The notes under the pieces: model-generated | Told to the model about the DNA's origin: nothing | Database searches by the model: none | What the model saw: the letters and a program-made list of their open reading frames with translations, nothing else | Shown: in pieces, positions 1-64,000 of the stretch | Layout: every line of letters begins with the position of its first letter | Position numbering within the stretch: the first letter of the stretch is position 1 | Source: Thermoplasmata archaeon | GTDB taxonomy: Archaea > Thermoplasmatota > Thermoplasmata > Halarchaeoplasmatales > Halarchaeoplasmataceae | NCBI GenBank assembly: GCA_003551675.1 | Contig: PUNG01000009.1 | Span: 937 to 64,936 of the forward strand | Reading direction: 5' to 3' | Length of the DNA: 64,000 bases | Made by a program: the position numbers and the translations under genes

Positions 1-8
1 TTGTGGAT

Positions 9-40
9 GACGCAACGCAATTACAAATAAGTTGCGTCTT
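9..40 (+). other. perfect 8-bp hairpin (GACGCAAC...GTTGCGTC) spanning a TAA stop of a truncated upstream ORF
   Basis: This was read directly from the sequence. Possible 3'-end structure. Confidence 0.25.
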
Positions 41-206
41 CCACTATAAACCCCTCTTTCTTATTATGAGGAGTATCGGCCGATATGTATAAATATTTTA
101 TCGGGACGCAAAAGTTAGGTTCTACAGAGCACTCTCGACGATTTTATCATTCGCGGTCAGCTTAGAGATCGTATCTGAAATCAGGCTGGAAATTGTTATA
201 ATAGGA

Positions 207-279
207 TGCGGGCGCCGGGATTTGAACCCGGGTTATAGCCTTGGCAAGGCTAGGTGATACCAAACTACACCACGCCCGC
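207..279 (-). tRNA. tRNA-Gly (anticodon GCC)
   Basis: The reverse complement reads GCGGGCGTGGTGTAGTTTGGTATCACCTAGCCTTGCCAAGGCTATAACCCGGGTTCAAATCCCGGCGCCCGCA. It has a 7-bp acceptor stem, a GTTCAAATC T-loop, and an anticodon loop TTGCCAA (GCC). Confidence 0.9.
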
Positions 280-410
280 AGCAAGAACCGGATGATGCTT
301 TACGCGATTACAGATATCAAATTGAGTTATAAACGTTTTGGATTATCGGGATGAAATTTTACCGTTTCCGGCGAAAGATTTATAACGTAATTCGAAGACC
401 CTTATTTTAA

Positions 411-728
411 ATGAGGAGACAAAAAAAAGCAAAACTCAGAAGGATAGCCAGAAAACGGATCAATGTCCTTTTTAAAGAGGCGGAGGAAGCCGCATCGAAG
501 GGAGAGCTAGAAAGAGCTAATAGATACGTAGAACTGGCTAGAAAGCTGGGTATGAGACACAACGTATCGCTCCCCTCCGAATTTAAGAGGAGGGTCTGCA
601 AGAATTGTTATTCTTATCTTTACCCCTCTAAGAGTTGCAGCATCAGATTGAAAAAAGGATCGTTAGTGAGTAAATGTTTTGAATGTAGGAGCATAAACAG
701 GTATGTTTATGAAAGGAATTCAAAGTAA
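411..728 (+). CDS. rnp4: RNase P protein subunit Rpp21/Rpr2 (Zn-ribbon)
   Basis: The N-terminal basic RRIARKRI...LF...A motif and C-terminal CxxC...CxxC are typical of Rpr2/Rpp21. A TATA-like tttataac lies about 30 nt upstream. Confidence 0.7.
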   Translation: MRRQKKAKLRRIARKRINVLFKEAEEAASKGELERANRYVELARKLGMRHNVSLPSEFKRRVCKNCYSYLYPSKSCSIRLKKGSLVSKCFECRSINRYVYERNSK

Positions 729-736
729 GTGATAGT

Positions 737-991
737 ATGGATATAGAAAAGGCCAAAAAAGAAGGACAGGATTTGAAGGCGACGCTGCACATAGGAAAAG
801 AAGGTATCACCGAGTCTTTGATAGACGAATTGGATAAACAGATGGAAAAGCGCGGCTTGGTGAAGATCCAAGTCAACAGGAACGACCCCCGTCAAAATAC
901 GGAGGAAACCGCAGAAGAACTAGAAAAGTTATCTATAGGTGAACTTGTAGAAGTAAGGGGTAAGACCGTACTTATGTTTTATCAGCAGTGA
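737..991 (+). CDS. CRM-domain / YhbY-like RNA-binding protein
   Basis: The 84-aa product has a LHIGKEGITESLIDELDKQMEKRGLVKIQV motif matching CRS1/YhbY. Confidence 0.6.
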   Translation: MDIEKAKKEGQDLKATLHIGKEGITESLIDELDKQMEKRGLVKIQVNRNDPRQNTEETAEELEKLSIGELVEVRGKTVLMFYQQ

Positions 992-999
992 TCTTTCGT

Positions 1000-2025
1000 T
1001 TATCTCTTTTTCACTTCGAGGTCGTAGGCCATCTGCACCTGTGTAGAGGAATAGGTCCGCACCTTTCTTTCCTCTTGGACTCGAACTTCGAATCCATCCC
1101 TCTTTATCCTTTCCAATAATCCCCGCAGTCTCTCTTTCCTCTCACTCTCTTCAACTATTTCATAATAGTGGATGGTGCCTTGATCTTTCAATGCTTCGAG
1201 TGCCGAATGGATGAATTTTTCAGAAGAGTGTGGAAGGTTCATGATGATCCTGTCGCATTTTATTTTAGGAGCAACATCTCTAGCGTCCGCTTCGTAGATA
1301 GTAACTGTATCTTCAAGGTTGTTTCTTTCAACATTTTTTTTAAGGTACTCGACGGCATCAGGATTCAGGTCTACTGAGTAGATGTGTTCAACAGGTGCAT
1401 CCCTCCCTATGAGTACAGTATAGGGACCGGCACCTGCGAACATATCAAAGAGCACCTCTTTTTTCCTTACCTTTTTTACTACTCTCCACCTTTCCGTGGC
1501 CAACCGAGGAGAGAAGTAAACCTCGCTGACGTCCACTTCGAACTCAGCACCGTACTCCCTGTGTACGGTCACGGTCTTTTTATCTCCTGCTACGTGCCTC
1601 ACGTCTCTGACCCTGAATTCTCCCTGAACACCTTGATCTTTCAAAACAGTAACCAGATTTTTGTGTATATTCAGTATGGCTTCTCCGATTTCTCGTTCGT
1701 ACTTTTCAACTTCATCGGGTATCTTTATCAGGGCTATGTCTCCTATGATGTCATAGCTGGAGGGGAGGTACTTTTTTAGATGTTCGGGTAGGTCTACCAA
1801 CAGGGTATAGTCACTCTCTAACGTTTCCCTCTTCTCCACGTTTTTTTCCACGAGCTCATAACCTGACTCTTCGAACCGTCTAGGCGGGGGTTTTTTCAAA
1901 GGTAAAAACAAAAACCGTCCATCTTCTGAAGACTCGATCTTACCCTTTCGGAAGAGCAGGTCTTCTTCCAAAAGCTTATTTCTCACCTTCTCTCCTTCCT
2001 GTTTCGGAACTTTAAGGCAAAGCAT
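1000..2025 (-). CDS. trm5: tRNA (m1G37) methyltransferase Trm5
   Basis: It contains the class I SAM methyltransferase motifs DMFAGAGPY and NLP, and a FSPRLATER motif. Confidence 0.75.
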   Translation of the reverse strand: MLCLKVPKQEGEKVRNKLLEEDLLFRKGKIESSEDGRFLFLPLKKPPPRRFEESGYELVEKNVEKRETLESDYTLLVDLPEHLKKYLPSSYDIIGDIALIKIPDEVEKYEREIGEAILNIHKNLVTVLKDQGVQGEFRVRDVRHVAGDKKTVTVHREYGAEFEVDVSEVYFSPRLATERWRVVKKVRKKEVLFDMFAGAGPYTVLIGRDAPVEHIYSVDLNPDAVEYLKKNVERNNLEDTVTIYEADARDVAPKIKCDRIIMNLPHSSEKFIHSALEALKDQGTIHYYEIVEESERKERLRGLLERIKRDGFEVRVQEERKVRTYSSTQVQMAYDLEVKKR

Positions 2026-2041
2026 CTAAGAGGTAATATGC

Positions 2042-2839
2042 ATGGGAGAATTAATATTCATCGGTTTAGGCCTGTACGACGAAAAGGACATAAGCGTTAA
2101 AGGTCTCGAAGCTGCTAAAAAGGCGGACGTAGTTCACTCTGAATTTTATACTAGTGATTTGGCAGGTAGTACTCTTCAAGATATAGAAGATATGATCGGG
2201 AACGAAATAAAGATACTGAAACGGGAGGAGGTGGAGAGTAAAGCTTTACCCCTTGAAGAGGCCCTTGCCGGTAAAAGAGTAGCGTTCCTTACCGCCGGAG
2301 ACCCTATGGCTGCCACCACACACGTAGACTTGAGGTTGAGAGCCGTGGAAAAAGGCGTCCCAACTACCATGATCCATTCCTCGTCCATATTCTCGGCGGT
2401 GCCTTCTTTATTAGGTGTGCAGCACTACAAATTTGGCAGGACCGTAACTCTTCCCTACTCGCAGGATGATAGAGAGTACCCCGTCAGTCCTTATAAAAAT
2501 ATAAAAGAGAATAAGGAGAGAGGACTTCACACCCTGGTACTGTTAGATATCAACTCGGAAGAAAAAAAGTATATGAGCGTAAACGAAGGCATCGAAGCTT
2601 TGATTTTATTAGAAAAAAGATTGGGCGAAGATATTGTCGTAGAGGACACGTTATTTGCAGGTTTAGCTAGAGTGGGTTCCTCCGATCCTGAAGTGAAAGC
2701 AGGATATCCAAAAGAGTTGATGGAACACGATTTCGGCACTGGACTTCACTGTATGGTGCTCTTTGGAGAATTACACTTCATGGAGATCGATTCGCTTATC
2801 AATCTAGCGGACGCACCTAAAGAGATCAGAGAAGGATGA
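2042..2839 (+). CDS. dph5: diphthine synthase
   Basis: The N-terminus LIFIGLGLYDEKDISVKGLE is characteristic of Dph5/DphB tetrapyrrole-methylase-fold enzymes. Confidence 0.8.
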   Translation: MGELIFIGLGLYDEKDISVKGLEAAKKADVVHSEFYTSDLAGSTLQDIEDMIGNEIKILKREEVESKALPLEEALAGKRVAFLTAGDPMAATTHVDLRLRAVEKGVPTTMIHSSSIFSAVPSLLGVQHYKFGRTVTLPYSQDDREYPVSPYKNIKENKERGLHTLVLLDINSEEKKYMSVNEGIEALILLEKRLGEDIVVEDTLFAGLARVGSSDPEVKAGYPKELMEHDFGTGLHCMVLFGELHFMEIDSLINLADAPKEIREG

Positions 2840-2873
2840 TCGGATAGATGATGGGAATAAATTTATAAGTGAA

Positions 2874-3458
2874 ATGCGTAAACAGGAATCCATGCTCGAC
2901 AAAAGCTCTTTGGTAACGATAAAATTGTTGCTCTTGCTTTTTGTAAGTGTAAATTTAGTTTTTATGGGCTCAGCGGACGCTGTTTTTCTGGATGAAGAAA
3001 GTTTAGTTAAAAATCATGACATCATGTACTTCTCAACCGACGATGATGTACAAGACCAGGAAGAGAACGGGGCCGAAAATTTGACTTTTAAGGCGGTACC
3101 GAGGGATGGCGAGGTCGAACTGTATTGGTGGCTTTCCGATAATAAGAGTGAAAGGATGTCAGTAGCTTACTACAATATCACCAAAGACGGCAAATTTTTG
3201 ACACAAATAGAAGATACTAGTTATATAGATAAAGATGTAGAAAATGGCGTCGAGTACACTTACCAAGTCAAGGCCGTAGGTGAATTAGAGCATGGCGGAT
3301 ACAGAGAAAACATCACGCTACTATCGGAAGAGGTCACCGCCACGCCAGAAAGTTATTGGTGGATATGGATTGCCCTGCCCATAAATGCATCGGCCCTAGT
3401 TTTTGTGATCTATTATGTGGGAAAAAATAAAGAAGACTTCTTTTTCGGTAAGGATTGA
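2874..3458 (+). CDS. small secreted/membrane-anchored protein with FN3-like domain
   Basis: It has an N-terminal signal/TM segment, an FN3-like Y.Y.V.A pattern (YTYQVKAV), several N-x-S/T sequons and a C-terminal TM helix. Confidence 0.5.
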   Translation: MRKQESMLDKSSLVTIKLLLLLFVSVNLVFMGSADAVFLDEESLVKNHDIMYFSTDDDVQDQEENGAENLTFKAVPRDGEVELYWWLSDNKSERMSVAYYNITKDGKFLTQIEDTSYIDKDVENGVEYTYQVKAVGELEHGGYRENITLLSEEVTATPESYWWIWIALPINASALVFVIYYVGKNKEDFFFGKD

Positions 3459-3529
3459 TATGATCGGAGTTAACACGCCCACGGTGACAATTTTAATATA
3501 GGTAATTTATTTAGGATTTAACGTTCAAG

Positions 3530-5008
3530 ATGAAACAGAAATCCATCTATGATTCCATAAAACAAAAGATGGGACGTCCATCTAAAGAAGAGATATTAGA
3601 AGGAGACACTCTTCCTGTTTTATTCAAACTAGCATGGCCCATGATGATCGCTTCGTTGCTACAAACCGCACACAATCTCATCGATACCATATGGTTAGGA
3701 AGATTACCATCTCCTGAAAATACACTTTCCGTGGGTGCTATCAGCGTAGCTTGGCCTTTTGTATTTCTACTATTGTCCGTCGAGATAGGGTTGGGGATAG
3801 CCGGTATAGCCATGATATCTCAACATACGGGGGCAAAAAAATACGAAGAGGCATACCATGATACGGGACAACTTTTTGCTATGTTTTTAGTGTTATCTAC
3901 GGTATTGGGCATTTTAGGTTATTTCATCGCAGAAGATTTCCTTAATATGTTGACACAGGAAGGAGATCTAGTACCTTATGCCACGGCTTATCTCCAGATA
4001 ATATTCTTAGGCTTTCCGTTATTGATGATCATCGCAGCCTTTAGTTTCTCCCTGAGAGCTTGGGGCGATACGATAACGCCCATGTGGGTCATGGGCATCG
4101 CTGTGATCATAAACATAGTTCTTGATCCTATTTTCATATTCGGTTTTGGTCCTATAGAGGGCATGGGCATAAGAGGTGCAGCCCTTGCCACTGTCATCGC
4201 CCGAGGAGTAGGAACCGCCATCGCTGTTTATCTTTTATATTCACATAAAGTAGATATAAAACTGAAACTTTGGCATCTCAAACCCGATCTAAATAAGATA
4301 AAGAAATTTCTCAGGATCGGTATCCCTGCAACTCTAGCTAGGATGGAGGAATCTTTCGGTTTTGTTTTACTCACGGGTCTTCTAGCGATGCTTCCTATGC
4401 AGGAGCAGATACTTGCCGCATATGGTATAGGTGGCAGGATCATCAACATCACTTTCATATTCTTAAGTGGGATGATGATGGCCGTCAGTACCATGGTGGG
4501 CCAGGCATTGGGGGCGGACAAAAAAGAGAGGGCCGTGACGGTCACGAATAAAGCGATGCTCGTGTCGATACTTTTTATGTCTATTGTATCTATGATTTTG
4601 GTGGTATTCAGGTACCCCATAATGAGGTTCTTTATAGTGGATGAGCCATTGGTGGTAGAGATAGGAGCGCGATTTTTGGCCATACTTGCCATAGGAGGTC
4701 CTTTCTTCGCCATCTATGAAAGTGTGACTGGTGCTTTGAACGGCTCTGGTCATGCTGGACAGCAATTTGGTCTGAGCCTACTGAGATTGTGGGGACTTAG
4801 GATACCTATGATCTTGATACTAGCGTTCGCTTTTGCAATGAACTCTACAGGGGCTTGGTTGGCTATAGGCTTCAGTAATGTGATCACGGGTATAGTCTCT
4901 TATTGGTTATACAAGAAAGGTTGGTGGAAAGAGAAGGTGATCGATAAGGAGCCGCCGAGTCTCGATAAGTTGAAGAAGAGGTTTAAAAGAAGATTTGCAA
5001 AAGGTTAA
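3530..5008 (+). CDS. MATE family efflux transporter
   Basis: The ~490-aa product has 12 predicted TM helices and a MATE-like N-terminal DTIWLGRL motif. Confidence 0.7.
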   Translation: MKQKSIYDSIKQKMGRPSKEEILEGDTLPVLFKLAWPMMIASLLQTAHNLIDTIWLGRLPSPENTLSVGAISVAWPFVFLLLSVEIGLGIAGIAMISQHTGAKKYEEAYHDTGQLFAMFLVLSTVLGILGYFIAEDFLNMLTQEGDLVPYATAYLQIIFLGFPLLMIIAAFSFSLRAWGDTITPMWVMGIAVIINIVLDPIFIFGFGPIEGMGIRGAALATVIARGVGTAIAVYLLYSHKVDIKLKLWHLKPDLNKIKKFLRIGIPATLARMEESFGFVLLTGLLAMLPMQEQILAAYGIGGRIINITFIFLSGMMMAVSTMVGQALGADKKERAVTVTNKAMLVSILFMSIVSMILVVFRYPIMRFFIVDEPLVVEIGARFLAILAIGGPFFAIYESVTGALNGSGHAGQQFGLSLLRLWGLRIPMILILAFAFAMNSTGAWLAIGFSNVITGIVSYWLYKKGWWKEKVIDKEPPSLDKLKKRFKRRFAKG

Positions 5009-5179
5009 ACGGCCCATTGAAAGACCTTTTGGCAAAGCAAATTTTATATAATGTGTTATCATCTAACCATCCCAATGAGCTGGGTTGTTAGTACCGAGGA
5101 GATCACGATCATCATAATTAGAGAGTGATCATTCATCCGCCCAGCGTTAGGTTTTTTGTTATTTTTGGAGGATGTTTGT

Positions 5180-8100
5180 ATGAGTGAAAATGGTGGACAA
5201 TTCGAACCGATAGAAAAAGACGCTCCCTTACCGGAGAAGGAAAAGGAGATAATAGAGTTCTGGAAAGAAAAGGATATACCGAGTAAAAGTAGGGACAGGG
5301 AGAGAGATAAAAAATTCGGCTTCACAGAGGGTCCTCCTACAGCGAATGGTTTACCCCATATAGGTCATGTTTTGACCAGATTGGTGAAAGATACCTTTTT
5401 GCGCTACAAGACCATGGACGGGTACCAAGTCGTACCGAACATAGCGGGATGGGACACCCATGGGTTACCCGTAGAGATCGAAGTCGAAAAGGAACTAGGT
5501 ATAGATTCCAAGGACGAGATAGAGGAGTACGGCTTAGAAAAATTCAACGAGATGTGCAAAGAGAGTGTTTTCCGGTATGAAAAAGATTGGAGGAAGATGA
5601 GTGAGAGGTTAGGGTTTTGGATAGATTACGACAACGCGTATATAACCATGGACGATAACTACATAGAGAGTGTTTGGTGGAGTTTGAAACAGCACTGGAA
5701 TAATGGGCTGCTTGAAAAGGGGCACAAAGTTGTACCTTACTGCCCGAGGTGTGGAACACCGTTGTCGAGCCACGAGGTCGCCCAAGGATATTCTCAGGTC
5801 GAGGACCCATCCATATACGTCAGATTCAAGATCAAGGACGAGGACGCTTACTTTTTGGCTTGGACTACAACGCCGTGGACGCTCATATCCAACCTTTTAC
5901 TCACTGTTGGCGAGGATATCGATTATGCTTTGGTGGAATATGAAGGTGACAAGTATTACCTTGCTGAAAGATTGGTCGAGGACGTATTCCAGAGTGCAGA
6001 GGTTCTCAAAAAGCTCAAGGGTAAAGAACTGTTAGGTAAGGAGTACGAGCCCATGTTCAGCTATGTAGACTCTGAAAGTGAAAGTCATTATGTTTGTTCG
6101 TCGGATTTTGTTACACTTGAAGAAGGAACAGGCATAGTGCACATAGCTCCTGCGTTCGGTGAAGAAGACTATGATCTATGTATGGAGGAAAACATCGATC
6201 TGGTAAATCCAGTAGACGAGAGTGGAAAGTTTACAGAAGAGGTTACCGATTATGCAGGACATTTCGTAAAAGAGGCGGACGAGCAGATAATGGTTGATTT
6301 AGAAGAAAGGGGCGATCTGATCAAAAGGAGTACTGTAACTCATACCTATCCTTTCTGTTGGAGATGTGATTCACCTCTATTATATTACGCTCTTGAAGGT
6401 TGGTTCATCCGGACTTCTTGGGAGAAACAAAGATTGAAAGATAATAACGAAGAGATATTCTGGAAGCCAGAACATCTCAAGCATGGACGGTTCGGTAACT
6501 TTTTGGATGATCTTAAGGATTGGTCTTTAAGTCGTAACAGGTTTTGGGGTACCCCTCTTCCTATATGGCTTTGTGAGAATGGACATGAACACTGTGTAGG
6601 CAGTAGAGAGGAGTTGGCCGAGATGGCCGTAGAACCTTTACCGGATGATTTTGAGTTTCACCGTCCCTTCGTCGACAGGGTCAAGCTAGACTGCCCTGGA
6701 TGTGATGGGACCATGGAAAGAGTAGAGTACGTTATAGACTGCTGGTATGACAGCGGCAGTGCCCCCTTTGCACAATTCCACTATCCCTTTGAGAATGAAG
6801 ATAAATTTGAAGAGGCTTTTCCCATAGACTTCATAACCGAAGCGTTGGACCAAACAAGAGGATGGTTCTACAGTCTTTTAGCCATAAGCTCTTTGCTCTA
6901 CGACGAGCCTGCCTACAAGAGCTGTTTGACTCTTGGTCTTGTGCTCAACGAAGATGGAGAAAAGATGAGTAAAAGTAAAGGAAATGTGGTGGAACCAGAC
7001 GTTGTGTTCGAAGAAGTGGGTTCCGATGCCACTAGATTGTGCTTTTTGGACTCGCCTCTTTGGAGGTCCTCACCTTTTAGTCAGAACCTAGCCGAAGAGA
7101 AGATAAAGAAGACGATAAATACTCTTTTTAACGTGGTCACTTTCTTTACCAGCAACGCTAATATAGACGCTTTCACTCCCAACCCGGACTATGAGATAGA
7201 TCAGGAGATAGATAGATGGTTGCTCTCCAAAGTGAACTCATCGACTGTGGAAATTAGAGATGCCATGGATGACCTCGAAGTTCATAGAGCGATCAGAGAG
7301 CTAGAAAGCTTCATAGATAGCTTGTCGAACTGGTATCTAAGAAGGAGCAGGAGAAGGTTTTGGGAAGGTACTGAGGAGGAAAAGGAAAGTGCCTACAATA
7401 CTCTTTACTACTCACTCAAAACTCTAGTCAAGTTGATGGCACCATTCACGCCCTTCATCACCGAAAGGATCTACCGTAAAACGATACTACCTGTAGATGG
7501 TGGAGAAGAGTCCGTGCATCTGTTGGAGTATCCTGAAGTAGATCATAACAGAGTGGATAAGGAACTCGAAGAGAATATGGATATGGTCATAGATATAGCG
7601 GAATTGGGAAGAAAGGCTAGACAGAAGGAGGATATAAAGTTGAGACAGCCTTTGAGAGAGGCCGTTGTTGTTCACGGAGAAAAAGAGACAGAAAGAGCGG
7701 TAGACACATTTGAAGACATACTAAAAGATGAATTGAACGTCAAGGAGTTGAAAGTCTTAAAAAACGCGGACCGATTGACTACGTACAAGGTGGAGCCGAA
7801 CTACTCTTCTTTAGGTCCTAAATTCAAAGGTGATGCGGAGAGAGTCGCCGAAGCGATAAAAAAAGCGGACCCCGTCCAGTTGAAAGAAAGTATGGACGAG
7901 AAGGGTAAGGCGCATATAGAAGACCACGAGCTCGACGAAGAAGATGTAAAGATATCCGAAGTGGTAAAAGAACGATATCTTAAAAGCGAAAAGAAAGGCT
8001 TGGAGGTTTACATCGACTCAGAGATAAGCGAAGACCTTAAAACAGAAGGTTTGGTAAGAGACGTCGTGAGAAGGATACAGACCATGCGAAAAGACCTGGA

Positions 8101-8326
8101 TCTTGGCTATACTCAGAAGATCGATACCTACTATCGAGGCGACGAAAAGTTAGAAAGAGCGGTGGTAGAGCTACACGACTATATCAAAAAAGAAACCCTC
8201 TCCGAGAGCTTAGAGAAAGGCAGCGGTTCAGGCATGGACAAGGAATGGGATATCGACGGTAGAAACATCACCATAACCGTAGATCCTATTGATGATCAAG
8301 GAGACGAACCATTAAATACAAATTAG
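5180..8326 (+). CDS. ileS: isoleucyl-tRNA synthetase
   Basis: It carries the HIGH-type motif PHIGH and KMSKS, plus zinc-binding Cys pairs. The first ATG is at 5180, preceded by ggagg; the track starts at an upstream TTG. Confidence 0.9.
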   Translation: MSENGGQFEPIEKDAPLPEKEKEIIEFWKEKDIPSKSRDRERDKKFGFTEGPPTANGLPHIGHVLTRLVKDTFLRYKTMDGYQVVPNIAGWDTHGLPVEIEVEKELGIDSKDEIEEYGLEKFNEMCKESVFRYEKDWRKMSERLGFWIDYDNAYITMDDNYIESVWWSLKQHWNNGLLEKGHKVVPYCPRCGTPLSSHEVAQGYSQVEDPSIYVRFKIKDEDAYFLAWTTTPWTLISNLLLTVGEDIDYALVEYEGDKYYLAERLVEDVFQSAEVLKKLKGKELLGKEYEPMFSYVDSESESHYVCSSDFVTLEEGTGIVHIAPAFGEEDYDLCMEENIDLVNPVDESGKFTEEVTDYAGHFVKEADEQIMVDLEERGDLIKRSTVTHTYPFCWRCDSPLLYYALEGWFIRTSWEKQRLKDNNEEIFWKPEHLKHGRFGNFLDDLKDWSLSRNRFWGTPLPIWLCENGHEHCVGSREELAEMAVEPLPDDFEFHRPFVDRVKLDCPGCDGTMERVEYVIDCWYDSGSAPFAQFHYPFENEDKFEEAFPIDFITEALDQTRGWFYSLLAISSLLYDEPAYKSCLTLGLVLNEDGEKMSKSKGNVVEPDVVFEEVGSDATRLCFLDSPLWRSSPFSQNLAEEKIKKTINTLFNVVTFFTSNANIDAFTPNPDYEIDQEIDRWLLSKVNSSTVEIRDAMDDLEVHRAIRELESFIDSLSNWYLRRSRRRFWEGTEEEKESAYNTLYYSLKTLVKLMAPFTPFITERIYRKTILPVDGGEESVHLLEYPEVDHNRVDKELEENMDMVIDIAELGRKARQKEDIKLRQPLREAVVVHGEKETERAVDTFEDILKDELNVKELKVLKNADRLTTYKVEPNYSSLGPKFKGDAERVAEAIKKADPVQLKESMDEKGKAHIEDHELDEEDVKISEVVKERYLKSEKKGLEVYIDSEISEDLKTEGLVRDVVRRIQTMRKDLDLGYTQKIDTYYRGDEKLERAVVELHDYIKKETLSESLEKGSGSGMDKEWDIDGRNITITVDPIDDQGDEPLNTN

Positions 8327-8350
8327 TAGTTGACTATAGAAGGAAATATC

Positions 8351-8779
8351 ATGGCTCGTAAAAAAGAAGAAAAAAAGATGGAAGTTACGAAACACAACAG
8401 CACGATCAGGTTCAAAGAAGACGTAGAATACAAAGATCTTCTCCCGGTATTCCCTGATCTTTATCTTTTGTTCATGGAGTTGTCGGATCAGATACCCGAC
8501 GAAGGTGGAGATGAATTCATGCACATGGTCATAGACCAGAATATCAAAGACCTGCGTAAAAACCGAAAGCCACCTGGACATAACCGTGAAGCACGGTACA
8601 GGATGATATTTCCTATCGGTCGCGATAACGTTGAATTTATCCTCTATCCAAGGATAGCAGAAGAGGAATCCGAGATCGAAGCTATCACTGCTAAGATATC
8701 GGAGTTTTTAGACGAAAATGAACTAGAGCACGAGATAATCTGGGATCAGATGGAATATCTCATGGAAGAAAAAGATTGA
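8351..8779 (+). CDS. hypothetical protein
   Basis: It has no motifs I recognise. The start is moved to the first ATG, because the track begins at TTG 8330. Confidence 0.4.
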   Translation: MARKKEEKKMEVTKHNSTIRFKEDVEYKDLLPVFPDLYLLFMELSDQIPDEGGDEFMHMVIDQNIKDLRKNRKPPGHNREARYRMIFPIGRDNVEFILYPRIAEEESEIEAITAKISEFLDENELEHEIIWDQMEYLMEEKD

Positions 8780-8797
8780 TGGAAGCAAAACTCGGTT

Positions 8798-10756
8798 TCA
8801 CTGGTGGAAAAATCTTTTGCAAACGCCCGCCAGATCATCAGTTGAACGGTAGTTAAAATTTTCAGGTAGTTGTTCTTTATATCGTTTATAGTTGAACCTT
8901 TTGTCCATGAGCACGATCAGGGCTCGATCTTTTTTACTCCTTATGGGTCGGCCTGCAGCTTGTAACACGCTGTTCATAGCAGGATATATCCTGGCGTAAC
9001 TGTAACCCTTCTCCTTTCCAAATTTTTCCGCATAATAATCCTCCAAAGATTTGAGTTTTAATGTTGGAGGTGGGAAGGGTATACCCGCTATTATCACGGA
9101 AGAAAGTATGTTGTTCTTATAATCTATACCCTCTGAGAGACTGCCCCCTTGAACACCCAGTAGTAGTTTGTTATTACTCCTTTTAAGACTTTCAACCATC
9201 TCCTTTTTTTCTCTTTTCGAGTGAGTCCTCTCTTCTATCTTCATCTCTTTTTTTAGATGCACCATGCCCAATCTATCGACTATATGGTTCATGAGTGAGT
9301 AGGACGGGAAAAATACGGCAACGTTACCCTGCGTATTGTTGGCAACGTCCGCTATGGAATTCGCGTAGGCCTGATACATGTTCAAACCTCTTTCTTTGTA
9401 GGCGGTCGTAACGTGATCTACGCTCACGATCTTTCTGTTTTCTTTGGGAAAAGGTGTTTCGTATGTTTTGATATGGGTTTTTTTATCATTTATACCCAAA
9501 AGGTCGGCGTACATCTCACCAGGATGTAAGGTACCGCTCATCATCACGGCGCTGTTTATTTTGCTGAAAACTTCTTTGCTGTACTTTGCAGGGTCCAAAA
9601 GACCTATCTCTATGGTAGGTGGGTCAGGTTCTACCGAGCGGAATACTTCCTTTCCTTCCTCTCTCCATGTGTCCAAGAAAGAATAAACGTACATCGGTGC
9701 AGTTGCGGAAGGGTCTTTCTCTATTATGTCTCTAGCCACCATGCCGAGGTCTGCCAGCAGTTCATCTAATGATTCGAACTGGGTGAGTCCTCCCTTCAAA
9801 GCTTTTTCTATCTTTTCATCTAAAAATCGTTTATCTATCCTCTTTTTTTGTCTGACTTCTTCATCCAATTCAGTGCTCAACCGACTCATGAAACTGGCTA
9901 GTGGTGAAGAGTAACCCTGTATTAGGTTGAAAGCTTCATCTAATAATGCCTTTGAAAGTTTTTCTTCTAGATTCCCCCTTATCCTACCAGGAAGGTTGTG
10001 TGCTTCATCGACGATCAGTAGAACATCTTTCAGTTCTATCTCTAGAAGTTCGAAGATCCTGTCCCTTATATCGGAGAAGATGTAGTTATAATCGCAAACT
10101 ATCAGATCACTTTCTTTACCGGCCAGAAGAGCGGCTTTATGGGGACAAACATTGGCGGACCTGCAGAAGTCTACGATCTCCGAGACGTGTTTTGTATCGT
10201 TCCTCAAACTTTCAACCACTTTAGACATCTGTTTGTTGAATAGATTGCACTTGCTTTGCCCCTTCTCGCTACAGAATTCCTCGAAGACAGGATACGGCAG
10301 TTTTGATTCTTCTCTAGGACACATATGTTTCTTTGAGATCACGTCGGTAGCGTTCACTGAAGAGGGCATCTTCTTGACCGTCTCTATGGCTATACTGTGC
10401 TGGGATTGTTTACTGGTCAAGAAAAACACTTTTTGGTCTTTTGTTTTAGCTTTTACCGCAGGTGGAAGTACGGCGGCTGTTTTTCCTATACCTGTAGGAG
10501 CATGGGCGATCAGTATTTTCTTCTCTTCGAAAGCTGCAGTAGCGTCTTTTTTGAATTCCTTCTGACCTTCACGTATATTTTTAAAAGGGAAATAACGGTC
10601 TTCGGTGGGTATAGTCCCGTCGCCTTCCTGGTGTGAAAAACCGTCAGTCAGGCTGCTCTGCTCTCTCTCGCATCTAGGACAGTGTCTTTTTCCTTTTTCC
10701 GTACGAAGAAGCGTACCACACTCGTTACAAAAGGCGCCCATCACCACCTTCACCAA
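8798..10756 (-). CDS. XPD/Rad3-family (DinG-like) ATP-dependent helicase with N-terminal Zn-ribbon
   Basis: It has Walker A (APTGIGKT), DEAH (DEAHNL), an FeS-domain cysteine cluster (CPRE...C...C...C), and an N-terminal CNECG...CPRC ribbon. Confidence 0.75.
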   Translation of the reverse strand: MVKVVMGAFCNECGTLLRTEKGKRHCPRCEREQSSLTDGFSHQEGDGTIPTEDRYFPFKNIREGQKEFKKDATAAFEEKKILIAHAPTGIGKTAAVLPPAVKAKTKDQKVFFLTSKQSQHSIAIETVKKMPSSVNATDVISKKHMCPREESKLPYPVFEEFCSEKGQSKCNLFNKQMSKVVESLRNDTKHVSEIVDFCRSANVCPHKAALLAGKESDLIVCDYNYIFSDIRDRIFELLEIELKDVLLIVDEAHNLPGRIRGNLEEKLSKALLDEAFNLIQGYSSPLASFMSRLSTELDEEVRQKKRIDKRFLDEKIEKALKGGLTQFESLDELLADLGMVARDIIEKDPSATAPMYVYSFLDTWREEGKEVFRSVEPDPPTIEIGLLDPAKYSKEVFSKINSAVMMSGTLHPGEMYADLLGINDKKTHIKTYETPFPKENRKIVSVDHVTTAYKERGLNMYQAYANSIADVANNTQGNVAVFFPSYSLMNHIVDRLGMVHLKKEMKIEERTHSKREKKEMVESLKRSNNKLLLGVQGGSLSEGIDYKNNILSSVIIAGIPFPPPTLKLKSLEDYYAEKFGKEKGYSYARIYPAMNSVLQAAGRPIRSKKDRALIVLMDKRFNYKRYKEQLPENFNYRSTDDLAGVCKRFFHQ

Positions 10757-10887
10757 CGATCTCCCTATAACTTTTTCCCTTGGCCGTTGGATAGATCCTC
10801 TCAGGCGTGTAAGTAAAACAGAGATCCATAGTAAAGAAAACGCTTAAATATTGTTCACACACTGTAATATACAACGGAAGGGAAAAT

Positions 10888-13800
10888 ATGATAGGTTTGA
10901 AGAAGGTCCTATCGCTGTTGGTCGTATCCATTTTAGTCATGGGAGGATTGACTCTTTTTGGTGCGCGGACCGCCGGAGATGAAGAAGGGGACCTCATCGA
11001 TAGGGTCTCCGTTGGAGTAAAGTTAAATTTGGAATGTGGCGTGAGTGACGTTTATGAAGGCGAGCTTGATACGTTCCTGCATCCTATACCCGGGCCCGTT
11101 TACGATGATTTTCCGGAAAAATGGCGCATGGAATTAGGAACATGGGGCGCTGGAACATCTTACTCTAATTTGTTCATCAATCCGTCCCACGAGGGACATG
11201 GAACCCAGGCTATGGAGGACGCGATAGATGCTGGCTGGATAGAAGAACCGGAAGAGATCCAGTGGTTGGCGAACGACGTTGATGGAGAGTGGACCGTCAA
11301 CCCGTTCGCACACAACGATATCAGGTTCGCGATGCAGTATTTGAGCAGGGAAAATATAGCGGAAGAGCTGCTCAGAGGTTATGCAGATCCTAGATACTCG
11401 TTCATGGACGTTTCTTCAGAAGTTTGGCAGGACCATTTTGTTGAAGCCATAGAAGAAGAATACGAAATGTCGCCGGAAGGTAACGAAGAGCTGATGAAAC
11501 AGATGATAGAAGATGCCATGGTAGAGATCAAACAGAACGTTGCCTTCGGAGAGGTAAGGCACGACGGCGAGTATTGGCAGTATAGAGCACCAGAAGAAAA
11601 CTGGCGCGATATAGAGGTGAAACTAATCGGGAGAGTGGAGGATTGGAGGCTCGATCTAGCTTACTACATGGTCGATATCCTACAAGATCTTGGTTTCAAC
11701 GCTTGGGTGGATCCCACCGATTCTGCTACAGCTATCTCGTTAGTGTTTTTTGGTCATCCGGATCCGTACGACGATCTAGCTTACCATATATACACAGGAG
11801 GCTGGATCTCATCTCAAGCGAAGTACTACCAAGAAGCAGGAGCGGCACAGATGTACGCTCCGTGGCACGGTTTCACCCAGACTCACGTTGAAGAGGAGCG
11901 CTGGAACTACGACCAAGAGGGTTACACGGAGAGGGTTCAACGTTTAGATAATATCTCAAAAAGGCTCTTTCAGGGTGAAATCGGATCCGAGGAGGAGTAC
12001 TGGGAGAAAAAGATAGAGGCCACGCAGCTCGGTTTTGAAGAATCGCTAAGGGTATTTCTCCTGACCAAACAGTCGTTATATGTATACAACCCAGATACGC
12101 TACTCAGCACGGTCACAGAGTCGATCAACGGTTACGACACGTACTTCGGTCCCAGGACCATGAGGACCGACGATGGAACTCTTGAGACGGCTGTGTTGAC
12201 AGGAGTTGACAGACCTTACATGGACAACTGGAACAAGTATGGAGGTTCGGCGTATATTTACGGAGAGTATAAAAGAAGACAGATCAGAGAGTACGGTTCT
12301 TGGATGCATCCTCAGACAGGATTGCCCATGGAAGTCAACGTGTACTGGTCCGAAGGTAGAGATACAGACCCATACGAAAGGAGAGGCGACGTAGAGATGG
12401 ATTACGAATGGGTCGATGACGAACTCGTGGAGAACATAGAGATCCCAGAAGATGCCTTGGATTATGTGCCAGGGATTCAGGTAGAGGATGAGTGGGAAGA
12501 GGTTGGAGAGTGGTGGACCCGTGACGAATTGATAGCTGAAGGCTTGATAGAGGACGAGTACGCCGCAGTCAAAGCAACCTTAGACGTGCACGAAGAACAC
12601 GTATGGCACGACGGCACCGACTTCACACTACGGGACGTCATGGCCAACTACGCGAGAGAAAAGCGATTGACCTGTCCATCAAGCGAACCGTATCTATCGT
12701 CATGGGAGAAAAGAAGAGGTCCGTGGTATGATACCATCCATGCTATAGAGTGGGATGAACAGAATGGAACTTACACGGTTTATGGAGATTATACACTTCC
12801 CATAGAAGACAAGCTCGGCAGTTACTATGAGATCTTTCCCGAGGTGCACCCATTGACCTACGAAGGATGGGATCACATGCACGGAGGTACGGAAATATGG
12901 GAGATATCGGATGTGGAGGAAACGTACAACTATGAGGCTGGAGTTGCAGACAACTGGATACATCAGATATCACCAACACCGTGTGAAGATCTGGTAGAAG
13001 TTTTACAGACCATGATAGATGAAGAGTACCTACCGTGTTACCTTGATGAAGACAGAGGCGCTCCTATGCCGGCGAACTTTGCCGAAGTCAAAGCTACTTT
13101 AGAGAGCCTCATAGACTTCATAGAAGAGTACGAACATTCTTACATATCAGTGGGTCCGTTCTACATGGAAGAGTATGACACAAGCAACCAAACCATGGAT
13201 CTAGAAAGATGGGACGATTACGGTTACCCGTTCGAAGGTGAAGAGATAGGGGACATGGAATTTCCATACGGCTACTGGGCGGCTCAGTTCGAGGTGAAGG
13301 AGGTCAGATTAGATTCCATAGACGCTCCCGATCATGTTATGATAGGAGATGACTTCGAAGCGAGCGGGACAGGTCACTACGCACAGTTGTACCCTTTACC
13401 CGACAAAGAGCCGTTGACAGAGGACAATATGGAAGAGTACAGGTTCACACTGAGAGATGAATTCGATGGTGAAATATTGTTGGTGTTGGATGAGGACGAT
13501 ATAACTCTCACCAAAGGTGATACATACAGTACGTTCGAAGCTAAAATACCTACGGACGAGTTGGAATCAGAAGGTCATTACTCGATGCAGTTGGAAGTAC
13601 TCGGCGTTGGTGAATCGTCATTTAAAACGATAAACGCCATGGTTGTGGTGAACCATCCCGATGTAGATCTGAATGTTATCGATTTTTCCATGGACGAAGA
13701 AGTTGAACTCGGGGAAGAGGGTAATATCTGGGCAGAGATAGAGAACTTAGGTGCGGAAGATGATACTGTTAAGATAGCACTCATAGATGAATACGGAGAT

Positions 13801-15723
13801 GAAGAGATCATATACGAAGAAGAGGTACTAGCCCACGATACTATCACCATCGATCATCACCATACCTACGAAGATATGGGTGAGTTTAGTGTAGAGGTCT
13901 GGGACGCTGAAGACCGTTTTGTTGACGACTTTGGCACCGTAACTGTTCTAGAATATGAAATAGAAGTTTTAAAATTTGCAGTAAATCCATGCTCCGGAAC
14001 AGCACCGCTTAGAGTTTTCATCGAGATGTTTGCAGAGAACCACGGAACCACGACAGGAAAGATATCTTTAGAGGTGAACGGCGAAACAATAGAAACATTT
14101 GAAATTTCACCCGAGAGTATGATGTATGAAACCATGGTATATGAGATTGAAGAACCCGGAGATCATACCATCGCGTTCGGAGAAGAAGAACGAGAAGTAA
14201 CTGTTGTGGAGGACTACTTAGAACCCGTTGAATTGGTGGTTCCTGATGAGGTGCACCAAGGAGATACGGAGACCATACAAGTTACGGTAGATAGTCAAGT
14301 AGAGGAAACCACGGCTCATCTATTGGTTGGCGACGAAGAGTACGTAGAAAACATAGAGCGGGAAGGAGAAGTTACTTTTAGCGTTGATCACACATTTGAC
14401 GTACCAGGAGAGATAGATGTCGAGGTGTTAGACGAAGAGGAAACGAGATTGATGTATGATACGGTCACGGTCTTAGCACTGTACGAACTCGCTGTAAACG
14501 TAGAAGGAGAAGGACATGTAGAATGGGAACCAGAAGAAGAAAATTACGTAGAAGGAACCGAAGTGAAATTGACGGCACTACCAGAAGAAGGTTGGCACTT
14601 CATAGAATGGACGGGAGACCATGAGAGTACGGATGAACAGACCACCATAACCATGGACCAGGACTATGAGATAACAGCTCATTTTGAAGAACTCGGGACC
14701 TACGAGCTTACAGTAAACATCGAGGGCGAAGGCACTACAGATCCACCAGAAGGTACTCACATCTACAATGAGGGAGAGGTTGTAACGGTAGAAGCGGTAC
14801 CGGCGGATAACTGGACATTTGTGAATTGGACGGGAGACAAAACAGGTGATGAGACAACCATGAACATAACTATGGATAGCGATAAGGAAATCACGGCACA
14901 CTTTTCGAAAGAGGACCCTATCTTAGAAGAAGAATACATAGGTACGGACAAGGAGTGGTACGAACCTGGAGAGAACGTTACGATAGAAGTGAAAAACGAT
15001 GGTTCGGCCAGTAATATCCCCATGATATATGATTTCGGCATCTATATAGAGAACGTAGAAACCGGTGAAGTGGTGTACGGTCCTCTTGAAGGGATAACAC
15101 AGCCCGCAGTACCGGACTACGGCCGCACGGAGTATATCATATGGGATCAGACGGACCTTGAAGGTGAACAGGTTCCCGAAGGTACCTACAGGGTCAAAGC
15201 GGAGAGGGAATTCGAGCACACCACCGAATTTAACATCTCGGAAGAAAGCCCTCATATAGAATTATCGAACTTGAGAGCCGAACCTCAAGTGGTAAAAGCT
15301 GGAGAGGAAGTAGAAGTAAGAGTGGACGTTACCAACACAGGATATGAGACCGTAGAGTATTCAGTAGAGTTCTATATCTATGGGCCCTGTAGATGGAGTC
15401 TAAATGAATCCGTTTCGGTCACCGTAGAAGGAGGGGAGACCAAAACCGTCTTTTACAATTATACGACTGTAGACAAACCTGGTGAGCATTTTATCAACGT
15501 CATGGAGGATGACGAGATCAAGATATCTACATCGATCGAAGTGGAAGAGGATGAGAGCTTTTTGGACTCTCTGAGGACTAACTGGTGGTTGATGGTAATC
15601 GTTATCGTGATAGTAGCTGTCATATGGATTTATGTGAGCCATAAAAAGATCGAGACTGAAAAAGTGAATAAAAAGGTCCCAGTCCTCCAGAAAAAAGAAA
15701 GCGGTAAAGACGAAAAACAATAA
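10888..15723 (+). CDS. giant acidic cell-surface protein (SBP-family-5-like N-domain, tandem Listeria-Bacteroides/Flg_new repeats, C-terminal TM anchor)
   Basis: The 1611-aa product has an N-terminal signal/TM segment, extreme D/E content, a C-terminal WWLMVIVIVIVAVIWIYV helix and a KK-rich tail. It contains two tandem ~70-aa repeats ending ...W(T/F)V.WTGD...ITAHF. Confidence 0.7.
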   Translation: MIGLKKVLSLLVVSILVMGGLTLFGARTAGDEEGDLIDRVSVGVKLNLECGVSDVYEGELDTFLHPIPGPVYDDFPEKWRMELGTWGAGTSYSNLFINPSHEGHGTQAMEDAIDAGWIEEPEEIQWLANDVDGEWTVNPFAHNDIRFAMQYLSRENIAEELLRGYADPRYSFMDVSSEVWQDHFVEAIEEEYEMSPEGNEELMKQMIEDAMVEIKQNVAFGEVRHDGEYWQYRAPEENWRDIEVKLIGRVEDWRLDLAYYMVDILQDLGFNAWVDPTDSATAISLVFFGHPDPYDDLAYHIYTGGWISSQAKYYQEAGAAQMYAPWHGFTQTHVEEERWNYDQEGYTERVQRLDNISKRLFQGEIGSEEEYWEKKIEATQLGFEESLRVFLLTKQSLYVYNPDTLLSTVTESINGYDTYFGPRTMRTDDGTLETAVLTGVDRPYMDNWNKYGGSAYIYGEYKRRQIREYGSWMHPQTGLPMEVNVYWSEGRDTDPYERRGDVEMDYEWVDDELVENIEIPEDALDYVPGIQVEDEWEEVGEWWTRDELIAEGLIEDEYAAVKATLDVHEEHVWHDGTDFTLRDVMANYAREKRLTCPSSEPYLSSWEKRRGPWYDTIHAIEWDEQNGTYTVYGDYTLPIEDKLGSYYEIFPEVHPLTYEGWDHMHGGTEIWEISDVEETYNYEAGVADNWIHQISPTPCEDLVEVLQTMIDEEYLPCYLDEDRGAPMPANFAEVKATLESLIDFIEEYEHSYISVGPFYMEEYDTSNQTMDLERWDDYGYPFEGEEIGDMEFPYGYWAAQFEVKEVRLDSIDAPDHVMIGDDFEASGTGHYAQLYPLPDKEPLTEDNMEEYRFTLRDEFDGEILLVLDEDDITLTKGDTYSTFEAKIPTDELESEGHYSMQLEVLGVGESSFKTINAMVVVNHPDVDLNVIDFSMDEEVELGEEGNIWAEIENLGAEDDTVKIALIDEYGDEEIIYEEEVLAHDTITIDHHHTYEDMGEFSVEVWDAEDRFVDDFGTVTVLEYEIEVLKFAVNPCSGTAPLRVFIEMFAENHGTTTGKISLEVNGETIETFEISPESMMYETMVYEIEEPGDHTIAFGEEEREVTVVEDYLEPVELVVPDEVHQGDTETIQVTVDSQVEETTAHLLVGDEEYVENIEREGEVTFSVDHTFDVPGEIDVEVLDEEETRLMYDTVTVLALYELAVNVEGEGHVEWEPEEENYVEGTEVKLTALPEEGWHFIEWTGDHESTDEQTTITMDQDYEITAHFEELGTYELTVNIEGEGTTDPPEGTHIYNEGEVVTVEAVPADNWTFVNWTGDKTGDETTMNITMDSDKEITAHFSKEDPILEEEYIGTDKEWYEPGENVTIEVKNDGSASNIPMIYDFGIYIENVETGEVVYGPLEGITQPAVPDYGRTEYIIWDQTDLEGEQVPEGTYRVKAEREFEHTTEFNISEESPHIELSNLRAEPQVVKAGEEVEVRVDVTNTGYETVEYSVEFYIYGPCRWSLNESVSVTVEGGETKTVFYNYTTVDKPGEHFINVMEDDEIKISTSIEVEEDESFLDSLRTNWWLMVIVIVIVAVIWIYVSHKKIETEKVNKKVPVLQKKESGKDEKQ
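14482..14905 (+). repeat. two tandem Flg_new-like protein-coding repeats inside the giant surface gene
   Basis: YELAVNVEGEGHVEW...WHFIEWTGD...YEITAHF is followed by YELTVNIEGEGTTDP...WTFVNWTGD...KEITAHF. Confidence 0.6.
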
Positions 15724-15759
15724 ATAAACAGAGAATATACCAGATAGTGAGGTATAAAC

Positions 15760-15951
15760 ATGGAGTGCAGTAAAGAAGAAAACCTTGAAAAATGCAATTG
15801 TACGTATACAGGATGTCCGAGGAAGGGTATCTGCTGTGAATGTTTGGAGTATCATCTAGAAAAAGATCAACTTCCTGCGTGCGCCTTTCCCAAAGAGGCG
15901 GAGGCCACATACGATCGTTCTTTCGAAAAATTCATCGAGGTACACGGCTGA
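15760..15951 (+). CDS. small cysteine-rich protein (CxCxYxxCPRxGxCCxC family, function unknown)
   Basis: It has 9 Cys in 63 aa. Its stop overlaps the next start (TGATG), which points to translational coupling. Confidence 0.55.
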   Translation: MECSKEENLEKCNCTYTGCPRKGICCECLEYHLEKDQLPACAFPKEAEATYDRSFEKFIEVHG

Positions 15952-16583
15952 TGTCAAAAGTCAACATACATGAGGTTTTGGGTAGAGGTTACTCTTCCAA
16001 CGTTTTTTTTGTTGAATCGGAAAAGAACTTTCTTGTAGACGCTGGCATGGGCATATCGACTCAGATAGTGAACCAGGTCAGAAAGGTTTCCGAAGATATC
16101 CATAGGATAATACTGACACACCGCCACGTAGATCACGTTGGAGATGCAAAAAAACTTTCCCAAGATCTGAACGCTCCTTTATACGCTTCAGAAAAAGAAG
16201 CTGAAGCTTTGAGATCCGGTGATGATCGAACGGTGATGGGGAGTAATTTTGGCAGGAGGATACCTCCTCTAGAAGTCAACAAATTGGATGAAAGGGAGTA
16301 CTCTGGCTTCAAAGTATTAAAGACTCCTGGACATACGGAAGACAGCATCTGCCTTTACCATCCCGGAGAGAAGATACTTTTATCCGGCGACACGGTTTTC
16401 TCCCACGGAAGCGTTGGAAGGACGGACTTGCCCACGGGAAACAGTAAAGAATTACAGGGGTCCGTGGAAAGATTATCTCGTTTAGACGTAAATTCTCTTT
16501 ACCCTGGACACATGTCAGTTGTTAGGGAAGGAGCCCATGACCACATCCAAAGGGCATTGACCGGTCTGAAATTTCTACTCTGA
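15951..16583 (+). CDS. MBL-fold metallo-hydrolase
   Basis: It has the HxHxDH motif (THRHVDHVGD) and downstream His/Asp ligands. The start is at ATG 15951, because the upstream part of the track ORF is out-of-context extension. Confidence 0.7.
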   Translation: MSKVNIHEVLGRGYSSNVFFVESEKNFLVDAGMGISTQIVNQVRKVSEDIHRIILTHRHVDHVGDAKKLSQDLNAPLYASEKEAEALRSGDDRTVMGSNFGRRIPPLEVNKLDEREYSGFKVLKTPGHTEDSICLYHPGEKILLSGDTVFSHGSVGRTDLPTGNSKELQGSVERLSRLDVNSLYPGHMSVVREGAHDHIQRALTGLKFLL

Positions 16584-16596
16584 TAGATGGGATACT

Positions 16597-17214
16597 ATGT
16601 TAGAACTAAAGTGTAAGAAAAAGGAATGCGACGGGGATTGTTCTCCTCACTTCATATCTTCGGTGAGCGAGGTGTTGAGCGATCACGAGCTCATAGTATA
16701 TCCCACGGAGACTCTTTACGGGCTTGGAGCCGACCCATTCCATGAAGGCATGATTAAAAAGATCAGAGAAGTCAAAGAAGCACCGCCCCACAAGAAAATA
16801 TCCACAGCCTATCACAATCTAGAACATGCGTCGGAATTCGTAGACATACCTGATCCAGCTCGAAAACTCGGTGAAAAGTTCCTACCGGGACCTCTATGTA
16901 TAGTGGTGAAAACTCCAGAAGGTACCGAAGGTATCAGAGTTCCCGATCATCCGTTGACAAAAAAGATAATAGAAGATTTTGGTCCCATAACTTCCACAAG
17001 TGCCAACCTTCACGGGGGACCGGATCCTGTAGATGTGGAGACTTCAAAACTCCATCTGAGAGGAAAAGTCAAACTATACGTCAACTGCGGTCCTTGTAGA
17101 TATGGTATAGGGAGTACCGTTGTAAAGGTGGATGAAAAAGGATTTGATATACTCAGGGAAGGTTACATAACCAAAAAAGAGATCGGAGATGTGCTTGAAG
17201 TTGAACCCAGATGA
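16597..17214 (+). CDS. tsaC: L-threonylcarbamoyladenylate synthase (YrdC/Sua5 family)
   Basis: It contains the YPTETLYGLGAD motif. Confidence 0.7.
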   Translation: MLELKCKKKECDGDCSPHFISSVSEVLSDHELIVYPTETLYGLGADPFHEGMIKKIREVKEAPPHKKISTAYHNLEHASEFVDIPDPARKLGEKFLPGPLCIVVKTPEGTEGIRVPDHPLTKKIIEDFGPITSTSANLHGGPDPVDVETSKLHLRGKVKLYVNCGPCRYGIGSTVVKVDEKGFDILREGYITKKEIGDVLEVEPR

Positions 17215-18100
17215 GATCAAAAAGTATAGGAAAGCGGGGATAATCGCCCGGAGAGCTCTGAACAAGGCAAAAGAGGTCTGTGACCAAGGTGTACCTTATC
17301 TTAAAGTTGCTGAAGAGGCAGAAAGGACCATATACAAACACGGCGCAAAACCGGCATTCCCCATGAACATAAGCGTAAACTCAGTGGGTGCTCATTATAC
17401 TCCTATAGAAAACGATGAGAGCGAGTTCAAGAAAGGCGATCTAGTCAAACTAGACATAGGATGTCACGTAGATGGGTACATAGCGGATAACGCCCTTACT
17501 GTGGAGATAGGCACATCTCGGCATACTTCTCTGATAAAAGCGGCGGAAGAGGCCTTAGGTGTTGCGATAAGATCCATAAGACCGGGGATGAGGACCAAAG
17601 ATATCGGTAAGAATATAGAGAACGTTATAAACAGTAGGGGTTTTAACCCTATCTCCAATCTGACTGGCCACGAACTTAAACGGAACGTCCTACACGCCGG
17701 TACTTCGATACCCAACGTATCTAAGGGATGGACTAAGATAAAAAAAGGCATGGTGCTTGCCATCGAACCCTTCGCCACCGACGGAAAGGGTAAAGTCAAA
17801 GAAGGAGGTGCTGGAGACATATACAGATTGGAGGGGCAGCGTAACCTTAAAGGAGAAGATCTTGAATTCTATGAGTGGGCACAAAAGAACTTTGGTAGTC
17901 TGCCCTTCGCCGCAAGATGGTGTGGGAGATACGGTGAAGATCACAAGAGTTCCCTCAAACGTCTTCGCCGGTTCGGAGCGGTTATGAATTATCCTGTACT
18001 CGTGGAAAAGAAGAAAGGTTTGATCAGCCAGAGTGAACACACCGTGATCGTAACTTCCAAGGGCTGTAAGGTCACTACGAAACTATCGCAAAAAGATTAA
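17189..18100 (+). CDS. map: methionine aminopeptidase, type 2 (archaeal)
   Basis: It has the pita-bread fold motifs DIGCHVDGYIAD, HELK and EPFAT. It overlaps the tsaC end by 26 nt. Confidence 0.8.
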   Translation: MCLKLNPDEIKKYRKAGIIARRALNKAKEVCDQGVPYLKVAEEAERTIYKHGAKPAFPMNISVNSVGAHYTPIENDESEFKKGDLVKLDIGCHVDGYIADNALTVEIGTSRHTSLIKAAEEALGVAIRSIRPGMRTKDIGKNIENVINSRGFNPISNLTGHELKRNVLHAGTSIPNVSKGWTKIKKGMVLAIEPFATDGKGKVKEGGAGDIYRLEGQRNLKGEDLEFYEWAQKNFGSLPFAARWCGRYGEDHKSSLKRLRRFGAVMNYPVLVEKKKGLISQSEHTVIVTSKGCKVTTKLSQKD

Positions 18101-18125
18101 ATTATCCCGTTCTATTCATCTCTAC

Positions 18126-21879
<3,754 letters not shown>

Positions 21880-21907
21880 GGCAGGTAGTCTGTTGATCTG
21901 TTTCCGC

Positions 21908-22699
21908 TCACAGATTGGAATAGCTTCCTCCACCGTCTACGGGTATAGCGACACCATCGAGGTAACTCGATCTTTTGGAACACAAGAAGGCCACCACGTC
22001 ACCAAGTTCTGAAGGGGAACCGATCCTCTCCAAGGGTATGTCTTCGTTCCAAAAATCTAAACCTTCCTGGTATGAGTCGAATCGGCCTTCTTCAACGCCC
22101 ACGTTTATGAGTTCTCGTATCCTAGCGGTTTCATGGGGGCCCGGCAGTACCGCATTGGCTCTGATCTCAGGACCCAGCTCTTTAGACAATGTTTTCATCA
22201 ATCCGATCACGCTCATGCGGACAGAATTTGAAAGAACCAGACCCTCTATGGATTCTTTGACGCTTATAGAAGTTATATTCACAATGGTCCCTCCATCTCC
22301 CTGCTTTAAGTAGTCTACTGCTTCCATCACGACTCTCACCACGCTCATAACCAGAAGATCGAACGAAAGGTACCAATCATCATCTTTGGTCTCCATAAAA
22401 GTCATACTCGGAGGACCACCGGCGCAGGTGACTAGATGATCTATCCTTCCAAATTCTTCATAAGTTCTTTCCACCATATCCTCTATATCTTCTTTCTTGG
22501 TCAGGTCGCCGGGTTGGCCGATCACTTCACCGGGTCCAAGTCCTTTTAATTCATCTACGGCTTTCTCTAAACGAGTTTCATCTCTTCCGTTTATCATCAC
22601 ATGGACTCCTTCCCGGACCAACGCTTCCGCCGAAGCCTTACCAAGTCCACTGCTGGAAGCAGTGACAAGGGCCGCATTTCCATCTATCTCCAGATCCAT
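21908..22699 (-). CDS. short-chain dehydrogenase/reductase (SDR)
   Basis: It has the TASSSGLG Rossmann motif. The start is moved to the internal ATG, because the track extension runs through the tRNA-Arg. Confidence 0.7.
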   Translation of the reverse strand: MDLEIDGNAALVTASSSGLGKASAEALVREGVHVMINGRDETRLEKAVDELKGLGPGEVIGQPGDLTKKEDIEDMVERTYEEFGRIDHLVTCAGGPPSMTFMETKDDDWYLSFDLLVMSVVRVVMEAVDYLKQGDGGTIVNITSISVKESIEGLVLSNSVRMSVIGLMKTLSKELGPEIRANAVLPGPHETARIRELINVGVEEGRFDSYQEGLDFWNEDIPLERIGSPSELGDVVAFLCSKRSSYLDGVAIPVDGGGSYSNL

Positions 22700-22713
22700 T
22701 TTATTTTCCCTAG

Positions 22714-22787
22714 TGCCCGATCGGGGATTCGAACCCCGGTAAAAGGCTCCGCAAGCCTCTATGATATCCAAACTACATCAATCGGGC
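22714..22787 (-). tRNA. tRNA-Arg (anticodon GCG)
   Basis: The reverse complement reads GCCCGATTGATGTAGTTTGGATATCATAGAGGCTTGCGGAGCCTTTTACCGGGGTTCGAATCCCCGATCGGGCA. It has a TTCGAAT T-loop, a CGGGG/CCCCG T-stem, and an anticodon loop TTGCGGA. Confidence 0.85.
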
Positions 22788-22814
22788 GTTACTACTCCGG
22801 ATGAAGGTATGCAC

Positions 22815-23963
22815 TTAATATCTTTTTCTTTTTTTACACAGCTCGATCACTTCTTCGTACACTTTCTGAAGAGGTACGTCGTTTTCTTCGGCTATCTTTT
22901 TACAGCTCTCATATTCAGGAGATATTTTTTTCCACTCGGGTGCGATCTTGACCTTAGCTTCGCCCCATGGCGTTTTGACCGTTTCGAACTCTCGTAGGCT
23001 CACCACTCTTCTCCCCTCTTCTATCCTCAGACCAAGAGTGGAAGTCTCTTCCATTATGGTTTTTATGACCTCCTCAACGCGTTTTTTCTTCAGTATCACA
23101 GTGACTTCACGGCCTTGTCTGCCTTTTTTTCCAGCCGCTGGAACCGTGTAAGCATCTACGGCGTGCTCTCTTATCCTCTCTAAAGCGAATTCCAAGACTT
23201 CCGGTGTCATGTCGTCCACATAAAAACGTACAGTGTATACTTCCTCTTCGATATTACTTTTTTTACCCAAAAATATACGCAGTACGTTTGGCTCTTCCAT
23301 CTCCCTATCGCCGAAACCCACACCGACTTTCTCGAGGACCATATCCGGTGGCTTTACCTGCTCCGTGAGGATCTTTAAAAGGGCCGCACCGGTAGGAGTG
23401 ACTAGTTCACCTTTTTTTTGACTGAATCTTACTTCCCAACCTCTCAATAATTTTTCTGTGGCCGGAACCGGAACCGGCAGCTTACCGTGTTCGCATCTCG
23501 TGTAACCTGAGCCAAAAGTGACAGACGAGGAGTAAGCTTCTTCTATCTCAAGGTCGCAGAATAAAGCGACGCTTCCTACGATATCTATGATGGAATCCAC
23601 CATGCCCACTTCGTGGAATTCAAGGTCATCTACATCTTCACGGTGGATCTCGCTTTCGACTTCCCCTATCATCTCAAAGGTCTTCAAGCTGAGCTCTTTC
23701 ACGTCTTCATCTAGATCTGACTCTTCGATCATCTTTGATATCTCGGACAATTTTCGATGGGGCTGGTCTTCAAATCTTACCTTAACGTTCTTTCCTCTCA
23801 CACATCCTTCTTTATCTTCTATCTCGACATGTACCTTGTTCAATTTTAGCTCTTTGATGACCTGGTCTAAAAGCTTTGCATCTCCTCCCAAGTCAATCAA
23901 ACTAGCGAGCAGCATATCCCCGCTTATGCCCGATTTCAGATCGAAATATGCTATCCTACTCAT
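22815..23963 (-). CDS. larC: nickel-pincer cofactor biosynthesis protein LarC (DUF111)
   Basis: It has the N-terminal RIAYFDLKSGISGDMLLASL signature. The start is at the internal ATG (MSRIAYFD). Confidence 0.75.
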   Translation of the reverse strand: MSRIAYFDLKSGISGDMLLASLIDLGGDAKLLDQVIKELKLNKVHVEIEDKEGCVRGKNVKVRFEDQPHRKLSEISKMIEESDLDEDVKELSLKTFEMIGEVESEIHREDVDDLEFHEVGMVDSIIDIVGSVALFCDLEIEEAYSSSVTFGSGYTRCEHGKLPVPVPATEKLLRGWEVRFSQKKGELVTPTGAALLKILTEQVKPPDMVLEKVGVGFGDREMEEPNVLRIFLGKKSNIEEEVYTVRFYVDDMTPEVLEFALERIREHAVDAYTVPAAGKKGRQGREVTVILKKKRVEEVIKTIMEETSTLGLRIEEGRRVVSLREFETVKTPWGEAKVKIAPEWKKISPEYESCKKIAEENDVPLQKVYEEVIELCKKRKRY

Positions 23964-23967
23964 ATTA

Positions 23968-24702
23968 TCACTCCTTGAGCATATGATGTACGAAGGCGGC
24001 GGCACCGTAGCCGTTGTCTATGTTCACCACGGCCAGACCCGTGGCACAGCTGTTCAACATGGTCTCTAAAGCGGATCTTCCTCCTCTAGCCGTACCGTAA
24101 CCCACGCTTGTAGGAACAGCTATGACCGGTGTTCCTATAAGGCCTGAAACTATCCCTGGGAGCGTACCGTCCATACCTGCCGCGACTATAACGGCGTCGG
24201 CTTCTCTCAATCCTTTAAGATGCGGCAGCAATCTGTGTATCCCCGCTACCCCTACGTCGTACAGTCTTTCTACGGCGTACCCCATCTCTTCTAAAGTTAC
24301 AGCGGCTTCTTCCGCCACAGGCACATCACTGGAACCTCCTGTGACCACGGTCACTTTTCCGTCCACATCTAACTCGACGTTTCCAACGACTATCAGCCCG
24401 GCCTTTTCTTTAAATTTGACGTCATCTCTTACCGTACTCACGACTTTAAAATCTTCTTCACTGGCCCTGGTAAAGAGACGATCACCGACTTCGGCTATTT
24501 TTTTTAACTGCTCCTTCGACTTTCCGGGACAAAAGACTGCTTCGGGAAGCCCTTTTCTTATCTCTCTAAACGTATCGATCTTAGCTTCACCAAGATCTGT
24601 ATAAGGCATAGCCAGTATCATCTCTTTTAGCTCTTCGCTAGATATCTTTCCATCTTTATGATCCTTTAAGAGTTTATCCAAATCATTCAAATTATCATCC
24701 AC
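23968..24702 (-). CDS. larB: nickel-pincer nucleotide biosynthesis carboxylase/hydrolase LarB (PurE-like)
   Basis: Its C-terminal PurE-like domain carries VVTGGSSDVPVAEE...VAAGMDGTLPGIV. Confidence 0.75.
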   Translation of the reverse strand: MDDNLNDLDKLLKDHKDGKISSEELKEMILAMPYTDLGEAKIDTFREIRKGLPEAVFCPGKSKEQLKKIAEVGDRLFTRASEEDFKVVSTVRDDVKFKEKAGLIVVGNVELDVDGKVTVVTGGSSDVPVAEEAAVTLEEMGYAVERLYDVGVAGIHRLLPHLKGLREADAVIVAAGMDGTLPGIVSGLIGTPVIAVPTSVGYGTARGGRSALETMLNSCATGLAVVNIDNGYGAAAFVHHMLKE

Positions 24703-25492
24703 CTTCAGGGGATATGGAACCGGTCCTGTATCCTTCTAGGTCTAAAAAGATCCTATGGAATCCTTCTTTTTTCAAAAGCGCCACTATCTCCTCTCTGTTG
24801 TTTATGATGCTGTACATATCTTTTGGCCACACTTCGAGCCTTGCGGTATCACCAAAGCACCTCACTCTTAACTGTTCGATACCAGATCCGAAAAGTTCTT
24901 TCTCTATCCTTTCAACTTTCTTGAGCTCTTCTTCAGTCAATTCTTCACCAACGGGGAATCTGCTAGCTAAACAGGCAAAGGAAGGTTTATCCCAAACATC
25001 CCTCCCTCTCCATTCGAGGATCTCTCTTACCTCTTTTTCTCCTATCCCCGTTTCCAGTAACGGTGCTCTAGCATGTTCTTTCACCGCCTTCAATCCCGGT
25101 CTGTGACCTTTTACTTCTGTGGCATTGGTTCCTTCCAAGATCGTTTCTCCTTCCTTTACGGATATGGAACCGAAAAGTTCCTTCTTACAGTAGTAGCACC
25201 GATCCTGGGGATTCGCTTTGAATTTTTGATCCGATAATTTATCCGTTTTAACTAAACGATATTTTGCCCCCATGCTTTCCGCTCTTCTTTTCGCCTCTTC
25301 GATCTCCTGGTCAGGATAGAGAACATCGTCGATTATAACCGCTTCAACATCCCGGGCCGCTTCGAGAGCCGAATCGAGTACCAACGTGCTGTCTTTTCCT
25401 CCGGAATAAGCTACTAGAACCTTCTCTATATCGTTTTCAGGGTACCACTCGAGAAGATCTTTCCAACGCTGTTCTAGCTCCGGTTTTTTCAT
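24695..25492 (-). CDS. larE: ATP-dependent sacrificial sulfur transferase LarE (PP-loop)
   Basis: It has the PP-loop SGGKDS motif and conserved Cys near CYYCK. It overlaps larB by 8 nt. Confidence 0.75.
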   Translation of the reverse strand: MKKPELEQRWKDLLEWYPENDIEKVLVAYSGGKDSTLVLDSALEAARDVEAVIIDDVLYPDQEIEEAKRRAESMGAKYRLVKTDKLSDQKFKANPQDRCYYCKKELFGSISVKEGETILEGTNATEVKGHRPGLKAVKEHARAPLLETGIGEKEVREILEWRGRDVWDKPSFACLASRFPVGEELTEEELKKVERIEKELFGSGIEQLRVRCFGDTARLEVWPKDMYSIINNREEIVALLKKEGFHRIFLDLEGYRTGSISPEGG

Positions 25493-25584
25493 ACTTTTAC
25501 AACTAGCAGGGATTATAAAAAGTGATTGCTTCCTTATCTACAGCTTTTTTCAGCCAGACCTACGAATAAGGCTTCCATAACATA

Positions 25585-25611
25585 TTTATATTGGTTAACC
25601 ATTGGTTAACG
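25585..25611 (+). promoter_or_regulatory. TATA box followed by near-palindromic TTGGTTAACC-ATTGGTTAAC operator-like site
   Basis: The sequence tttata is followed by the 10-bp perfect palindrome TGGTTAACCA and a direct repeat TTGGTTAAC. This sits immediately upstream of, or overlapping, the DtxR-like gene start. Confidence 0.5.
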
Positions 25612-25628
25612 ATGTGAAGGTGGAAAAG

Positions 25629-26120
25629 ATGGTCCGTAAAAGAAAAGGAGAGAAAGAGACCAATAGAGATAGAGAACATCTAAGAGCATTATTTCTCTTG
25701 AGAGCTCAGGACGAGATAGTAGGTCCGTCCCAACTCTCTGAATTCATGGGTATTTCAAGAGCGGGTGCCATGAAGAAGATGAAGAAGGTGGAGGACCTAA
25801 ACTACGGTGAATACGTCCAGGGAAGAGGGATCCGTCTGAATAAAAAGGCCACTAAAACCATCCGAAAAGATATAGAGAGGCATCACGCCCTCGAGCTCTT
25901 TTTAAGAGAATCATTGGACCTATCCCAGGAAGAAGCCTGTAAAGAATCCGATTCGTTAGAAGAGCATGTGAGTGAAGACTTGATGAAAAAGATCCAGGAA
26001 AAATATGAAGACGAGTTGAGATGTGAGTGCGGTCACTGTGTGGATCCAGAGTTCGATTCCGGAACAAATCAGCTTTACCAGTGTCATTGGGTTAAAAAAC
26101 ACTTTTCTATTTCAGAATGA
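25629..26120 (+). CDS. DtxR/MntR/SirR-family metal-dependent transcriptional regulator with Cys/His-rich C-terminus
   Basis: It has an N-terminal wHTH (SQLSEFMGISRAGAMKKMKKVE), metal-site ERHHALELFL, and a C-terminal CECGHC...CH segment. The first ATG is at 25629, because the track starts at TTG 25602. Confidence 0.65.
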   Translation: MVRKRKGEKETNRDREHLRALFLLRAQDEIVGPSQLSEFMGISRAGAMKKMKKVEDLNYGEYVQGRGIRLNKKATKTIRKDIERHHALELFLRESLDLSQEEACKESDSLEEHVSEDLMKKIQEKYEDELRCECGHCVDPEFDSGTNQLYQCHWVKKHFSISE

Positions 26121-26138
26121 GAAAGGGAGGTCCAAATC

Positions 26139-27839
26139 ATGGATAATGGGTTGAACGGGGAAAAAAATAAAACAAGTACCGAACTGAAAAAGATCGGAGT
26201 TATAGCCGCTGTTGTTATTTTATTGATATCATTGGGAGCGGTCACATACTTCTTCAGGGATGAAGAAACAAGTGATGGTGGCTCGGACCCTCATGTTTGG
26301 ATGTCATTAAGAAAAGTAGAGAAGATGATAGAACACTTTTCGGATGAGATCAGTGAATTGGATCCAGATAATGCTGATCATTATGAAGCTAATACAGATG
26401 ATTATAGAGATCGATTGAATGAACTTCATCATGAAATCAAAGAGCACCTAGCTCCCTATGAAGGAGAGAGTTTCATGATCTATCATCCCTCTATAGGATA
26501 TTTCGCCGATGACTATGGACTTGAACAGTTAGCTGTGGAGATCGAAGGTAAAGACCCGGGTCCTGGACAAATTCAAGGGTTGATCGATCGTGCAGAGGAG
26601 GAAGAAGTCGCCGTTATCTTCGTTTCACCCCAATTCGACGTGGAGGCAGCTCAAACTATAGCCGATGAAATAGGGGGAAGAGTCGAGACGTTGGATCCCT
26701 TGGCCAAAGATTATCTAGATAATATGGAAGATATCGCCTGGAGTTTGATAGATGCTTTTGAGGAAAGGGAAAAAAGAAGGAACATAGTGTATGGATCAGA
26801 TAATCTGGAATCATCGTCTTCTCAAGATCCTGTTATCAGTGTCGCGGTTACGATACCTCCCCAGGTCGAATGGGTGGAAGAGGTGGGAGGTAATAAAATA
26901 GAACCTATAGTGATGGTGCCGTACGGTGAGGACCCCCACACTTATGAGCCCGAGCCTAGTAGGATGGAGATGTTAGCGCAAGCTGACGCTTATTTCAAAT
27001 TAGGATCGGGTATAGAGTTCGAGGAGCGACATATGAACAGCATCAAAAATCAGAATCCTGATCTGGAGATAATCGACGGTAGCCGGAACATAGAACTCAG
27101 ACATTTCGATCACGATCACGATCATGAATACGAGATCGGTGAATTCGAGATAATCGATAGGGTGCAAGATGAGAAGGTGGCTTACGTGCATGGTGACCAC
27201 TGGCACGGTTCTCTTCCCGAGGTACCTGAAGACGGCCACATATCACTGGGAGCCTACATAGAAGACGAAGATGGTAACGAGATAGAGTTAGGATACGAAT
27301 ACCAACTAGGTGTAGATCATGTTTTAGATGCCGACGAAAGCATAGTTTCATTTGAGGCGCACGGAGATCATGTTCATATATCTGGAGAAAAAGAGGGAAC
27401 GACAAGGGTGGTTTTTCAATTGATCCATGACGAGCATATAGTTTATGAGACGCCTCCCATAAGCGTATTTGTAGGCGATCACGATCACGAAGATGAGATC
27501 GGAGAATTCAAGATAATCGATAGGTCCGAAGATAAAGAAGTGGCTTACGTGCATGGTGACCACTGGCACGGTTCTCTTCCCGAAGTTAATGAAGGCGAAC
27601 ACGTATCACTGGGAGCCTACATAGAGGACCAACACGGTCACGAGATAAAATTGGGAGACGAGTACCAGTTGGGAGTTAGTTTAGCAGAAGGAGCAGAAAA
27701 TATAGTGAGCTTCCAAGAACACGGAGATCACGTACACATCCACGGCGAAGAAGAGGGAAGTACAGAAGTTGTGTTCCAGTTGATCCATGATGACCACGTG
27801 GACTATGAGACGCATCTTATAGATGTAGATGTGGGCTGA
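26139..27839 (+). CDS. ZnuA/TroA-like metal-binding protein, lobe-permuted, with two tandem His-rich domains
   Basis: A TM anchor is followed by C-lobe motifs (DPHVW, YHPSIGYF), then N-lobe motifs (EDPHTYEPEPS), then DHDHDHE and two ~120-aa repeats containing HGDHWHG and HGDHVHI. Confidence 0.65.
   Translation: MDNGLNGEKNKTSTELKKIGVIAAVVILLISLGAVTYFFRDEETSDGGSDPHVWMSLRKVEKMIEHFSDEISELDPDNADHYEANTDDYRDRLNELHHEIKEHLAPYEGESFMIYHPSIGYFADDYGLEQLAVEIEGKDPGPGQIQGLIDRAEEEEVAVIFVSPQFDVEAAQTIADEIGGRVETLDPLAKDYLDNMEDIAWSLIDAFEEREKRRNIVYGSDNLESSSSQDPVISVAVTIPPQVEWVEEVGGNKIEPIVMVPYGEDPHTYEPEPSRMEMLAQADAYFKLGSGIEFEERHMNSIKNQNPDLEIIDGSRNIELRHFDHDHDHEYEIGEFEIIDRVQDEKVAYVHGDHWHGSLPEVPEDGHISLGAYIEDEDGNEIELGYEYQLGVDHVLDADESIVSFEAHGDHVHISGEKEGTTRVVFQLIHDEHIVYETPPISVFVGDHDHEDEIGEFKIIDRSEDKEVAYVHGDHWHGSLPEVNEGEHVSLGAYIEDQHGHEIKLGDEYQLGVSLAEGAENIVSFQEHGDHVHIHGEEEGSTEVVFQLIHDDHVDYETHLIDVDVG
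27108..27836 (+). repeat. tandem duplication (~369 + ~360 nt) encoding His-rich modules
   Basis: About 80% nucleotide identity is visible between 27108-27476 and 27477-27836. Confidence 0.8.
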
Positions 27840-27842
27840 AAG

Positions 27843-28634
27843 ATGATGATAGGAGATTTCAAAAAAGATGACAAACTAGGAAAGAAAGCCCTGACGATAG
27901 AAGGCGTTCACTTGACTAAAGGTGAAAATATCATCCTTAGAGACATAGATCTGGAGTTGGACCGAGGTGATTTTTTAGGGATCATAGGCCCCAACGGAGG
28001 CGGAAAAACTACTCTACTTAAAATCATCTTAGGTCTTCTAGAACCGGATAGAGGAAGGGTTAGAGTGTTCGGGAAAAGTCCTTCCTCATTTAGAGGAAAA
28101 GTTAGCTACGTTCCTCAGTTTAAAAACTTCGATTCTGATTTTCCCATAAACGTTTGGAACGTCGTCCTGATGGGTAGGGTAGGATCCCTAGGGTTAAATC
28201 CATTCTATTCGAAAGAAGATAAGATCAGGGCAAAGTCTTCTTTGAAAAAAGTGGATATGTATGATTTCAAGGATAGACTGTTTTCATCTCTTTCCGGTGG
28301 TGAAAAGCAGCGAGTATTGATGGCTAGAGCACTTGTTTCTGAACCAGAGATTCTATTGTTGGATGAACCAACCGCCAGCGTGGATGAAAAGATAAAAACA
28401 AGCATATTTGAACTATTGAAGGAGTTGAACGAAAAAAAGGATATAACGATCATACTGGTATCTCACGATGTCGGTTTTCTTTCTTCTTATGTAGAGAAAG
28501 TTGGCTGTTTAAATCAAAACCTGATATATCATGGTTCGGGAGAATTAACTCACGAGATGATAGAGGAGTCTTATGGATGCAAGGTTGATGTGATAGCACA
28601 TACCCACTCGAAAAAGGCCATGGAGGATGTATGA
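27843..28634 (+). CDS. znuC: metal ABC transporter ATP-binding protein (ZnuC-like)
   Basis: It has Walker A (GPNGGGKTT), the signature LSGGEKQR and Walker B (LLLDEP). Confidence 0.8.
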   Translation: MMIGDFKKDDKLGKKALTIEGVHLTKGENIILRDIDLELDRGDFLGIIGPNGGGKTTLLKIILGLLEPDRGRVRVFGKSPSSFRGKVSYVPQFKNFDSDFPINVWNVVLMGRVGSLGLNPFYSKEDKIRAKSSLKKVDMYDFKDRLFSSLSGGEKQRVLMARALVSEPEILLLDEPTASVDEKIKTSIFELLKELNEKKDITIILVSHDVGFLSSYVEKVGCLNQNLIYHGSGELTHEMIEESYGCKVDVIAHTHSKKAMEDV

Positions 28635-28664
28635 TATGTTTTTTAACTCAACGGAGGATCTTAG

Positions 28665-29510
28665 ATGATCGTCGATATACTATATGGTTTTTTTGAACTA
28701 CTAGAATATCCGTTTTACAGGAGAGCGATCATAACCGGATTCCTGGCATCCATAGTTTTTGGCATAGTAGGTACTTATGTAGTGATAAAAAGGATAGTAT
28801 TCATAAGCGACGGTATAGCTCATGCTTCTTTCGGTGGTATCGGCTTAGCGTTCTTTTTGAGTCATTATCTGATCTTCTCGATCGATCCTCTTATCGGAGC
28901 TGCTGTTTTCGCTTTAGTATCGGCTGTTGGTATAGGCCTTATGAGCAAAAAGAAGATACAAAGAGAGGATACAGCCATAGGCATAATATGGGTGCTGGGC
29001 ATGGCCCTAGGGGCACTATTTTTCAGCCTCACTCCTGGTTACCTAACTTCCATGGAGAATGTTCTTTTTGGAAATATATATATGATCAGTGATAGTGACA
29101 TATACATGCTTCTTTTTCTCGTCATAGGTGTTCTTGTAGCTGTTTTTATCTTCTATCATGAACTACAAGCTGTTTCCTTTGATGAGGAATTTGCAGAAGT
29201 TGCCGGTGTTAAAACAACTGCATTCTATCTGTTCTTACTGGTGATAGTAGCCCTATCCATAGTCTTTCTTCTCAGGTTCGTCGGGATCATTTTGGTCATA
29301 GCGTTGTTCACCATGCCCGCATCTATAGCTAGTGGGTTGAGCCACGACATAAGGAAGATAATGTTATACTCGTGGATATTATCACTGATCTTTGTTATGG
29401 GTGGGCTGTTCTTATCATATCTATTAGATTTCCCTTCAGGTCCGACTATCACTCTTTTTGGAGGACTCATATTTGTCATCTATACCCTGGTGGGATGGGT
29501 TAGGGGATGA
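28665..29510 (+). CDS. znuB: metal ABC transporter permease (ABC-3, ZnuB-like)
   Basis: It is a multi-TM protein typical of the ABC-3 family and follows znuC. Confidence 0.75.
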   Translation: MIVDILYGFFELLEYPFYRRAIITGFLASIVFGIVGTYVVIKRIVFISDGIAHASFGGIGLAFFLSHYLIFSIDPLIGAAVFALVSAVGIGLMSKKKIQREDTAIGIIWVLGMALGALFFSLTPGYLTSMENVLFGNIYMISDSDIYMLLFLVIGVLVAVFIFYHELQAVSFDEEFAEVAGVKTTAFYLFLLVIVALSIVFLLRFVGIILVIALFTMPASIASGLSHDIRKIMLYSWILSLIFVMGGLFLSYLLDFPSGPTITLFGGLIFVIYTLVGWVRG

Positions 29511-29534
29511 GATATGATGATCCAAAATATCCAT

Positions 29535-30650
29535 CTACTCATCTAAAGGCCACCTTTCAACTTCTAAGGCGTCGGCTGTAGGATATACCTCTATCCCGAA
29601 ACATCTCTCTTCAAGTCCTTCCTGTATCTCGTTCAAAAGTTCTAAGGAACATTCTATCCTTTTTTTGTGATCATCAAACCACAAGATATCCTCCGATATT
29701 GCGAATAAGCTCTGAAGTTCTTTCGCTCTTTTTTTATCTTCCGTTTCGATCATACCCCTGATGATGGTCCCTTCTTCGGTCACTATGTCCCCCTCTTTAG
29801 CCACGTTTTTCACTCTCCTTTTGAGCCTGTTGGTCAGTTGAACCCCGTCTTTGAAAGCTAATGAGCAGTAATGTAACGAGGTACCGAAATCTTTATTGAG
29901 CAATTCGAGTGCAAGTTCCTCACTACCCTTGACCGCGCTGGAGATATCGCTTTTGTGTTGGTATCCTCTTTTCTCAAGCTCTTTAGAGTTGGTGGAAGAG
30001 AACTCCAGTTCGTTTATGTTGACGAAATCACACGAGCTTCCCAACGCCTTCAAAAGATGGACGGTCTCTTTCTTTTTTCCGGGTATACTAGGGATCTCCA
30101 ATCCTGTAGACATATACATCTCATCCTTTATCTCCTCTAAAAGCAGCGGATACTCCGTTTCTTCGATACTGCCCCACTGCTCCATGGGTGGATGGAATCT
30201 GATCTCGTCTAGACCGGAATCGTAAGCACGCCTTATCGCGTCTATATCCGTAGAACGAGTATATAGATGGATATGATGGTCTTTTCCGAACTCACTTTTC
30301 AACATCTGTATATACATGATGGTTCTCTCAGATTGAGATATCACGTAGTTAGAATCCGCATCCATGGTGAAATCCTTCTCGCATAGTGGATCGCCTCCTG
30401 TTATGCCCGTTCCGGTTGCATCTATGGCCCTTGCTTCTTCCACCACCTCTTCATCGTTATCCACCTTCTTTTCGTTGGCGAACACCACTGGTCTTCTCTT
30501 CTTTTCTTCTGAAAGTGGACAATACCAACATGCAGAGTCGCATTTACCGGTTACCAACAGTACTAACTTTGCACCTTTGGCACATTCTTTGCATCCATCT
30601 GGAAGAACTCCCGTGTAGGCCGAGTCTTTTTTTACCCGTTTTATGTCCAT
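29535..30650 (-). CDS. radical SAM protein
   Basis: It has CDSACWYC (Cx3Cx2C) near the N-terminus and a glycine-rich SAM motif (GITGGDP). Confidence 0.65.
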   Translation of the reverse strand: MDIKRVKKDSAYTGVLPDGCKECAKGAKLVLLVTGKCDSACWYCPLSEEKKRRPVVFANEKKVDNDEEVVEEARAIDATGTGITGGDPLCEKDFTMDADSNYVISQSERTIMYIQMLKSEFGKDHHIHLYTRSTDIDAIRRAYDSGLDEIRFHPPMEQWGSIEETEYPLLLEEIKDEMYMSTGLEIPSIPGKKKETVHLLKALGSSCDFVNINELEFSSTNSKELEKRGYQHKSDISSAVKGSEELALELLNKDFGTSLHYCSLAFKDGVQLTNRLKRRVKNVAKEGDIVTEEGTIIRGMIETEDKKRAKELQSLFAISEDILWFDDHKKRIECSLELLNEIQEGLEERCFGIEVYPTADALEVERWPLDE

Positions 30651-30760
30651 CTTATTGACTCCCTGATCATATATGCAGCATCAACATATTACTTTTTCCT
30701 TCGGTGGTGTTCAGATCGTTGAAAGCGAAACTACTTTTACACGTGAGTATATCGTGAAAC

Positions 30761-31564
30761 ATGATATATCTAGGTCCAGGGGGAACTCCCCACGGAGTAA
30801 GCGGAACCAAGAGGAGTATGAAATACTTGGCAGAAGAAGGGTTGAATGCCATGGAAGTGCAGTTCGTTAGAGGAGCTCGTATGAAAGGATCTACTGCGGA
30901 AGATATAGGGGAAGAGGCTAAAAAACACGGCATACTTTTGAGCATACACGCTCCTTATTACATCAATTTAAACTCCGAGAAAGAAGAGATCATAGAGAAG
31001 AGCAAGGAACGTATAATGAAGAGTGCTAGATTGGCGGATAAGATGAACGCTTGGATCATAACCGTACATGCTGGTTACTACTCAGGCATGTCCAGCCGAG
31101 AGGCCACGGAGATCATCGCCGACAACGTCGTTGAATGTGCAGAGAAGATAGAAGACGAAGCTCTGAACGTCAAGATCGGTTTAGAACAGATGGGCAAGGA
31201 AAAAAGTTGGGGAACATTGGACGAGTTAGAAACAGTGGTGGATAGGACTTCTGTTGCCGTACCCGTATTGGACTTTGCTCATTATCACGCCAGGTACTGC
31301 GGAAAACTAAAAACTAAAGAAGATTTTGAGGATCTTTTAAAAAGATACGAGGCCATACACCAAGGCCGACTTCATTCTCATTTTTCTTCCATAGAGTATG
31401 GAGATAAGGGCGAAAAGAAACATCTAGATATGGAAGAGTATCAGCCGGATTTTAGAAAACTTGCTCCCTTGCTGAAGGAAAAAGATTATGATATAACGGT
31501 TATCTGCGAGACACCAGAACTCGATAGGGACAGTTTGAAGATGAAAGATATATTAGGTATCTAG
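30761..31564 (+). CDS. nfo: endonuclease IV (AP endonuclease family 2, TIM-barrel)
   Basis: It has the metal-ligand motifs HAPYYINL and ITVHAGYY. Confidence 0.7.
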   Translation: MIYLGPGGTPHGVSGTKRSMKYLAEEGLNAMEVQFVRGARMKGSTAEDIGEEAKKHGILLSIHAPYYINLNSEKEEIIEKSKERIMKSARLADKMNAWIITVHAGYYSGMSSREATEIIADNVVECAEKIEDEALNVKIGLEQMGKEKSWGTLDELETVVDRTSVAVPVLDFAHYHARYCGKLKTKEDFEDLLKRYEAIHQGRLHSHFSSIEYGDKGEKKHLDMEEYQPDFRKLAPLLKEKDYDITVICETPELDRDSLKMKDILGI

Positions 31565-33975
31565 ATCTCCACTTTTTCTACCTCTGAGACGCCGTCTACT
31601 TTTTCCACCAAATATTCCACATCAGCGGTGTTGGCGATCTCGTTCTCATGAGAAACTATGATGACTTGGTCCGCTGTGACTTTCTCCATCACATCTTTTA
31701 ATCGGGTGAGCTGTTCTCTGCTGAAGCCCGTGGTGGGTTCGTCTAACACCAAAAGATTACTTTGAAGCCCCAACTCTTTTTTGATCATGGTGTTGAAAGC
31801 CAGTCTGTAAGCCAAGGCCACCGAAGTCCTTTCCCCTCCGCTCAGATCACTGACAGGGGTTTCGTTGTTCTGAACAGTGACGATAGGAGCAAAGTTTTCG
31901 TCCAGCCTCGCATTCACTTCCGGCTCATTCAGTATCTCGTCGAACCACTCTTTGAAGTAGCTGGCAAAATCCTGTCTGATCTGTGCTAATCGATGTTCTT
32001 CTATGGCTTTGATGGTCTCTTTGAATTGGTTGTTCATCCATGAGTTCAGTCTCCTCAATTCCTTGGCTTCTTTCTTACTCTTTTTTTTATTTTTGATCTC
32101 CTTCTTTCTCTCCTCGATCTCGTCTCCGAGTCTGCTCACATCTTCTTTCAGATGTGTCTTCTTCTCTTTTAGCTGGCTTATCTTTGCGATGAGCTTCTCG
32201 TGCCTTTCTTTTATCTTTTCCAAGTCCTTTTTAGAGAATTTTTCTTCCAAGTTTTCCAGTTCTTTTTTGATCTCTCCGAGAGCGTCTTTCTTTTCTTCCA
32301 CCACCTTTTCTTTCTCACCCTTCTTTTTGAGATATTCGCCCTTTTTTTTCAATCGTTCTTTTATCCTGGTGAACTCATCTTTGAATTCTCGGAGTTCTCT
32401 TTCTCTCTTTTTCAGCTCACTGAGATCCTTTTCGTCTATGTCTTTTTCTTTTATATCTTCATTCAAACCCTGGATTTTTTTTTCGAGTTCCTGGATTCTT
32501 TCTTTTAATCCCTCTTTTACTTTCAATTCTTTTTTTAATCTTTTTATCTCTCTTTTCTTGTAGTTCAAGTCCTTTTTTTTCTCCTCCAGGTGATCTATCT
32601 TTTTCTTTAGCTCCTTCAGTTCCTGGTCCATTTCGGCCTTTTTCTCTTCCAGCTCTTCCTTTTTGCTCTCCATCTCCTTTATATCTTCTTCCAACTCCTG
32701 CAACAACTCTTCTAGATGTTCTTCGTCTAGTACCTGCTGGCATTTTGGACATCTTTTTTCCATCTCAAGATCTCTCAGTTCCTCGATTTCTTCTTTTGAC
32801 TCTTTTAGATCATTTTCAACGGATCTTTTATCGGCCTTTATATCGCTGATATCTTCCCTTATCTTCTTCCTTTTTTCCTTTATATCTTCTGATCCTTCGA
32901 CTTTTTTTTTCAACTCCTCCACCCTTTCTTCTGCTCTATCCTTCTCTTTCTTTTTCTCTTCCAACTCTTTTGATCTTTTAATTTTGTTCTTTAACCTTAT
33001 CTCTAGATTTTCCTTTTTACTTTTCAGTTTATTTTTTTCATCTAGTTTTTCTCTAGCCCTTTCCAACTCTTTTTCTGCCTTTACATATTCTTCTTTTTTT
33101 TCCCTCACCATACTCAATTTTTTCTCATCTTTTTCTATCCTCTCCAACTCTTTTTTTGTTTCCTCTAGGCTTTCTTCAGTGGTTCTGATACTATCCTCCA
33201 ATCTTTTCTTTTTGTTTTCAATTTTTCTCTTTTTCTTTTCTAGTTCTTCCAATCTTTCTCTTTTTTCTTGTGTATCCTTTCTTTCTTTTATGCGTTCTTT
33301 GAATTCCTGTGCGACTTCTTTTTTTTCTTCTTTTTTACTCTCGATCTCTTCTTTCTTCTGGTCTAGCCTTTCTTTTTTCTCTTCCATGTCTTCGGCTTTA
33401 GCTTCGAGTTTTCCTATCTCATTCTCTAAACGTCTCTTCACTATACTCACGTTATCGGCGGCCCTTTCGTACTCTTGTATGTTGAATATCTTCCTTATGG
33501 ACTCTAACCGAAGATCTTCGTTCATGGATAGGATACTCTTCATGCGCTCCTGGGGCGTATATATGCTCATATGGAAAGTTTCTACTTTACCTCTAGTGGA
33601 TTCCCTGAGACCCAAGAGGTCTATTATCTTCACTCTCATCTCTTCCCAGGACAGCTCCATCTTTTTTCCCTCGGTTTCCAGATAACATTCCTTGGCCCAG
33701 TCGCTGCTCCTCTTCCTTATGGAACGGTAGGCTAGGAAATCGTTATCCTCTACTTCGAATCTTAACTCGACACTGGCCTTATCCGCACCATGCCTCAGTA
33801 TCTTGTCGTAAAAGTTTTGCTCCGTGGCCCCGAAAAGAACGAATTCTAGGGCGTAAAGGATAGAAGATTTTCCCGAGCCTATATCCCCCTGGAAAAGTAA
33901 AACTCCTTCGTCGAAATCGATATTTTCTTCTTTATAACTCCTTATGTTGTTGATCTTCATCCTGTCGAGTTTCAT
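31561..33975 (-). CDS. rad50: DNA double-strand break repair ATPase Rad50
   Basis: It has Walker A (GDIGSGKSS), a long K/E-rich coiled coil, a CPKC zinc hook, and the signature LSGGERTSVALAYRLAF plus D-loop (LVLDEPT). It overlaps mre11 by 4 nt. Confidence 0.85.
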   Translation of the reverse strand: MKLDRMKINNIRSYKEENIDFDEGVLLFQGDIGSGKSSILYALEFVLFGATEQNFYDKILRHGADKASVELRFEVEDNDFLAYRSIRKRSSDWAKECYLETEGKKMELSWEEMRVKIIDLLGLRESTRGKVETFHMSIYTPQERMKSILSMNEDLRLESIRKIFNIQEYERAADNVSIVKRRLENEIGKLEAKAEDMEEKKERLDQKKEEIESKKEEKKEVAQEFKERIKERKDTQEKRERLEELEKKKRKIENKKKRLEDSIRTTEESLEETKKELERIEKDEKKLSMVREKKEEYVKAEKELERAREKLDEKNKLKSKKENLEIRLKNKIKRSKELEEKKKEKDRAEERVEELKKKVEGSEDIKEKRKKIREDISDIKADKRSVENDLKESKEEIEELRDLEMEKRCPKCQQVLDEEHLEELLQELEEDIKEMESKKEELEEKKAEMDQELKELKKKIDHLEEKKKDLNYKKREIKRLKKELKVKEGLKERIQELEKKIQGLNEDIKEKDIDEKDLSELKKRERELREFKDEFTRIKERLKKKGEYLKKKGEKEKVVEEKKDALGEIKKELENLEEKFSKKDLEKIKERHEKLIAKISQLKEKKTHLKEDVSRLGDEIEERKKEIKNKKKSKKEAKELRRLNSWMNNQFKETIKAIEEHRLAQIRQDFASYFKEWFDEILNEPEVNARLDENFAPIVTVQNNETPVSDLSGGERTSVALAYRLAFNTMIKKELGLQSNLLVLDEPTTGFSREQLTRLKDVMEKVTADQVIIVSHENEIANTADVEYLVEKVDGVSEVEKVEI

Positions 33976-35276
33976 CTTTCTCCTCCGAAATCCACCAAAC
34001 TTATCTGGCCGCCCTTCTTCTCAGCACGCTTTTCTTCGTCACTGGGCTCTTCTTTCTTTTCACGTCGTTTTTCCTCCTTTTCGTGATCATCTCTTTTACG
34101 TATGAGCTCCCATGCTTCTTCCCATATACGCTCCTCGTAATCGTAGTCCGTTTCGTCTTCGTTCTTTTCTATCTTCAGTATGTTGAGCAGGTGGTGACCG
34201 AATTCATGCCCCCAATATTCGTGATCTATATGCTCTTCTAAAAGCCTCCGCTCCATCTTTTCTTCTTCCTCGTCTCTTTCTTTCAACTTCACTCTTTCAA
34301 GTTCTCTACCCTCTAGTTCTCTCCTGTTCAGGAAGACGGTCTGGAAACCCTTTTCTTTTTTCAGCTTTCTTTTCTTCTCGTTGAAATCTATATCCGCGGG
34401 AGTACCTTGAGAAAGGGTACCTTTGACTTTCAGTAGCAGGATATCGCCGTCCATCTTCTTATTATAAAGCTCTTCTAACTTCTCTTCCAGTTCTTCAACA
34501 TTCGATCCTTCTGCATCTATCCTGTGTAGAACTATCCTGGGATCTTCAAAGCTGATATATTCAGGTTCCCAGTCGTCAACGATAAAAAAGCCTCTTTCGT
34601 CTCTTTCAAGGTCTGTGTAAGAAGAGCCGAATGTCGGCCCAGGGTAGTATATCCTGTTCTCATGGTCTTCTATCTTGGCGTGGATGTGACCGCCGGCATA
34701 GTAGTCAAAACCTTCGGGTAGAGAAGAGAGAGGTACGCTCTTTTCTTCGTGTATATCGGCGGGTTTCAACTCCGCTATGGGGGTATGGAAAACAAATATG
34801 CTTCTGCTCTTTTCTTCTCCAGGAGAGAAGTCGATATGTTCAAAGTAACTCACGTCCGCCCTGTTTTTCCTACCACTCAACCCTGCGATGGAGATACCGG
34901 AAGGATCTTCCTGAAGAGCTAATCTATTCTCCTCTTCCAGATAGTTGACCACCTTTTTGAAGACTTCCGCACTCTCCAGCACATCTATGAGTGAAGCCCT
35001 GGCGATGTTGAAGTCGTGGGAGCCGTAAACGGAGTAGATCCTGATGTTTTCTTTTCTAGCTTTCATGAGTATCTGTACGGCTCTATCGACCACCTCTAGA
35101 TCAGGATGCGGGTTGTGAAAAAGGTCTCCCGCGATGACTATGAAATCAACATCTCTTTCGATGCTGATGTCTATGGACTTCTCAAAGGCTTCGAGGTTGT
35201 ACTCTTTGAGTTCTGGATGCCGGCTGAACGCACCCAGATGACAGTCCGCGATATGTGCGAATTTTACCATCGTCAC
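33972..35276 (-). CDS. mre11: DNA double-strand break repair nuclease Mre11 with K/E/R-rich C-terminal tail
   Basis: It has phosphoesterase motifs (HIADCHLG, GDLFH, GHIH), followed by a ~100-aa low-complexity charged tail. Confidence 0.85.
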   Translation of the reverse strand: MTMVKFAHIADCHLGAFSRHPELKEYNLEAFEKSIDISIERDVDFIVIAGDLFHNPHPDLEVVDRAVQILMKARKENIRIYSVYGSHDFNIARASLIDVLESAEVFKKVVNYLEEENRLALQEDPSGISIAGLSGRKNRADVSYFEHIDFSPGEEKSRSIFVFHTPIAELKPADIHEEKSVPLSSLPEGFDYYAGGHIHAKIEDHENRIYYPGPTFGSSYTDLERDERGFFIVDDWEPEYISFEDPRIVLHRIDAEGSNVEELEEKLEELYNKKMDGDILLLKVKGTLSQGTPADIDFNEKKRKLKKEKGFQTVFLNRRELEGRELERVKLKERDEEEEKMERRLLEEHIDHEYWGHEFGHHLLNILKIEKNEDETDYDYEERIWEEAWELIRKRDDHEKEEKRREKKEEPSDEEKRAEKKGGQISLVDFGGER

Positions 35277-35348
35277 CCCATAGTGGACGGTGATTTAAAT
35301 CTTTACTAGAGAGGTAACTGAAAGTTGCTCAAGGCTATTGGTTCGTTT

Positions 35349-35516
35349 TTACTCTACCTCATCACTATGGAAGTATTTTTTACAAAGATCACAGAAGAAT
35401 CTTTTCTCTCCTTCTTGGATCCTCCTAAGATGGCCCCCGCATTTAGGACAATGTTTTTTGACGCAGCCATCTGTATAACATTCTCGCAGACCCGGGTGGA
35501 TATCCCTTTCCATCAT
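35349..35516 (-). CDS. small Zn-ribbon protein (55 aa; not in ORF track)
   Basis: Translation gives MMERDIHPGLRECYTDGCVKKHCPKCGGHLRRIQEGEKRFFCDLCKKYFHSDEVE. It lies about 70 nt upstream of mre11 on the same strand. Confidence 0.45.
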   Translation of the reverse strand: MMERDIHPGLRECYTDGCVKKHCPKCGGHLRRIQEGEKRFFCDLCKKYFHSDEVE

Positions 35517-35644
35517 AACGCAACCTGATAGTCATAATATACTTCTACTCGATAAAAAATCTTTTCACTCAACAGAACCCGTATCCTCATACCGTGATCG
35601 TTACCAATAGATATGGTGAACCGCAGTGAAGTCTTTAATGAAGA

Positions 35645-36160
35645 TCAAAATATAGAATCCATGAGCTCTTCTATATCTTTCATATTTTTTTCTATCTTCT
35701 CTATGCGTTCTTTTTTATTTTCTTTTATCTCTTCCTTTATCTCATCTATGGATCTGTCCAGCCTATAGATGTGTACCGGTCTGCCTTTTCCTTCTTTTTT
35801 GAGGTCCCTTTTTGTCACCCATCCACGCTCTTTCAATTCCTGCATGGCGATGGAGACCTCCGGTTGTCTTAATCTCGTGGCGTCTTCGATCTCTCTACTC
35901 CTGGTTTCGTCTCTGCCTGCGAGGAAAACAAAAGTTATTGCGACGTTTTTGTTGAATCCAGCTCTTACCAACTTGTCTATCAACTCTTCTTCCTCCTCAC
36001 TCAGATCGTTGTCATATACGATCTTATCCTCTAATCCTTTCTTCTTGACCTTTTCGATCAACTTTTTTTCCTCTTTAGTCAGGTCTTCTTCCACCATTTT
36101 TACACCTATCGAGGTTGCTACATAAGGTATAGTATAAATCTTTTTTGAATATTTAATCAC
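35645..36160 (-). CDS. winged-helix transcriptional regulator (TrmB/MarR-like)
   Basis: It has a wHTH segment (RDETRSREIEDATRLRQPEVSIAMQELKERGWV...GRPVHIYRL). It sits upstream of the Zn-ribbon–mre11–rad50 genes on the same strand. Confidence 0.5.
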   Translation of the reverse strand: MIKYSKKIYTIPYVATSIGVKMVEEDLTKEEKKLIEKVKKKGLEDKIVYDNDLSEEEEELIDKLVRAGFNKNVAITFVFLAGRDETRSREIEDATRLRQPEVSIAMQELKERGWVTKRDLKKEGKGRPVHIYRLDRSIDEIKEEIKENKKERIEKIEKNMKDIEELMDSIF

Positions 36161-36218
36161 ATATATGCCATGAGAAAAAGGGATAATACTAAATCTTAAA
36201 AGATAGGATTACTCATGG

Positions 36219-37148
36219 ATGTTAACGCTCTCGATACTGATAGTCGTTCTTCTTATAATAATAGCGGGCCTCGTCTACGCCTGGAAGAGTGAGATGTATC
36301 TAGTTCAGGTTCTGATGATCCAAAATTTACTCATATTCATGATAGTAAATCCCTATTTCAGCGGACCATTTTTTGGACCTGCGGTAGATATCCTTGCCGG
36401 AAGAGCTATCTATCTCTATGACCTAGGGCTTCTATTTACTAGGGCCCACACTTTTGTAACCATGATGTTCACCCATGCGGATATAATGCACATCTTCGGG
36501 AACCTGATAGTCCTTTTCTTCATAGGCATGGCCTTGGAAAGTAGAGTGGGTAAAAGATGGACTTTCGTTTTTTACTTTTTTACGGGATTCATAGCTACTA
36601 TCGGGCAGTACTCGTTGAACTGGCTTCAAGTTTTGAGCGGAGTCTCAGGATGGAACATCCTACAGATACCGAACATCGGCGCCTCCGGAGCCGTATTTGG
36701 GATAATGGGTGCACTGGTTTTTCTCTACCCTAAGGATAGGATCACCATGCTTTTGGGTCCTATATTGGTACCGAGGGTCAGGGTGGATCTTGCTGTAGGC
36801 GTTTTCATACTCATGCAGACCGGTATCATCTTCATCTCCGGTGTTACCAACATAGCTCATGCGGCTCACTTTACAGGTTTCGCCGCAGGTATAGTTTTAG
36901 GAGCCTATGCAAAAAGAGAGGGTGTTATGGAATTAAAAGAAGGACCCCTACACGATTATACGAAGTTGAAAAAACTCGTGAAGACCCAGGAACACAAAAA
37001 GATATATGAAACCATCATGGGATCTGACGAGAAAGACGTCAAGGAGGCTTGGTCCGAACACCTTATAGAAAAATCCAAATGCCCGAAGTGCGGTCAAGAC
37101 CTTACCACGGGTGAATGTGAATGCGGTTTCGATGTATGGGAAGATTGA
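36219..37148 (+). CDS. rhomboid-family intramembrane serine protease with C-terminal Zn-ribbon
   Basis: It has the GASGAVFG (GxSG) motif and the catalytic His in AHFTGF. The C-terminus is CPKCG...CECG. Confidence 0.75.
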   Translation: MLTLSILIVVLLIIIAGLVYAWKSEMYLVQVLMIQNLLIFMIVNPYFSGPFFGPAVDILAGRAIYLYDLGLLFTRAHTFVTMMFTHADIMHIFGNLIVLFFIGMALESRVGKRWTFVFYFFTGFIATIGQYSLNWLQVLSGVSGWNILQIPNIGASGAVFGIMGALVFLYPKDRITMLLGPILVPRVRVDLAVGVFILMQTGIIFISGVTNIAHAAHFTGFAAGIVLGAYAKREGVMELKEGPLHDYTKLKKLVKTQEHKKIYETIMGSDEKDVKEAWSEHLIEKSKCPKCGQDLTTGECECGFDVWED

Positions 37149-37198
37149 TATAATGGAAGACCTAAAGAACACCATAAGAAGCGTGAAGGTGAAGGACC

Positions 37199-37804
37199 AT
37201 GAAAGTACCAAATTCATACTATCTCAGGTGTTCCGTTTGTGAGGAAGACACTCTCCATAAGATATTGAAAGGAGAAGTCGGCACCAAGGGAAAGGAAGTG
37301 ACGATAGACGGCGTGGTTAGATGTAACGAGTGCGGCACAACGGAGCATAGGACCATCCGTGAGAAGAAAGCCGTAGATGTACCGATCATCGTGAGTTGGA
37401 AGGACGACTCCGAGAAAGAAAGCATATCGCTCTATCCCGATGAGTGGATACACATAGGGGACGAGTTGATAATAGATGATTCCACCGTGAAAGTCACATC
37501 TATAACGCAAAGGAAAAAGGACGGTACCGCCAGGACTAGTTCCTCTAAAGTCGAGGACATAGATACCATCTGGGCCAAAAAGTACGACAAGGTCCGTGTG
37601 AAGGTAACGGTAAACAAGGGTAGAAGCAGTTCTTCAGAGGTGTTAGAAGTGGTACCCGAAGAAGAATTTCATTTGAACAGTATGTTGGAGTTCGACAAAG
37701 ACGAAGCCGTGATCCACAAGATAATGACCCATGACGGCATGATAAAAAAGGGAAGTGTAAAAGCGGAAGACATCAAAAGGATCTATGCGAAAAAGATACG
37801 CTGA
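37199..37804 (+). CDS. Zn-ribbon-containing hypothetical protein
   Basis: It has CSVCEE...CNECG at the N-terminus. I recognise no enzymatic motif. Confidence 0.45.
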   Translation: MKVPNSYYLRCSVCEEDTLHKILKGEVGTKGKEVTIDGVVRCNECGTTEHRTIREKKAVDVPIIVSWKDDSEKESISLYPDEWIHIGDELIIDDSTVKVTSITQRKKDGTARTSSSKVEDIDTIWAKKYDKVRVKVTVNKGRSSSSEVLEVVPEEEFHLNSMLEFDKDEAVIHKIMTHDGMIKKGSVKAEDIKRIYAKKIR

Positions 37805-37821
37805 GGCCTAGAGTAAAAGGT

Positions 37822-38925
37822 TCACATCAATCCCATCTGTCCCAATTTCTCAGGTAGGTAAGTATCGGTAACATAGTCCAATCCATACTTCGCTAAGGCC
37901 TGCTGCTCCGCCTTTTTGTTTATATCTAACATGGTCTCGATCTCTTCTTTCCAGAAGTCGGTATCGAACCTCGGATCATCTAGTTCCTGCTCCAAAGCTT
38001 TCCTGTCGTTTTTTGAGAGTTTATCTGTTGGCAGATCATAGGTCATTATATCGCTGGCAGTTATACCGATATACTCCGCGGTGGGGGTCGCAAGGTAATC
38101 GGAAAGGTACGCAGTATTTATAGCACCGTAGGCCACCGAGGCGAAGATCCTGAAACTCCATGGATCGGCATCGGTGAAAACAACTACCGGTATACCTTCC
38201 TCCTCGCTCAACCTTTTTATGACCCGTCTGGTCGCTCTCGCGGGTTGCCCTTTTAGATGCACCAATAAAGCGTTGGCTTCTTCATCGAAGCCGTTCTCTA
38301 CCAGCCTATCGAACATACCCCCAGTCTCTATGGCTATCATAAAATCGACGTCGACGTCTTTAAAATTCACCTTGTCGGATTCTACGTTGTATGGGACGGT
38401 ATAACCCGAGTCTCCTACGTCGTCTCTGCAGTTGATTTTCCTGATCTCTCCCTTCCTGTTGACTTCCTCTACGGTTATATTTCCTATCAACCTAGCTCCA
38501 TCTTCTTCCGGTCGAAGTTTGAAGTCTTCTCTCAAACACCCAGTGGCCAATTCCATGTCCTCGGCTAGACTGTCGGACTCGTTCTGCTTGCTGAATTCTG
38601 CTTTATCCCATCCTTCAGAGATATAATACATCTCTCTCAGCGTTGAAGATTTATCCCCCTCGATCATATCCTGTATCAGCTCCAGCATGTAGAGTGTTCG
38701 GAGCAGCATCCTGGCACTCTTCAATTTCTTTGCGGACCTTTTGGTTTTTGAATCGCCGAGTTTCCATACACCTTCTCTACGATCTAATTCTATGTTAGAT
38801 TTGGACCGCGTAGGGATAGCCATATTCGGGATATCACCGTTTTCAAGCTGTTGGTAGAATCGCTCCGCGATATCTCTTAACTCGTCCAGCGCTTCTTGGT
38901 GTCTCTCTTCTTTTTTTCCTTTCAT
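37822..38925 (-). CDS. top6A: DNA topoisomerase VI subunit A (Spo11-like)
   Basis: It has the catalytic Tyr in REMYY and the Toprim motifs IAIETGGMF and DADPWS. Confidence 0.85.
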
Positions 38926-38929
38926 ATCA

Positions 38930-40834
38930 TCACTCCTCCTTTATCTCCGCCATCTCTATACCCCAATCGTCTGGTAAGGTTTCGGCTCCGATGAGTTTTG
39001 TCTCCGTGACTCCTTCGATGTATACATCTGTACCATCTAAGTCATCTTCTTCTAAACCTCCATCGAATTCTAGACTGATCCTTCTTCTCTCAGATGGTTT
39101 CAAAGTTTCAAGCGTCCATTCTAAGTGATCTCCTTGATGGTCTGGATCGACGTTGGACGACAAAAGTTCTGTTTCAGGATAAGGTTTTTCGAAAAACAGG
39201 TTCATCTTTTTATTTTTGGGAGTATAATTTGTTATGTCTATATCGATCTTGCACCTGCCGTTATCCCACTCGCATCTCCTGTCTACATAGACCACTCCCA
39301 TTATTTTGGTCATAGATTTACTCAATTCTGGTATTTCTTTTCCCACTATTTCAGCGGATTTTTTTGCTATCATAGGTAGTATGTCGTTGACCACCGTGAA
39401 CTTCTTTTTGACCTTTTTGCGTCTTTTCTCTTTGTTCAGGTGTGTCCTCAAGTTCCTAGCACATTCTCTCAGTCCTTTCTCGACCTCATCGATAACTTCC
39501 GGTATGTCCGCGATAGAGTCTTTTGCTTCGGATGTGAATGGAACCCTTGTAGACGCTACGTGGACCAAGATGACCGCAGGCCCGGAGGGCATCCCTCTAC
39601 CTCCTCTTTGATCCAGGCCGTATATCCTCCAATCTATGTTTTTTATGGCGGTGGAAACGGCACATCCACTCTTTTTGTAAAGCAGCGGGACCCTGTTAGC
39701 GAACCGTAAAACTTTCACAGGTCCTTCCTTGGGTAGGTCACCGCCGTAAACGAGTCCCACTTCCACCTGGAACGGATTACCCGAATAGACCTCAGGATCT
39801 CTTGTCGAAGGAGGGGCGTAGTATTCTGGATGTTGTCCCTTGAGGACGTTCTTGAGTCCCTTCTTTATCAACATACCTTTTATGGGGGAGAGACAGTCGG
39901 TCTTTGGTGCCATGAGTTTGACTTTTTTAGCTGCTTTCAAAATTTTCTTACAATCTTCGACCTCAAGATTTTTTGGTTTAGTTTTCTCGTCCATCTCCGC
40001 CTCTTCACATATATCCCCCGCTTTACTGTAACTTATCCTGCTGAACTCGTGTTTTAAAAATGATTTCAAAGTCCTTCTATCTGTGTCTTTCGCCATCTTC
40101 GCCAAGGTACCCAGTTCTATCCCCTTCAGATGTGGTTGTACCGCTTTAGTTTTCTCTGGGAGTTGATCTGTCGCCCGTTTAAAAATTATTTTTTCTCCAT
40201 CCCTATCGAACTCTATCCTTGCGTGGGGATTGACTATAGCCGTATTTTTCAGATACTCGAAGACGGAATGTTTCCCCCGTCTCATCAACCCCTTTATGGT
40301 GGTCTCGAATTTCATACCGTGCTCTTTACCTTCCCATAGGACCACATCGTCATCGAGGACTTCCGGTTCGTTCTTCTTGGTATCCATGGTTATCTTCATC
40401 TTATGGGCGTAATCTTTTTCTTTGACTTTAGACCAAACCAGGGTGGCTTTACCCGTGGTCAGTTGGCCGTACATCACCACTGCCGATACCCCTATACCTT
40501 GTTGCCCTCTACTTTGACTGATCTCGTGGAACCTTGAGCCGTAAAGGAGTTTACCGAAGACTTCTGGTACTTTTCTCTTCACTATGCCGGGCCCGTTGTC
40601 TTCCACCGTTATCTTATACTCTCTGTCGTTTATCTCTTGGATCCCTACTTTGATCTCTGGAAGGATCTCCGCCTCTTCACAGGCGTCGAGCGAGTTGTCT
40701 ACACCTTCTTTTACAGCCGTGACCAACGCCTTGGTCAACGAGTCAAAGCCTAAGATGTGTTTGTTCCTCTCAAAAAATTCTCCGACAGAGATCTCCTGTT
40801 GTTTTTCCGCAAGTTCCTCGGCTATTGAGGCCAT
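38930..40834 (-). CDS. top6B: DNA topoisomerase VI subunit B (GHKL ATPase)
   Basis: It has the Bergerat-fold motifs EGVDNSLDA and GQQGIG, and a transducer domain. Confidence 0.85.
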
Positions 40835-40927
40835 AAGTTCTCGTCAACTCCTTAAAACTTTGGTATTGTTAAACTTTCTGGAAAGCGAGACAGAAAATAG
40901 AAAAAAAAGAGGTGAAGTATTTTACAC

Positions 40928-41842
40928 TCACCTGCTAGATTCTCTATCCTGCAGCCTTTCTTCTTCGGATAGATCATCGATATTTTTTCCGGGCATTGCC
41001 TTGCCCAGTCCTTCAGATACCTCAGCTATCTTTTCAGGATCGTCAAAATTATGGACGGCTTCCACTATGGCTTCACCCATGACCTGTGGACTTTCGGACT
41101 TGAATATACCGCTGCCAACGAATACCCCATCTGTACCTAGCATCATCATCAGGGCCGCATCGGCAGGCGTCGCTATACCTCCCGCGGCGAAATTTACCAC
41201 GGGCAAGCGCTGCCTCTCCGCGACCTCTTCTACGAGTTTTAGGGTCACGCCGTGCTTTTTAGCTACGTCGATCAATTCATGTTTCTCTTTTTCCTTCAGT
41301 TCTCTTATCTCGCCCATGACCGCTCTTTGATGTCTGACGGCCTCGACGATGTTACCCGTTCCGGCTTCTCCCTTCGTCCTCATCATGGCGGCACCTTCTT
41401 CTATCCTGCGCAAGGCTTCTCCAAGGTTTCTACATCCACATACGAAGGGGATATCATGATCAGTCTTGTCAACGTGATAGAAAGGGTCAGCTGGGGTCAA
41501 AACTTCTGATTCATCCACCATGTCTACACCTAATGACTCCAAAACACGGGACTCTGCGATGTGCCCTATCCTGCACTTTGCCATCACAGGTATGTCAACA
41601 GCATCTATTATCTCTTTTATCTTCGCAGGATCGGCCATCCTAGCTACACCTCCTACCTCTCTTATATCGGCTGGGACCATTTCAAGGGCCATCACGGAAA
41701 CGGCTCCAGCATCCTCTGCTATAGCAGCCTCTTCTGCGTCGGTCACGTCCATTATAACTCCGCCTTTCTGCATCTGGGCAAAACCTCTCTTGATCAATTC
41801 GGAACCATAGCGCAAATCATCTATTTTCAAATCCAAAGGCAT
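40928..41842 (-). CDS. pdxS: pyridoxal 5'-phosphate synthase lyase subunit PdxS
   Basis: It has the KGGVIMDV and GEAGTGN motifs. Confidence 0.85.
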
Positions 41843-41907
41843 CTTGATACACCGGAGGACGATAGATGATAGGACTATTTTAAGGTTACCCCCCTCGCCT
41901 TGTTCCC

Positions 41908-42552
41908 TTATTTTTTATATTTTTTTATGATATTCTGAACAAAATAGGTGTGGATCCTCAGATCCGATGTAAGCTCAGGATGGAAAACCAACGCCAAAAG
42001 ATTGTCCTGCTCAGCTGCGATGATAACCTCTTCTAATCGTCCGAGAGGGGTGCATTTTCCCCAGCAGTTCACGATCATAGGTGCTCTTATGAACACCCCG
42101 GGGAAGCGTTTTGCAATATTCGTATCCACATAGCTCTCAAAAGACCTCCTCTGCCTTCCGAACGCATTCCTTTCCACCTCGATGTCCATCAGCTCTAACA
42201 ACTGCGTGTCTGATCCATCGACTGCCGTACCCCCTTCTTTTGCCAGTAATATAGCCCCCGCACAGGTCCCCATTATGTGCATACCCTCCTCCGCTCTAGA
42301 GATTATCTTTTCTCTGATCTTTTTCTGACCCAATATCCGAGAGATAGTGCTGCTTTCCCCTCCGGGGATCACGAGTCCGTCCAGTCCTTCGATCTCCTCT
42401 TCATATCTAACTCTCTTTACATCTCCCTTCATCCCCAACTCTTTCAAACTCTTTCTCAAGGACCTTTCGTGTTCTAGTACGGCTCCTTGTATCCCCAATA
42501 CGCCTAGTCTTATGTTTCTAGGTCGACGGTGATCTGAAAAAGTTGTGCTCAT
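41908..42552 (-). CDS. pdxT: pyridoxal 5'-phosphate synthase glutaminase subunit PdxT
   Basis: It has [12 protein letters not shown] and the catalytic Cys in GTCAG. Confidence 0.8.
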
Positions 42553-42565
42553 GGAAATGGACCTC

Positions 42566-43117
42566 TCACTGTTTTATCCTAAATCCGGTCCTTCTGAGTT
42601 TTATCTCTTCTCTACTTTCCTCCAAATATCTGTATACCGTAGCGTGTTTTCTACCCTCCAACAACATCTCTATAGCACGTCTAGCCAGATTTAGACGGAA
42701 AGAAGTCCCGATTATACCGATGGTGTTTCCCATGACGGAGATATGTGTTTCCGTGAGTTCTTCTATTATCTCTCTGGTCCTACCATCCCTGCCTATAACT
42801 CTGCTCCTCATCCTACGTACCGCGTTGGTGTTTTTACCCACCCAATCCCGTATATCCAAAAGGAAGAAACTGACCTCCTCCTCTAATATATCCAGGGCCT
42901 TTTCAGGGTTGAATCCCCTACCGATAGCCTTGACCACGTCTTCGACTTTCAAAGACAAGATAGGATCGTCTATATCACTTACGTCTATCTCGATCAATCC
43001 CGTTTTTGAATCTATGTCGAGTATTGCTCCGCTTTCATCTTCTATCTTTTTTTTAGTACTTCCCTTCTTACCTATGAGGACTCCTATCCTATTCTTAGGT
43101 ATCTTTAAATTTGGCAT
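42566..43117 (-). CDS. KH-domain RNA-binding protein (Rio-associated, Dim2/Pno1-like)
   Basis: It has two KH-like GxxG segments (IGKKGSTKK, IGRDGRTRE). It lies immediately downstream of rio1, as in many archaea. Confidence 0.65.
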   Translation of the reverse strand: MPNLKIPKNRIGVLIGKKGSTKKKIEDESGAILDIDSKTGLIEIDVSDIDDPILSLKVEDVVKAIGRGFNPEKALDILEEEVSFFLLDIRDWVGKNTNAVRRMRSRVIGRDGRTREIIEELTETHISVMGNTIGIIGTSFRLNLARRAIEMLLEGRKHATVYRYLEESREEIKLRRTGFRIKQ

Positions 43118-43129
43118 GATATCACATCT

Positions 43130-43903
43130 TCAAATCAGTTCTTCTTCTACTTCGATCCCCACTCTTTCTACAACGTCTTCTTGGGTTATATCTACGCCGT
43201 TGGACCTGAAGTACCTTACCACGTTCTTCACATCTCTTTCAAGTAGATTTATGGCTTCGGGATGATCCAAGAATACGGACTGTGAAACATCTATCATATA
43301 CGGTCGCTCCTTTGATATGAGTATGTTGAATTCGCTGAGATCTCCGTGGACCATCTCGACCTCGTTGTAAAGCGTTTTCATATGATCCAATATCTCACCG
43401 CATACATATTCCATATCTTCCTGGTCTATATCTACGTCTTTCAACATAGGTGCCGGAAAGCCCCTATGCTCTAGATACTCCATGATCAGTATATTTTTAG
43501 AAAAAGATATGGGTTCAGGAACTTTTATGCCTGCCTTATGCATGATGCGTAGATTTGAAAACTCTTTCCTAGTCCAAGAGAATATCATCTTCGCCCCTTT
43601 GGGCACGTCTTTGAATCTATAATCTCCTTCTATGTACTGTCTGTACTTCTTAAAAACGGCTGTGTTGATCCTCATGATCTTGACCGCAACGGGCGTACCG
43701 TCTTTTTGTTCACCTCTAAATACCTTCGCCTCTTTACCCGTAGATATTGGATGGTCTAGTATGTCTATGGCACCGTCTTTCATGAGACCATAGAGTTCCA
43801 TCAAGGTCCTTTTGTCGAATACTTCCTGGTAGGTTTTTCTTCCAGGTATACGTATCCGTTCTTTGAGTAGTTCGTCCCTATCCTTTTTTGTCTTACTGAC
43901 CAT
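43130..43903 (-). CDS. rio1: RIO-type serine/threonine protein kinase
   Basis: It has ATP-binding KEAKVF...VAVKIMR and the catalytic HGDLSEFN. Confidence 0.8.
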   Translation of the reverse strand: MVSKTKKDRDELLKERIRIPGRKTYQEVFDKRTLMELYGLMKDGAIDILDHPISTGKEAKVFRGEQKDGTPVAVKIMRINTAVFKKYRQYIEGDYRFKDVPKGAKMIFSWTRKEFSNLRIMHKAGIKVPEPISFSKNILIMEYLEHRGFPAPMLKDVDIDQEDMEYVCGEILDHMKTLYNEVEMVHGDLSEFNILISKERPYMIDVSQSVFLDHPEAINLLERDVKNVVRYFRSNGVDITQEDVVERVGIEVEEELI

Positions 43904-43944
43904 GTGTAATCATCTCTTCTTTTGGCGGATAAAAACCTTTTGGA

Positions 43945-44271
43945 TCAGAATAAGTGGTCTTCCTCCGGAGGGTATTTTTCTTCGTTCTTCTTCAATTTTT
44001 CTTCGACCGCCTTTCCAAGGTCTATGTCGGCTATATTCGAAAGAGCCAAAAGGTAGATCATCACATCGGCCATCTCCTCGCTCAACCTTTCGTCGTCCAC
44101 CGACGAGAGCGAGTCCTCCTTCCACTGGAAGAGTTCCAACAGTTCGGAAGCTTCTATGCATACGGATATGCTCAAGTCTTTAGGGGTATGATATCTTTTC
44201 CAATCACGTTGGTCCCTGAACTGCTCTACAGCCTTCTGTAATTCTTTTGTATCTACCATCTTCTCCTCCAT
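43945..44271 (-). CDS. MazG-like nucleotide pyrophosphohydrolase
   Basis: It has the EASELLE...EE(M)ADV(M)IY motifs. The first ATG is at 44271, because the track GTG at 44280 abuts the RNA gene. Confidence 0.65.
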   Translation of the reverse strand: MEEKMVDTKELQKAVEQFRDQRDWKRYHTPKDLSISVCIEASELLELFQWKEDSLSSVDDERLSEEMADVMIYLLALSNIADIDLGKAVEEKLKKNEEKYPPEEDHLF

Positions 44272-44282
44272 ATGGATCACAG

Positions 44283-44417
44283 CGGACTCGCCGGGAATCT
44301 CGCCCGATCAGGGAATACCAGACCGGTTTTCGAACCCGGGTTTAGGGCTCCGGAAGCCCCGATGATATCCTTTGCAGTCCGGCTCTTTATGAGACCGGAT
44401 AGCTACACCACGAGCCC
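44283..44417 (-). tRNA. candidate tRNA-Arg (anticodon CCG) interrupted by two non-canonical introns (~27 nt and ~32 nt)
   Basis: This is a GC-rich ~135-nt island in AT-rich DNA. The minus strand reads GGGCTCG...(D-stem GTGT/TCAT)...GGGGC-TTCCGGA-GCCCT (anticodon CCG)...CCGGG-TTCGAA[A]...CCCGG-CGAGTCC-G. The acceptor stem halves pair (GGGCTCG/CGAGTCC), but the element is about 60 nt too long for a mature tRNA. Confidence 0.5.
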
Positions 44418-44429
44418 ACAAGATGTATC

Positions 44430-44585
44430 TTACTTCTTATCTGTGAATTCCGTGTATCCGCATTTGCCGCAGGAGGTCCTATTTTCATGTTCTGCTAGAA
44501 AGACTCCTTCTCCACATTTGGGGCAGTTCCTTCTATTCCTTTTGAGTTCGCCGTTTTCGACCTCGTATATCTCAGATTTTTCCAT
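44430..44585 (-). CDS. rps27ae: ribosomal protein eS31 (S27ae) (51 aa; not in ORF track)
   Basis: Translation gives [51 protein letters not shown], with CPKCG...CGKCG. Confidence 0.8.
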
Positions 44586-44603
44586 CTATATCACCACCTT
44601 TGA

Positions 44604-44876
44604 TTACCTTTTTTGGAAATAGTCCCGTTCATACTCTTTCACAAACTTTTCATCGTCGTAAACTCTGACCTTGACGATAGATCTCTCTTTACCGTACTCC
44701 GTATCTATCTTGTCCAACACGATCTCGTTTTTTGAAGCGTTTACCAAGCTCGCTATCTTATCTATGAGTACCTTTCTCGAGGGTGTTCCTTCACCTTCGT
44801 GGTCAACACCAAGGTTGAGTTCGCGTCTATGCATAAGTTTGTTTTCTTTTTCTTGTTCTATCTCGACTTCGACCAT
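44604..44876 (-). CDS. rps24e: ribosomal protein eS24
   Basis: It has the ...RRELNLGVDH...SRKVLIDKIASL... pattern and is adjacent to S27ae. The first ATG is at 44876. Confidence 0.75.
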   Translation of the reverse strand: MVEVEIEQEKENKLMHRRELNLGVDHEGEGTPSRKVLIDKIASLVNASKNEIVLDKIDTEYGKERSIVKVRVYDDEKFVKEYERDYFQKR

Positions 44877-44877
44877 G

Positions 44878-45405
44878 TTATACACCTTTGTTCACTTCTA
44901 TCATGTTATTTATTACTTCCCAACTTTTTTCTTTTAAATCTTTCGATACTTCGTTGATCACCATGCCTTCCGAGGGCACACCATAGATGACGATACCGTC
45001 TAGAGGGCAGAGTACTATGGCTACGAGGGACAGTAAGTCCTCTTCACCTTCTACTCTTATCAGTACCGGTTCGTCCTTTTCTATGGCACTTTGAAAAGCA
45101 CACCAAGCCTTTCGTACGATGATCTCCGGGGGATTTTTGATATCTAGTTCCGTGGGAAATTCAACTAAATTATCGTATTCGAAGGGGCCTCTCCTGGTTT
45201 TTCCGTCTATAACGGCTACATCCGGTTTTAGGCCCTGTTCAAGTAAGGTATCAGTGACAACGTCTCCAACGGCGATGATGGGTTTTTTATCTAAATACTT
45301 CAGTGGCAGTTCGCCTTGAACTACTTCGCCTAGCGTATCTTTCAATCGGATCCGCTGTTCTTTCTTCAATCTCAGATCGCTGTCTGGAATCTTTTTATCT
45401 AACAT
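44878..45405 (-). CDS. GTP-dependent dephospho-CoA kinase (DUF359)
   Basis: It has the VGDVVT...DGKTRR pattern and occupies the conserved position between spt4 and rps24e. Confidence 0.65.
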   Translation of the reverse strand: MLDKKIPDSDLRLKKEQRIRLKDTLGEVVQGELPLKYLDKKPIIAVGDVVTDTLLEQGLKPDVAVIDGKTRRGPFEYDNLVEFPTELDIKNPPEIIVRKAWCAFQSAIEKDEPVLIRVEGEEDLLSLVAIVLCPLDGIVIYGVPSEGMVINEVSKDLKEKSWEVINNMIEVNKGV

Positions 45406-45594
45406 CTATCCTCTGACCTTTAAAGCAAATTTACCGTTGGCTTTTATCCCCATCTTCTTGGCTAGAGTGGAATTTTCGTGGTCTATTATTACCAGATAGC
45501 CCTGCCATTCCCTGGATACTTCGCTTCCACATAGGGGACACTCATTGTCTTCCGTCAAACGATTACATTCTTTACAAGCTTTCAGTTTTACCAA
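45406..45594 (-). CDS. spt4: transcription elongation factor Spt4 / RNAP subunit E''
   Basis: It has the KACKEC...CPLCG Zn-ribbon and the ...WQGYLVIID... motif. Confidence 0.75.
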   Translation of the reverse strand: MVKLKACKECNRLTEDNECPLCGSEVSREWQGYLVIIDHENSTLAKKMGIKANGKFALKVRG

Positions 45595-45596
45595 AT

Positions 45597-46151
45597 TCAG
45601 TCCTCCTCCTCGTCATCTTCTTTCAGCCATTCCAACTTACCCAAACCGTTCTGCCTCATGGTCAATCCTATCTTGCTTTCCCGGGGGTTCCTCTCGTTGA
45701 CGCTCACCGTGACTATCCTAGCTCTGATCTCGTCGCCGATCTCCAGAGAATCTCCTGAATCCTTGCCCACCAATCTTTGGTTTCCTTGATCGACTTCCAC
45801 TTTATCGTTCATTATCTGGCTGATATGGAGCAGTCCGTCAAGTGGTCCGAACCTGATAAAAGCGCCGAACTTCAGTACCTCGCACAGGTAACCTAATATC
45901 AGTTCCTGCTCTACTAGTTTAAACTGCAGGGCGTCGTATCTTACCTCTTGGTGAACACCTCCATCGCCGTGGACGACCCTGCCGTCGCCTACTCTCTCAA
46001 CGTTCGTAGCGAGTATGAGCAATTTGTTTCCTTCTTCGATATTCCCCTCTAGCTCGGCTTTAGCGATCTCTCTAGCCGCATCATCGAGATCCTCGTCCAA
46101 TCTATAGGGAGGTATACGGATCGTGTCTGTTTTCTTTTCCATTATATACAT
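45597..46151 (-). CDS. rpo7: DNA-directed RNA polymerase subunit E' (Rpo7) with S1 domain
   Basis: It has an N-terminal Rpb7-like fold followed by an S1 domain (GAFIRFGPLDGLLHISQI). Confidence 0.8.
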   Translation of the reverse strand: MYIMEKKTDTIRIPPYRLDEDLDDAAREIAKAELEGNIEEGNKLLILATNVERVGDGRVVHGDGGVHQEVRYDALQFKLVEQELILGYLCEVLKFGAFIRFGPLDGLLHISQIMNDKVEVDQGNQRLVGKDSGDSLEIGDEIRARIVTVSVNERNPRESKIGLTMRQNGLGKLEWLKEDDEEED

Positions 46152-46174
46152 CGTCGTTCACCTTAGACTCACTT

Positions 46175-48325
46175 TCATATAAGTGCATAAGTGGCGATGG
46201 CGCTAGCGAATACAAGGGAAACTATAGACATCAATTTTATCAGTATATTGAGCGCCGGACCAGAAGTGTCCTTGAAAGGATCACCAACGGTATCTCCTAT
46301 GATACCCGCCTTGTGTGCTTCTGAACCTTTACCACCGTGGTGGCCCTGCTCGATGTACTTTTTCGCGTTATCCCATGCACCACCGGAATTAGCCATCATT
46401 ATGGCGAGTACGAAACCGGTACCCGTGGCTGCCAATAAAAAGCCAACCAGTGCGGCGGGCCCTAAAAGGAATCCCACCAACAAGGGCACGATTATGGCCA
46501 TCATTCCTGGCACTATCATCTCTTTGAGTGCCGCAGCGGTACTTAGGTTTATGGGTCTTTGATAATCGGGTTCCGCCTCTCCCTCTAGAAGACCGGTCAC
46601 CTCTTTGAACTGCCTTCTAGCCTCTTTGACTATCATGAACGCCGTTCTGCCTACCGCTTTCATCGTGATAGCACAGAAGACGAATGGTATCATGGCGCCG
46701 ATGAAGATCGCAACCACTGTGGTGGGCTCCATGACGCTGAAATCACCGGGATCTAAACCGATCTCGGAAGCATAAGCCGCCGTAAGTGTAAGTGCTGTCA
46801 AAGCGGCCGAACCTATGGCAAAACCCTTGCCCGTAGCTGCGTTGGTATTGCCCAGAGAGTCAAGAGCGTCCGTCCTCTCTCTGACTTTCGGATCAAGCCC
46901 GCTCATCTCCGCTAGGCCTCCCGCGTTGTCGGCCACCGGGCCGTATGCATCGGAAGAAAGCGTTATACCCAGCGTGGAAAGCATCCCTATAGCCGCTATA
47001 GCTATGCCGTAAAGGCCTGCAAGGTAAAATGCTATAAGGGTAGCTCCAGAAACTATCACCACAGGGAAGACAGTGCTCTCCATACCCGTGGCGAGGCCCT
47101 GTATTATGAACGTAGCTGCGCCGGTTTCCGTGGACTCCGCCATCTTCTTCGTAGGGCTGTATCTATCCGAAGTATAATATTCGGTGAAGTAACCTATGAG
47201 TACTCCTCCGACCAACCCGGCTACCACGGCACCGAAGAGTCTGTAAGCCAACCTACCAAAATCATCTGGTGGAAGCGTGATATATAGAGCGATGAACGAA
47301 AATACGATTATCAACGCTGCGGCGCCCCATGTACCCTTTCTCAGAGCCGCCAATAAAGTCTCCTGACTGGCGTCGCCTTCCGCCTTCACAAAGAAAATAC
47401 CTATCATAGAGGCGATGATGCCTGCACCGGCGATGATGAAAGGTATCGCGAATATCTGCATCTCTAATCCGTGTTCTATGACCGCATCCTGTATGGGACT
47501 TCGGTCCAAAAGAGCTTCACCTTGGAACGCCATCCAACCCAACGCTAATGAAGCTATGATGGTATTGGTATATGATTCGAAAAGATCCGCTCCCATGCCC
47601 GCAACGTCTCCAACGTTGTCACCTACGTTGTCCGCGATGACCGCTGGATTTCTTGGATCGTCTTCCGGTATCTCGGCTTCTACTTTACCTGCGAGATCGG
47701 CTCCGACGTCCGCCGCCTTGGTGTAGATACCTCCACCGACTCTGGCGAAAAGAGCTATGGAACTCGCTCCGAAACCGAATCCGGCGATGTACATGATGGC
47801 TTCTTCCAGATTATAAACATAACGTATCAAGAGTAAACTGACGCTGAGACCGATCAAGCCAAAACTTACCACTGAAAGTCCCATCACCGAACCTCCGCGG
47901 AAAGCTATGGTTAAAGCGTCGTTCAGACTTTTTCTGGCACCCTGGGTAGTCGGCGCACTAGAGCTGGTAGCGGTTATCATACCGAGATAACCGGCGGCAG
48001 CGGATAAAAACGCACCAACCAAAAATGGGAACCAAGTCATCAAGCTCACGCCTTCGGCGTAGTCTTTTACGACCAGACCTATAGCGACTATCACAACAAA
48101 TATCGCTATATACTTGTATTCCGTATTCAGGTACGTTCTCGCTCCTTTTTTGACTTCACCTGACAGTCTTTCCATCTTTTTTGTCCCAACATCTTGTTTC
48201 GAAATGAATTTCCAGAAGTATCCTGCCAAGATCAGACCCAGTACGGCTGTGATCATGGCTATCAATATCGCAAGGACTTCCTGCGACATACCTAATGTAT
48301 CTGCTATTCCCAACATAATAAACAC
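46175..48325 (-). CDS. hppA: membrane-bound H+(or Na+)-translocating pyrophosphatase
   Basis: It has the [18 protein letters not shown] motif and about 16 TM helices. Confidence 0.85.
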
Positions 48326-48459
48326 CTATTAAATCGGGAATGTGATATTGTTTATATAGTTTTTGATTGCTTTTTTTTGATTTGGACGATACATCCTTGC
48401 ACCAAATCGCAAAACTTATATCTTTCATTTCATTTCGAAAAAACCAGAGGTATCATATC

Positions 48460-50079
48460 ATGAAAACGACCATAGGCCAGTTATTGGAGGATAGAGCGGA
48501 AGAGGATTCTGATAAAGAAGCAGTCATATTTGAGGATAGACGTATAACTTATGAAGATCTGAACGAAAAGGCCGAGAGGTTAGCTTACTTTTTGATGAAG
48601 AGAGGCGTGAGCCGGGGAGACAAGGTTTCTATATGGTTACCCAACTTACCCGAATGGATCATAGCATGGTTCGCCGTACCTAAGATAGGAGCCGTTGTAG
48701 TTCCTACCGATCCGTGGTACAAGGGTGAAGAGATAGAATACATGTTCAACGATTCGGATACAAAAGCGGTGATAACCACGGACCAGGCCGGCAAATACAG
48801 ATTTTTAGAAACGCTGGAAGATAGAAGATCGGGTTTGGAAACTTTAGAGACCTTGGTCCTGTTAGAAGGAGAAAGCGACGAGTTTTCTTCTTTCAATTTT
48901 GATGAAGTATATGAAACGGGGAAAGATTGGAGAGAAGACGAAGATTATTTGAAGAGGAAAAGAGAAACCGACCCTGACGATGTGACCTTTTTGTTGTATA
49001 CGTCCGGAACCACGGGAAAACCCAAGGGAGTCATGCTCTCTCACCACCAGATAGTCAAAAACGCCCTGGACCAGGGAGAGATCTTAAAGGCGAGAGAAGA
49101 CGACAAGCTGGTCATACCTGTTCCTTTCAGCCACTGCTTCGGCAACGTGATGAGCATCACACTCATGACGGTTTTTGGAGGGACCATGATACCTCTCGTT
49201 GAATTCGATCCCTACAAAGCGCTGGAACTGGTGGAGGACGAAGGGGCTACCATGATACATGGGGTTCCGACCATGTTCATACGGGAATTGGAAGTTATGA
49301 AGGAAGAAGATTATGATACCAGCACTCTAAGGACAGGTATAATGGCCGGCTCAAGTTGTCCCGTCGAGACCATGAGATCCGTCATCGACGATATGGGTTG
49401 TAATGTTTCCATAACCTACGGGCTGACCGAGGCGTCTCCCGGTGTGACCATGACCAGATTCGACGATTCCATCGAGGATAGAGTGGAAACGGTAGGACGA
49501 GTCATGCCCGACCAGGAGATAAAGGTGGTCGACGACCAGGGCAACGAAGTTCCGCCAGGAGAGACCGGTGAATTGATGGTAAAAGGTTACAACGTTATGA
49601 AAGGCTACTACAACAAACCTGAATCTACCGAAGAAACCATCGAGGACGGATGGCTTCATACAGGGGATCTGGCCGAGATGGACGAAAGGGGCTTCGTAAA
49701 GATAGTTGGCAGGAAAAAGGACATGGTCATCGTGGGCGGCTTGAATGTTTACCCTAGAGAGATAGAAGAATACCTAATCGAACATCCCGAGATACAAGAG
49801 GTTGCGGTCGTGGGTGTGCCGGACGAACAATTGGGAGAGGTCGTAGTTGCAGCGGTGGTACCCACAAATGGTGCGGACATGACTGATCAGGACGTTGTTG
49901 ACTTCTTGTATGGTGAAGTGGCTAGTGCAAAAGTACCTCGCTACGTATCCGTTACCGATGAATTACCTGTTTCCGGGAGAGGCAAAGTACAGAAATTCAA
50001 ACTGAGAGACAGATTGATGGAAAAAGTTGAAGAGGGAGAACTCAAAAAGATAGTTCCCACCGAGGTAAAAAAGAAGTGA
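48460..50079 (+). CDS. AMP-dependent acyl-CoA synthetase/ligase
   Basis: It has the AMP-binding motif LLYTSGTTGKPKGV and a GEL...VGRKKD C-terminal domain. The start is moved to ATG 48460. Confidence 0.8.
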   Translation: MKTTIGQLLEDRAEEDSDKEAVIFEDRRITYEDLNEKAERLAYFLMKRGVSRGDKVSIWLPNLPEWIIAWFAVPKIGAVVVPTDPWYKGEEIEYMFNDSDTKAVITTDQAGKYRFLETLEDRRSGLETLETLVLLEGESDEFSSFNFDEVYETGKDWREDEDYLKRKRETDPDDVTFLLYTSGTTGKPKGVMLSHHQIVKNALDQGEILKAREDDKLVIPVPFSHCFGNVMSITLMTVFGGTMIPLVEFDPYKALELVEDEGATMIHGVPTMFIRELEVMKEEDYDTSTLRTGIMAGSSCPVETMRSVIDDMGCNVSITYGLTEASPGVTMTRFDDSIEDRVETVGRVMPDQEIKVVDDQGNEVPPGETGELMVKGYNVMKGYYNKPESTEETIEDGWLHTGDLAEMDERGFVKIVGRKKDMVIVGGLNVYPREIEEYLIEHPEIQEVAVVGVPDEQLGEVVVAAVVPTNGADMTDQDVVDFLYGEVASAKVPRYVSVTDELPVSGRGKVQKFKLRDRLMEKVEEGELKKIVPTEVKKK

Positions 50080-50199
50080 AGCCCTCTCGAATAAGCATCT
50101 GACTCTATAGGGATAAGGCGACCGAATCCTTTTTAAACCCCTTGGTCCTCCATATGGATCAGATGCAAGAGTAAATTTTCATAAAAAATATGATAGGGT

Positions 50200-51345
50200 A
50201 TGGATATGGATTTCGAACTCACTGAAGAACAGAAGATGTTTAAAAGGTCCGTAAGGAAGTTTGCAGATAAAGAGATAGCGCCTAGAGCCATGGAGATCGA
50301 TAAAGAACATGAATTTTCTTGGGACACCATAAAGAAAGCAGGTGAATTAGGTCTTATGGGTATGACCGTTCCCCAGGAATATGGTGGAGCCGGTATAGAC
50401 AGGGTGAGTTACATGCTGGCGCTGGAAGAGGTATCCCGCGTGTGTGGTTCTCACGGTCTTACCATAGAGGCACACAATTCGTTGGGTATAGGCCATATAT
50501 ATGAAAAGGGGAGTGAAGAACAAAGAAGAAAGTACCTCCCTAAACTTACAGACGGGACGGCTTTAGCCGCGTGGGCACTGACCGAGCCCAAGGCGGGCTC
50601 CGACGCCGCGTCGGTTGAAACCACCGCGGTAAAAGACGGCGACGAGTGGGTGATAAACGGTACGAAACAGTTCATCACCAGCGGCAGTATCGCAGACGTG
50701 GTCGTGGTCATGGCCATGACAGATAAGAGCAAAGGTGCTAGAGGTATATCCGCCTTCATCGTGGAAGAGGATACCCCTGGGATAGAATATGGTGTAGAGG
50801 AAAGTAAACTCGGTCTTCGCGGTACCGTGACGTCCGAGATGTTATTTGATGGATGTAGGGTGCCGGATGAAAATATGTTGGGTGAGCCTGGAGAAGGATT
50901 TACAGGAGCCATGAACATATTAGATCGAGGCCGCACCGCCATAGGTGCCATGTCGGTGGGCATAGCCCAGGGCGCTCTGGAGAAAAGCATCGCCTACGCC
51001 AAAGAAAGAGAACAGTTCGGGAAACCCATAGGTCGATTTCAGGCGGTTCAATTCATGTTAGCGGATATGGCTACGAAGATCGAAGCCTCCCGATTGCTGG
51101 TACTTCGTGCCGCATACATGGAGGATCAGGGCCAGTCCTTCAGTAAAGAAGCAACCATGGCAAAGTTGTTCGCCTCTGAAACAGGGGTAAGGGCAACGAG
51201 AGACGCTATCCAGATCTTAGGTGGGCAGGGTTACATGAGAGAAAACGAAGTAGAACGCTATTTTAGAGATATCAAATTATGTACCATAGGTGAGGGGACT
51301 TCAGAAGTACAGCGGATGGTCATCGCAAAACGTCTAGGGCTGTAA
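50200..51345 (+). CDS. acyl-CoA dehydrogenase (isovaleryl-CoA dehydrogenase-like)
   Basis: It has the ACAD fold motifs (YGGAGID, TEPKAGSDAAS, the catalytic region ...IYEGTSEVQR variant GEGTSEVQR). Confidence 0.8.
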   Translation: MDMDFELTEEQKMFKRSVRKFADKEIAPRAMEIDKEHEFSWDTIKKAGELGLMGMTVPQEYGGAGIDRVSYMLALEEVSRVCGSHGLTIEAHNSLGIGHIYEKGSEEQRRKYLPKLTDGTALAAWALTEPKAGSDAASVETTAVKDGDEWVINGTKQFITSGSIADVVVVMAMTDKSKGARGISAFIVEEDTPGIEYGVEESKLGLRGTVTSEMLFDGCRVPDENMLGEPGEGFTGAMNILDRGRTAIGAMSVGIAQGALEKSIAYAKEREQFGKPIGRFQAVQFMLADMATKIEASRLLVLRAAYMEDQGQSFSKEATMAKLFASETGVRATRDAIQILGGQGYMRENEVERYFRDIKLCTIGEGTSEVQRMVIAKRLGL

Positions 51346-51348
51346 AAT

Positions 51349-52956
51349 TCACATCCTGTACATGCTGGGTTTCCATTCAGGGATAGGTGCGTTCAAAGAA
51401 GCCGATATGCCAAGACCTAGTACCATGCGTGTATCTATTGGATCTATGACGCCGTCGTCCCATATCCGTGCGGTACTGTAGTATGGATTTCCCTCTTTTT
51501 CGTACTTTTCTGTGATGGGTTCGGTGATCTCTTCTTCCTCTTCTTCGCTGAGTTCTTTCCCTTTACGCCACAACTGGTCTCTTTTTACCGTTAAAAGTAC
51601 TCTAGCGGCTTGCTCGCCTCCCATCACGGATATCCTTGCATTTGGCCACATCCAGAGCTGCCTCGGTTCGTATGCCCTGCCGCACATACCGTAATTACCA
51701 GCGCCGTAAGAGCCGCCTATCATCACAGTAAATTTAGGAACCTGGGCGTTGGCTACTGCGGTGACCATCTTTGCGCCGTCCTTCGCTATACCCCCTGCCT
51801 CATACTTTTTGCCCACCATGAAACCGGTTATGTTCTGAAGAAAAACAAGAGGTATGCGCCGCTGGCAGCACAGTTCTATGAAGTGGGCCCCCTTCAATGC
51901 GGACTCTGAGAAGATCACGCCGTTGTTGGCTAGTATGCCCACGGGATACCCCATGATATGTGCGAAACCGCAGACCAGGGTTTCGCCGTAGAGCTTTTTA
52001 AATTCGTGAAACCTGGATCCATCTACGATCCTGGCTATGACTTCACGTACTTCGAAGGGTTGTTGAGGATTTTCAGGTATTATGCCGTATATCTCCTCGG
52101 GATCGTACAGCGGTTCTTCCGGTTTTTTGACTTCGAGCGATGTCTTTTCCGGTCTGTTCAGGTTCTCTATGATGTTTCGAGTTATACCGATGGCGTCTTC
52201 ATCGTCTTCGGCGTAATGGTCCGCCACACCGCTCTCTCTGCAGTGAACGTCCGCACCGCCGAGTTCTTCAGCGCTTACCTCCTCTCCCGTAGCTGCTTTG
52301 ACCAGAGGAGGTCCTCCTAGAAAGATAGTTCCAGTATCTTTGACGATAACGGCCTCGTCGGACATGGCCGGTATGTAGGCACCACCCGCGGTACACATAC
52401 CCATCACCACGGCTATCTGAGGTATACCTTTAGAAGCCATCCTTGCTTGGTTGAAAAATATGCGGCCGAAGTGCTCCCTGTCCGGGAATACCTCGTCCTG
52501 CATGGGAAGAAAAGCACCGCCGGAATCTACAAGGTAGATACACGGCAGATTGTTATTCAGAGCTATGGTCTGGGCTCTTAGATGTTTCTTTACGGTCATG
52601 GGGTAATATGTCCCTCCTTTGACCGTCGCATCGTTAGCGACCACAACTATCTCTCTGCCGTGAACTATACCTATACCTGTAACTATGCCCGCCGCCGGCG
52701 CATTATCGTCGTAGAGTCCATACGCCGCCAGTGAGTTGAATTCCATGAACGGTGTGCCTGGATCGAGAAGCGCATCTATCCTATCACGGGCCAACATCTT
52801 TCCTCTAGACTTGTGTAATTCGATACGCTCATCTCCACCTCCCTTCATGGCCCAAGATATCTTGCTCTTCAGGTGATCGACCAGCTGTTCATACTTTTCA
52901 TAATTTTTTTTGTACTCTTCGCTAGAAGTATCTATTTTGCTTTCTAACACATCCAT
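51349..52956 (-). CDS. acyl-CoA carboxylase carboxyltransferase (beta) subunit, methylcrotonyl-/propionyl-CoA type
   Basis: It has two crotonase-like CT domains and is about 535 aa, typical of MccB/PccB. Confidence 0.75.
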
Positions 52957-52958
52957 AT

Positions 52959-53462
52959 TTAATCCTCCTTGATTATGTTAACAGTTTCTTGACCTATGTC
53001 TATCTGTTCGCCTTCTTCATAATGGACTTCGTCCACCACTCCGTTCCAAGGTGCTTTTATTATGTATTCCATCTTCATGGCCTCTATCACCATGACCACA
53101 TCTCCGGCTTCGACTTCATCGCCTTCCTCTACATCGACTTTCACTACGTTACCGGATATCGGTGACCTGAGGTCTTTCTCGCTCTCGGTGCCGCCGCCCT
53201 TCTTTCTTCCAGTGAGTTCCACCGGCGTGACCTCGAATACCTCTCCATCGATGAACAAATATTTATCGCCGTTACTTTCGGATACTACGCACTTTATCTC
53301 TCTTCCTCCAAGATCTATACTTAAAAAACCTTCGTCTACCTCGGCTGCGGTGACCGTATACGTGTTTCCGTCGTAAGTGACGTAGTACTTTTCTCCGTCC
53401 CGTTCTACTTCCACCCTGTAGGTGTTATCTCCGTACTCATATTTTAGGATCATTTTAGACAC
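52959..53462 (-). CDS. biotin carboxyl carrier protein
   Basis: It has the biotinyl-lysine motif EAMKM near the C-terminus. Confidence 0.75.
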
Positions 53463-54951
53463 CTATCCTCCATCTACCGCTGGATCTCCAAGGGGAGTGA
53501 GGATCGGACTCTTTGTATCTCACTACTTCTTTCCTCTTGGGATGCATGGAATCGTAAACCGCTAGGGCTATCAACGCATCGAGATCGAGTTCTTCTTTTA
53601 CGTCGGTCCAGTCCTGGAAATGATCCTCAAGGAAATGAGTTGTGATATCACCGCCTTTGAAGGCTTCGTGGGCGATGATCTCTTTTAAAAAGGGTATGTT
53701 GGTCTTTATACCTAGGACCGCATATCTAGAAAGTGCCCAGCACATCTTTTCTATACTGTCTGCTCTGTTCTCTCCCTTGACTATAAGTTTACCCACCATA
53801 GGATCGTAGTAGGGAGTCACTTCCATACCTTCTTCTATCCCTACGTCGTTCCTGACGTTGGGCCCTCTAGGGAGTTCGATCTTGTTCACCTCGCCGGTGC
53901 ACGGCAGGAAACCATTGGTGGGGTCCTCCGCGTAGATGCGGCACTCCATGGCATGCCCGTTGGGTCTTACATCTTCCTGTGATATGTCCATTTTTTTTCC
54001 GTTGGCTATCCTCAACTGCCACTTGGCCAGGTCTACACCCGTGATGGCTTCGGTTATAGGATGTTCCACTTGTAATCTTGTGTTCATCTCCAGAAAATAG
54101 TACTTGTGCTCGGAATCCACCATGAACTCTACGGTTCCAGCGTTCACGTATCCCACTGCATCCGCTGCGCGTACCGCCGCACTCCCCATCTCTTCCCTGA
54201 GTTCCTCGGTCATCATGGGCGAAGGGGTCTCCTCTATGATCTTCTGGTGCCTTCGCTGGATAGAGCATTCCCTCTCGTTTAGATGTATTATGTTCCCGTG
54301 CTCATCGGCTAGTATCTGAAATTCTATATGTCTCGGTTGGTCGAGGTATCTCTCAAGGAAAACCGATCCGTCACCGAAGGACGAAAGTGCCTCCCGCTTT
54401 GCGCTCTCTATCGAGTCACGAAGATCTTCTTTATCTCGTACTATCTTCATCCCCTTTCCACCACCACCTGATGTCGCTTTTACCATGAGCGGGAATCCTA
54501 TGTTTTTACCCTCTTCTATCAAGGTGTCCGTATCCTGTTTTGAACCATGATAGCCGGGTATCACTGGAACGTCCGCCTCTTTCATCAAGTTTTTGGCCTT
54601 GATCTTGTTACCCATATCTGCGATGACCTCCGCAGGGGGGCCTATGAACTTTATATCGACATCTCCACAACTCTTGGCGAAATCTGGGTTCTCCGCAAGA
54701 AAACCATAGCCTGGATGTATAGCGTCTGCATCCTTCGACATGGCGGCGTCGATGATCTTGGGGATGTTGAGATAACTTTCGGAGGGAGTCGGGTCTCCAA
54801 GATCGACGGACTCATCCGCTATACGTACGTTGGGTGCGTTTTTATCCACTTCTGAGTAAACGGCTACGGTCTTTATACCTCTCTCTTGACAGGCCTTTAT
54901 GATCCTCACCGCTATCTCACCCCTATTGGCGACTAGCACTTTTTCTATCAT
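53455..54951 (-). CDS. accC: biotin carboxylase
   Basis: It has an ATP-grasp domain, an N-terminal KVLVANRGEIA, and a BC C-terminal domain. Confidence 0.85.
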   Translation of the reverse strand: MIEKVLVANRGEIAVRIIKACQERGIKTVAVYSEVDKNAPNVRIADESVDLGDPTPSESYLNIPKIIDAAMSKDADAIHPGYGFLAENPDFAKSCGDVDIKFIGPPAEVIADMGNKIKAKNLMKEADVPVIPGYHGSKQDTDTLIEEGKNIGFPLMVKATSGGGGKGMKIVRDKEDLRDSIESAKREALSSFGDGSVFLERYLDQPRHIEFQILADEHGNIIHLNERECSIQRRHQKIIEETPSPMMTEELREEMGSAAVRAADAVGYVNAGTVEFMVDSEHKYYFLEMNTRLQVEHPITEAITGVDLAKWQLRIANGKKMDISQEDVRPNGHAMECRIYAEDPTNGFLPCTGEVNKIELPRGPNVRNDVGIEEGMEVTPYYDPMVGKLIVKGENRADSIEKMCWALSRYAVLGIKTNIPFLKEIIAHEAFKGGDITTHFLEDHFQDWTDVKEELDLDALIALAVYDSMHPKRKEVVRYKESDPHSPWRSSGRWRIGV

Positions 54952-55736
54952 CGATGATCACTCCACCTGGGTTTTCTTTTTTCCAGAAAAGCCTCGATCC
55001 CTTCTTGACCCTGGGAAGATACCCTGAGTTCGGCTATCTTTTTAACGGTGGACTCTTTGTATTCTTCTTCTCCCACTTCGTCGTACCTCTTCATCATCTC
55101 CTTTACTTCTTTCACCGCATGGGGAGACGATGACTGAATTTCCTCTATATATCTGGAGACTTCGTCGTCCAAGTCTTCAGAGCTCGCCACATAGTCTACC
55201 AAACCTATCTTTGAAGCGTAGGTGGAATCGAACATCTCTCCTGTGATGAACAATCTTTTCATGTTCGCCTCTCCTATCCTTTTTACAACGAAGGTGGATA
55301 TAACCGAGGGGATCAGCCCTAGATTTATCTCACCGAAGGAAAATTTTGCATCGGGTACGGCTATCACGATGTCGGATACGGCCATGAGTCCTATGCCTCC
55401 TCCAAAGGCATGCCCGTTCACCTTTGCTATGATGGGCTTTGGATAGTAATACATCGAGTCGTACAGTTCGAGCAGTATACTGCTGTCACGGATGTTCTCT
55501 TCTTCACTATAGTCTATCATGCTCTTCATCCAGTTGAGGTCGGCACCGGCTGAGAACGAACTACCTTCGCCGGTCAGCACGACACATCTAACTTCGGAGT
55601 TATCTTCGTATTCTCTGAAACATCTAGTCAATTCGTTCAACATGACTTTGTTCATAGCGTTGTGTACTTCAGGTCTATGGAGCGTTATAAAAAGAGTATT
55701 TTCTTTTATGTTCAGATCTACTGCCTCATAGGTCAT
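54948..55736 (-). CDS. enoyl-CoA hydratase/isomerase (methylglutaconyl-CoA hydratase-like)
   Basis: It has the crotonase-fold oxyanion-hole motifs (GEGSSFSAGADL, GHAFGGG). The start is at an internal ATG. Confidence 0.7.
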   Translation of the reverse strand: MTYEAVDLNIKENTLFITLHRPEVHNAMNKVMLNELTRCFREYEDNSEVRCVVLTGEGSSFSAGADLNWMKSMIDYSEEENIRDSSILLELYDSMYYYPKPIIAKVNGHAFGGGIGLMAVSDIVIAVPDAKFSFGEINLGLIPSVISTFVVKRIGEANMKRLFITGEMFDSTYASKIGLVDYVASSEDLDDEVSRYIEEIQSSSPHAVKEVKEMMKRYDEVGEEEYKESTVKKIAELRVSSQGQEGIEAFLEKRKPRWSDHR

Positions 55737-55834
55737 ATGGATTCTAAAAGAATCATGGGTACACATTAAATAAGCTTTTCTCCCATGCATCGGCTATGTT
55801 GTTCGAGGGGAAACAATTAATAATATAATCTAAA

Positions 55835-57094
55835 ATGCAGTATCACATGCGATGTCCACGTTGTGACCTGGAGATGGAAAACGGTAGATGTGATGTCTGC
55901 GGCTACAATGACCCGAAGATATCATCTACCCCAGATACTACCGTTTCGAGTAAAGACGTTGTCAAACACGTCGCTACCACGGCGGCGGTTTTGACCTTTC
56001 TGGGTCTTCTATTCTTGAATACGGCGCTGACCATCTTGTCCGTAGAAATGGTGCTTCCAGAGACTTTGACCGGTTCCGGTGTGATCTTCATCGTTTTTCC
56101 TATCCCTATAGGTATAATCGAGTTGAGTGGATATTCATTTTCTGCATATTACCTATTTTTGGTAGCGGCCATACTGGTCTCATTGGTGGTGATATTTTAC
56201 AAAGGGCTGGAAGATCTTTATCTATACCTCAAAGAGGTGTTTACAGGAAAATTCAAAGAGGTGAAAGAGAACGATAGGCTGGGCTCTCCCATATTGAGGT
56301 TGGTATCCATATTTACCGCTCTTCTCTTCATCACCATGATTTACTACCTAGGTTTAGAGATGATGGGTCTCAGCCCTTCCGTATCACCGATAGAGGATTA
56401 CGATCTATGGGAGAGATTATATTCACTGACTCAAGCGGTGGTATGGGAAGAGATAGTGGTGCGGGTGGTATTCATCGGTATACCCATGGCGGTGTATGCT
56501 GCTGGTAAAGGTAAGGAAAAACTTAGTCGATACGTCCTTGGAGGCTTTGGATTCGAGTACAGAGTGGCGGTGGTATGGATATTGATATCTTCAGTCATAT
56601 TTGCGCTTGCGCATCTTCCCGCCTGGGACCTTTTAAAGATGTTTCCCACGTTCATCGCTGGATTGGCCTTCGGATACCTTTTCGTAAAGAACGGACTCTA
56701 TTCCGCTATACTTCTCCACTTCTTTTGGAATTTTATGTCCGTACCGGATATGATGACGGACATGGATAACTACCTTGCTTTTCTTTCCTGGTTGACGGTG
56801 TTTTGGATGATTGTAGGTGCCTATTACACCTATCACTACACTAAAAAAGTGGCCACATGGGTTCAGAAAAAACCCAGGAAGAAAGCTGAACCTATCAGAA
56901 AAAAACCTGTGGAACGTACCGCGGGAGTGAGCGTAGGCTATGTTTGCCAGGGATGCGGTTTCGACAAAGCGTTATACACTGGCGAAGGAAAAGTTAAGTG
57001 CAAGAGGTGCGGGAACGAAAGCGAGGCAAAAACCGATCGTCCTCCCGGGTATGACGACAAATTATCACGTAACAGAGAATGGCCTCCGTCGTGA
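55835..57094 (+). CDS. CPBP-family (CAAX/Abi-like) intramembrane protease flanked by N- and C-terminal Zn-ribbons
   Basis: It has the EEIVVR, FALAHL and HFFWN motifs in a multi-TM core, with CPRCD...CDVCG at the N-terminus and CQGCG...CKRCG at the C-terminus. Confidence 0.65.
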   Translation: MQYHMRCPRCDLEMENGRCDVCGYNDPKISSTPDTTVSSKDVVKHVATTAAVLTFLGLLFLNTALTILSVEMVLPETLTGSGVIFIVFPIPIGIIELSGYSFSAYYLFLVAAILVSLVVIFYKGLEDLYLYLKEVFTGKFKEVKENDRLGSPILRLVSIFTALLFITMIYYLGLEMMGLSPSVSPIEDYDLWERLYSLTQAVVWEEIVVRVVFIGIPMAVYAAGKGKEKLSRYVLGGFGFEYRVAVVWILISSVIFALAHLPAWDLLKMFPTFIAGLAFGYLFVKNGLYSAILLHFFWNFMSVPDMMTDMDNYLAFLSWLTVFWMIVGAYYTYHYTKKVATWVQKKPRKKAEPIRKKPVERTAGVSVGYVCQGCGFDKALYTGEGKVKCKRCGNESEAKTDRPPGYDDKLSRNREWPPS

Positions 57095-57143
57095 AGACTT
57101 CGAAAAGTTTTATATCACCTCCCTTTCTGCCGGAATCGATAGG

Positions 57144-57353
57144 ATGACTAAGAAGATCATAAAGATCGACAGGGACCTTTGCAAAGGTTGCGGTATATGT
57201 ATCGAATACTGTCCAAAGGATGTTTTGGTGGGATCGGACGACCTGAACAGATACGATAATCACTTTCCTGAAGTTCTTTGTGCCCAACGGTGTATACTGT
57301 GTAGGAGATGCGAGCTCTACTGCCCGGACTTTGCCATAGAGGTGGAAGGATGA
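57144..57353 (+). CDS. 2-oxoacid:ferredoxin oxidoreductase delta subunit (2x[4Fe-4S] ferredoxin)
   Basis: It has CKGCGICIEYCP and CILCRRCELYCP. The true start is ATG 57144. Its stop overlaps the alpha-subunit start. Confidence 0.75.
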   Translation: MTKKIIKIDRDLCKGCGICIEYCPKDVLVGSDDLNRYDNHFPEVLCAQRCILCRRCELYCPDFAIEVEG

Positions 57354-58465
57354 TGGACGCTGGGGAGTATTTTCTCGAAGGGAACATAGCATGTGCCGAG
57401 GCCGCCATGAAGGCGGGATGCTTGTTTTACGCCGGCTACCCCATAACGCCGGCTTCCGAGGTGATGAACCACCTTTCCAAAGAACTTCCTAAAGTGGGCG
57501 GTAGGTTCGTTCAGATGGAAGACGAGATAGCTAGTATAGCTTCCGTTATCGGTTCTTCGTGGACCGGTTTGAAATCCATGACCGCAACGTCGGGACCCGG
57601 TTTTTCATTGATGCAGGAAAATTTAGGTTACGCGGTGATGACGGAAACGCCCTGCGTGGTGGTGAACGTTCAGAGGGCCGGACCTTCCACGGGTCAAGCT
57701 ACAAAGCCCGGTACCGGGGACGTCATGCAGGCGCGCTTCGGCAGTCAGGGCGATTATGAGATAATAGCTCTGTCGCCCAATTCGGTACAGGAGATGTTCG
57801 ATCTTACGGTCAGGTCTTTCGCTCTCTCGGAAAGGTATAGGGTACCGGTTATTCTTTTGGCCGATGCAGGAGTGGGACACATGAGGGAGAGGGTGAAGAT
57901 ACCCGAGGAGGTGGAGATAGTGGATAGAAAGAAGCCTTCTTCTGGGGAGAAGGAGTTTTTCGATACCAGTGAAGAGGACCACGTACCTCCCATGCCCAAC
58001 TTTGGAGAAGGTCACGAACTATTGGTTACCGGTTCGACGCATCTCGGAGACGGTTCTAGGGATACCGCGAGCTTTTCCGCTCAAGACAGGTTGGTCAGAA
58101 GGTTAGTGGCCAAGATAGAAGACAACAAGAGAGACATAGAAGATTGGGAAGAGCGGGATGCAGATGCGGAGCTCGTGGTGGTATCTTACGGATCCATGTC
58201 CAGACCGGCGAGAGGAGCGGTAAAGAAGGCCAGGGAGAAAGGTCACGATGTAGGATTTTTCAGGCCTAAAACCATGTGGCCCAGTCCGGAGGAAAGGTTG
58301 AAAGAGATCGGTGAAGGCTCAAAAGTACTGTTAGCGGAACTCTCTTTGAGAGGTTACAGGATGGAAGTCGAAAGGTGCGTCGACGATCTTTACGTCTACG
58401 ATAGGTTGAATTCTCTTCCCACGGTGGATGAAGTTTACGAAAAGATCCTGGAGGTGTTAAGATGA
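57350..58465 (+). CDS. 2-oxoacid:ferredoxin oxidoreductase alpha subunit
   Basis: Its N-terminus GNIACAEAAMKAGCLFYAGYPITPASE is typical of Por/Vor/Kor alpha. Confidence 0.8.
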   Translation: MMDAGEYFLEGNIACAEAAMKAGCLFYAGYPITPASEVMNHLSKELPKVGGRFVQMEDEIASIASVIGSSWTGLKSMTATSGPGFSLMQENLGYAVMTETPCVVVNVQRAGPSTGQATKPGTGDVMQARFGSQGDYEIIALSPNSVQEMFDLTVRSFALSERYRVPVILLADAGVGHMRERVKIPEEVEIVDRKKPSSGEKEFFDTSEEDHVPPMPNFGEGHELLVTGSTHLGDGSRDTASFSAQDRLVRRLVAKIEDNKRDIEDWEERDADAELVVVSYGSMSRPARGAVKKAREKGHDVGFFRPKTMWPSPEERLKEIGEGSKVLLAELSLRGYRMEVERCVDDLYVYDRLNSLPTVDEVYEKILEVLR

Positions 58466-59253
58466 TAACTGCGGCGGAGATAAAAGAGAAGTACGTTAGA
58501 AACCATCCTTCTCCCTTCTGCCCCGGATGCGGAGGAGGCATGGTATTGAACGCCATGTCCAGGGCAGTGGAGAGGAGTGATGTAGAAAAAGAAGACATCG
58601 TGGCTGTTAGCGGTATAGGTTGTGCCGCCTGGATACCTTCACCGCACTGGAGGGTCGACACTCTACATACGACTCATGGAAGGGCCATCCCCTTCGCCTC
58701 GGGAGTGAAGATAGCTAACAGAGACCTAGAGGTCATGGTGGTCTCAGGCGACGGCGACTGCGCCGGTATCGGCGGCAATCATCTACTGCACGGTGCTCGC
58801 AACAACATCGACTTGAACGTTTTGATGGTGAACAACGGACTTTACGCCATGACAGGAGGACAGGTGGCGCCTACCACGGAGCACGGCGAGAGAACTCTGA
58901 CCACGCCTCACGGTAATCCAGCATCCAGCTTTGAGGTTGCAGAAGTCGTTAAGGCCGCCGGCGCATCACACGTGGCTCGATGGACCACTTACCATATGAA
59001 AGAACTGATCGCCGAGGTCGAGAAGGCCATGGAGACGGACGGTTTTTCCTTCATCGAGATCATGACACAATGTCCTACCAGGAAGGGAAAGAAGCAGGGG
59101 ATGGACGGCATAGATATGCTCGCATGGTATAAAGAGAATACCAGTAAGGATAAGGAAAGCGACAAGATGTTCGTCGGTACGTTGTGCGATGTAGAAAAGC
59201 CGGAGTTGGTAGGATCTATCTACAGGCAGATAGATGAGTTAGGAGGTGTATGA
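58462..59253 (+). CDS. 2-oxoacid:ferredoxin oxidoreductase beta subunit (TPP-binding)
   Basis: It has the GDGDCAGIGGNH TPP motif and a CPGCG cluster. Confidence 0.8.
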   Translation: MITAAEIKEKYVRNHPSPFCPGCGGGMVLNAMSRAVERSDVEKEDIVAVSGIGCAAWIPSPHWRVDTLHTTHGRAIPFASGVKIANRDLEVMVVSGDGDCAGIGGNHLLHGARNNIDLNVLMVNNGLYAMTGGQVAPTTEHGERTLTTPHGNPASSFEVAEVVKAAGASHVARWTTYHMKELIAEVEKAMETDGFSFIEIMTQCPTRKGKKQGMDGIDMLAWYKENTSKDKESDKMFVGTLCDVEKPELVGSIYRQIDELGGV

Positions 59254-59788
59254 TATGATGAAGATACGCATAGGAGGATGGGCCGGACAGGGCACGGTTC
59301 GAGCCGGTACCATACTCGGTAAGTCACTGGCTCTGGAACAGGGTTATCACGTTGTACAGCAGCGTTCCTATTCCGCCGCGGTGAGGAGCGGTATAGCTTA
59401 CTCCGACGTGGTGGTGGACCATGAAGGATTGGACGAACTGGTCATCGAGTGCCCCGATCACCTTCTAGTCCTTTATCAAGATACTCTGGATCAGTGGGAA
59501 GAGATGGCCTCGAAGGTGGAACACTTGATAGTGGACAGTTCTAGGGTAGGTAGGGTTGAAAAAACGTCCGGCAGGGTTTACAAAGTACCTGCGGGACGCA
59601 TAGCTGAAAACATAGCGACTTCCAAAGCCGCCAACGTCGTTCTTTTGGGTGCTCTCGCCGGAGTATCTGCGGAGGTGGATCTGAACTGCCTTGAAAAGAC
59701 GGTCAAGAAGGAATTCCCCGAGAAGTACGTGGATATCAACGTCGAGGCATTGAAAAAGGGGTACGAAGCGGTTCTCGAAAAGCGATAA
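59246..59788 (+). CDS. 2-oxoacid:ferredoxin oxidoreductase gamma subunit
   Basis: It has the IGGWAGQGTVRAGTILG motif. Confidence 0.75.
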   Translation: MYDMMKIRIGGWAGQGTVRAGTILGKSLALEQGYHVVQQRSYSAAVRSGIAYSDVVVDHEGLDELVIECPDHLLVLYQDTLDQWEEMASKVEHLIVDSSRVGRVEKTSGRVYKVPAGRIAENIATSKAANVVLLGALAGVSAEVDLNCLEKTVKKEFPEKYVDINVEALKKGYEAVLEKR

Positions 59789-59809
59789 ATTAAAATGTGA
59801 TGAGATTTT

Positions 59810-60181
59810 TTGTATGATATGGACCCGGAAAACATGGCGATAGAGGATAGCAAGCACTGGCACTTCAGAGAGAAGGCACATTCTCCGAATTTTAAGGCCC
59901 TTTGGAAACATATGAGTACAAAAGGAAATCCCTCCGGATATTATCTTTTCATGGTGGAAAGGGATGAGATAGTCCAGAAAAACGAGGAAGAGGGACAGAC
60001 TAAACTTCCCATGGGCGATAACAAAAACATAGAACTGATTTTGATACGGTCGAAACCCAAGGAGAAGAACAAGGAACGCGTCATAACAAAAGAACTGAAA
60101 GACAAGAACGAAGCCATCGAAGAGGCGAAAAACTGGATGGACGAATTCATCTACATAAAGAACCTGGAAAAGACCTTTTAA
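59810..60181 (+). CDS. hypothetical protein
   Basis: The 123-aa product has no recognisable motifs. Confidence 0.35.
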   Translation: MYDMDPENMAIEDSKHWHFREKAHSPNFKALWKHMSTKGNPSGYYLFMVERDEIVQKNEEEGQTKLPMGDNKNIELILIRSKPKEKNKERVITKELKDKNEAIEEAKNWMDEFIYIKNLEKTF

Positions 60182-60306
60182 GAGTGCACGTGTGAACATA
60201 TATACCCTGGGCGATTTGAAAATCAGGCAAAAACATTTATAGAGGGAGTTTTCCTTTATAAAGGACAAAAAATTTTATATAGATATACCATCGATGATTA
60301 CCATAC

Positions 60307-60525
60307 TTGAAGGAGGCTAAGAGGAAGGTTTCGATGGAAAAAAAGGTCATGTCATGTCCGTACTGTGATGAAAAAGCAGTACATAAAAAGAAGGAAGGGC
60401 TGAAAGCCAGCGTCTGGAAATGTGATGAGTGTTATTCAGTCACCATAATAAGTCCAAAATCATATTCTAATTCTAAGCGAGCCATCGAAAAGAGACTAAA
60501 AGAGTTAGAGGAGTCCGTGGTTTGA
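60307..60525 (+). CDS. small Zn-ribbon protein
   Basis: It has CPYCD...CDEC and a GGAGG-like RBS upstream. Confidence 0.4.
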   Translation: MKEAKRKVSMEKKVMSCPYCDEKAVHKKKEGLKASVWKCDECYSVTIISPKSYSNSKRAIEKRLKELEESVV

Positions 60526-60803
60526 TACACGTCGAAAACAGGTGATCTTTTTGCGAGATAGTGATCAACAGGGTTTTAAGCATATTTATTTCTCTACAGG
60601 ATTCCAGTATCTTTGAGAGCGTGGTAATCACTAAATATCAGTTCACATTATGAATGTAGTACTAGGTTGAGTGTAACAAAGCTTATGGACGATCGTTGTC
60701 TAGCTCGCCGGTTTGGACCGAGCCTTACTGGCTGTGAGGATAGGACCGGAGGGAAGAGAGTATGGTCTGTCGCTTTGGAGCAAATATTCAAAGAGATGAT
60801 AAC

Positions 60804-61415
60804 ATGTCAGAAGAAGAGAAAAAATATTACAACCACCCGACTTCTACCGTCGAAGAGGGTGCAGATATAGGAAGGAATACGAGGATATGGCATTACGCCC
60901 ACGTTAGAGAGAAAGCTGTCATAGGCGATGGTTGTAATCTGGGAAAGGACGTTTACATCGATACTGATGTAGAGATAGGGAACAACGTGAAGATCCAGAA
61001 CGGAGTCAGCGTCTATCAAGGCGTTAAAGTGGGCGACAATGTTTTCCTGGGACCGCATATGACTTTCACCAACGATTCTTATCCCCGAGCGGAGGGAAAT
61101 TGGGAGATCGTGGATACCATGGTGGAAGACGGCGTTTCCATCGGGGCTCATGCAACGATTCTATCCGGTATAACGTTGGGTAAATACTGTATGGTGGGTG
61201 CCGGGGCCGTGGTTACAAAAGACGTGCCCGCATATGCCCTCGTTTACGGAAATCCCGCCGTTGTGCGAGGATTCATCTGTTCCTGTGGTAAAAAACTCCA
61301 GGATTCGGATGAAGTCTACCAGGACATGAGCAAAGTCCTTTTCCGATGTCCCGAATGTAAAGAAGAGCTGAAGATCAAAAAAGAAGTATATGATAGATAC
61401 AAGGAAGAAAAATAA
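60804..61415 (+). CDS. hexapeptide-repeat sugar N-acetyltransferase (WbpD/PglD-like) with C-terminal Zn-ribbon
   Basis: It has left-handed beta-helix repeats (IGDGCNLGKDVYID, IGNNVKIQNGV...) and C-terminal CSCG...CPEC. The start is at the internal ATG. Confidence 0.65.
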   Translation: MSEEEKKYYNHPTSTVEEGADIGRNTRIWHYAHVREKAVIGDGCNLGKDVYIDTDVEIGNNVKIQNGVSVYQGVKVGDNVFLGPHMTFTNDSYPRAEGNWEIVDTMVEDGVSIGAHATILSGITLGKYCMVGAGAVVTKDVPAYALVYGNPAVVRGFICSCGKKLQDSDEVYQDMSKVLFRCPECKEELKIKKEVYDRYKEEK

Positions 61416-61443
61416 AAAAACATTATATTATGGAGGTAAAAAT

Positions 61444-62532
61444 ATGGTAAATATAGCGAATCCGATAATCGGTGAAGAAGAGTTAGAAGGGATCAAAGAA
61501 GTGTTGAACAGCGGGATGTTAGCCCAGGGCGAAGTCGTGGCCAAGTTCGAAAAAGAGTTTTCTGATTACCTGGGTGTTGAACATTCTAAAGCCGTGTCCA
61601 ACGGTACTGCTGCTCTAGATGTTGCGTTGAAAGCTATAGGCGTAGGAAAAGGTGACGAAGTCATCACTTCTCCGTTTTCTTTCATAGCCTCTTCTAATTG
61701 TATCCTATTTCAGGGAGCCAAACCGGTCTTTGCCGACGTGAAGAAAGAAACTTTCAATCTAGATCCTGAAAAGGTAGAGGAGAAGATAACTAGCGATACT
61801 AAGGCAATCCTTCCCGTACACCTATTCGGCCAGCCCGCCGAGATGGACGCTTTTATGGATATAGCGGAAGACCACGATCTGTATCTGATAGAAGACTGCG
61901 CCCAGGCCCACGGTGCGGAATATGATGGCAAAAAAGTAGGAGGTTTTGGGGATATAGGGACTTTCAGTTTTTACCCTACCAAGAACATGACCACCGGAGA
62001 GGGCGGCATAGTGGTATCAGATTCTGAGGAGCTGTCTGAAAGGGCGGACTTGATAAGAGACCACGGTCAGAGCAAGAAGTACACTCACGATATACTGGGT
62101 TACAATCTTAGGATGACTAACTTGGCCGCGGCCATAGGAAGGGCTCAACTCAAACGATTAGATGATTGGAACGAGAAAAGGAGGAAGAACGCGTATAAGT
62201 TGACTTCAGGTATCGAAGATATAGATGGTTTGGTACCTCCCGCGGTGGCCGACGGTGTGAAACACGTTTTCCACCAGTACGTCGTGAAGGTCGAAAACGA
62301 CTATCCTTTAGGGAAAGAAGGATTGAGAGAGAAGTTACATGAAAATGATATAGGTACTGCTGTACATTACCCGAAGATCATAACCGATCAGCCGCTGTAT
62401 AGAGAGAACGGTTACGATGGTGGGCAGTATAAAAATGCCAAGGGATGTGCTGAAAAAGTTTTTAGCCTTCCTATCCATCCTACAGTATCTGAAAAAGATA
62501 TAGAAGATATGCTGGAAGTTATGGAGGTATGA
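61444..62532 (+). CDS. DegT/DnrJ/EryC1/StrS-family PLP-dependent sugar aminotransferase (WbpE-like)
   Basis: It has the fold-type I aminotransferase motifs and a conserved Lys region (FSFYPTKNMTTGEGG). Confidence 0.75.
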   Translation: MVNIANPIIGEEELEGIKEVLNSGMLAQGEVVAKFEKEFSDYLGVEHSKAVSNGTAALDVALKAIGVGKGDEVITSPFSFIASSNCILFQGAKPVFADVKKETFNLDPEKVEEKITSDTKAILPVHLFGQPAEMDAFMDIAEDHDLYLIEDCAQAHGAEYDGKKVGGFGDIGTFSFYPTKNMTTGEGGIVVSDSEELSERADLIRDHGQSKKYTHDILGYNLRMTNLAAAIGRAQLKRLDDWNEKRRKNAYKLTSGIEDIDGLVPPAVADGVKHVFHQYVVKVENDYPLGKEGLREKLHENDIGTAVHYPKIITDQPLYRENGYDGGQYKNAKGCAEKVFSLPIHPTVSEKDIEDMLEVMEV

Positions 62533-63488
62533 ATATGATGAAAGTAGGAGTAGTAGGCGTGGGCATGATGGGACAGCACCACGCTAGAGTTTATTCTGAA
62601 CTGTCCGATGATTTCGACCTGGAACTCGTAGGTATAGCCGACAAAGATATCGACCGTGCACGTGAGATAGCCGAAAAACACGGTTACGCTGGCGTATACG
62701 AAGATCACAAAGAGTTGGCTGAAGAAGGATTGGACGCTTTGACCATCGCGGTTCCGACCTCTCTTCACAAAGATGTTGCGTTGGATTTTATAGAGAAAGG
62801 AACCAATGTTCTGGTGGAGAAGCCTATAGCCGACACTGTGAAGAACGCTGAAGAGATAATCGAGGCGGCTAAAAAGAACGATGTTACCCTTTCGGTTGGT
62901 CACATAGAGAGGTACAACCCTTCGGTCTTGAAGTTGAAAGAAGTGATCGACGACGGTATGCTTGGAAATGTGATGTCTATAAGCGGTAAGAGAGTCGGTC
63001 CTCTAGCTATCAGGATCCGAGACGTCGGTATAATCATAGACCTAGCGGTTCACGAATTAGACATCATAAGCTATCTTTTCGATGAAAGGATCAAAAAGGT
63101 GACGGCTAAAGCTGGAAATGCGAAGCACCCTGCCCAGGTAGAAGATTATGCACAGATCATGGTGGATTTCAACGACGGAAGAACGGGCATAGTGGAGACC
63201 AATTGGCTGACACCGCACAAAACCAGGAAGTTGAGCGTCGTCGGTACTAAAGGTATAGCTTACTTAGATTACATAGATCAGTCACTGGTGGTACACGACA
63301 CCGACTGGGAGCAGAATTACAAGATACAGGAAAAAGAGCCGTTGAAAAACGAACTCGAAGACTTTTTGGACTGCTGTTTGAACGGTGGTAAGCCTTGTGT
63401 TACCGGCGAAGACGGTGTCCACGTTTTGAGAGCGGCCCGATCTGCTAAAAAAAGTTCCGAAAAAGATCAGAAAGTGAAGGTCGAATAG
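62529..63488 (+). CDS. Gfo/Idh/MocA-family NAD-dependent sugar oxidoreductase (WbpB-like)
   Basis: It has the N-terminal Rossmann motif VGVVGVGMMG. Confidence 0.7.
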   Translation: MNMMKVGVVGVGMMGQHHARVYSELSDDFDLELVGIADKDIDRAREIAEKHGYAGVYEDHKELAEEGLDALTIAVPTSLHKDVALDFIEKGTNVLVEKPIADTVKNAEEIIEAAKKNDVTLSVGHIERYNPSVLKLKEVIDDGMLGNVMSISGKRVGPLAIRIRDVGIIIDLAVHELDIISYLFDERIKKVTAKAGNAKHPAQVEDYAQIMVDFNDGRTGIVETNWLTPHKTRKLSVVGTKGIAYLDYIDQSLVVHDTDWEQNYKIQEKEPLKNELEDFLDCCLNGGKPCVTGEDGVHVLRAARSAKKSSEKDQKVKVE

Positions 63489-63490
63489 TC

Positions 63491-64000
63491 ATGAGTATTT
63501 TAGGTAATAGTTCTGAGGAAGTCGAACGCAGTTTTAAGTCTGGAGATCTGACCGTAGCGGTCTTCGGCATGGGGAAGATGGGACTGCCTCTCGCGGCCGT
63601 GTTCGCAGACGAAGGTTCTAACGTTATAGGTGTGGATATACATGAAGAAGTGGTCAATAAGATAAATAAAGGGATAAATCACATCGAGAAGGAGCCGGGT
63701 CTGGACGAACTGGTCGAGAAGAACGTTTCTGCAGGAAGACTGAGAGCTACATCGGATGGAGTTTCGGCGGCTTCCAAGGCAGATGTGAGTGTTATATTGG
63801 TTCCTACTCTTACGGATAAAAAGGGTAACGTCCAGTTGGGCCCCGTTGAAGACGTTGCCGGAATTATAGCAGAAGGTTTAGAGAAGGGTGACGTTGTTAT
63901 CACTGAAGCTACCATGCCTCCCGGGACCACTATGAGTTTGGTTCCTCTGTTGGAGAAAAGCGGTTTGGAATTGGGCGATTTTGGTTTAGGCCACGCACCG
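63491..64000 (+). CDS. UDP-N-acetyl-sugar 6-dehydrogenase (WbpA/WecC-like), 5' part; runs off window end
   Basis: It has the N-terminal VAVFGMGKMGLPLA Rossmann motif of the UDP-glucose/GDP-mannose dehydrogenase family. There is no stop within the window. Confidence 0.65.
   Translation, partial: MSILGNSSEEVERSFKSGDLTVAVFGMGKMGLPLAAVFADEGSNVIGVDIHEEVVNKINKGINHIEKEPGLDELVEKNVSAGRLRATSDGVSAASKADVSVILVPTLTDKKGNVQLGPVEDVAGIIAEGLEKGDVVITEATMPPGTTMSLVPLLEKSGLELGDFGLGHAP

Follow-up and report, generated by a model that had tools for sequence, protein, structure and literature searches.

Few protein folds have been studied as thoroughly as that of substrate-binding proteins, which are used as models of fold evolution and as biosensor scaffolds and which engineers permute by design. 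The bacterial cluster-C members (OppA, DppA, AppA and NikA; SBP family 5, Pfam SBP_bac_5) have a core of ~500 aa and are periplasmic or lipid-anchored. The ligands of cluster-C proteins also include oligosaccharides, nickel chelates and opines, and archaeal and Thermotoga 'Opp-class' transporters carry sugars. In bacteria, several OppA paralogues may serve one permease while being encoded away from the permease genes, and such orphan extra binding proteins serving a shared permease are common in Opp systems.

The closest solved relative of the protein described here, by both sequence and fold (family profile E 1.2e-64 overall; Foldseek E 5.9e-17), is Thermococcus kodakarensis OppA (PDB 7FI3; 732 aa), which is bound to an endogenous pentapeptide and for which a literature search found no descriptive paper. 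The OppA proteins of Aeropyrum pernix and Sulfolobus solfataricus, a 'novel archaeal OppA subfamily', are described as large and as having an SPase-I-type signal and a C-terminal transmembrane anchor, in the passage of PMC3387779 that cites Gogliettino 2010 and Balestrieri 2011. The Haloferax volcanii S-layer glycoprotein (PDB 7PTP) and other archaeosortase substrates combine tandem Ig-like domains with a C-terminal hydrophobic anchor.

The gene at positions 10888..15723 (+ strand) of the window, i.e., the whole 64-kb stretch of DNA analysed, starts with ATG and encodes a 1611-aa protein related to these systems in several respects. The window protein and 7FI3 both have an enlarged archaeal cluster-C core with the motifs NPFA..RFA.QY and GRVEDxRxD, but 7FI3 has the canonical order, whereas the window protein starts at the equivalent of 7FI3 residue ~322 and ends at that of residue ~312; also, the crystallised 7FI3 chain has no beta-sandwich stalk. 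The bacterial cluster-C proteins belong to the same fold class, but the core of the window protein is ~755 aa and permuted, and its tether consists of a protein stalk and a C-terminal helix. Signal, C-terminal anchor and large size are common to the crenarchaeal OppAs and the window protein, as far as the cited passage describes the former, in which a Ser/Thr-rich glycosylated linker precedes the anchor rather than eight folded domains. Like InlB B-repeat/Flg_new_2 surface proteins, the window protein has bona fide Flg_new_2 domains, here two modules in the spacer stalk of a binding protein with no sign of an adhesion role. The likeness to 7PTP is that of a generic Ig array (TM 0.15), and the PGF motif of archaeosortase substrates is missing. 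Unlike most of its own family, this copy has no adjacent transporter; in having its gene apart from permease genes it is like the supernumerary bacterial OppAs, permease sharing being assumed.

Domain organization of the 1611-aa protein

The features of the locus are as follows.

10844..10851 (+): TATA-box-like TTAAATAT, 37-44 nt 5' of the ATG, read from the sequence
10876-10882 (+): Shine-Dalgarno-like GGAAGGG, read from the sequence
10888..10974 (+): signal-like segment, aa 1-29 (hydropathy; kept in 32 relatives)
10996..12171 (+): binding-core segment A, aa 37-428 (profile against 7FI3, Pfam, hhalign, AF2 model)
12172..13242 (+): binding-core segment B, aa 429-785 (profile against 7FI3, Pfam, un-permuted match)
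13291..13608 (+): beta-sandwich D1, aa 802-907 (two AF2 models, BLAST)
13609..14475 (+): D2-D4, three diverged CARDB/Ig-like beta-sandwiches, aa 908-1196 (AF2, Foldseek, weak CARDB match)
14476..14925 (+): two tandem Flg_new_2 domains (divergent InlB B-repeat, Listeria-Bacteroides repeat), aa 1197-1346 (Pfam, TIGR02543)
14926..15546 (+): D7, aa 1347-1455, and CARDB-like D8, aa 1456-1553 (CARDB fragment score, AF2)
15580..15639 (+): single C-terminal transmembrane helix, aa 1565-1584, NWWLMVIVIVIVAVIWIYVS (hydropathy)
15640..15723 (+): 27-aa lysine-rich tail HKKIETEKVNKKVPVLQKKESGKDEKQ and stop codon (sequence)

The original prediction had described this ORF as the largest gene of the region, encoding a membrane-anchored surface protein that joins a family-5 SBP domain to Flg_new-type repeats, and this basic observation is confirmed by the analyses below. 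The elements TTAAATAT and GGAAGGG are a putative archaeal promoter and ribosome-binding site; they lie in a 131-nt divergent intergenic region shared with an XPD helicase gene. That the ORF is an artefact, whether through chimeric mis-assembly or through the joining of shorter genes, is extremely improbable. Three contigs (68.8, 70.4 and 75.2 kb), assembled independently of one another, encode a near-identical full-length protein (99.8-100%; 1611 aa, or 1601 aa as called), homologues from other MAGs are collinear across aa 5-1345 and aa 5-1428 (BLAST), spanning the junction of core and stalk, and GC content is even throughout the gene (0.44-0.47). No point in support of an artefact was found.

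Only two hydrophobic segments are present, one at each end of the protein, as had been predicted. The N-terminal segment (aa 1-29) consists of a KK n-region and a hydrophobic core and ends in GARTA, followed by G. In 32 relatives the N-terminus reads MKWKKILS..IVSVLV.GGL.V...A-x-A, followed by Q; an A-x-A-type site ends the signal family-wide, and the segment is presumably cleaved off. It has no twin-arginine motif, nor does it have the lipobox of lipoprotein-anchored binding proteins, there being no Cys within aa 1-49. At the other end, the helix at aa 1565-1584 is followed by the lysine-rich tail starting HKKIETEKVNKK, which is presumed to be cytoplasmic by the positive-inside rule. No PGF-CTERM had been apparent at first sight, and indeed the protein ends ...RTNWWLMVIVIVIVAVIWIYVSHKK... 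without PGF; it thus lacks the combination of PGF, helix and basic tail that marks archaeosortase substrates, and no sorting-signal model of NCBIfam matched its last 120 aa. Most relatives, unlike the window protein, end with PGFT, a helix and KK; for these, NCBIfam gave only sub-threshold scores for Heimdall-CTERM and Loki-CTERM and reported no PGF-CTERM model.

The N-terminal half is a solute-binding core. Pfam SBP_bac_5 (PF00496) matches aa 132-309 above its cut-off (36.9 vs. 32.4 bits, E 3.1e-9), a stretch that includes the peptide (aa 245-275) originally given as an example of the family-5 resemblance. The assignment therefore stands, although the proposed extent of ~500 aa does not: the SBP-like part is really ~755 aa long (aa 30-785). 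An AF2 model of aa 30-910 (pLDDT 88.6, pTM 0.83) has the bilobed alpha/beta fold with the extra domain of cluster C, and in Foldseek searches of the PDB the best 50 matches are all cluster-C binding proteins, headed by 7FI3 OppA, AppA, NikA, YntA and chitin-binding SBPs. These alignments cover only ~400 columns, about half the length, with TM-scores normalised to the target of 0.36-0.46, as expected when a sequential aligner is applied to a permutant. Overall, the protein is probably a type-I-anchored extracellular solute-binding protein of the Opp/Dpp class.

The C-terminal half is predicted to form a stalk of about eight beta-sandwich domains. D1, which adjoins the core, is all-beta in both AF2 models (pLDDT ~85-95) and is conserved family-wide, BLAST collinearity with relatives reaching aa ~900. 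D2-D4 are likewise all-beta (pLDDT ~87-95), and their Foldseek matches are tandem Ig/MG-domain arrays; in all, aa 802-1341 are modelled confidently as all-beta. Flg_new_2 (PF18998) matches two stretches from aa 1199 onwards at 99.6 bits (cut-off 23.6; E 9.6e-29). Residue 1199 corresponds to nt 14482, exactly where the tandem repeats had been expected to begin; TIGR02543 (List_Bact_rpt) scores 30.9 bits (threshold 20.95). Over 70 aa the two copies share 46% identity (E 1.7e-21). Internal near-repeats had also been noted more widely, and this holds for the Flg_new_2 pair; the rest are strongly diverged beta-sandwich domains, of which D2 and D4 form the best pair (27% identical, E 5e-6). In D7-D8, AF2 confidence is low (pLDDT <50) owing to the few homologues that bear these domains, and the CARDB (PF07705) match is borderline, at 18.5 bits with the whole protein and 23.8 bits with the isolated fragment aa 1340-1561 (cut-off 22.7). 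When extended, the stalk would be roughly 25-30 nm long, which is hard to reconcile with plain docking on a membrane permease.

Segment order in the binding core

As judged from the comparisons in this section, the core (aa 30-785) is a natural circular permutant of canonical Opp/Dpp-type binding proteins. Segment A corresponds to the canonical C-terminal part of cluster-C proteins, i.e., the last of domain I, domain III and the C-terminal return, and segment B to the canonical N-terminal part, i.e., the N-terminus of domain I and domain II. The old C- and N-termini are fused at ~aa 428/429, within a conserved stretch in which GYDTYFGPRTMRTDDG is directly followed by TLE.

Several matches depart from the canonical segment order I-II-I-III-I. 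Family-profile positions 38-441 correspond to 7FI3 residues 322-721 (E 4.7e-41), positions 445-476 to residues 4-36, and positions 522-790 to residues 58-312 (E 4.6e-21). In the same reversed order, SBP_bac_5 positions 209-349 match aa 132-309 and positions 26-60 match aa 570-604. With hhalign, segment A aligns to residues 350-749 of P0125, a protein of canonical order, and in relatives the N-terminal positions of the NCBIfam models Opp4A and Opp5A match the C-terminal part of the core. When the core is re-ordered in silico, it aligns to 7FI3 in a single collinear stretch (88 vs. 79 bits), and a Pfam stretch over profile positions 87-349 crosses the artificial junction (45.6 vs. 39.3 bits). 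In a split-profile test, 198 of the 213 retrieved relatives have the permuted order and six have the canonical one.

Pseudo-symmetry of the two lobes was considered as a source of the out-of-order matches and rejected, since it could not account for E-values as strong as 1e-21 to 1e-41. A permutation leaving a single hinge was also rejected: the break in 7FI3 lies ~80 residues before the crossing from domain I to domain III, and both crossovers are thus kept.

No natural circular permutant in the Opp/Dpp class was found among literature reports, Pfam or NCBIfam models, or solved structures; what the literature searches on SBP permutation returned was confined to engineered biosensors and to work on fold evolution in other PBP classes. 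Of the permuted family, at least 198 members were retrieved; at E<=1e-30 there are 306 representative clusters, and the family ranges over Thermoplasmatota, Thermoprotei, Bathyarchaeia, Asgard archaea and halophilic Bipolaricaulota. A homology search from P0151, a member from one of the Thermoprotei MAGs that contain the family, returned only MAG proteins and no characterised protein.

Genomic context and proposed function

Most relatives head an oppBCDF ABC-importer operon, with oppB, oppC, oppD and oppF following directly downstream in at least 20 archaeal and bacterial loci. The primary members of the family act as binding subunits of an OppBCDF importer. Relatives often lie behind the gene of a giant S8 protease, an S8 protease being encoded upstream in several of these loci; in halophilic Thermoplasmatota, the family's importer genes lie beside the gene of a giant surface S8 protease. 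The OppC of operon-linked relatives is enlarged after TM1 by an insertion of ~540 to 780 aa that precedes the permease core.

The window gene is instead monocistronic and lies amid housekeeping genes with no opp genes next to it. Neither tblastn with the Opp proteins of an operon-linked locus (L002) nor Pfam searches of 20 of its ORFs detected an opp gene in the 64-kb window, the tblastn matches being weak ones to ATPase sequence of the Znu locus. Its clade mates P0014, P0011 and P0013 are likewise orphans, placing it in an orphan sub-clade, and three MAGs each have one operon-linked copy and one or two orphan paralogues; GCA_019594385.1 is one genome with both kinds of copy. Of 80 positions conserved at >=90% among operon-linked members, the window protein retains 76 and departs from the consensus at four; the orphan copy has thus apparently retained its function.

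The organism, as judged by the isoleucyl-tRNA synthetase (IleRS) encoded in the window, is a Natronoplasma-like Thermoplasmatota archaeon from a salt lake: the enzyme is closest to those of Ca. Natronoplasma (85% identical) and other Thermoplasmatota, and is 55% identical to that of Aciduliprofundum. The original prediction had considered a nanohaloarchaeon-like episymbiont in which this protein would make contact with a host, and had taken the extreme acidity (D+E 23.3%, K+R 6.0%, pI 4.07) as a sign of a salt-in halophile. What speaks for the former idea is the overall appearance of a giant acidic surface protein carrying adhesin-type repeats. As the IleRS places the organism in Thermoplasmatota, host contact has lost its premise; it appears already contradicted and is highly improbable. 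In line with this, MAGs containing close relatives are labelled Thermoplasmata or Thermoplasmatota and none is labelled Nanohaloarchaeota (the exceptions are one Aenigmatarchaeota MAG and one contig binned as Nealsonbacteria), and the window encodes acyl-CoA carboxylase subunits, an H+-pyrophosphatase and full DNA-repair functions, a point that is not decisive. Nor is acidity diagnostic of a salt-in cytoplasm: K+R is 6% in both extracellular binding proteins encoded in the window, whereas it stays at 10-17% (25% in Rad50) in the window's cytoplasmic proteins, with pI values of 4.5 to 9.6. A salt-in strategy has nevertheless been proposed for this order (PMC11332174).

Of the roles first suggested, i.e., S-layer, adhesin and nutrient capture, the last is best supported, since most relatives head oppBCDF operons. 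The protein is reasonably likely to be an accessory, tethered oligopeptide-binding protein that feeds an Opp importer encoded elsewhere; we infer both the ligand class and the partner permease. It would be exported via its Sec-type signal, and its chain would begin at the canonical end of domain I, run through domain III, pass over the fused termini at ~aa 428/429 and end in domains I and II, canonically the N-terminal part. Beyond the new C-terminus, the chain would lead into the stalk (D1, three CARDB-like domains, two Flg_new_2 and two more), the membrane helix and the short basic tail. The gene would be a duplicated, monocistronic 'orphan' copy of an operon-linked binding protein. The head would close on oligopeptides freed in brine or sediment, and the flexible tether would permit handing them on to an Opp permease whose genes lie at another genomic site, thereby broadening or boosting peptide capture as with the extra OppA paralogues of bacteria. 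Counting against the hand-off of peptides, no transporter genes for it were found within the 64-kb window, and the partner permease is assumed.

The orphan context would also suit a surface protein independent of any transporter, in which the head recognises a surface or polymer and delivers no cargo, the orphan having been co-opted as an adhesin, a receptor or an S-layer-like envelope component. The gene stands alone among housekeeping genes without a permease nearby, and its entire sub-clade consists of orphans; the stalk is apparently overlong for docking on a permease; archaeal S-layer glycoproteins are likewise built as a long Ig-like array with a membrane anchor; and Flg_new_2 is typical of surface and adhesion proteins. 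Foldseek matches include the Haloferax S-layer protein 7PTP (E 7.8e-10), but such matches reflect a generic likeness of tandem beta-sandwiches, with very low TM-scores (0.15 for 7PTP), and lattice-forming capacity is without evidence. Moreover, the core is conserved as in transporter-linked copies (76/80 positions), and orphan binding proteins sharing a permease are common in Opp systems. A transporter-independent role is thus unlikely, though it deserves consideration.

A tethered ABC-importer binding protein with a ligand other than a peptide, such as an oligosaccharide or a metal chelate, is a rather doubtful alternative. Binders of chitin oligosaccharide, mannooligosaccharide, nickel and staphylopine score near AppA and OppA in Foldseek, duplication of paralogues often goes with a change of specificity, and genome analyses of the order report carbohydrate degradation (PMC11332174). 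However, the closest solved relative by sequence is the peptide-bound OppA 7FI3, a giant S8 protease neighbours the operon-linked paralogues, and no glycoside hydrolase genes flank the window gene. Oligopeptides delivered to a shared Opp permease therefore remain the preferred reading for this orphan copy.

Significance for the family and its hosts

The present label of such proteins is hypothetical or 'InlB B-repeat-containing protein', and the proper annotation is ABC-transporter substrate-binding protein. As both gene orders occur among detectable relatives, the family offers a clean case for studying the origin and effects of a permutation. Stalk-mounted heads and giant OppC ectodomains raise the question of how a head far from the membrane delivers its cargo. 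One speculative answer, which we regard as improbable at present, is that the permutation moves the exit of the chain to suit a rigid, stalk-borne head and, together with the OppC insertion, defines an undescribed 'elevated' ABC-importer architecture. On this view the rearrangement need not be neutral: substrate would be captured, and possibly handed over, tens of nanometres above the membrane, with the orphans acting as free-standing antennae or as receptors independent of a transporter.

In ecological terms, the combination of a surface S8 protease with several tethered peptide binders points to scavenging of proteins and peptides, which the present result suggests to be a major trait of uncultured halo(alkali)philic Thermoplasmatota.

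The gene, its product and its host

The open reading frame put forward in the original prediction is real and the longest of its neighbourhood.

10888..15723 (+): target gene, translation of 1611 aa
11431, 11617 and 11863: codons 182, 244 and 326 of this gene, variant in the homologue P0001

The protein (pI 4.07; D+E 23.3%; K+R 6.0%) has only two hydrophobic segments, aa 1-29 and aa 1565-1584, the second followed by a 27-aa lysine-rich tail, as expected from the predicted C-terminal anchor and KK-rich end. Pfam recovers both proposed domain types: SBP_bac_5 at aa 132-309 (36.9 bits, cut-off 32.4) and, from aa 1199 (nt 14482), two stretches of Flg_new_2 (99.6 bits), which are 46% identical to each other; the Listeria-Bacteroides repeat is matched in NCBIfam as well. 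That the frame is an assembly artefact, such as the chimera of shorter genes considered at the outset, is excluded by the presence of the protein on three independently assembled contigs and by homologues in other MAGs that are collinear with it over the whole N-terminal 1345-1428 aa. The homologue P0036 is identical to it, and P0001 (GCA_003553425.1) differs by three residues (D182A, V244G and W326G). As W326 (W297 in the family alignment A1) is nearly invariant in the family, its replacement points either to an error in assembly or sequencing or to a damaging variant present in the population.

AF2 models aa 802-1341 as a confident all-beta string (pLDDT ~85-95) of a first stalk beta-sandwich (D1), three CARDB-like sandwiches and the two Flg_new_2 domains; aa 1342-1560 are of low confidence and score in part as CARDB. 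Foldseek matches of the stalk are only generic tandem Ig/MG arrays with very low TM-scores, including hydin, complement and alpha-2-macroglobulin proteins and the Haloferax S-layer protein 7PTP. Stalk make-up varies freely among relatives (888-2023 aa in the homologue set, up to ~3000 aa among representatives). Most relatives end in PGFT, a helix and YYKK, resembling archaeosortase signals, with only sub-threshold Heimdall-CTERM and Loki-CTERM matches in NCBIfam, whereas the target and its homologue P0005 finish with a plain helix followed by a basic tail of greater length.

Among the genes of the window are archaeal housekeeping ones (topoisomerase VI, Rad50/Mre11, XPD, PolX and H+-PPase), and its DNA derives from a soda-lake-sediment MAG series (contig names in T1Sed10, SL_8KL). 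Its IleRS is 85% identical to that of Ca. Natronoplasma, 70% to Ca. Saliniplasma and 55% to Aciduliprofundum, with other Thermoplasmatota also close, which places the host by sequence in the halo(alkali)philic Thermoplasmatota order known from MAGs (PMC11332174, PMC11287216) and not among the nanohaloarchaea.

The window's extracellular binding proteins, the target and ZnuA, contain 6% K+R and 23-24% D+E, whereas its cytoplasmic proteins keep 10-17% K+R (25% in Rad50; pI 4.5 to 9.6); the extreme acidity is thus an effect of brine exposure. The acidity noted originally stands, but does not in itself prove a salt-in cytoplasm, which has been proposed for this order (PMC11332174). Three other features of the window were observed.

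21908..22771 (-): 287-aa SDR with a TTG start; tRNA-Arg(GCG) at 22713-22787 (-) overlaps its 5' end, so the true SDR start lies further downstream
26139-27839 (+): unusually long ZnuA-type metal-binding protein (566 aa; called at 454 aa in the other assembly), matched by Pfam in two stretches and hyper-acidic like the target (D+E 23.9%, K+R 6.0%)
32001-34000: lowest GC of the window (0.381), GC and AT skews strongly negative, coinciding with a Rad50-like SMC ATPase gene (minus strand)

Circular permutation of the binding core

The conserved block spans aa ~5-800/900 (BLAST against 33 homologues); the identification of a binding protein was thus correct, but its core is larger than the ~500 aa proposed. 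In phmmer, 7FI3 (Thermococcus kodakarensis OppA, canonical order), the one PDB relative returned, is matched in two stretches of reversed order, and the family profile aligns with it at E 1.2e-64 as follows.

Profile positions 38-441: 7FI3 residues 322-721
Profile positions 445-476: 7FI3 residues 4-36
Profile positions 522-790: 7FI3 residues 58-312

SBP_bac_5 model positions are likewise reversed (209-349 at aa 132-309, 26-60 at aa 570-604), and in relatives the N-terminal positions of Opp4A and Opp5A map, sub-threshold in NCBIfam, to the C-terminal part of the core. When the core was re-ordered in silico (aa 429-783, then aa 30-428), its match to 7FI3 became one collinear alignment (142-652 against 104-586; 88 vs 79 bits), and its Pfam match one stretch crossing the artificial junction (model positions 87-349; 45.6 vs 39.3 bits). 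Residues 350-749 of P0125, a second natural protein of canonical order, align with family columns 41-431 (hhalign). For the AF2 model of aa 30-910 (pLDDT 88.6, pTM 0.83), the best Foldseek PDB matches are all cluster-C binding proteins, each aligned over only ~400 columns, as a sequential aligner would give on a permutant. The binding core is circularly permuted relative to canonical Opp-class binding proteins. Ancient inter-lobe pseudo-symmetry, a possible source of artefactual permuted matches, is ruled out by E-values of 1e-21 to 1e-41.

The break corresponds to 7FI3 residues ~312/322, ~80 residues before the chain enters domain III, so that neither hinge crossing is lost and lobe 1 carries the new termini. 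The fusion of the former termini falls within GYDTYFGPRTMRTDDG/TLE, one of the family's best-conserved stretches.

Spread of the permuted form and its operons

A family profile search of 1.84 billion representatives returned 1421 proteins at E<=1e-3, of which 306 reached E<=1e-30; with few exceptions, the top 150 matches are collinear with the query. Segments A (aa 30-428) and B (aa 429-785) were each modelled by an HMM of their own, and 213 retrieved relatives were scanned with both: A preceded B, the permuted order, in 198, and B preceded A, the canonical order of 7FI3, in six. Labels of members include 'ABC transporter substrate-binding protein' and 'peptide/nickel transport system substrate-binding protein'. 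Archaeal members occur in Thermoplasmata, Thermoprotei, Nitrosocaldaceae, Bathyarchaeia and Baldrarchaeia MAGs; bacterial ones (~30% identity) occur in halophilic MAGs labelled Bipolaricaulota or 'Thermotogae'. Loci L025, L026, L029, L030 and L032-L036 come from hypersaline bacterial MAGs of the Great Salt Lake and other brines, where a stalkless permuted protein of ~865 aa is followed by oppBCDF. The OppB and OppD of bacterial loci are 56-68% identical to their archaeal counterparts, suggesting transfer of the whole operon across domains. A PDB sequence search detected nothing beyond 7FI3 and a marginal match to 8EFZ, and a literature search of partial coverage found no paper describing natural permutation in the Opp/Dpp class.

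Immediate oppBCDF linkage is common to archaeal and bacterial loci: P0012, P0004, P0027 and the members at ~17 further loci are directly followed by oppB, oppC, oppD, oppF and two conserved small genes. Halophilic Thermoplasmatota loci add a 1700-1870-aa S8 peptidase and a beta-propeller protein upstream, and the operon-linked OppC is 788-1034 aa long, against ~300 aa normally.

L002:2771-21773 (also L004, L009, L015, L021): giant S8 peptidase, beta-propeller (PQQ_2-like), permuted binding protein, oppB, oppC, oppD, oppF, two small proteins (no Pfam matches)
L002:15809-18205, L004:13446-15812 and L005:16470-19517: oppC genes

In the giant OppC, OppC_N (TM1) occupies aa ~14-68, and not until aa ~609 or ~825 does the BPD_transp_1 core begin; the intervening insertion of ~540-780 aa, presumably extracellular, gives weak PKD signals. 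The permease side, too, may therefore be extended, an indication on which a bolder and less likely 'elevated platform' reading is based. Locus L005 holds two permuted paralogues, P0028 (2807-8308, 1833 aa) and P0027 (10001-15178, 1725 aa), with an HTH regulator gene between them; the pair precedes a single oppBCDF set, and each protein finishes in long acidic EEEDLFEEE-type repeats in place of a PGF tail.

The target is an orphan, flanked by a divergent XPD helicase gene and, on the other side, by MBL hydrolase, Sua5, MetAP, PolX and LigA genes. Neither tblastn with the L002 Opp proteins nor Pfam scans of 20 ORFs revealed an Opp permease or ATPase gene in the 64 kb, the sole tblastn signal being weak similarity to ATPases at the Znu locus. 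In a neighbour-joining core tree it clades with P0005, P0007, P0009, P0011, P0013 and P0014, and all three clade mates with readable contigs are orphans among housekeeping genes. P0014, also near an XPD helicase, is likely its positional orthologue. At that locus (L037; neighbours 8745-10004 and 12760-15069), a 419-aa CARDB/Big_7 protein gene overlaps P0014 by 4 nt upstream, a PAS/GAF histidine-kinase response-regulator hybrid follows on the opposite strand, and an IS605 OrfB/TnpB gene lies nearby. Each of three MAGs contains one operon-linked copy and one or two orphan paralogues.

Probable function of the tethered copy

By sequence and fold the protein belongs to SBP family 5, departing from it in segment order and, in this copy, in operon linkage. 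A transporter-independent adhesin or envelope protein would accord with the orphan position and with a predicted stalk of roughly 25-30 nm, which poses a geometric problem for hand-over to a permease; against this reading, 76 of the 80 positions conserved in >=90% of 15 operon-linked members are kept, so that the core is under the same constraints as in those members. A host-contact role on an episymbiont was raised with a nanohaloarchaeon-like organism in mind, a premise that the Thermoplasmatota affinity of the IleRS contradicts. A non-peptide ligand is a less likely reading; capture of oligopeptides by the head is most likely, by analogy, because the closest homologue of solved structure holds a peptide and paralogues adjoin a surface protease. 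The captured oligopeptides would most likely be passed to a putative Opp permease encoded elsewhere.

In the best-supported reading the protein is a permuted Opp-class binding protein on a tether, its gene a duplicate now separate from the operon; the original observations hold, and their interpretation holds only in part. The basic function, substrate binding for an ABC importer, is ordinary; what was not expected, and can be tested, is the permuted core and its mounting on a stalk.

Follow-up and report, generated by a model that had tools for sequence, protein, structure and literature searches.

A predicted tRNA-Arg(CCG) gene with introns in the D-loop and T-loop in Candidatus Halarchaeoplasmatales (Thermoplasmatota)

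Multi-intron tRNA genes are known from the Thermoproteales, other Crenarchaeota, Korarchaeum, Nanoarchaeum and ARMAN (Sugahara et al. 2007-2009, in PMC4033280, PMC4090602, PMC8450103). One listing names Crenarchaeota, N. equitans, M. kandleri, M. thermautotrophicus, Korarchaeum and ARMAN as their carriers (PMC4033280). Euryarchaeal tRNA genes, by one review, have a single canonical intron (PMC4090602), and only two Cluster-I euryarchaea are recorded with multi-intron tRNAs (PMC4090602, PMC4033280). The pre-tRNA-Glu(UUC) of the euryarchaeon Methanopyrus kandleri, a host with an (αβ)2 EndA, carries a canonical intron at 37/38 and a D-loop intron of HBh' form that lacks a proper bulge at its 3' splice site (PMC5829648). 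In the extreme halophile Candidatus Methanohalarchaeum thermophilum HMET1 (Methanonatronarchaeia), one- or two-intron pylT genes have been inferred from sequence (PMC9071458). A literature search found no paper on tRNA introns in Halarchaeoplasmatales. The gene described here is of a known kind in a lineage where it was not expected, as doubly interrupted tRNA genes had not been described in Thermoplasmatota before.

The window, the 64,000-nucleotide stretch of DNA that was analysed, codes for a RIO kinase beside the tRNA gene whose nearest named homologues are those of Ca. Natronoplasma and Ca. Saliniplasma. An identical RIO kinase is coded on GCA_003553425.1 (contig PWEF01000025.1) and a second MAG, and also on one metagenome contig from soda-lake sediment and on several contigs from Logan assemblies. 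In the NCBI taxonomy, Ca. Natronoplasma and Ca. Halarchaeoplasma both belong to Candidatus Halarchaeoplasmatales, an order of Thermoplasmata within Thermoplasmatota. On these homologies the window genome is assigned to Candidatus Halarchaeoplasmatales within Thermoplasmatota, close to Ca. Natronoplasma. An earlier note on this DNA, made from the letters alone, had brought up DPANN, and the RIO kinase homologues together with the taxonomy refute DPANN as the host lineage.

Gene structure and splice motifs

The element, a GC-rich island of 135 nt, is the minus strand of 44283-44417; in it three exons of 17, 43 and 14 nt alternate with two introns of 29 and 32 nt. From 44417 to 44283 the minus strand reads, segment by segment, GGGCUCGUGGUGUAGCU, AUCCGGUCUCAUAAAGAGCCGGACUGCAA, AGGAUAUCAUCGGGGCUUCCGGAGCCCUAAACCCGGGUUCGAA, AACCGGUCUGGUAUUCCCUGAUCGGGCGAGAU and UCCCGGCGAGUCCG. 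The predicted parts of the gene and its two neighbours are laid out as follows.

44430-44585, minus strand: rps27ae (51 aa; PF01599), the final gene of the Rpo7-Spt4-DUF359-S24e-S27ae block
44401-44417, minus strand: exon 1 (pre-tRNA nt 1-17), with GGGCUCG, U8 G9, D-stem GUGU and D-loop A14 G15 C16 U17
44372-44400, minus strand: intron 1, 29 nt (nt 18-46), in the D-loop between tRNA positions 17 and 17a
44329-44371, minus strand: exon 2 (nt 47-89), from the 3' part of the D-loop to T-loop A59
44297-44328, minus strand: intron 2, 32 nt (nt 90-121), in the T-loop at 59/60
44283-44296, minus strand: exon 3 (nt 122-135), with U60, T-stem CCCGG, acceptor CGAGUCC and discriminator G73
43945-44259, minus strand: MazG-like pyrophosphohydrolase gene (104 aa as called; PF12643)

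Exon 2 supplies A17a G18 G19 A20 U A21, the 3' strand of the D-stem (UCAU) and C26 on its D side, followed by the anticodon arm GGGGC-UUCCGGA-GCCCU, the variable loop AAAC, the T-stem strand CCGGG and T-loop residues U54 U55 C56 G57 A58 A59. The anticodon CCG occupies window positions 44353-44351, with G37 adjacent. The acceptor stem (44283-44296 with 44411-44417) contains a G3·U70 wobble. CCA is unencoded, and CUG comes next after G73.

These parts bear out most of what the earlier note had read as a tRNA-Arg(CCG) split by two non-canonical introns. Its acceptor halves GGGCTCG and CGAGTCC with G73 both lie on the minus strand of 44283-44417, its D-stem GTGT/TCAT is present and shares its type with that of the tRNA-Arg(GCG) located in the window at 22714-22787, and its anticodon arm GGGGC-TTCCGGA-GCCCT and T-arm CCGGG-TTCGAA...CCCGG are found in the sequence. 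The second insert, estimated at about 32 nt, is exactly 32 nt long (nt 90-121, window 44328-44297). The first, put at about 27 nt separating the D-arm from the anticodon stem, does exist but measures 29 nt and lies inside the D-loop, at 17/17a.

When the exons are joined in silico, ARAGORN reports a 74-nt tRNA-Arg(CCG) with a normal cloverleaf. The arms of the cloverleaf have 7, 4, 5 and 5 bp, and U8, A14, G18 G19, A21, U33, U54 U55 C56 and A58 are all there. In type, the D-loop AGCUAGGAUA, the 4-nt variable loop and the T-loop UUCGAAU agree with those of the window's tRNA-Arg(GCG). C35, G36 and A20 are arginine identity nucleotides in bacterial and yeast systems. The spliced product carries all three, A20 in a D-loop ending ...GGAUA, along with the 7-nt anticodon loop UUCCGGA, U33 and a purine at 37, as befits the CCG isoacceptor of tRNA-Arg.

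Elsewhere in the window, at 1000-2025 on the minus strand, lies an ORF for a 341-aa Trm5b-type tRNA (guanine37-N1)-methyltransferase (PDB 5yac, E = 6e-76). Such an enzyme would be expected to make m1G37 on tRNAs such as the G37-bearing tRNA-Arg(CCG).

The archaeal bulge-helix-bulge motif has a central 4-bp helix and bulges on opposite strands, with a helix strand 5' of each bulge, and each cut falls two nucleotides into a 3-nt bulge. Intron 1, which can be written A-UCCGG-U-CUC-AUAAA-GAG-CCGGA-CUGC-AA, forms its central helix through intron CUGC and exon GUAG (G12-C44, U13·G43, A14-U42, G15-C41). Its bulges are C16 U17/A18 and A45 A46/A47 (slashes mark the cuts), and its inner helix h' consists of UCCGG/CCGGA (U19-G23/C36-A40) plus CUC/GAG. 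The outer helix is absent, with only U11·G48 possible and G10 opposite the unpairable G49. By this predicted pairing, intron 1 is of the relaxed HBh' type.

Intron 2, A-A-CCGGUC-U-GG-UAUUC-CC-U-GAUCGG-G-CGAG-AU, pairs its CGAG with U54-G57 (U84·G119, U85-A118, C86-G117, G87-C116). The bulges are A88 A89/A90 and A120 U121/U122. The 5-bp T-stem serves as outer helix h, and the inner helix, C92-C97/G109-G114 (CCGGUC/GAUCGG), follows a 1x1 mismatch A91·G115. On these predicted pairs the motif is near-canonical (near-strict) hBHBh'. The formation of bulge-helix-bulge motifs at the junctions had been put forward as a check on the reading. Such motifs can be formed at both junctions, splicing at them yields a cloverleaf, and in 14 orthologues the pairing of the two central helices is 100%.

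As a 139-nt region, the element folds into a four-armed structure with the D and T arms extended (MFE -62.2 kcal/mol, z = -3.1 against shuffles). Enforcing the splicing motifs, so that the fold is splicing-competent, leaves each of the 19 precursors known from the orthologue search described below 0.9-5.4 kcal/mol from its MFE.

The two introns begin alike: their first decamers, AUCCGGUCUC (intron 1, 44391-44400) and AACCGGUCUG (intron 2, 44319-44328), are identical at 8/10 positions. Over the set of orthologues, intron 1 resembles intron 2 only weakly and not consistently (pairwise z from -1.4 to 4.1). A shared origin of the two introns through intron transposition is neither supported nor excluded.

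Standard scanners overlook the gene, as the earlier note had anticipated. On the unspliced window, ARAGORN calls only tRNA-Gly(GCC) and tRNA-Arg(GCG) and makes no call at the element. Rfam at the gathering threshold finds the same two tRNAs in the window and leaves the element unmatched; at E<=10, a search of 401 nt around the element returns no tRNA match. The matches that do appear at E<=10 (snoRNA ZL116, mir-4677 and RsmY) score far under their gathering scores and were set aside as noise. A miss by ARAGORN and Rfam on the raw sequence is to be expected from two non-canonical introns.

An unbiased scan for splice sites across the window was used to gauge how readily such a gene would arise by chance. 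Every bulge-helix-bulge-like site on both strands was excised, alone (~10,900 sites) and in two-site combinations (~65,000), and the products were passed to ARAGORN. The sole new junction-spanning tRNA comes from this locus, with junctions 17/47 (or 16/48) and 89/122, and the reversed-sequence control of the same scan gives 0 calls. A looser scan of 24 Halarchaeoplasmatales loci (1.29 million records) finds matches at the orthologous locus only, against 0 matches in 1.28 million control records. The sequence pattern of the element is far beyond chance. Neither scan reveals any other hidden intron-bearing tRNA in the window or in the 24 Halarchaeoplasmatales loci.

A separate observation concerns locus L031 (349-510, plus strand) of an unrelated Thermoplasmatota MAG. 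It begins like the 5' half of a tRNA-Pro (GGGCCCGTGGGGTAGCTTGGCCATCCTTGGG...), is uncalled by ARAGORN and is followed 160 nt downstream by a normal tRNA-Pro(TGG) whose first 30 nt are identical. A truncated duplicate could account for it, as could a further interrupted tRNA.

Orthologues with and without introns

A RIO-profile scan of species-representative genomes yields four loci with the same two-intron gene after rps27ae, namely those of Ca. Saliniplasma, two Thermoplasmata MAGs and Ca. Halarchaeoplasma halalkaliphilum. A metagenome scan with the 42-nt middle exon yields 43 contigs. Together, Candidatus Halarchaeoplasmatales genomes and soda-lake or hypersaline metagenomes provide 19 distinct two-intron sequences, the window included, and both introns sit at identical sites in 19/19. 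Intron 1 ranges from 28 to 32 nt in this set and intron 2 from 29 to 33 nt. The exons of the 19 are nearly invariant and the intron interiors differ widely.

Covariation was counted on the splicing-competent structure in 14 orthologues. Standard pairs fill 97.6% of cells, and 11 pairs are altered on both sides; 0/500 shuffles attain such values. Covariation scores 0.283, compared with 0.153±0.013 when shuffled; when the partners are slid by 1-3 columns, the best score is 0.081. Compensatory changes are seen at 5/5 pairs of the intron 1 inner helix and 5/6 pairs of the intron 2 inner helix, and the central helices of both introns remain fully paired. A covariance model built from the 18 other orthologues, with the window sequence left out, matches the element over its full length at 144.7 bits (E = 3e-34), far from the score below noise that the earlier note had named as a possible outcome. 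The two ordinary tRNAs of the window also align to this model, with deletions in place of the intron columns, and score 35-36 bits.

These comparisons bear on whether the element is instead a tRNA pseudogene in decay, left over from an old tRNA-Arg gene that two insertions broke up and deprived of its function. The silence of standard tRNA finders and Rfam would suit such a relic, and so would the rarity of CGG, which accounts for 53 of about 19,500 codons in the window and could in principle be read by tRNA-Arg(UCG) too. However, decay is difficult to reconcile with exons that stay near-invariant in 19 orthologues while the neighbouring proteins at the same two-intron loci have diverged to 51-82% identity. 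The intron interiors vary freely, yet their helices are kept, and the 4-bp helices and 3-nt bulges at the splice sites are 100% preserved. No single-intron or degraded variant occurs among the 43 metagenome contigs. A pseudogene is therefore very improbable.

Twenty distinct intronless tRNA-Arg(CCG) genes of 74 nt were recovered by the same metagenome scan from other euryarchaeal lineages. Where the contigs reach far enough, these genes directly follow rps27ae in the Rpo7-Spt4-DUF359-S24e-S27ae block. They are identical to the in-silico spliced product at 58-66 of 74 positions (78-89%), and Rfam assigns the tRNA model (RF00005) 50-59 bits on each of eight intronless contigs. S27ae identity to the window's protein is 49-68% at intronless loci versus 64-82% at two-intron loci. 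The presence of intronless genes in other lineages makes the introns a derived or retained feature of one order. Within that order, both introns very probably go back to the ancestor of those Candidatus Halarchaeoplasmatales that were sampled, and have persisted from then on.

The intronless genes also settle where the exons end. Their D-loop is AGCYWGGAUA, so that ...GUAGC(YW)GGAUA... runs uninterrupted over the predicted intron 1 junction; their T-loop is UUCGAAU, and GGGTTCGAATCCCGG and ...GGGUUCGAAUCCCGG... are continuous over the predicted intron 2 junction. Contiguity over both junctions fixes the exon junctions and favours 17/47 over 16/48 for intron 1. The 16/48 register, which also gives a tRNA call, was rejected: it shortens the D-loop to 8 nt, against 10 nt in all intronless orthologues and in the window's tRNA-Arg(GCG), and A18·C41 would have to pair where the inner helix starts.

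The same alignment weighs on a reading in which the inserts are never removed and form permanent expansion hairpins of an unspliced tRNA-like RNA with a non-translational role. Both inserts do form stable, conserved hairpins, and the whole RNA folds better than its shuffles (z = -3.1). Yet pairing of the inserts with U54-G57 and G12-G15 would destroy the elbow of a tRNA-like fold, and the geometry is exactly that of an EndA substrate, with 4-bp helices and cuts two nucleotides into 3-nt bulges. Excision at those points reproduces the intronless same-locus orthologues to the nucleotide. Permanent hairpins thus merit very little credence. Splicing in silico, the intronless orthologues, covariation and the covariance model all agree with the core reading of the earlier note, a tRNA-Arg(CCG) with two non-canonical introns. 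The element is very probably a functional tRNA-Arg(CCG) gene whose 135-nt precursor, judged by its sequence and that of its orthologues, would be spliced to a 74-nt tRNA.

Gene order in the window is Rpo7-Spt4-DUF359-S24e-S27ae-tRNA-MazG-RIO-KH. The 5' end of the tRNA lies 12 nt downstream of the rps27ae stop codon, and mazG starts 24 nt downstream of the tRNA 3' end, an adjacency specific to the window's species. A position downstream of rps27ae is shared by tRNA-Arg(CCG) in every lineage examined, several euryarchaeal lineages beyond the window's order included. In the window (44418-44432) and in the upstream regions of 18 orthologues, the tRNA starts 0-45 nt past the rps27ae stop wherever that stop can be located; at L019 it begins immediately after the rps27ae TAA. 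With so short a gap, an independent promoter would need to sit within the rps27ae coding sequence, and co-transcription with the ribosomal-protein operon is likely.

Linkage of the rps27ae-tRNA block to mazG-RIO-KH is variable (L010-L015 versus the window, L016-L019, L052, L058, L064 and L076). In the closest relatives by RIO (L010-L015, 67-82% identity), mazG has no rps27ae block upstream; the tRNA is consequently absent from those loci, which are uninformative for it. In more distant relatives, the gap between tRNA and mazG is 0.5-1.3 kb, or mazG lies elsewhere.

In several independent Logan assemblies, contigs of the window's species terminate within the tRNA; the break falls in the anticodon stem-loop (GCTTCCGGAGCC) and is reached from either side (L004-L006 and L009 at their 5' ends, L050 and L051 at their 3' ends). 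The breaks could be an assembly artefact at a near-palindromic hairpin or strain variation.

CGG decoding and the G3·U70 pair

The pair G3·U70 is the main (classical) alanine identity element. It is present in all 19 two-intron sequences (14/14 of those aligned), and the intronless orthologues mostly have G3-C70, with G·U in L082 and A-U in L055. Taken alone, this distribution might suggest that the spliced tRNA is charged wholly or partly with alanine via G3·U70, so that CGG is read as alanine or ambiguously.

The placement of CGG codons in the window points to arginine. In the VYFSPRLATER motif of Trm5b, one CGG encodes the invariant Arg R174; a second Trm5b CGG is at a position that is Arg/Lys. 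In topoisomerase VI-B, CGG stands at two invariant Arg residues (R220 and R377) and at one position that is Lys in homologues, and in RIO it is found at codon 16, aligned with Lys/Arg. No CGG codon stands opposite alanine in the Trm5b, topoisomerase VI-B or RIO alignments. Since CGG falls on conserved arginine and never on alanine in these proteins, it is very probably read as arginine, and a reassignment of CGG to alanine via G3·U70 was rejected on the strength of the invariant Arg residues. The tRNA, for its part, retains A20, C35, G36 and a G73 discriminator rather than A73. Full or partial alanine charging is accordingly the most improbable of the alternatives weighed here.

Processing and comparison with known systems

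The precursor would probably be transcribed by read-through from the rps27ae operon or from a promoter inside the 3' end of rps27ae. In the predicted fold, which covariation supports, four nucleotides from the 3'-terminal part of each intron pair with an exon (CUGC with G12-G15; CGAG with U54-G57), each pairing producing a 4-bp helix with 3-nt bulges, the substrate of the archaeal splicing endonuclease EndA. By analogy with the established archaeal pathway, EndA would cut two nucleotides into each bulge, at 17/17a and 59/60, and an RtcB-type ligase would join the three exons. RNase P and RNase Z would trim the ends, after which CCA would be added. The presumed product is a 74-nt tRNA with A20, C35, G36 and G37 that reads CGG as arginine.

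As a relaxed HBh' intron, intron 1 implies that the EndA of this lineage must tolerate a 3' splice site unclosed by an outer helix. A relaxed-specificity endonuclease, which the earlier note had proposed for this genome, is plausible for intron 1 only. The clade containing Thermoplasmata is reported to encode only α'2-type EndA (PMC5829648), and the α'2 EndA of Archaeoglobus fulgidus removes an HBh' D-loop intron poorly in vitro (PMC5829648). It is conceivable, if somewhat unlikely, that the Halarchaeoplasmatales EndA independently gained the ability to process relaxed HBh' D-loop introns within this clade of reportedly α'2-only EndA. If so, the order-wide two-intron tRNA-Arg(CCG) would be the sign of EndA specificity having widened convergently, and so far unnoticed, in a lineage other than TACK, DPANN and Methanopyrus. 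A phmmer search (E<=10) of ORFs of at least 60 aa in the window and the loci covered by this search (0.67 Mb in all), with M. jannaschii EndA as the query (sequence verified against PDB 1a79), returned no EndA homologue.

The locus extends the multi-intron tRNA phenomenon to Thermoplasmatota. With ARAGORN or Rfam, the CGG decoder tRNA-Arg(CCG) seems to be missing from the MAGs of a whole order, and an overlooked tRNA-Arg(CCG) affects estimates of tRNA complement and completeness. The HBh' D-loop intron yields a testable prediction on the lineage's endonuclease, given the poor performance of the A. fulgidus enzyme on such introns, and the fixed positions of both introns in 19/19 orthologues offer a clean presence/absence marker for the order.

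In comparison with known systems, the gene resembles those of Crenarchaeota, Korarchaeum, Nanoarchaeum and ARMAN in having short introns (11-129 nt in those lineages) outside 37/38 with bulge-helix-bulge or relaxed motifs. Two or three introns per gene are possible there, and ordinary scanners miss such genes, as here. Those lineages have (αβ)2 or ε2 endonucleases with specificity loops and many disrupted tRNAs, whereas the present host belongs to a Thermoplasmata order and shows a single disrupted tRNA over the roughly 64 kb plus roughly 150 kb that were examined; the two remaining tRNAs of the window are intronless. The M. kandleri pre-tRNA-Glu(UUC) is likewise euryarchaeal, with two introns of which one is an HBh' intron in the D-loop (PMC5829648). 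It differs in its (αβ)2 EndA and in its canonical second intron at 37/38, in contrast to the D-loop and T-loop introns and uninterrupted anticodon loop seen here. HMET1 also lives in similar brines and its one- or two-intron pylT was likewise recognised from sequence, but that gene encodes tRNA Pyl in another lineage, with unrelated intron positions and without a reported order-wide comparison (PMC9071458). The intronless tRNA-Arg(CCG) genes (L053, L055, L061, L071, L072, L082, L086, L091 and others) share the locus and the 74-nt length and differ from the window's gene in lacking introns and in mostly having G3-C70 instead of G3·U70.
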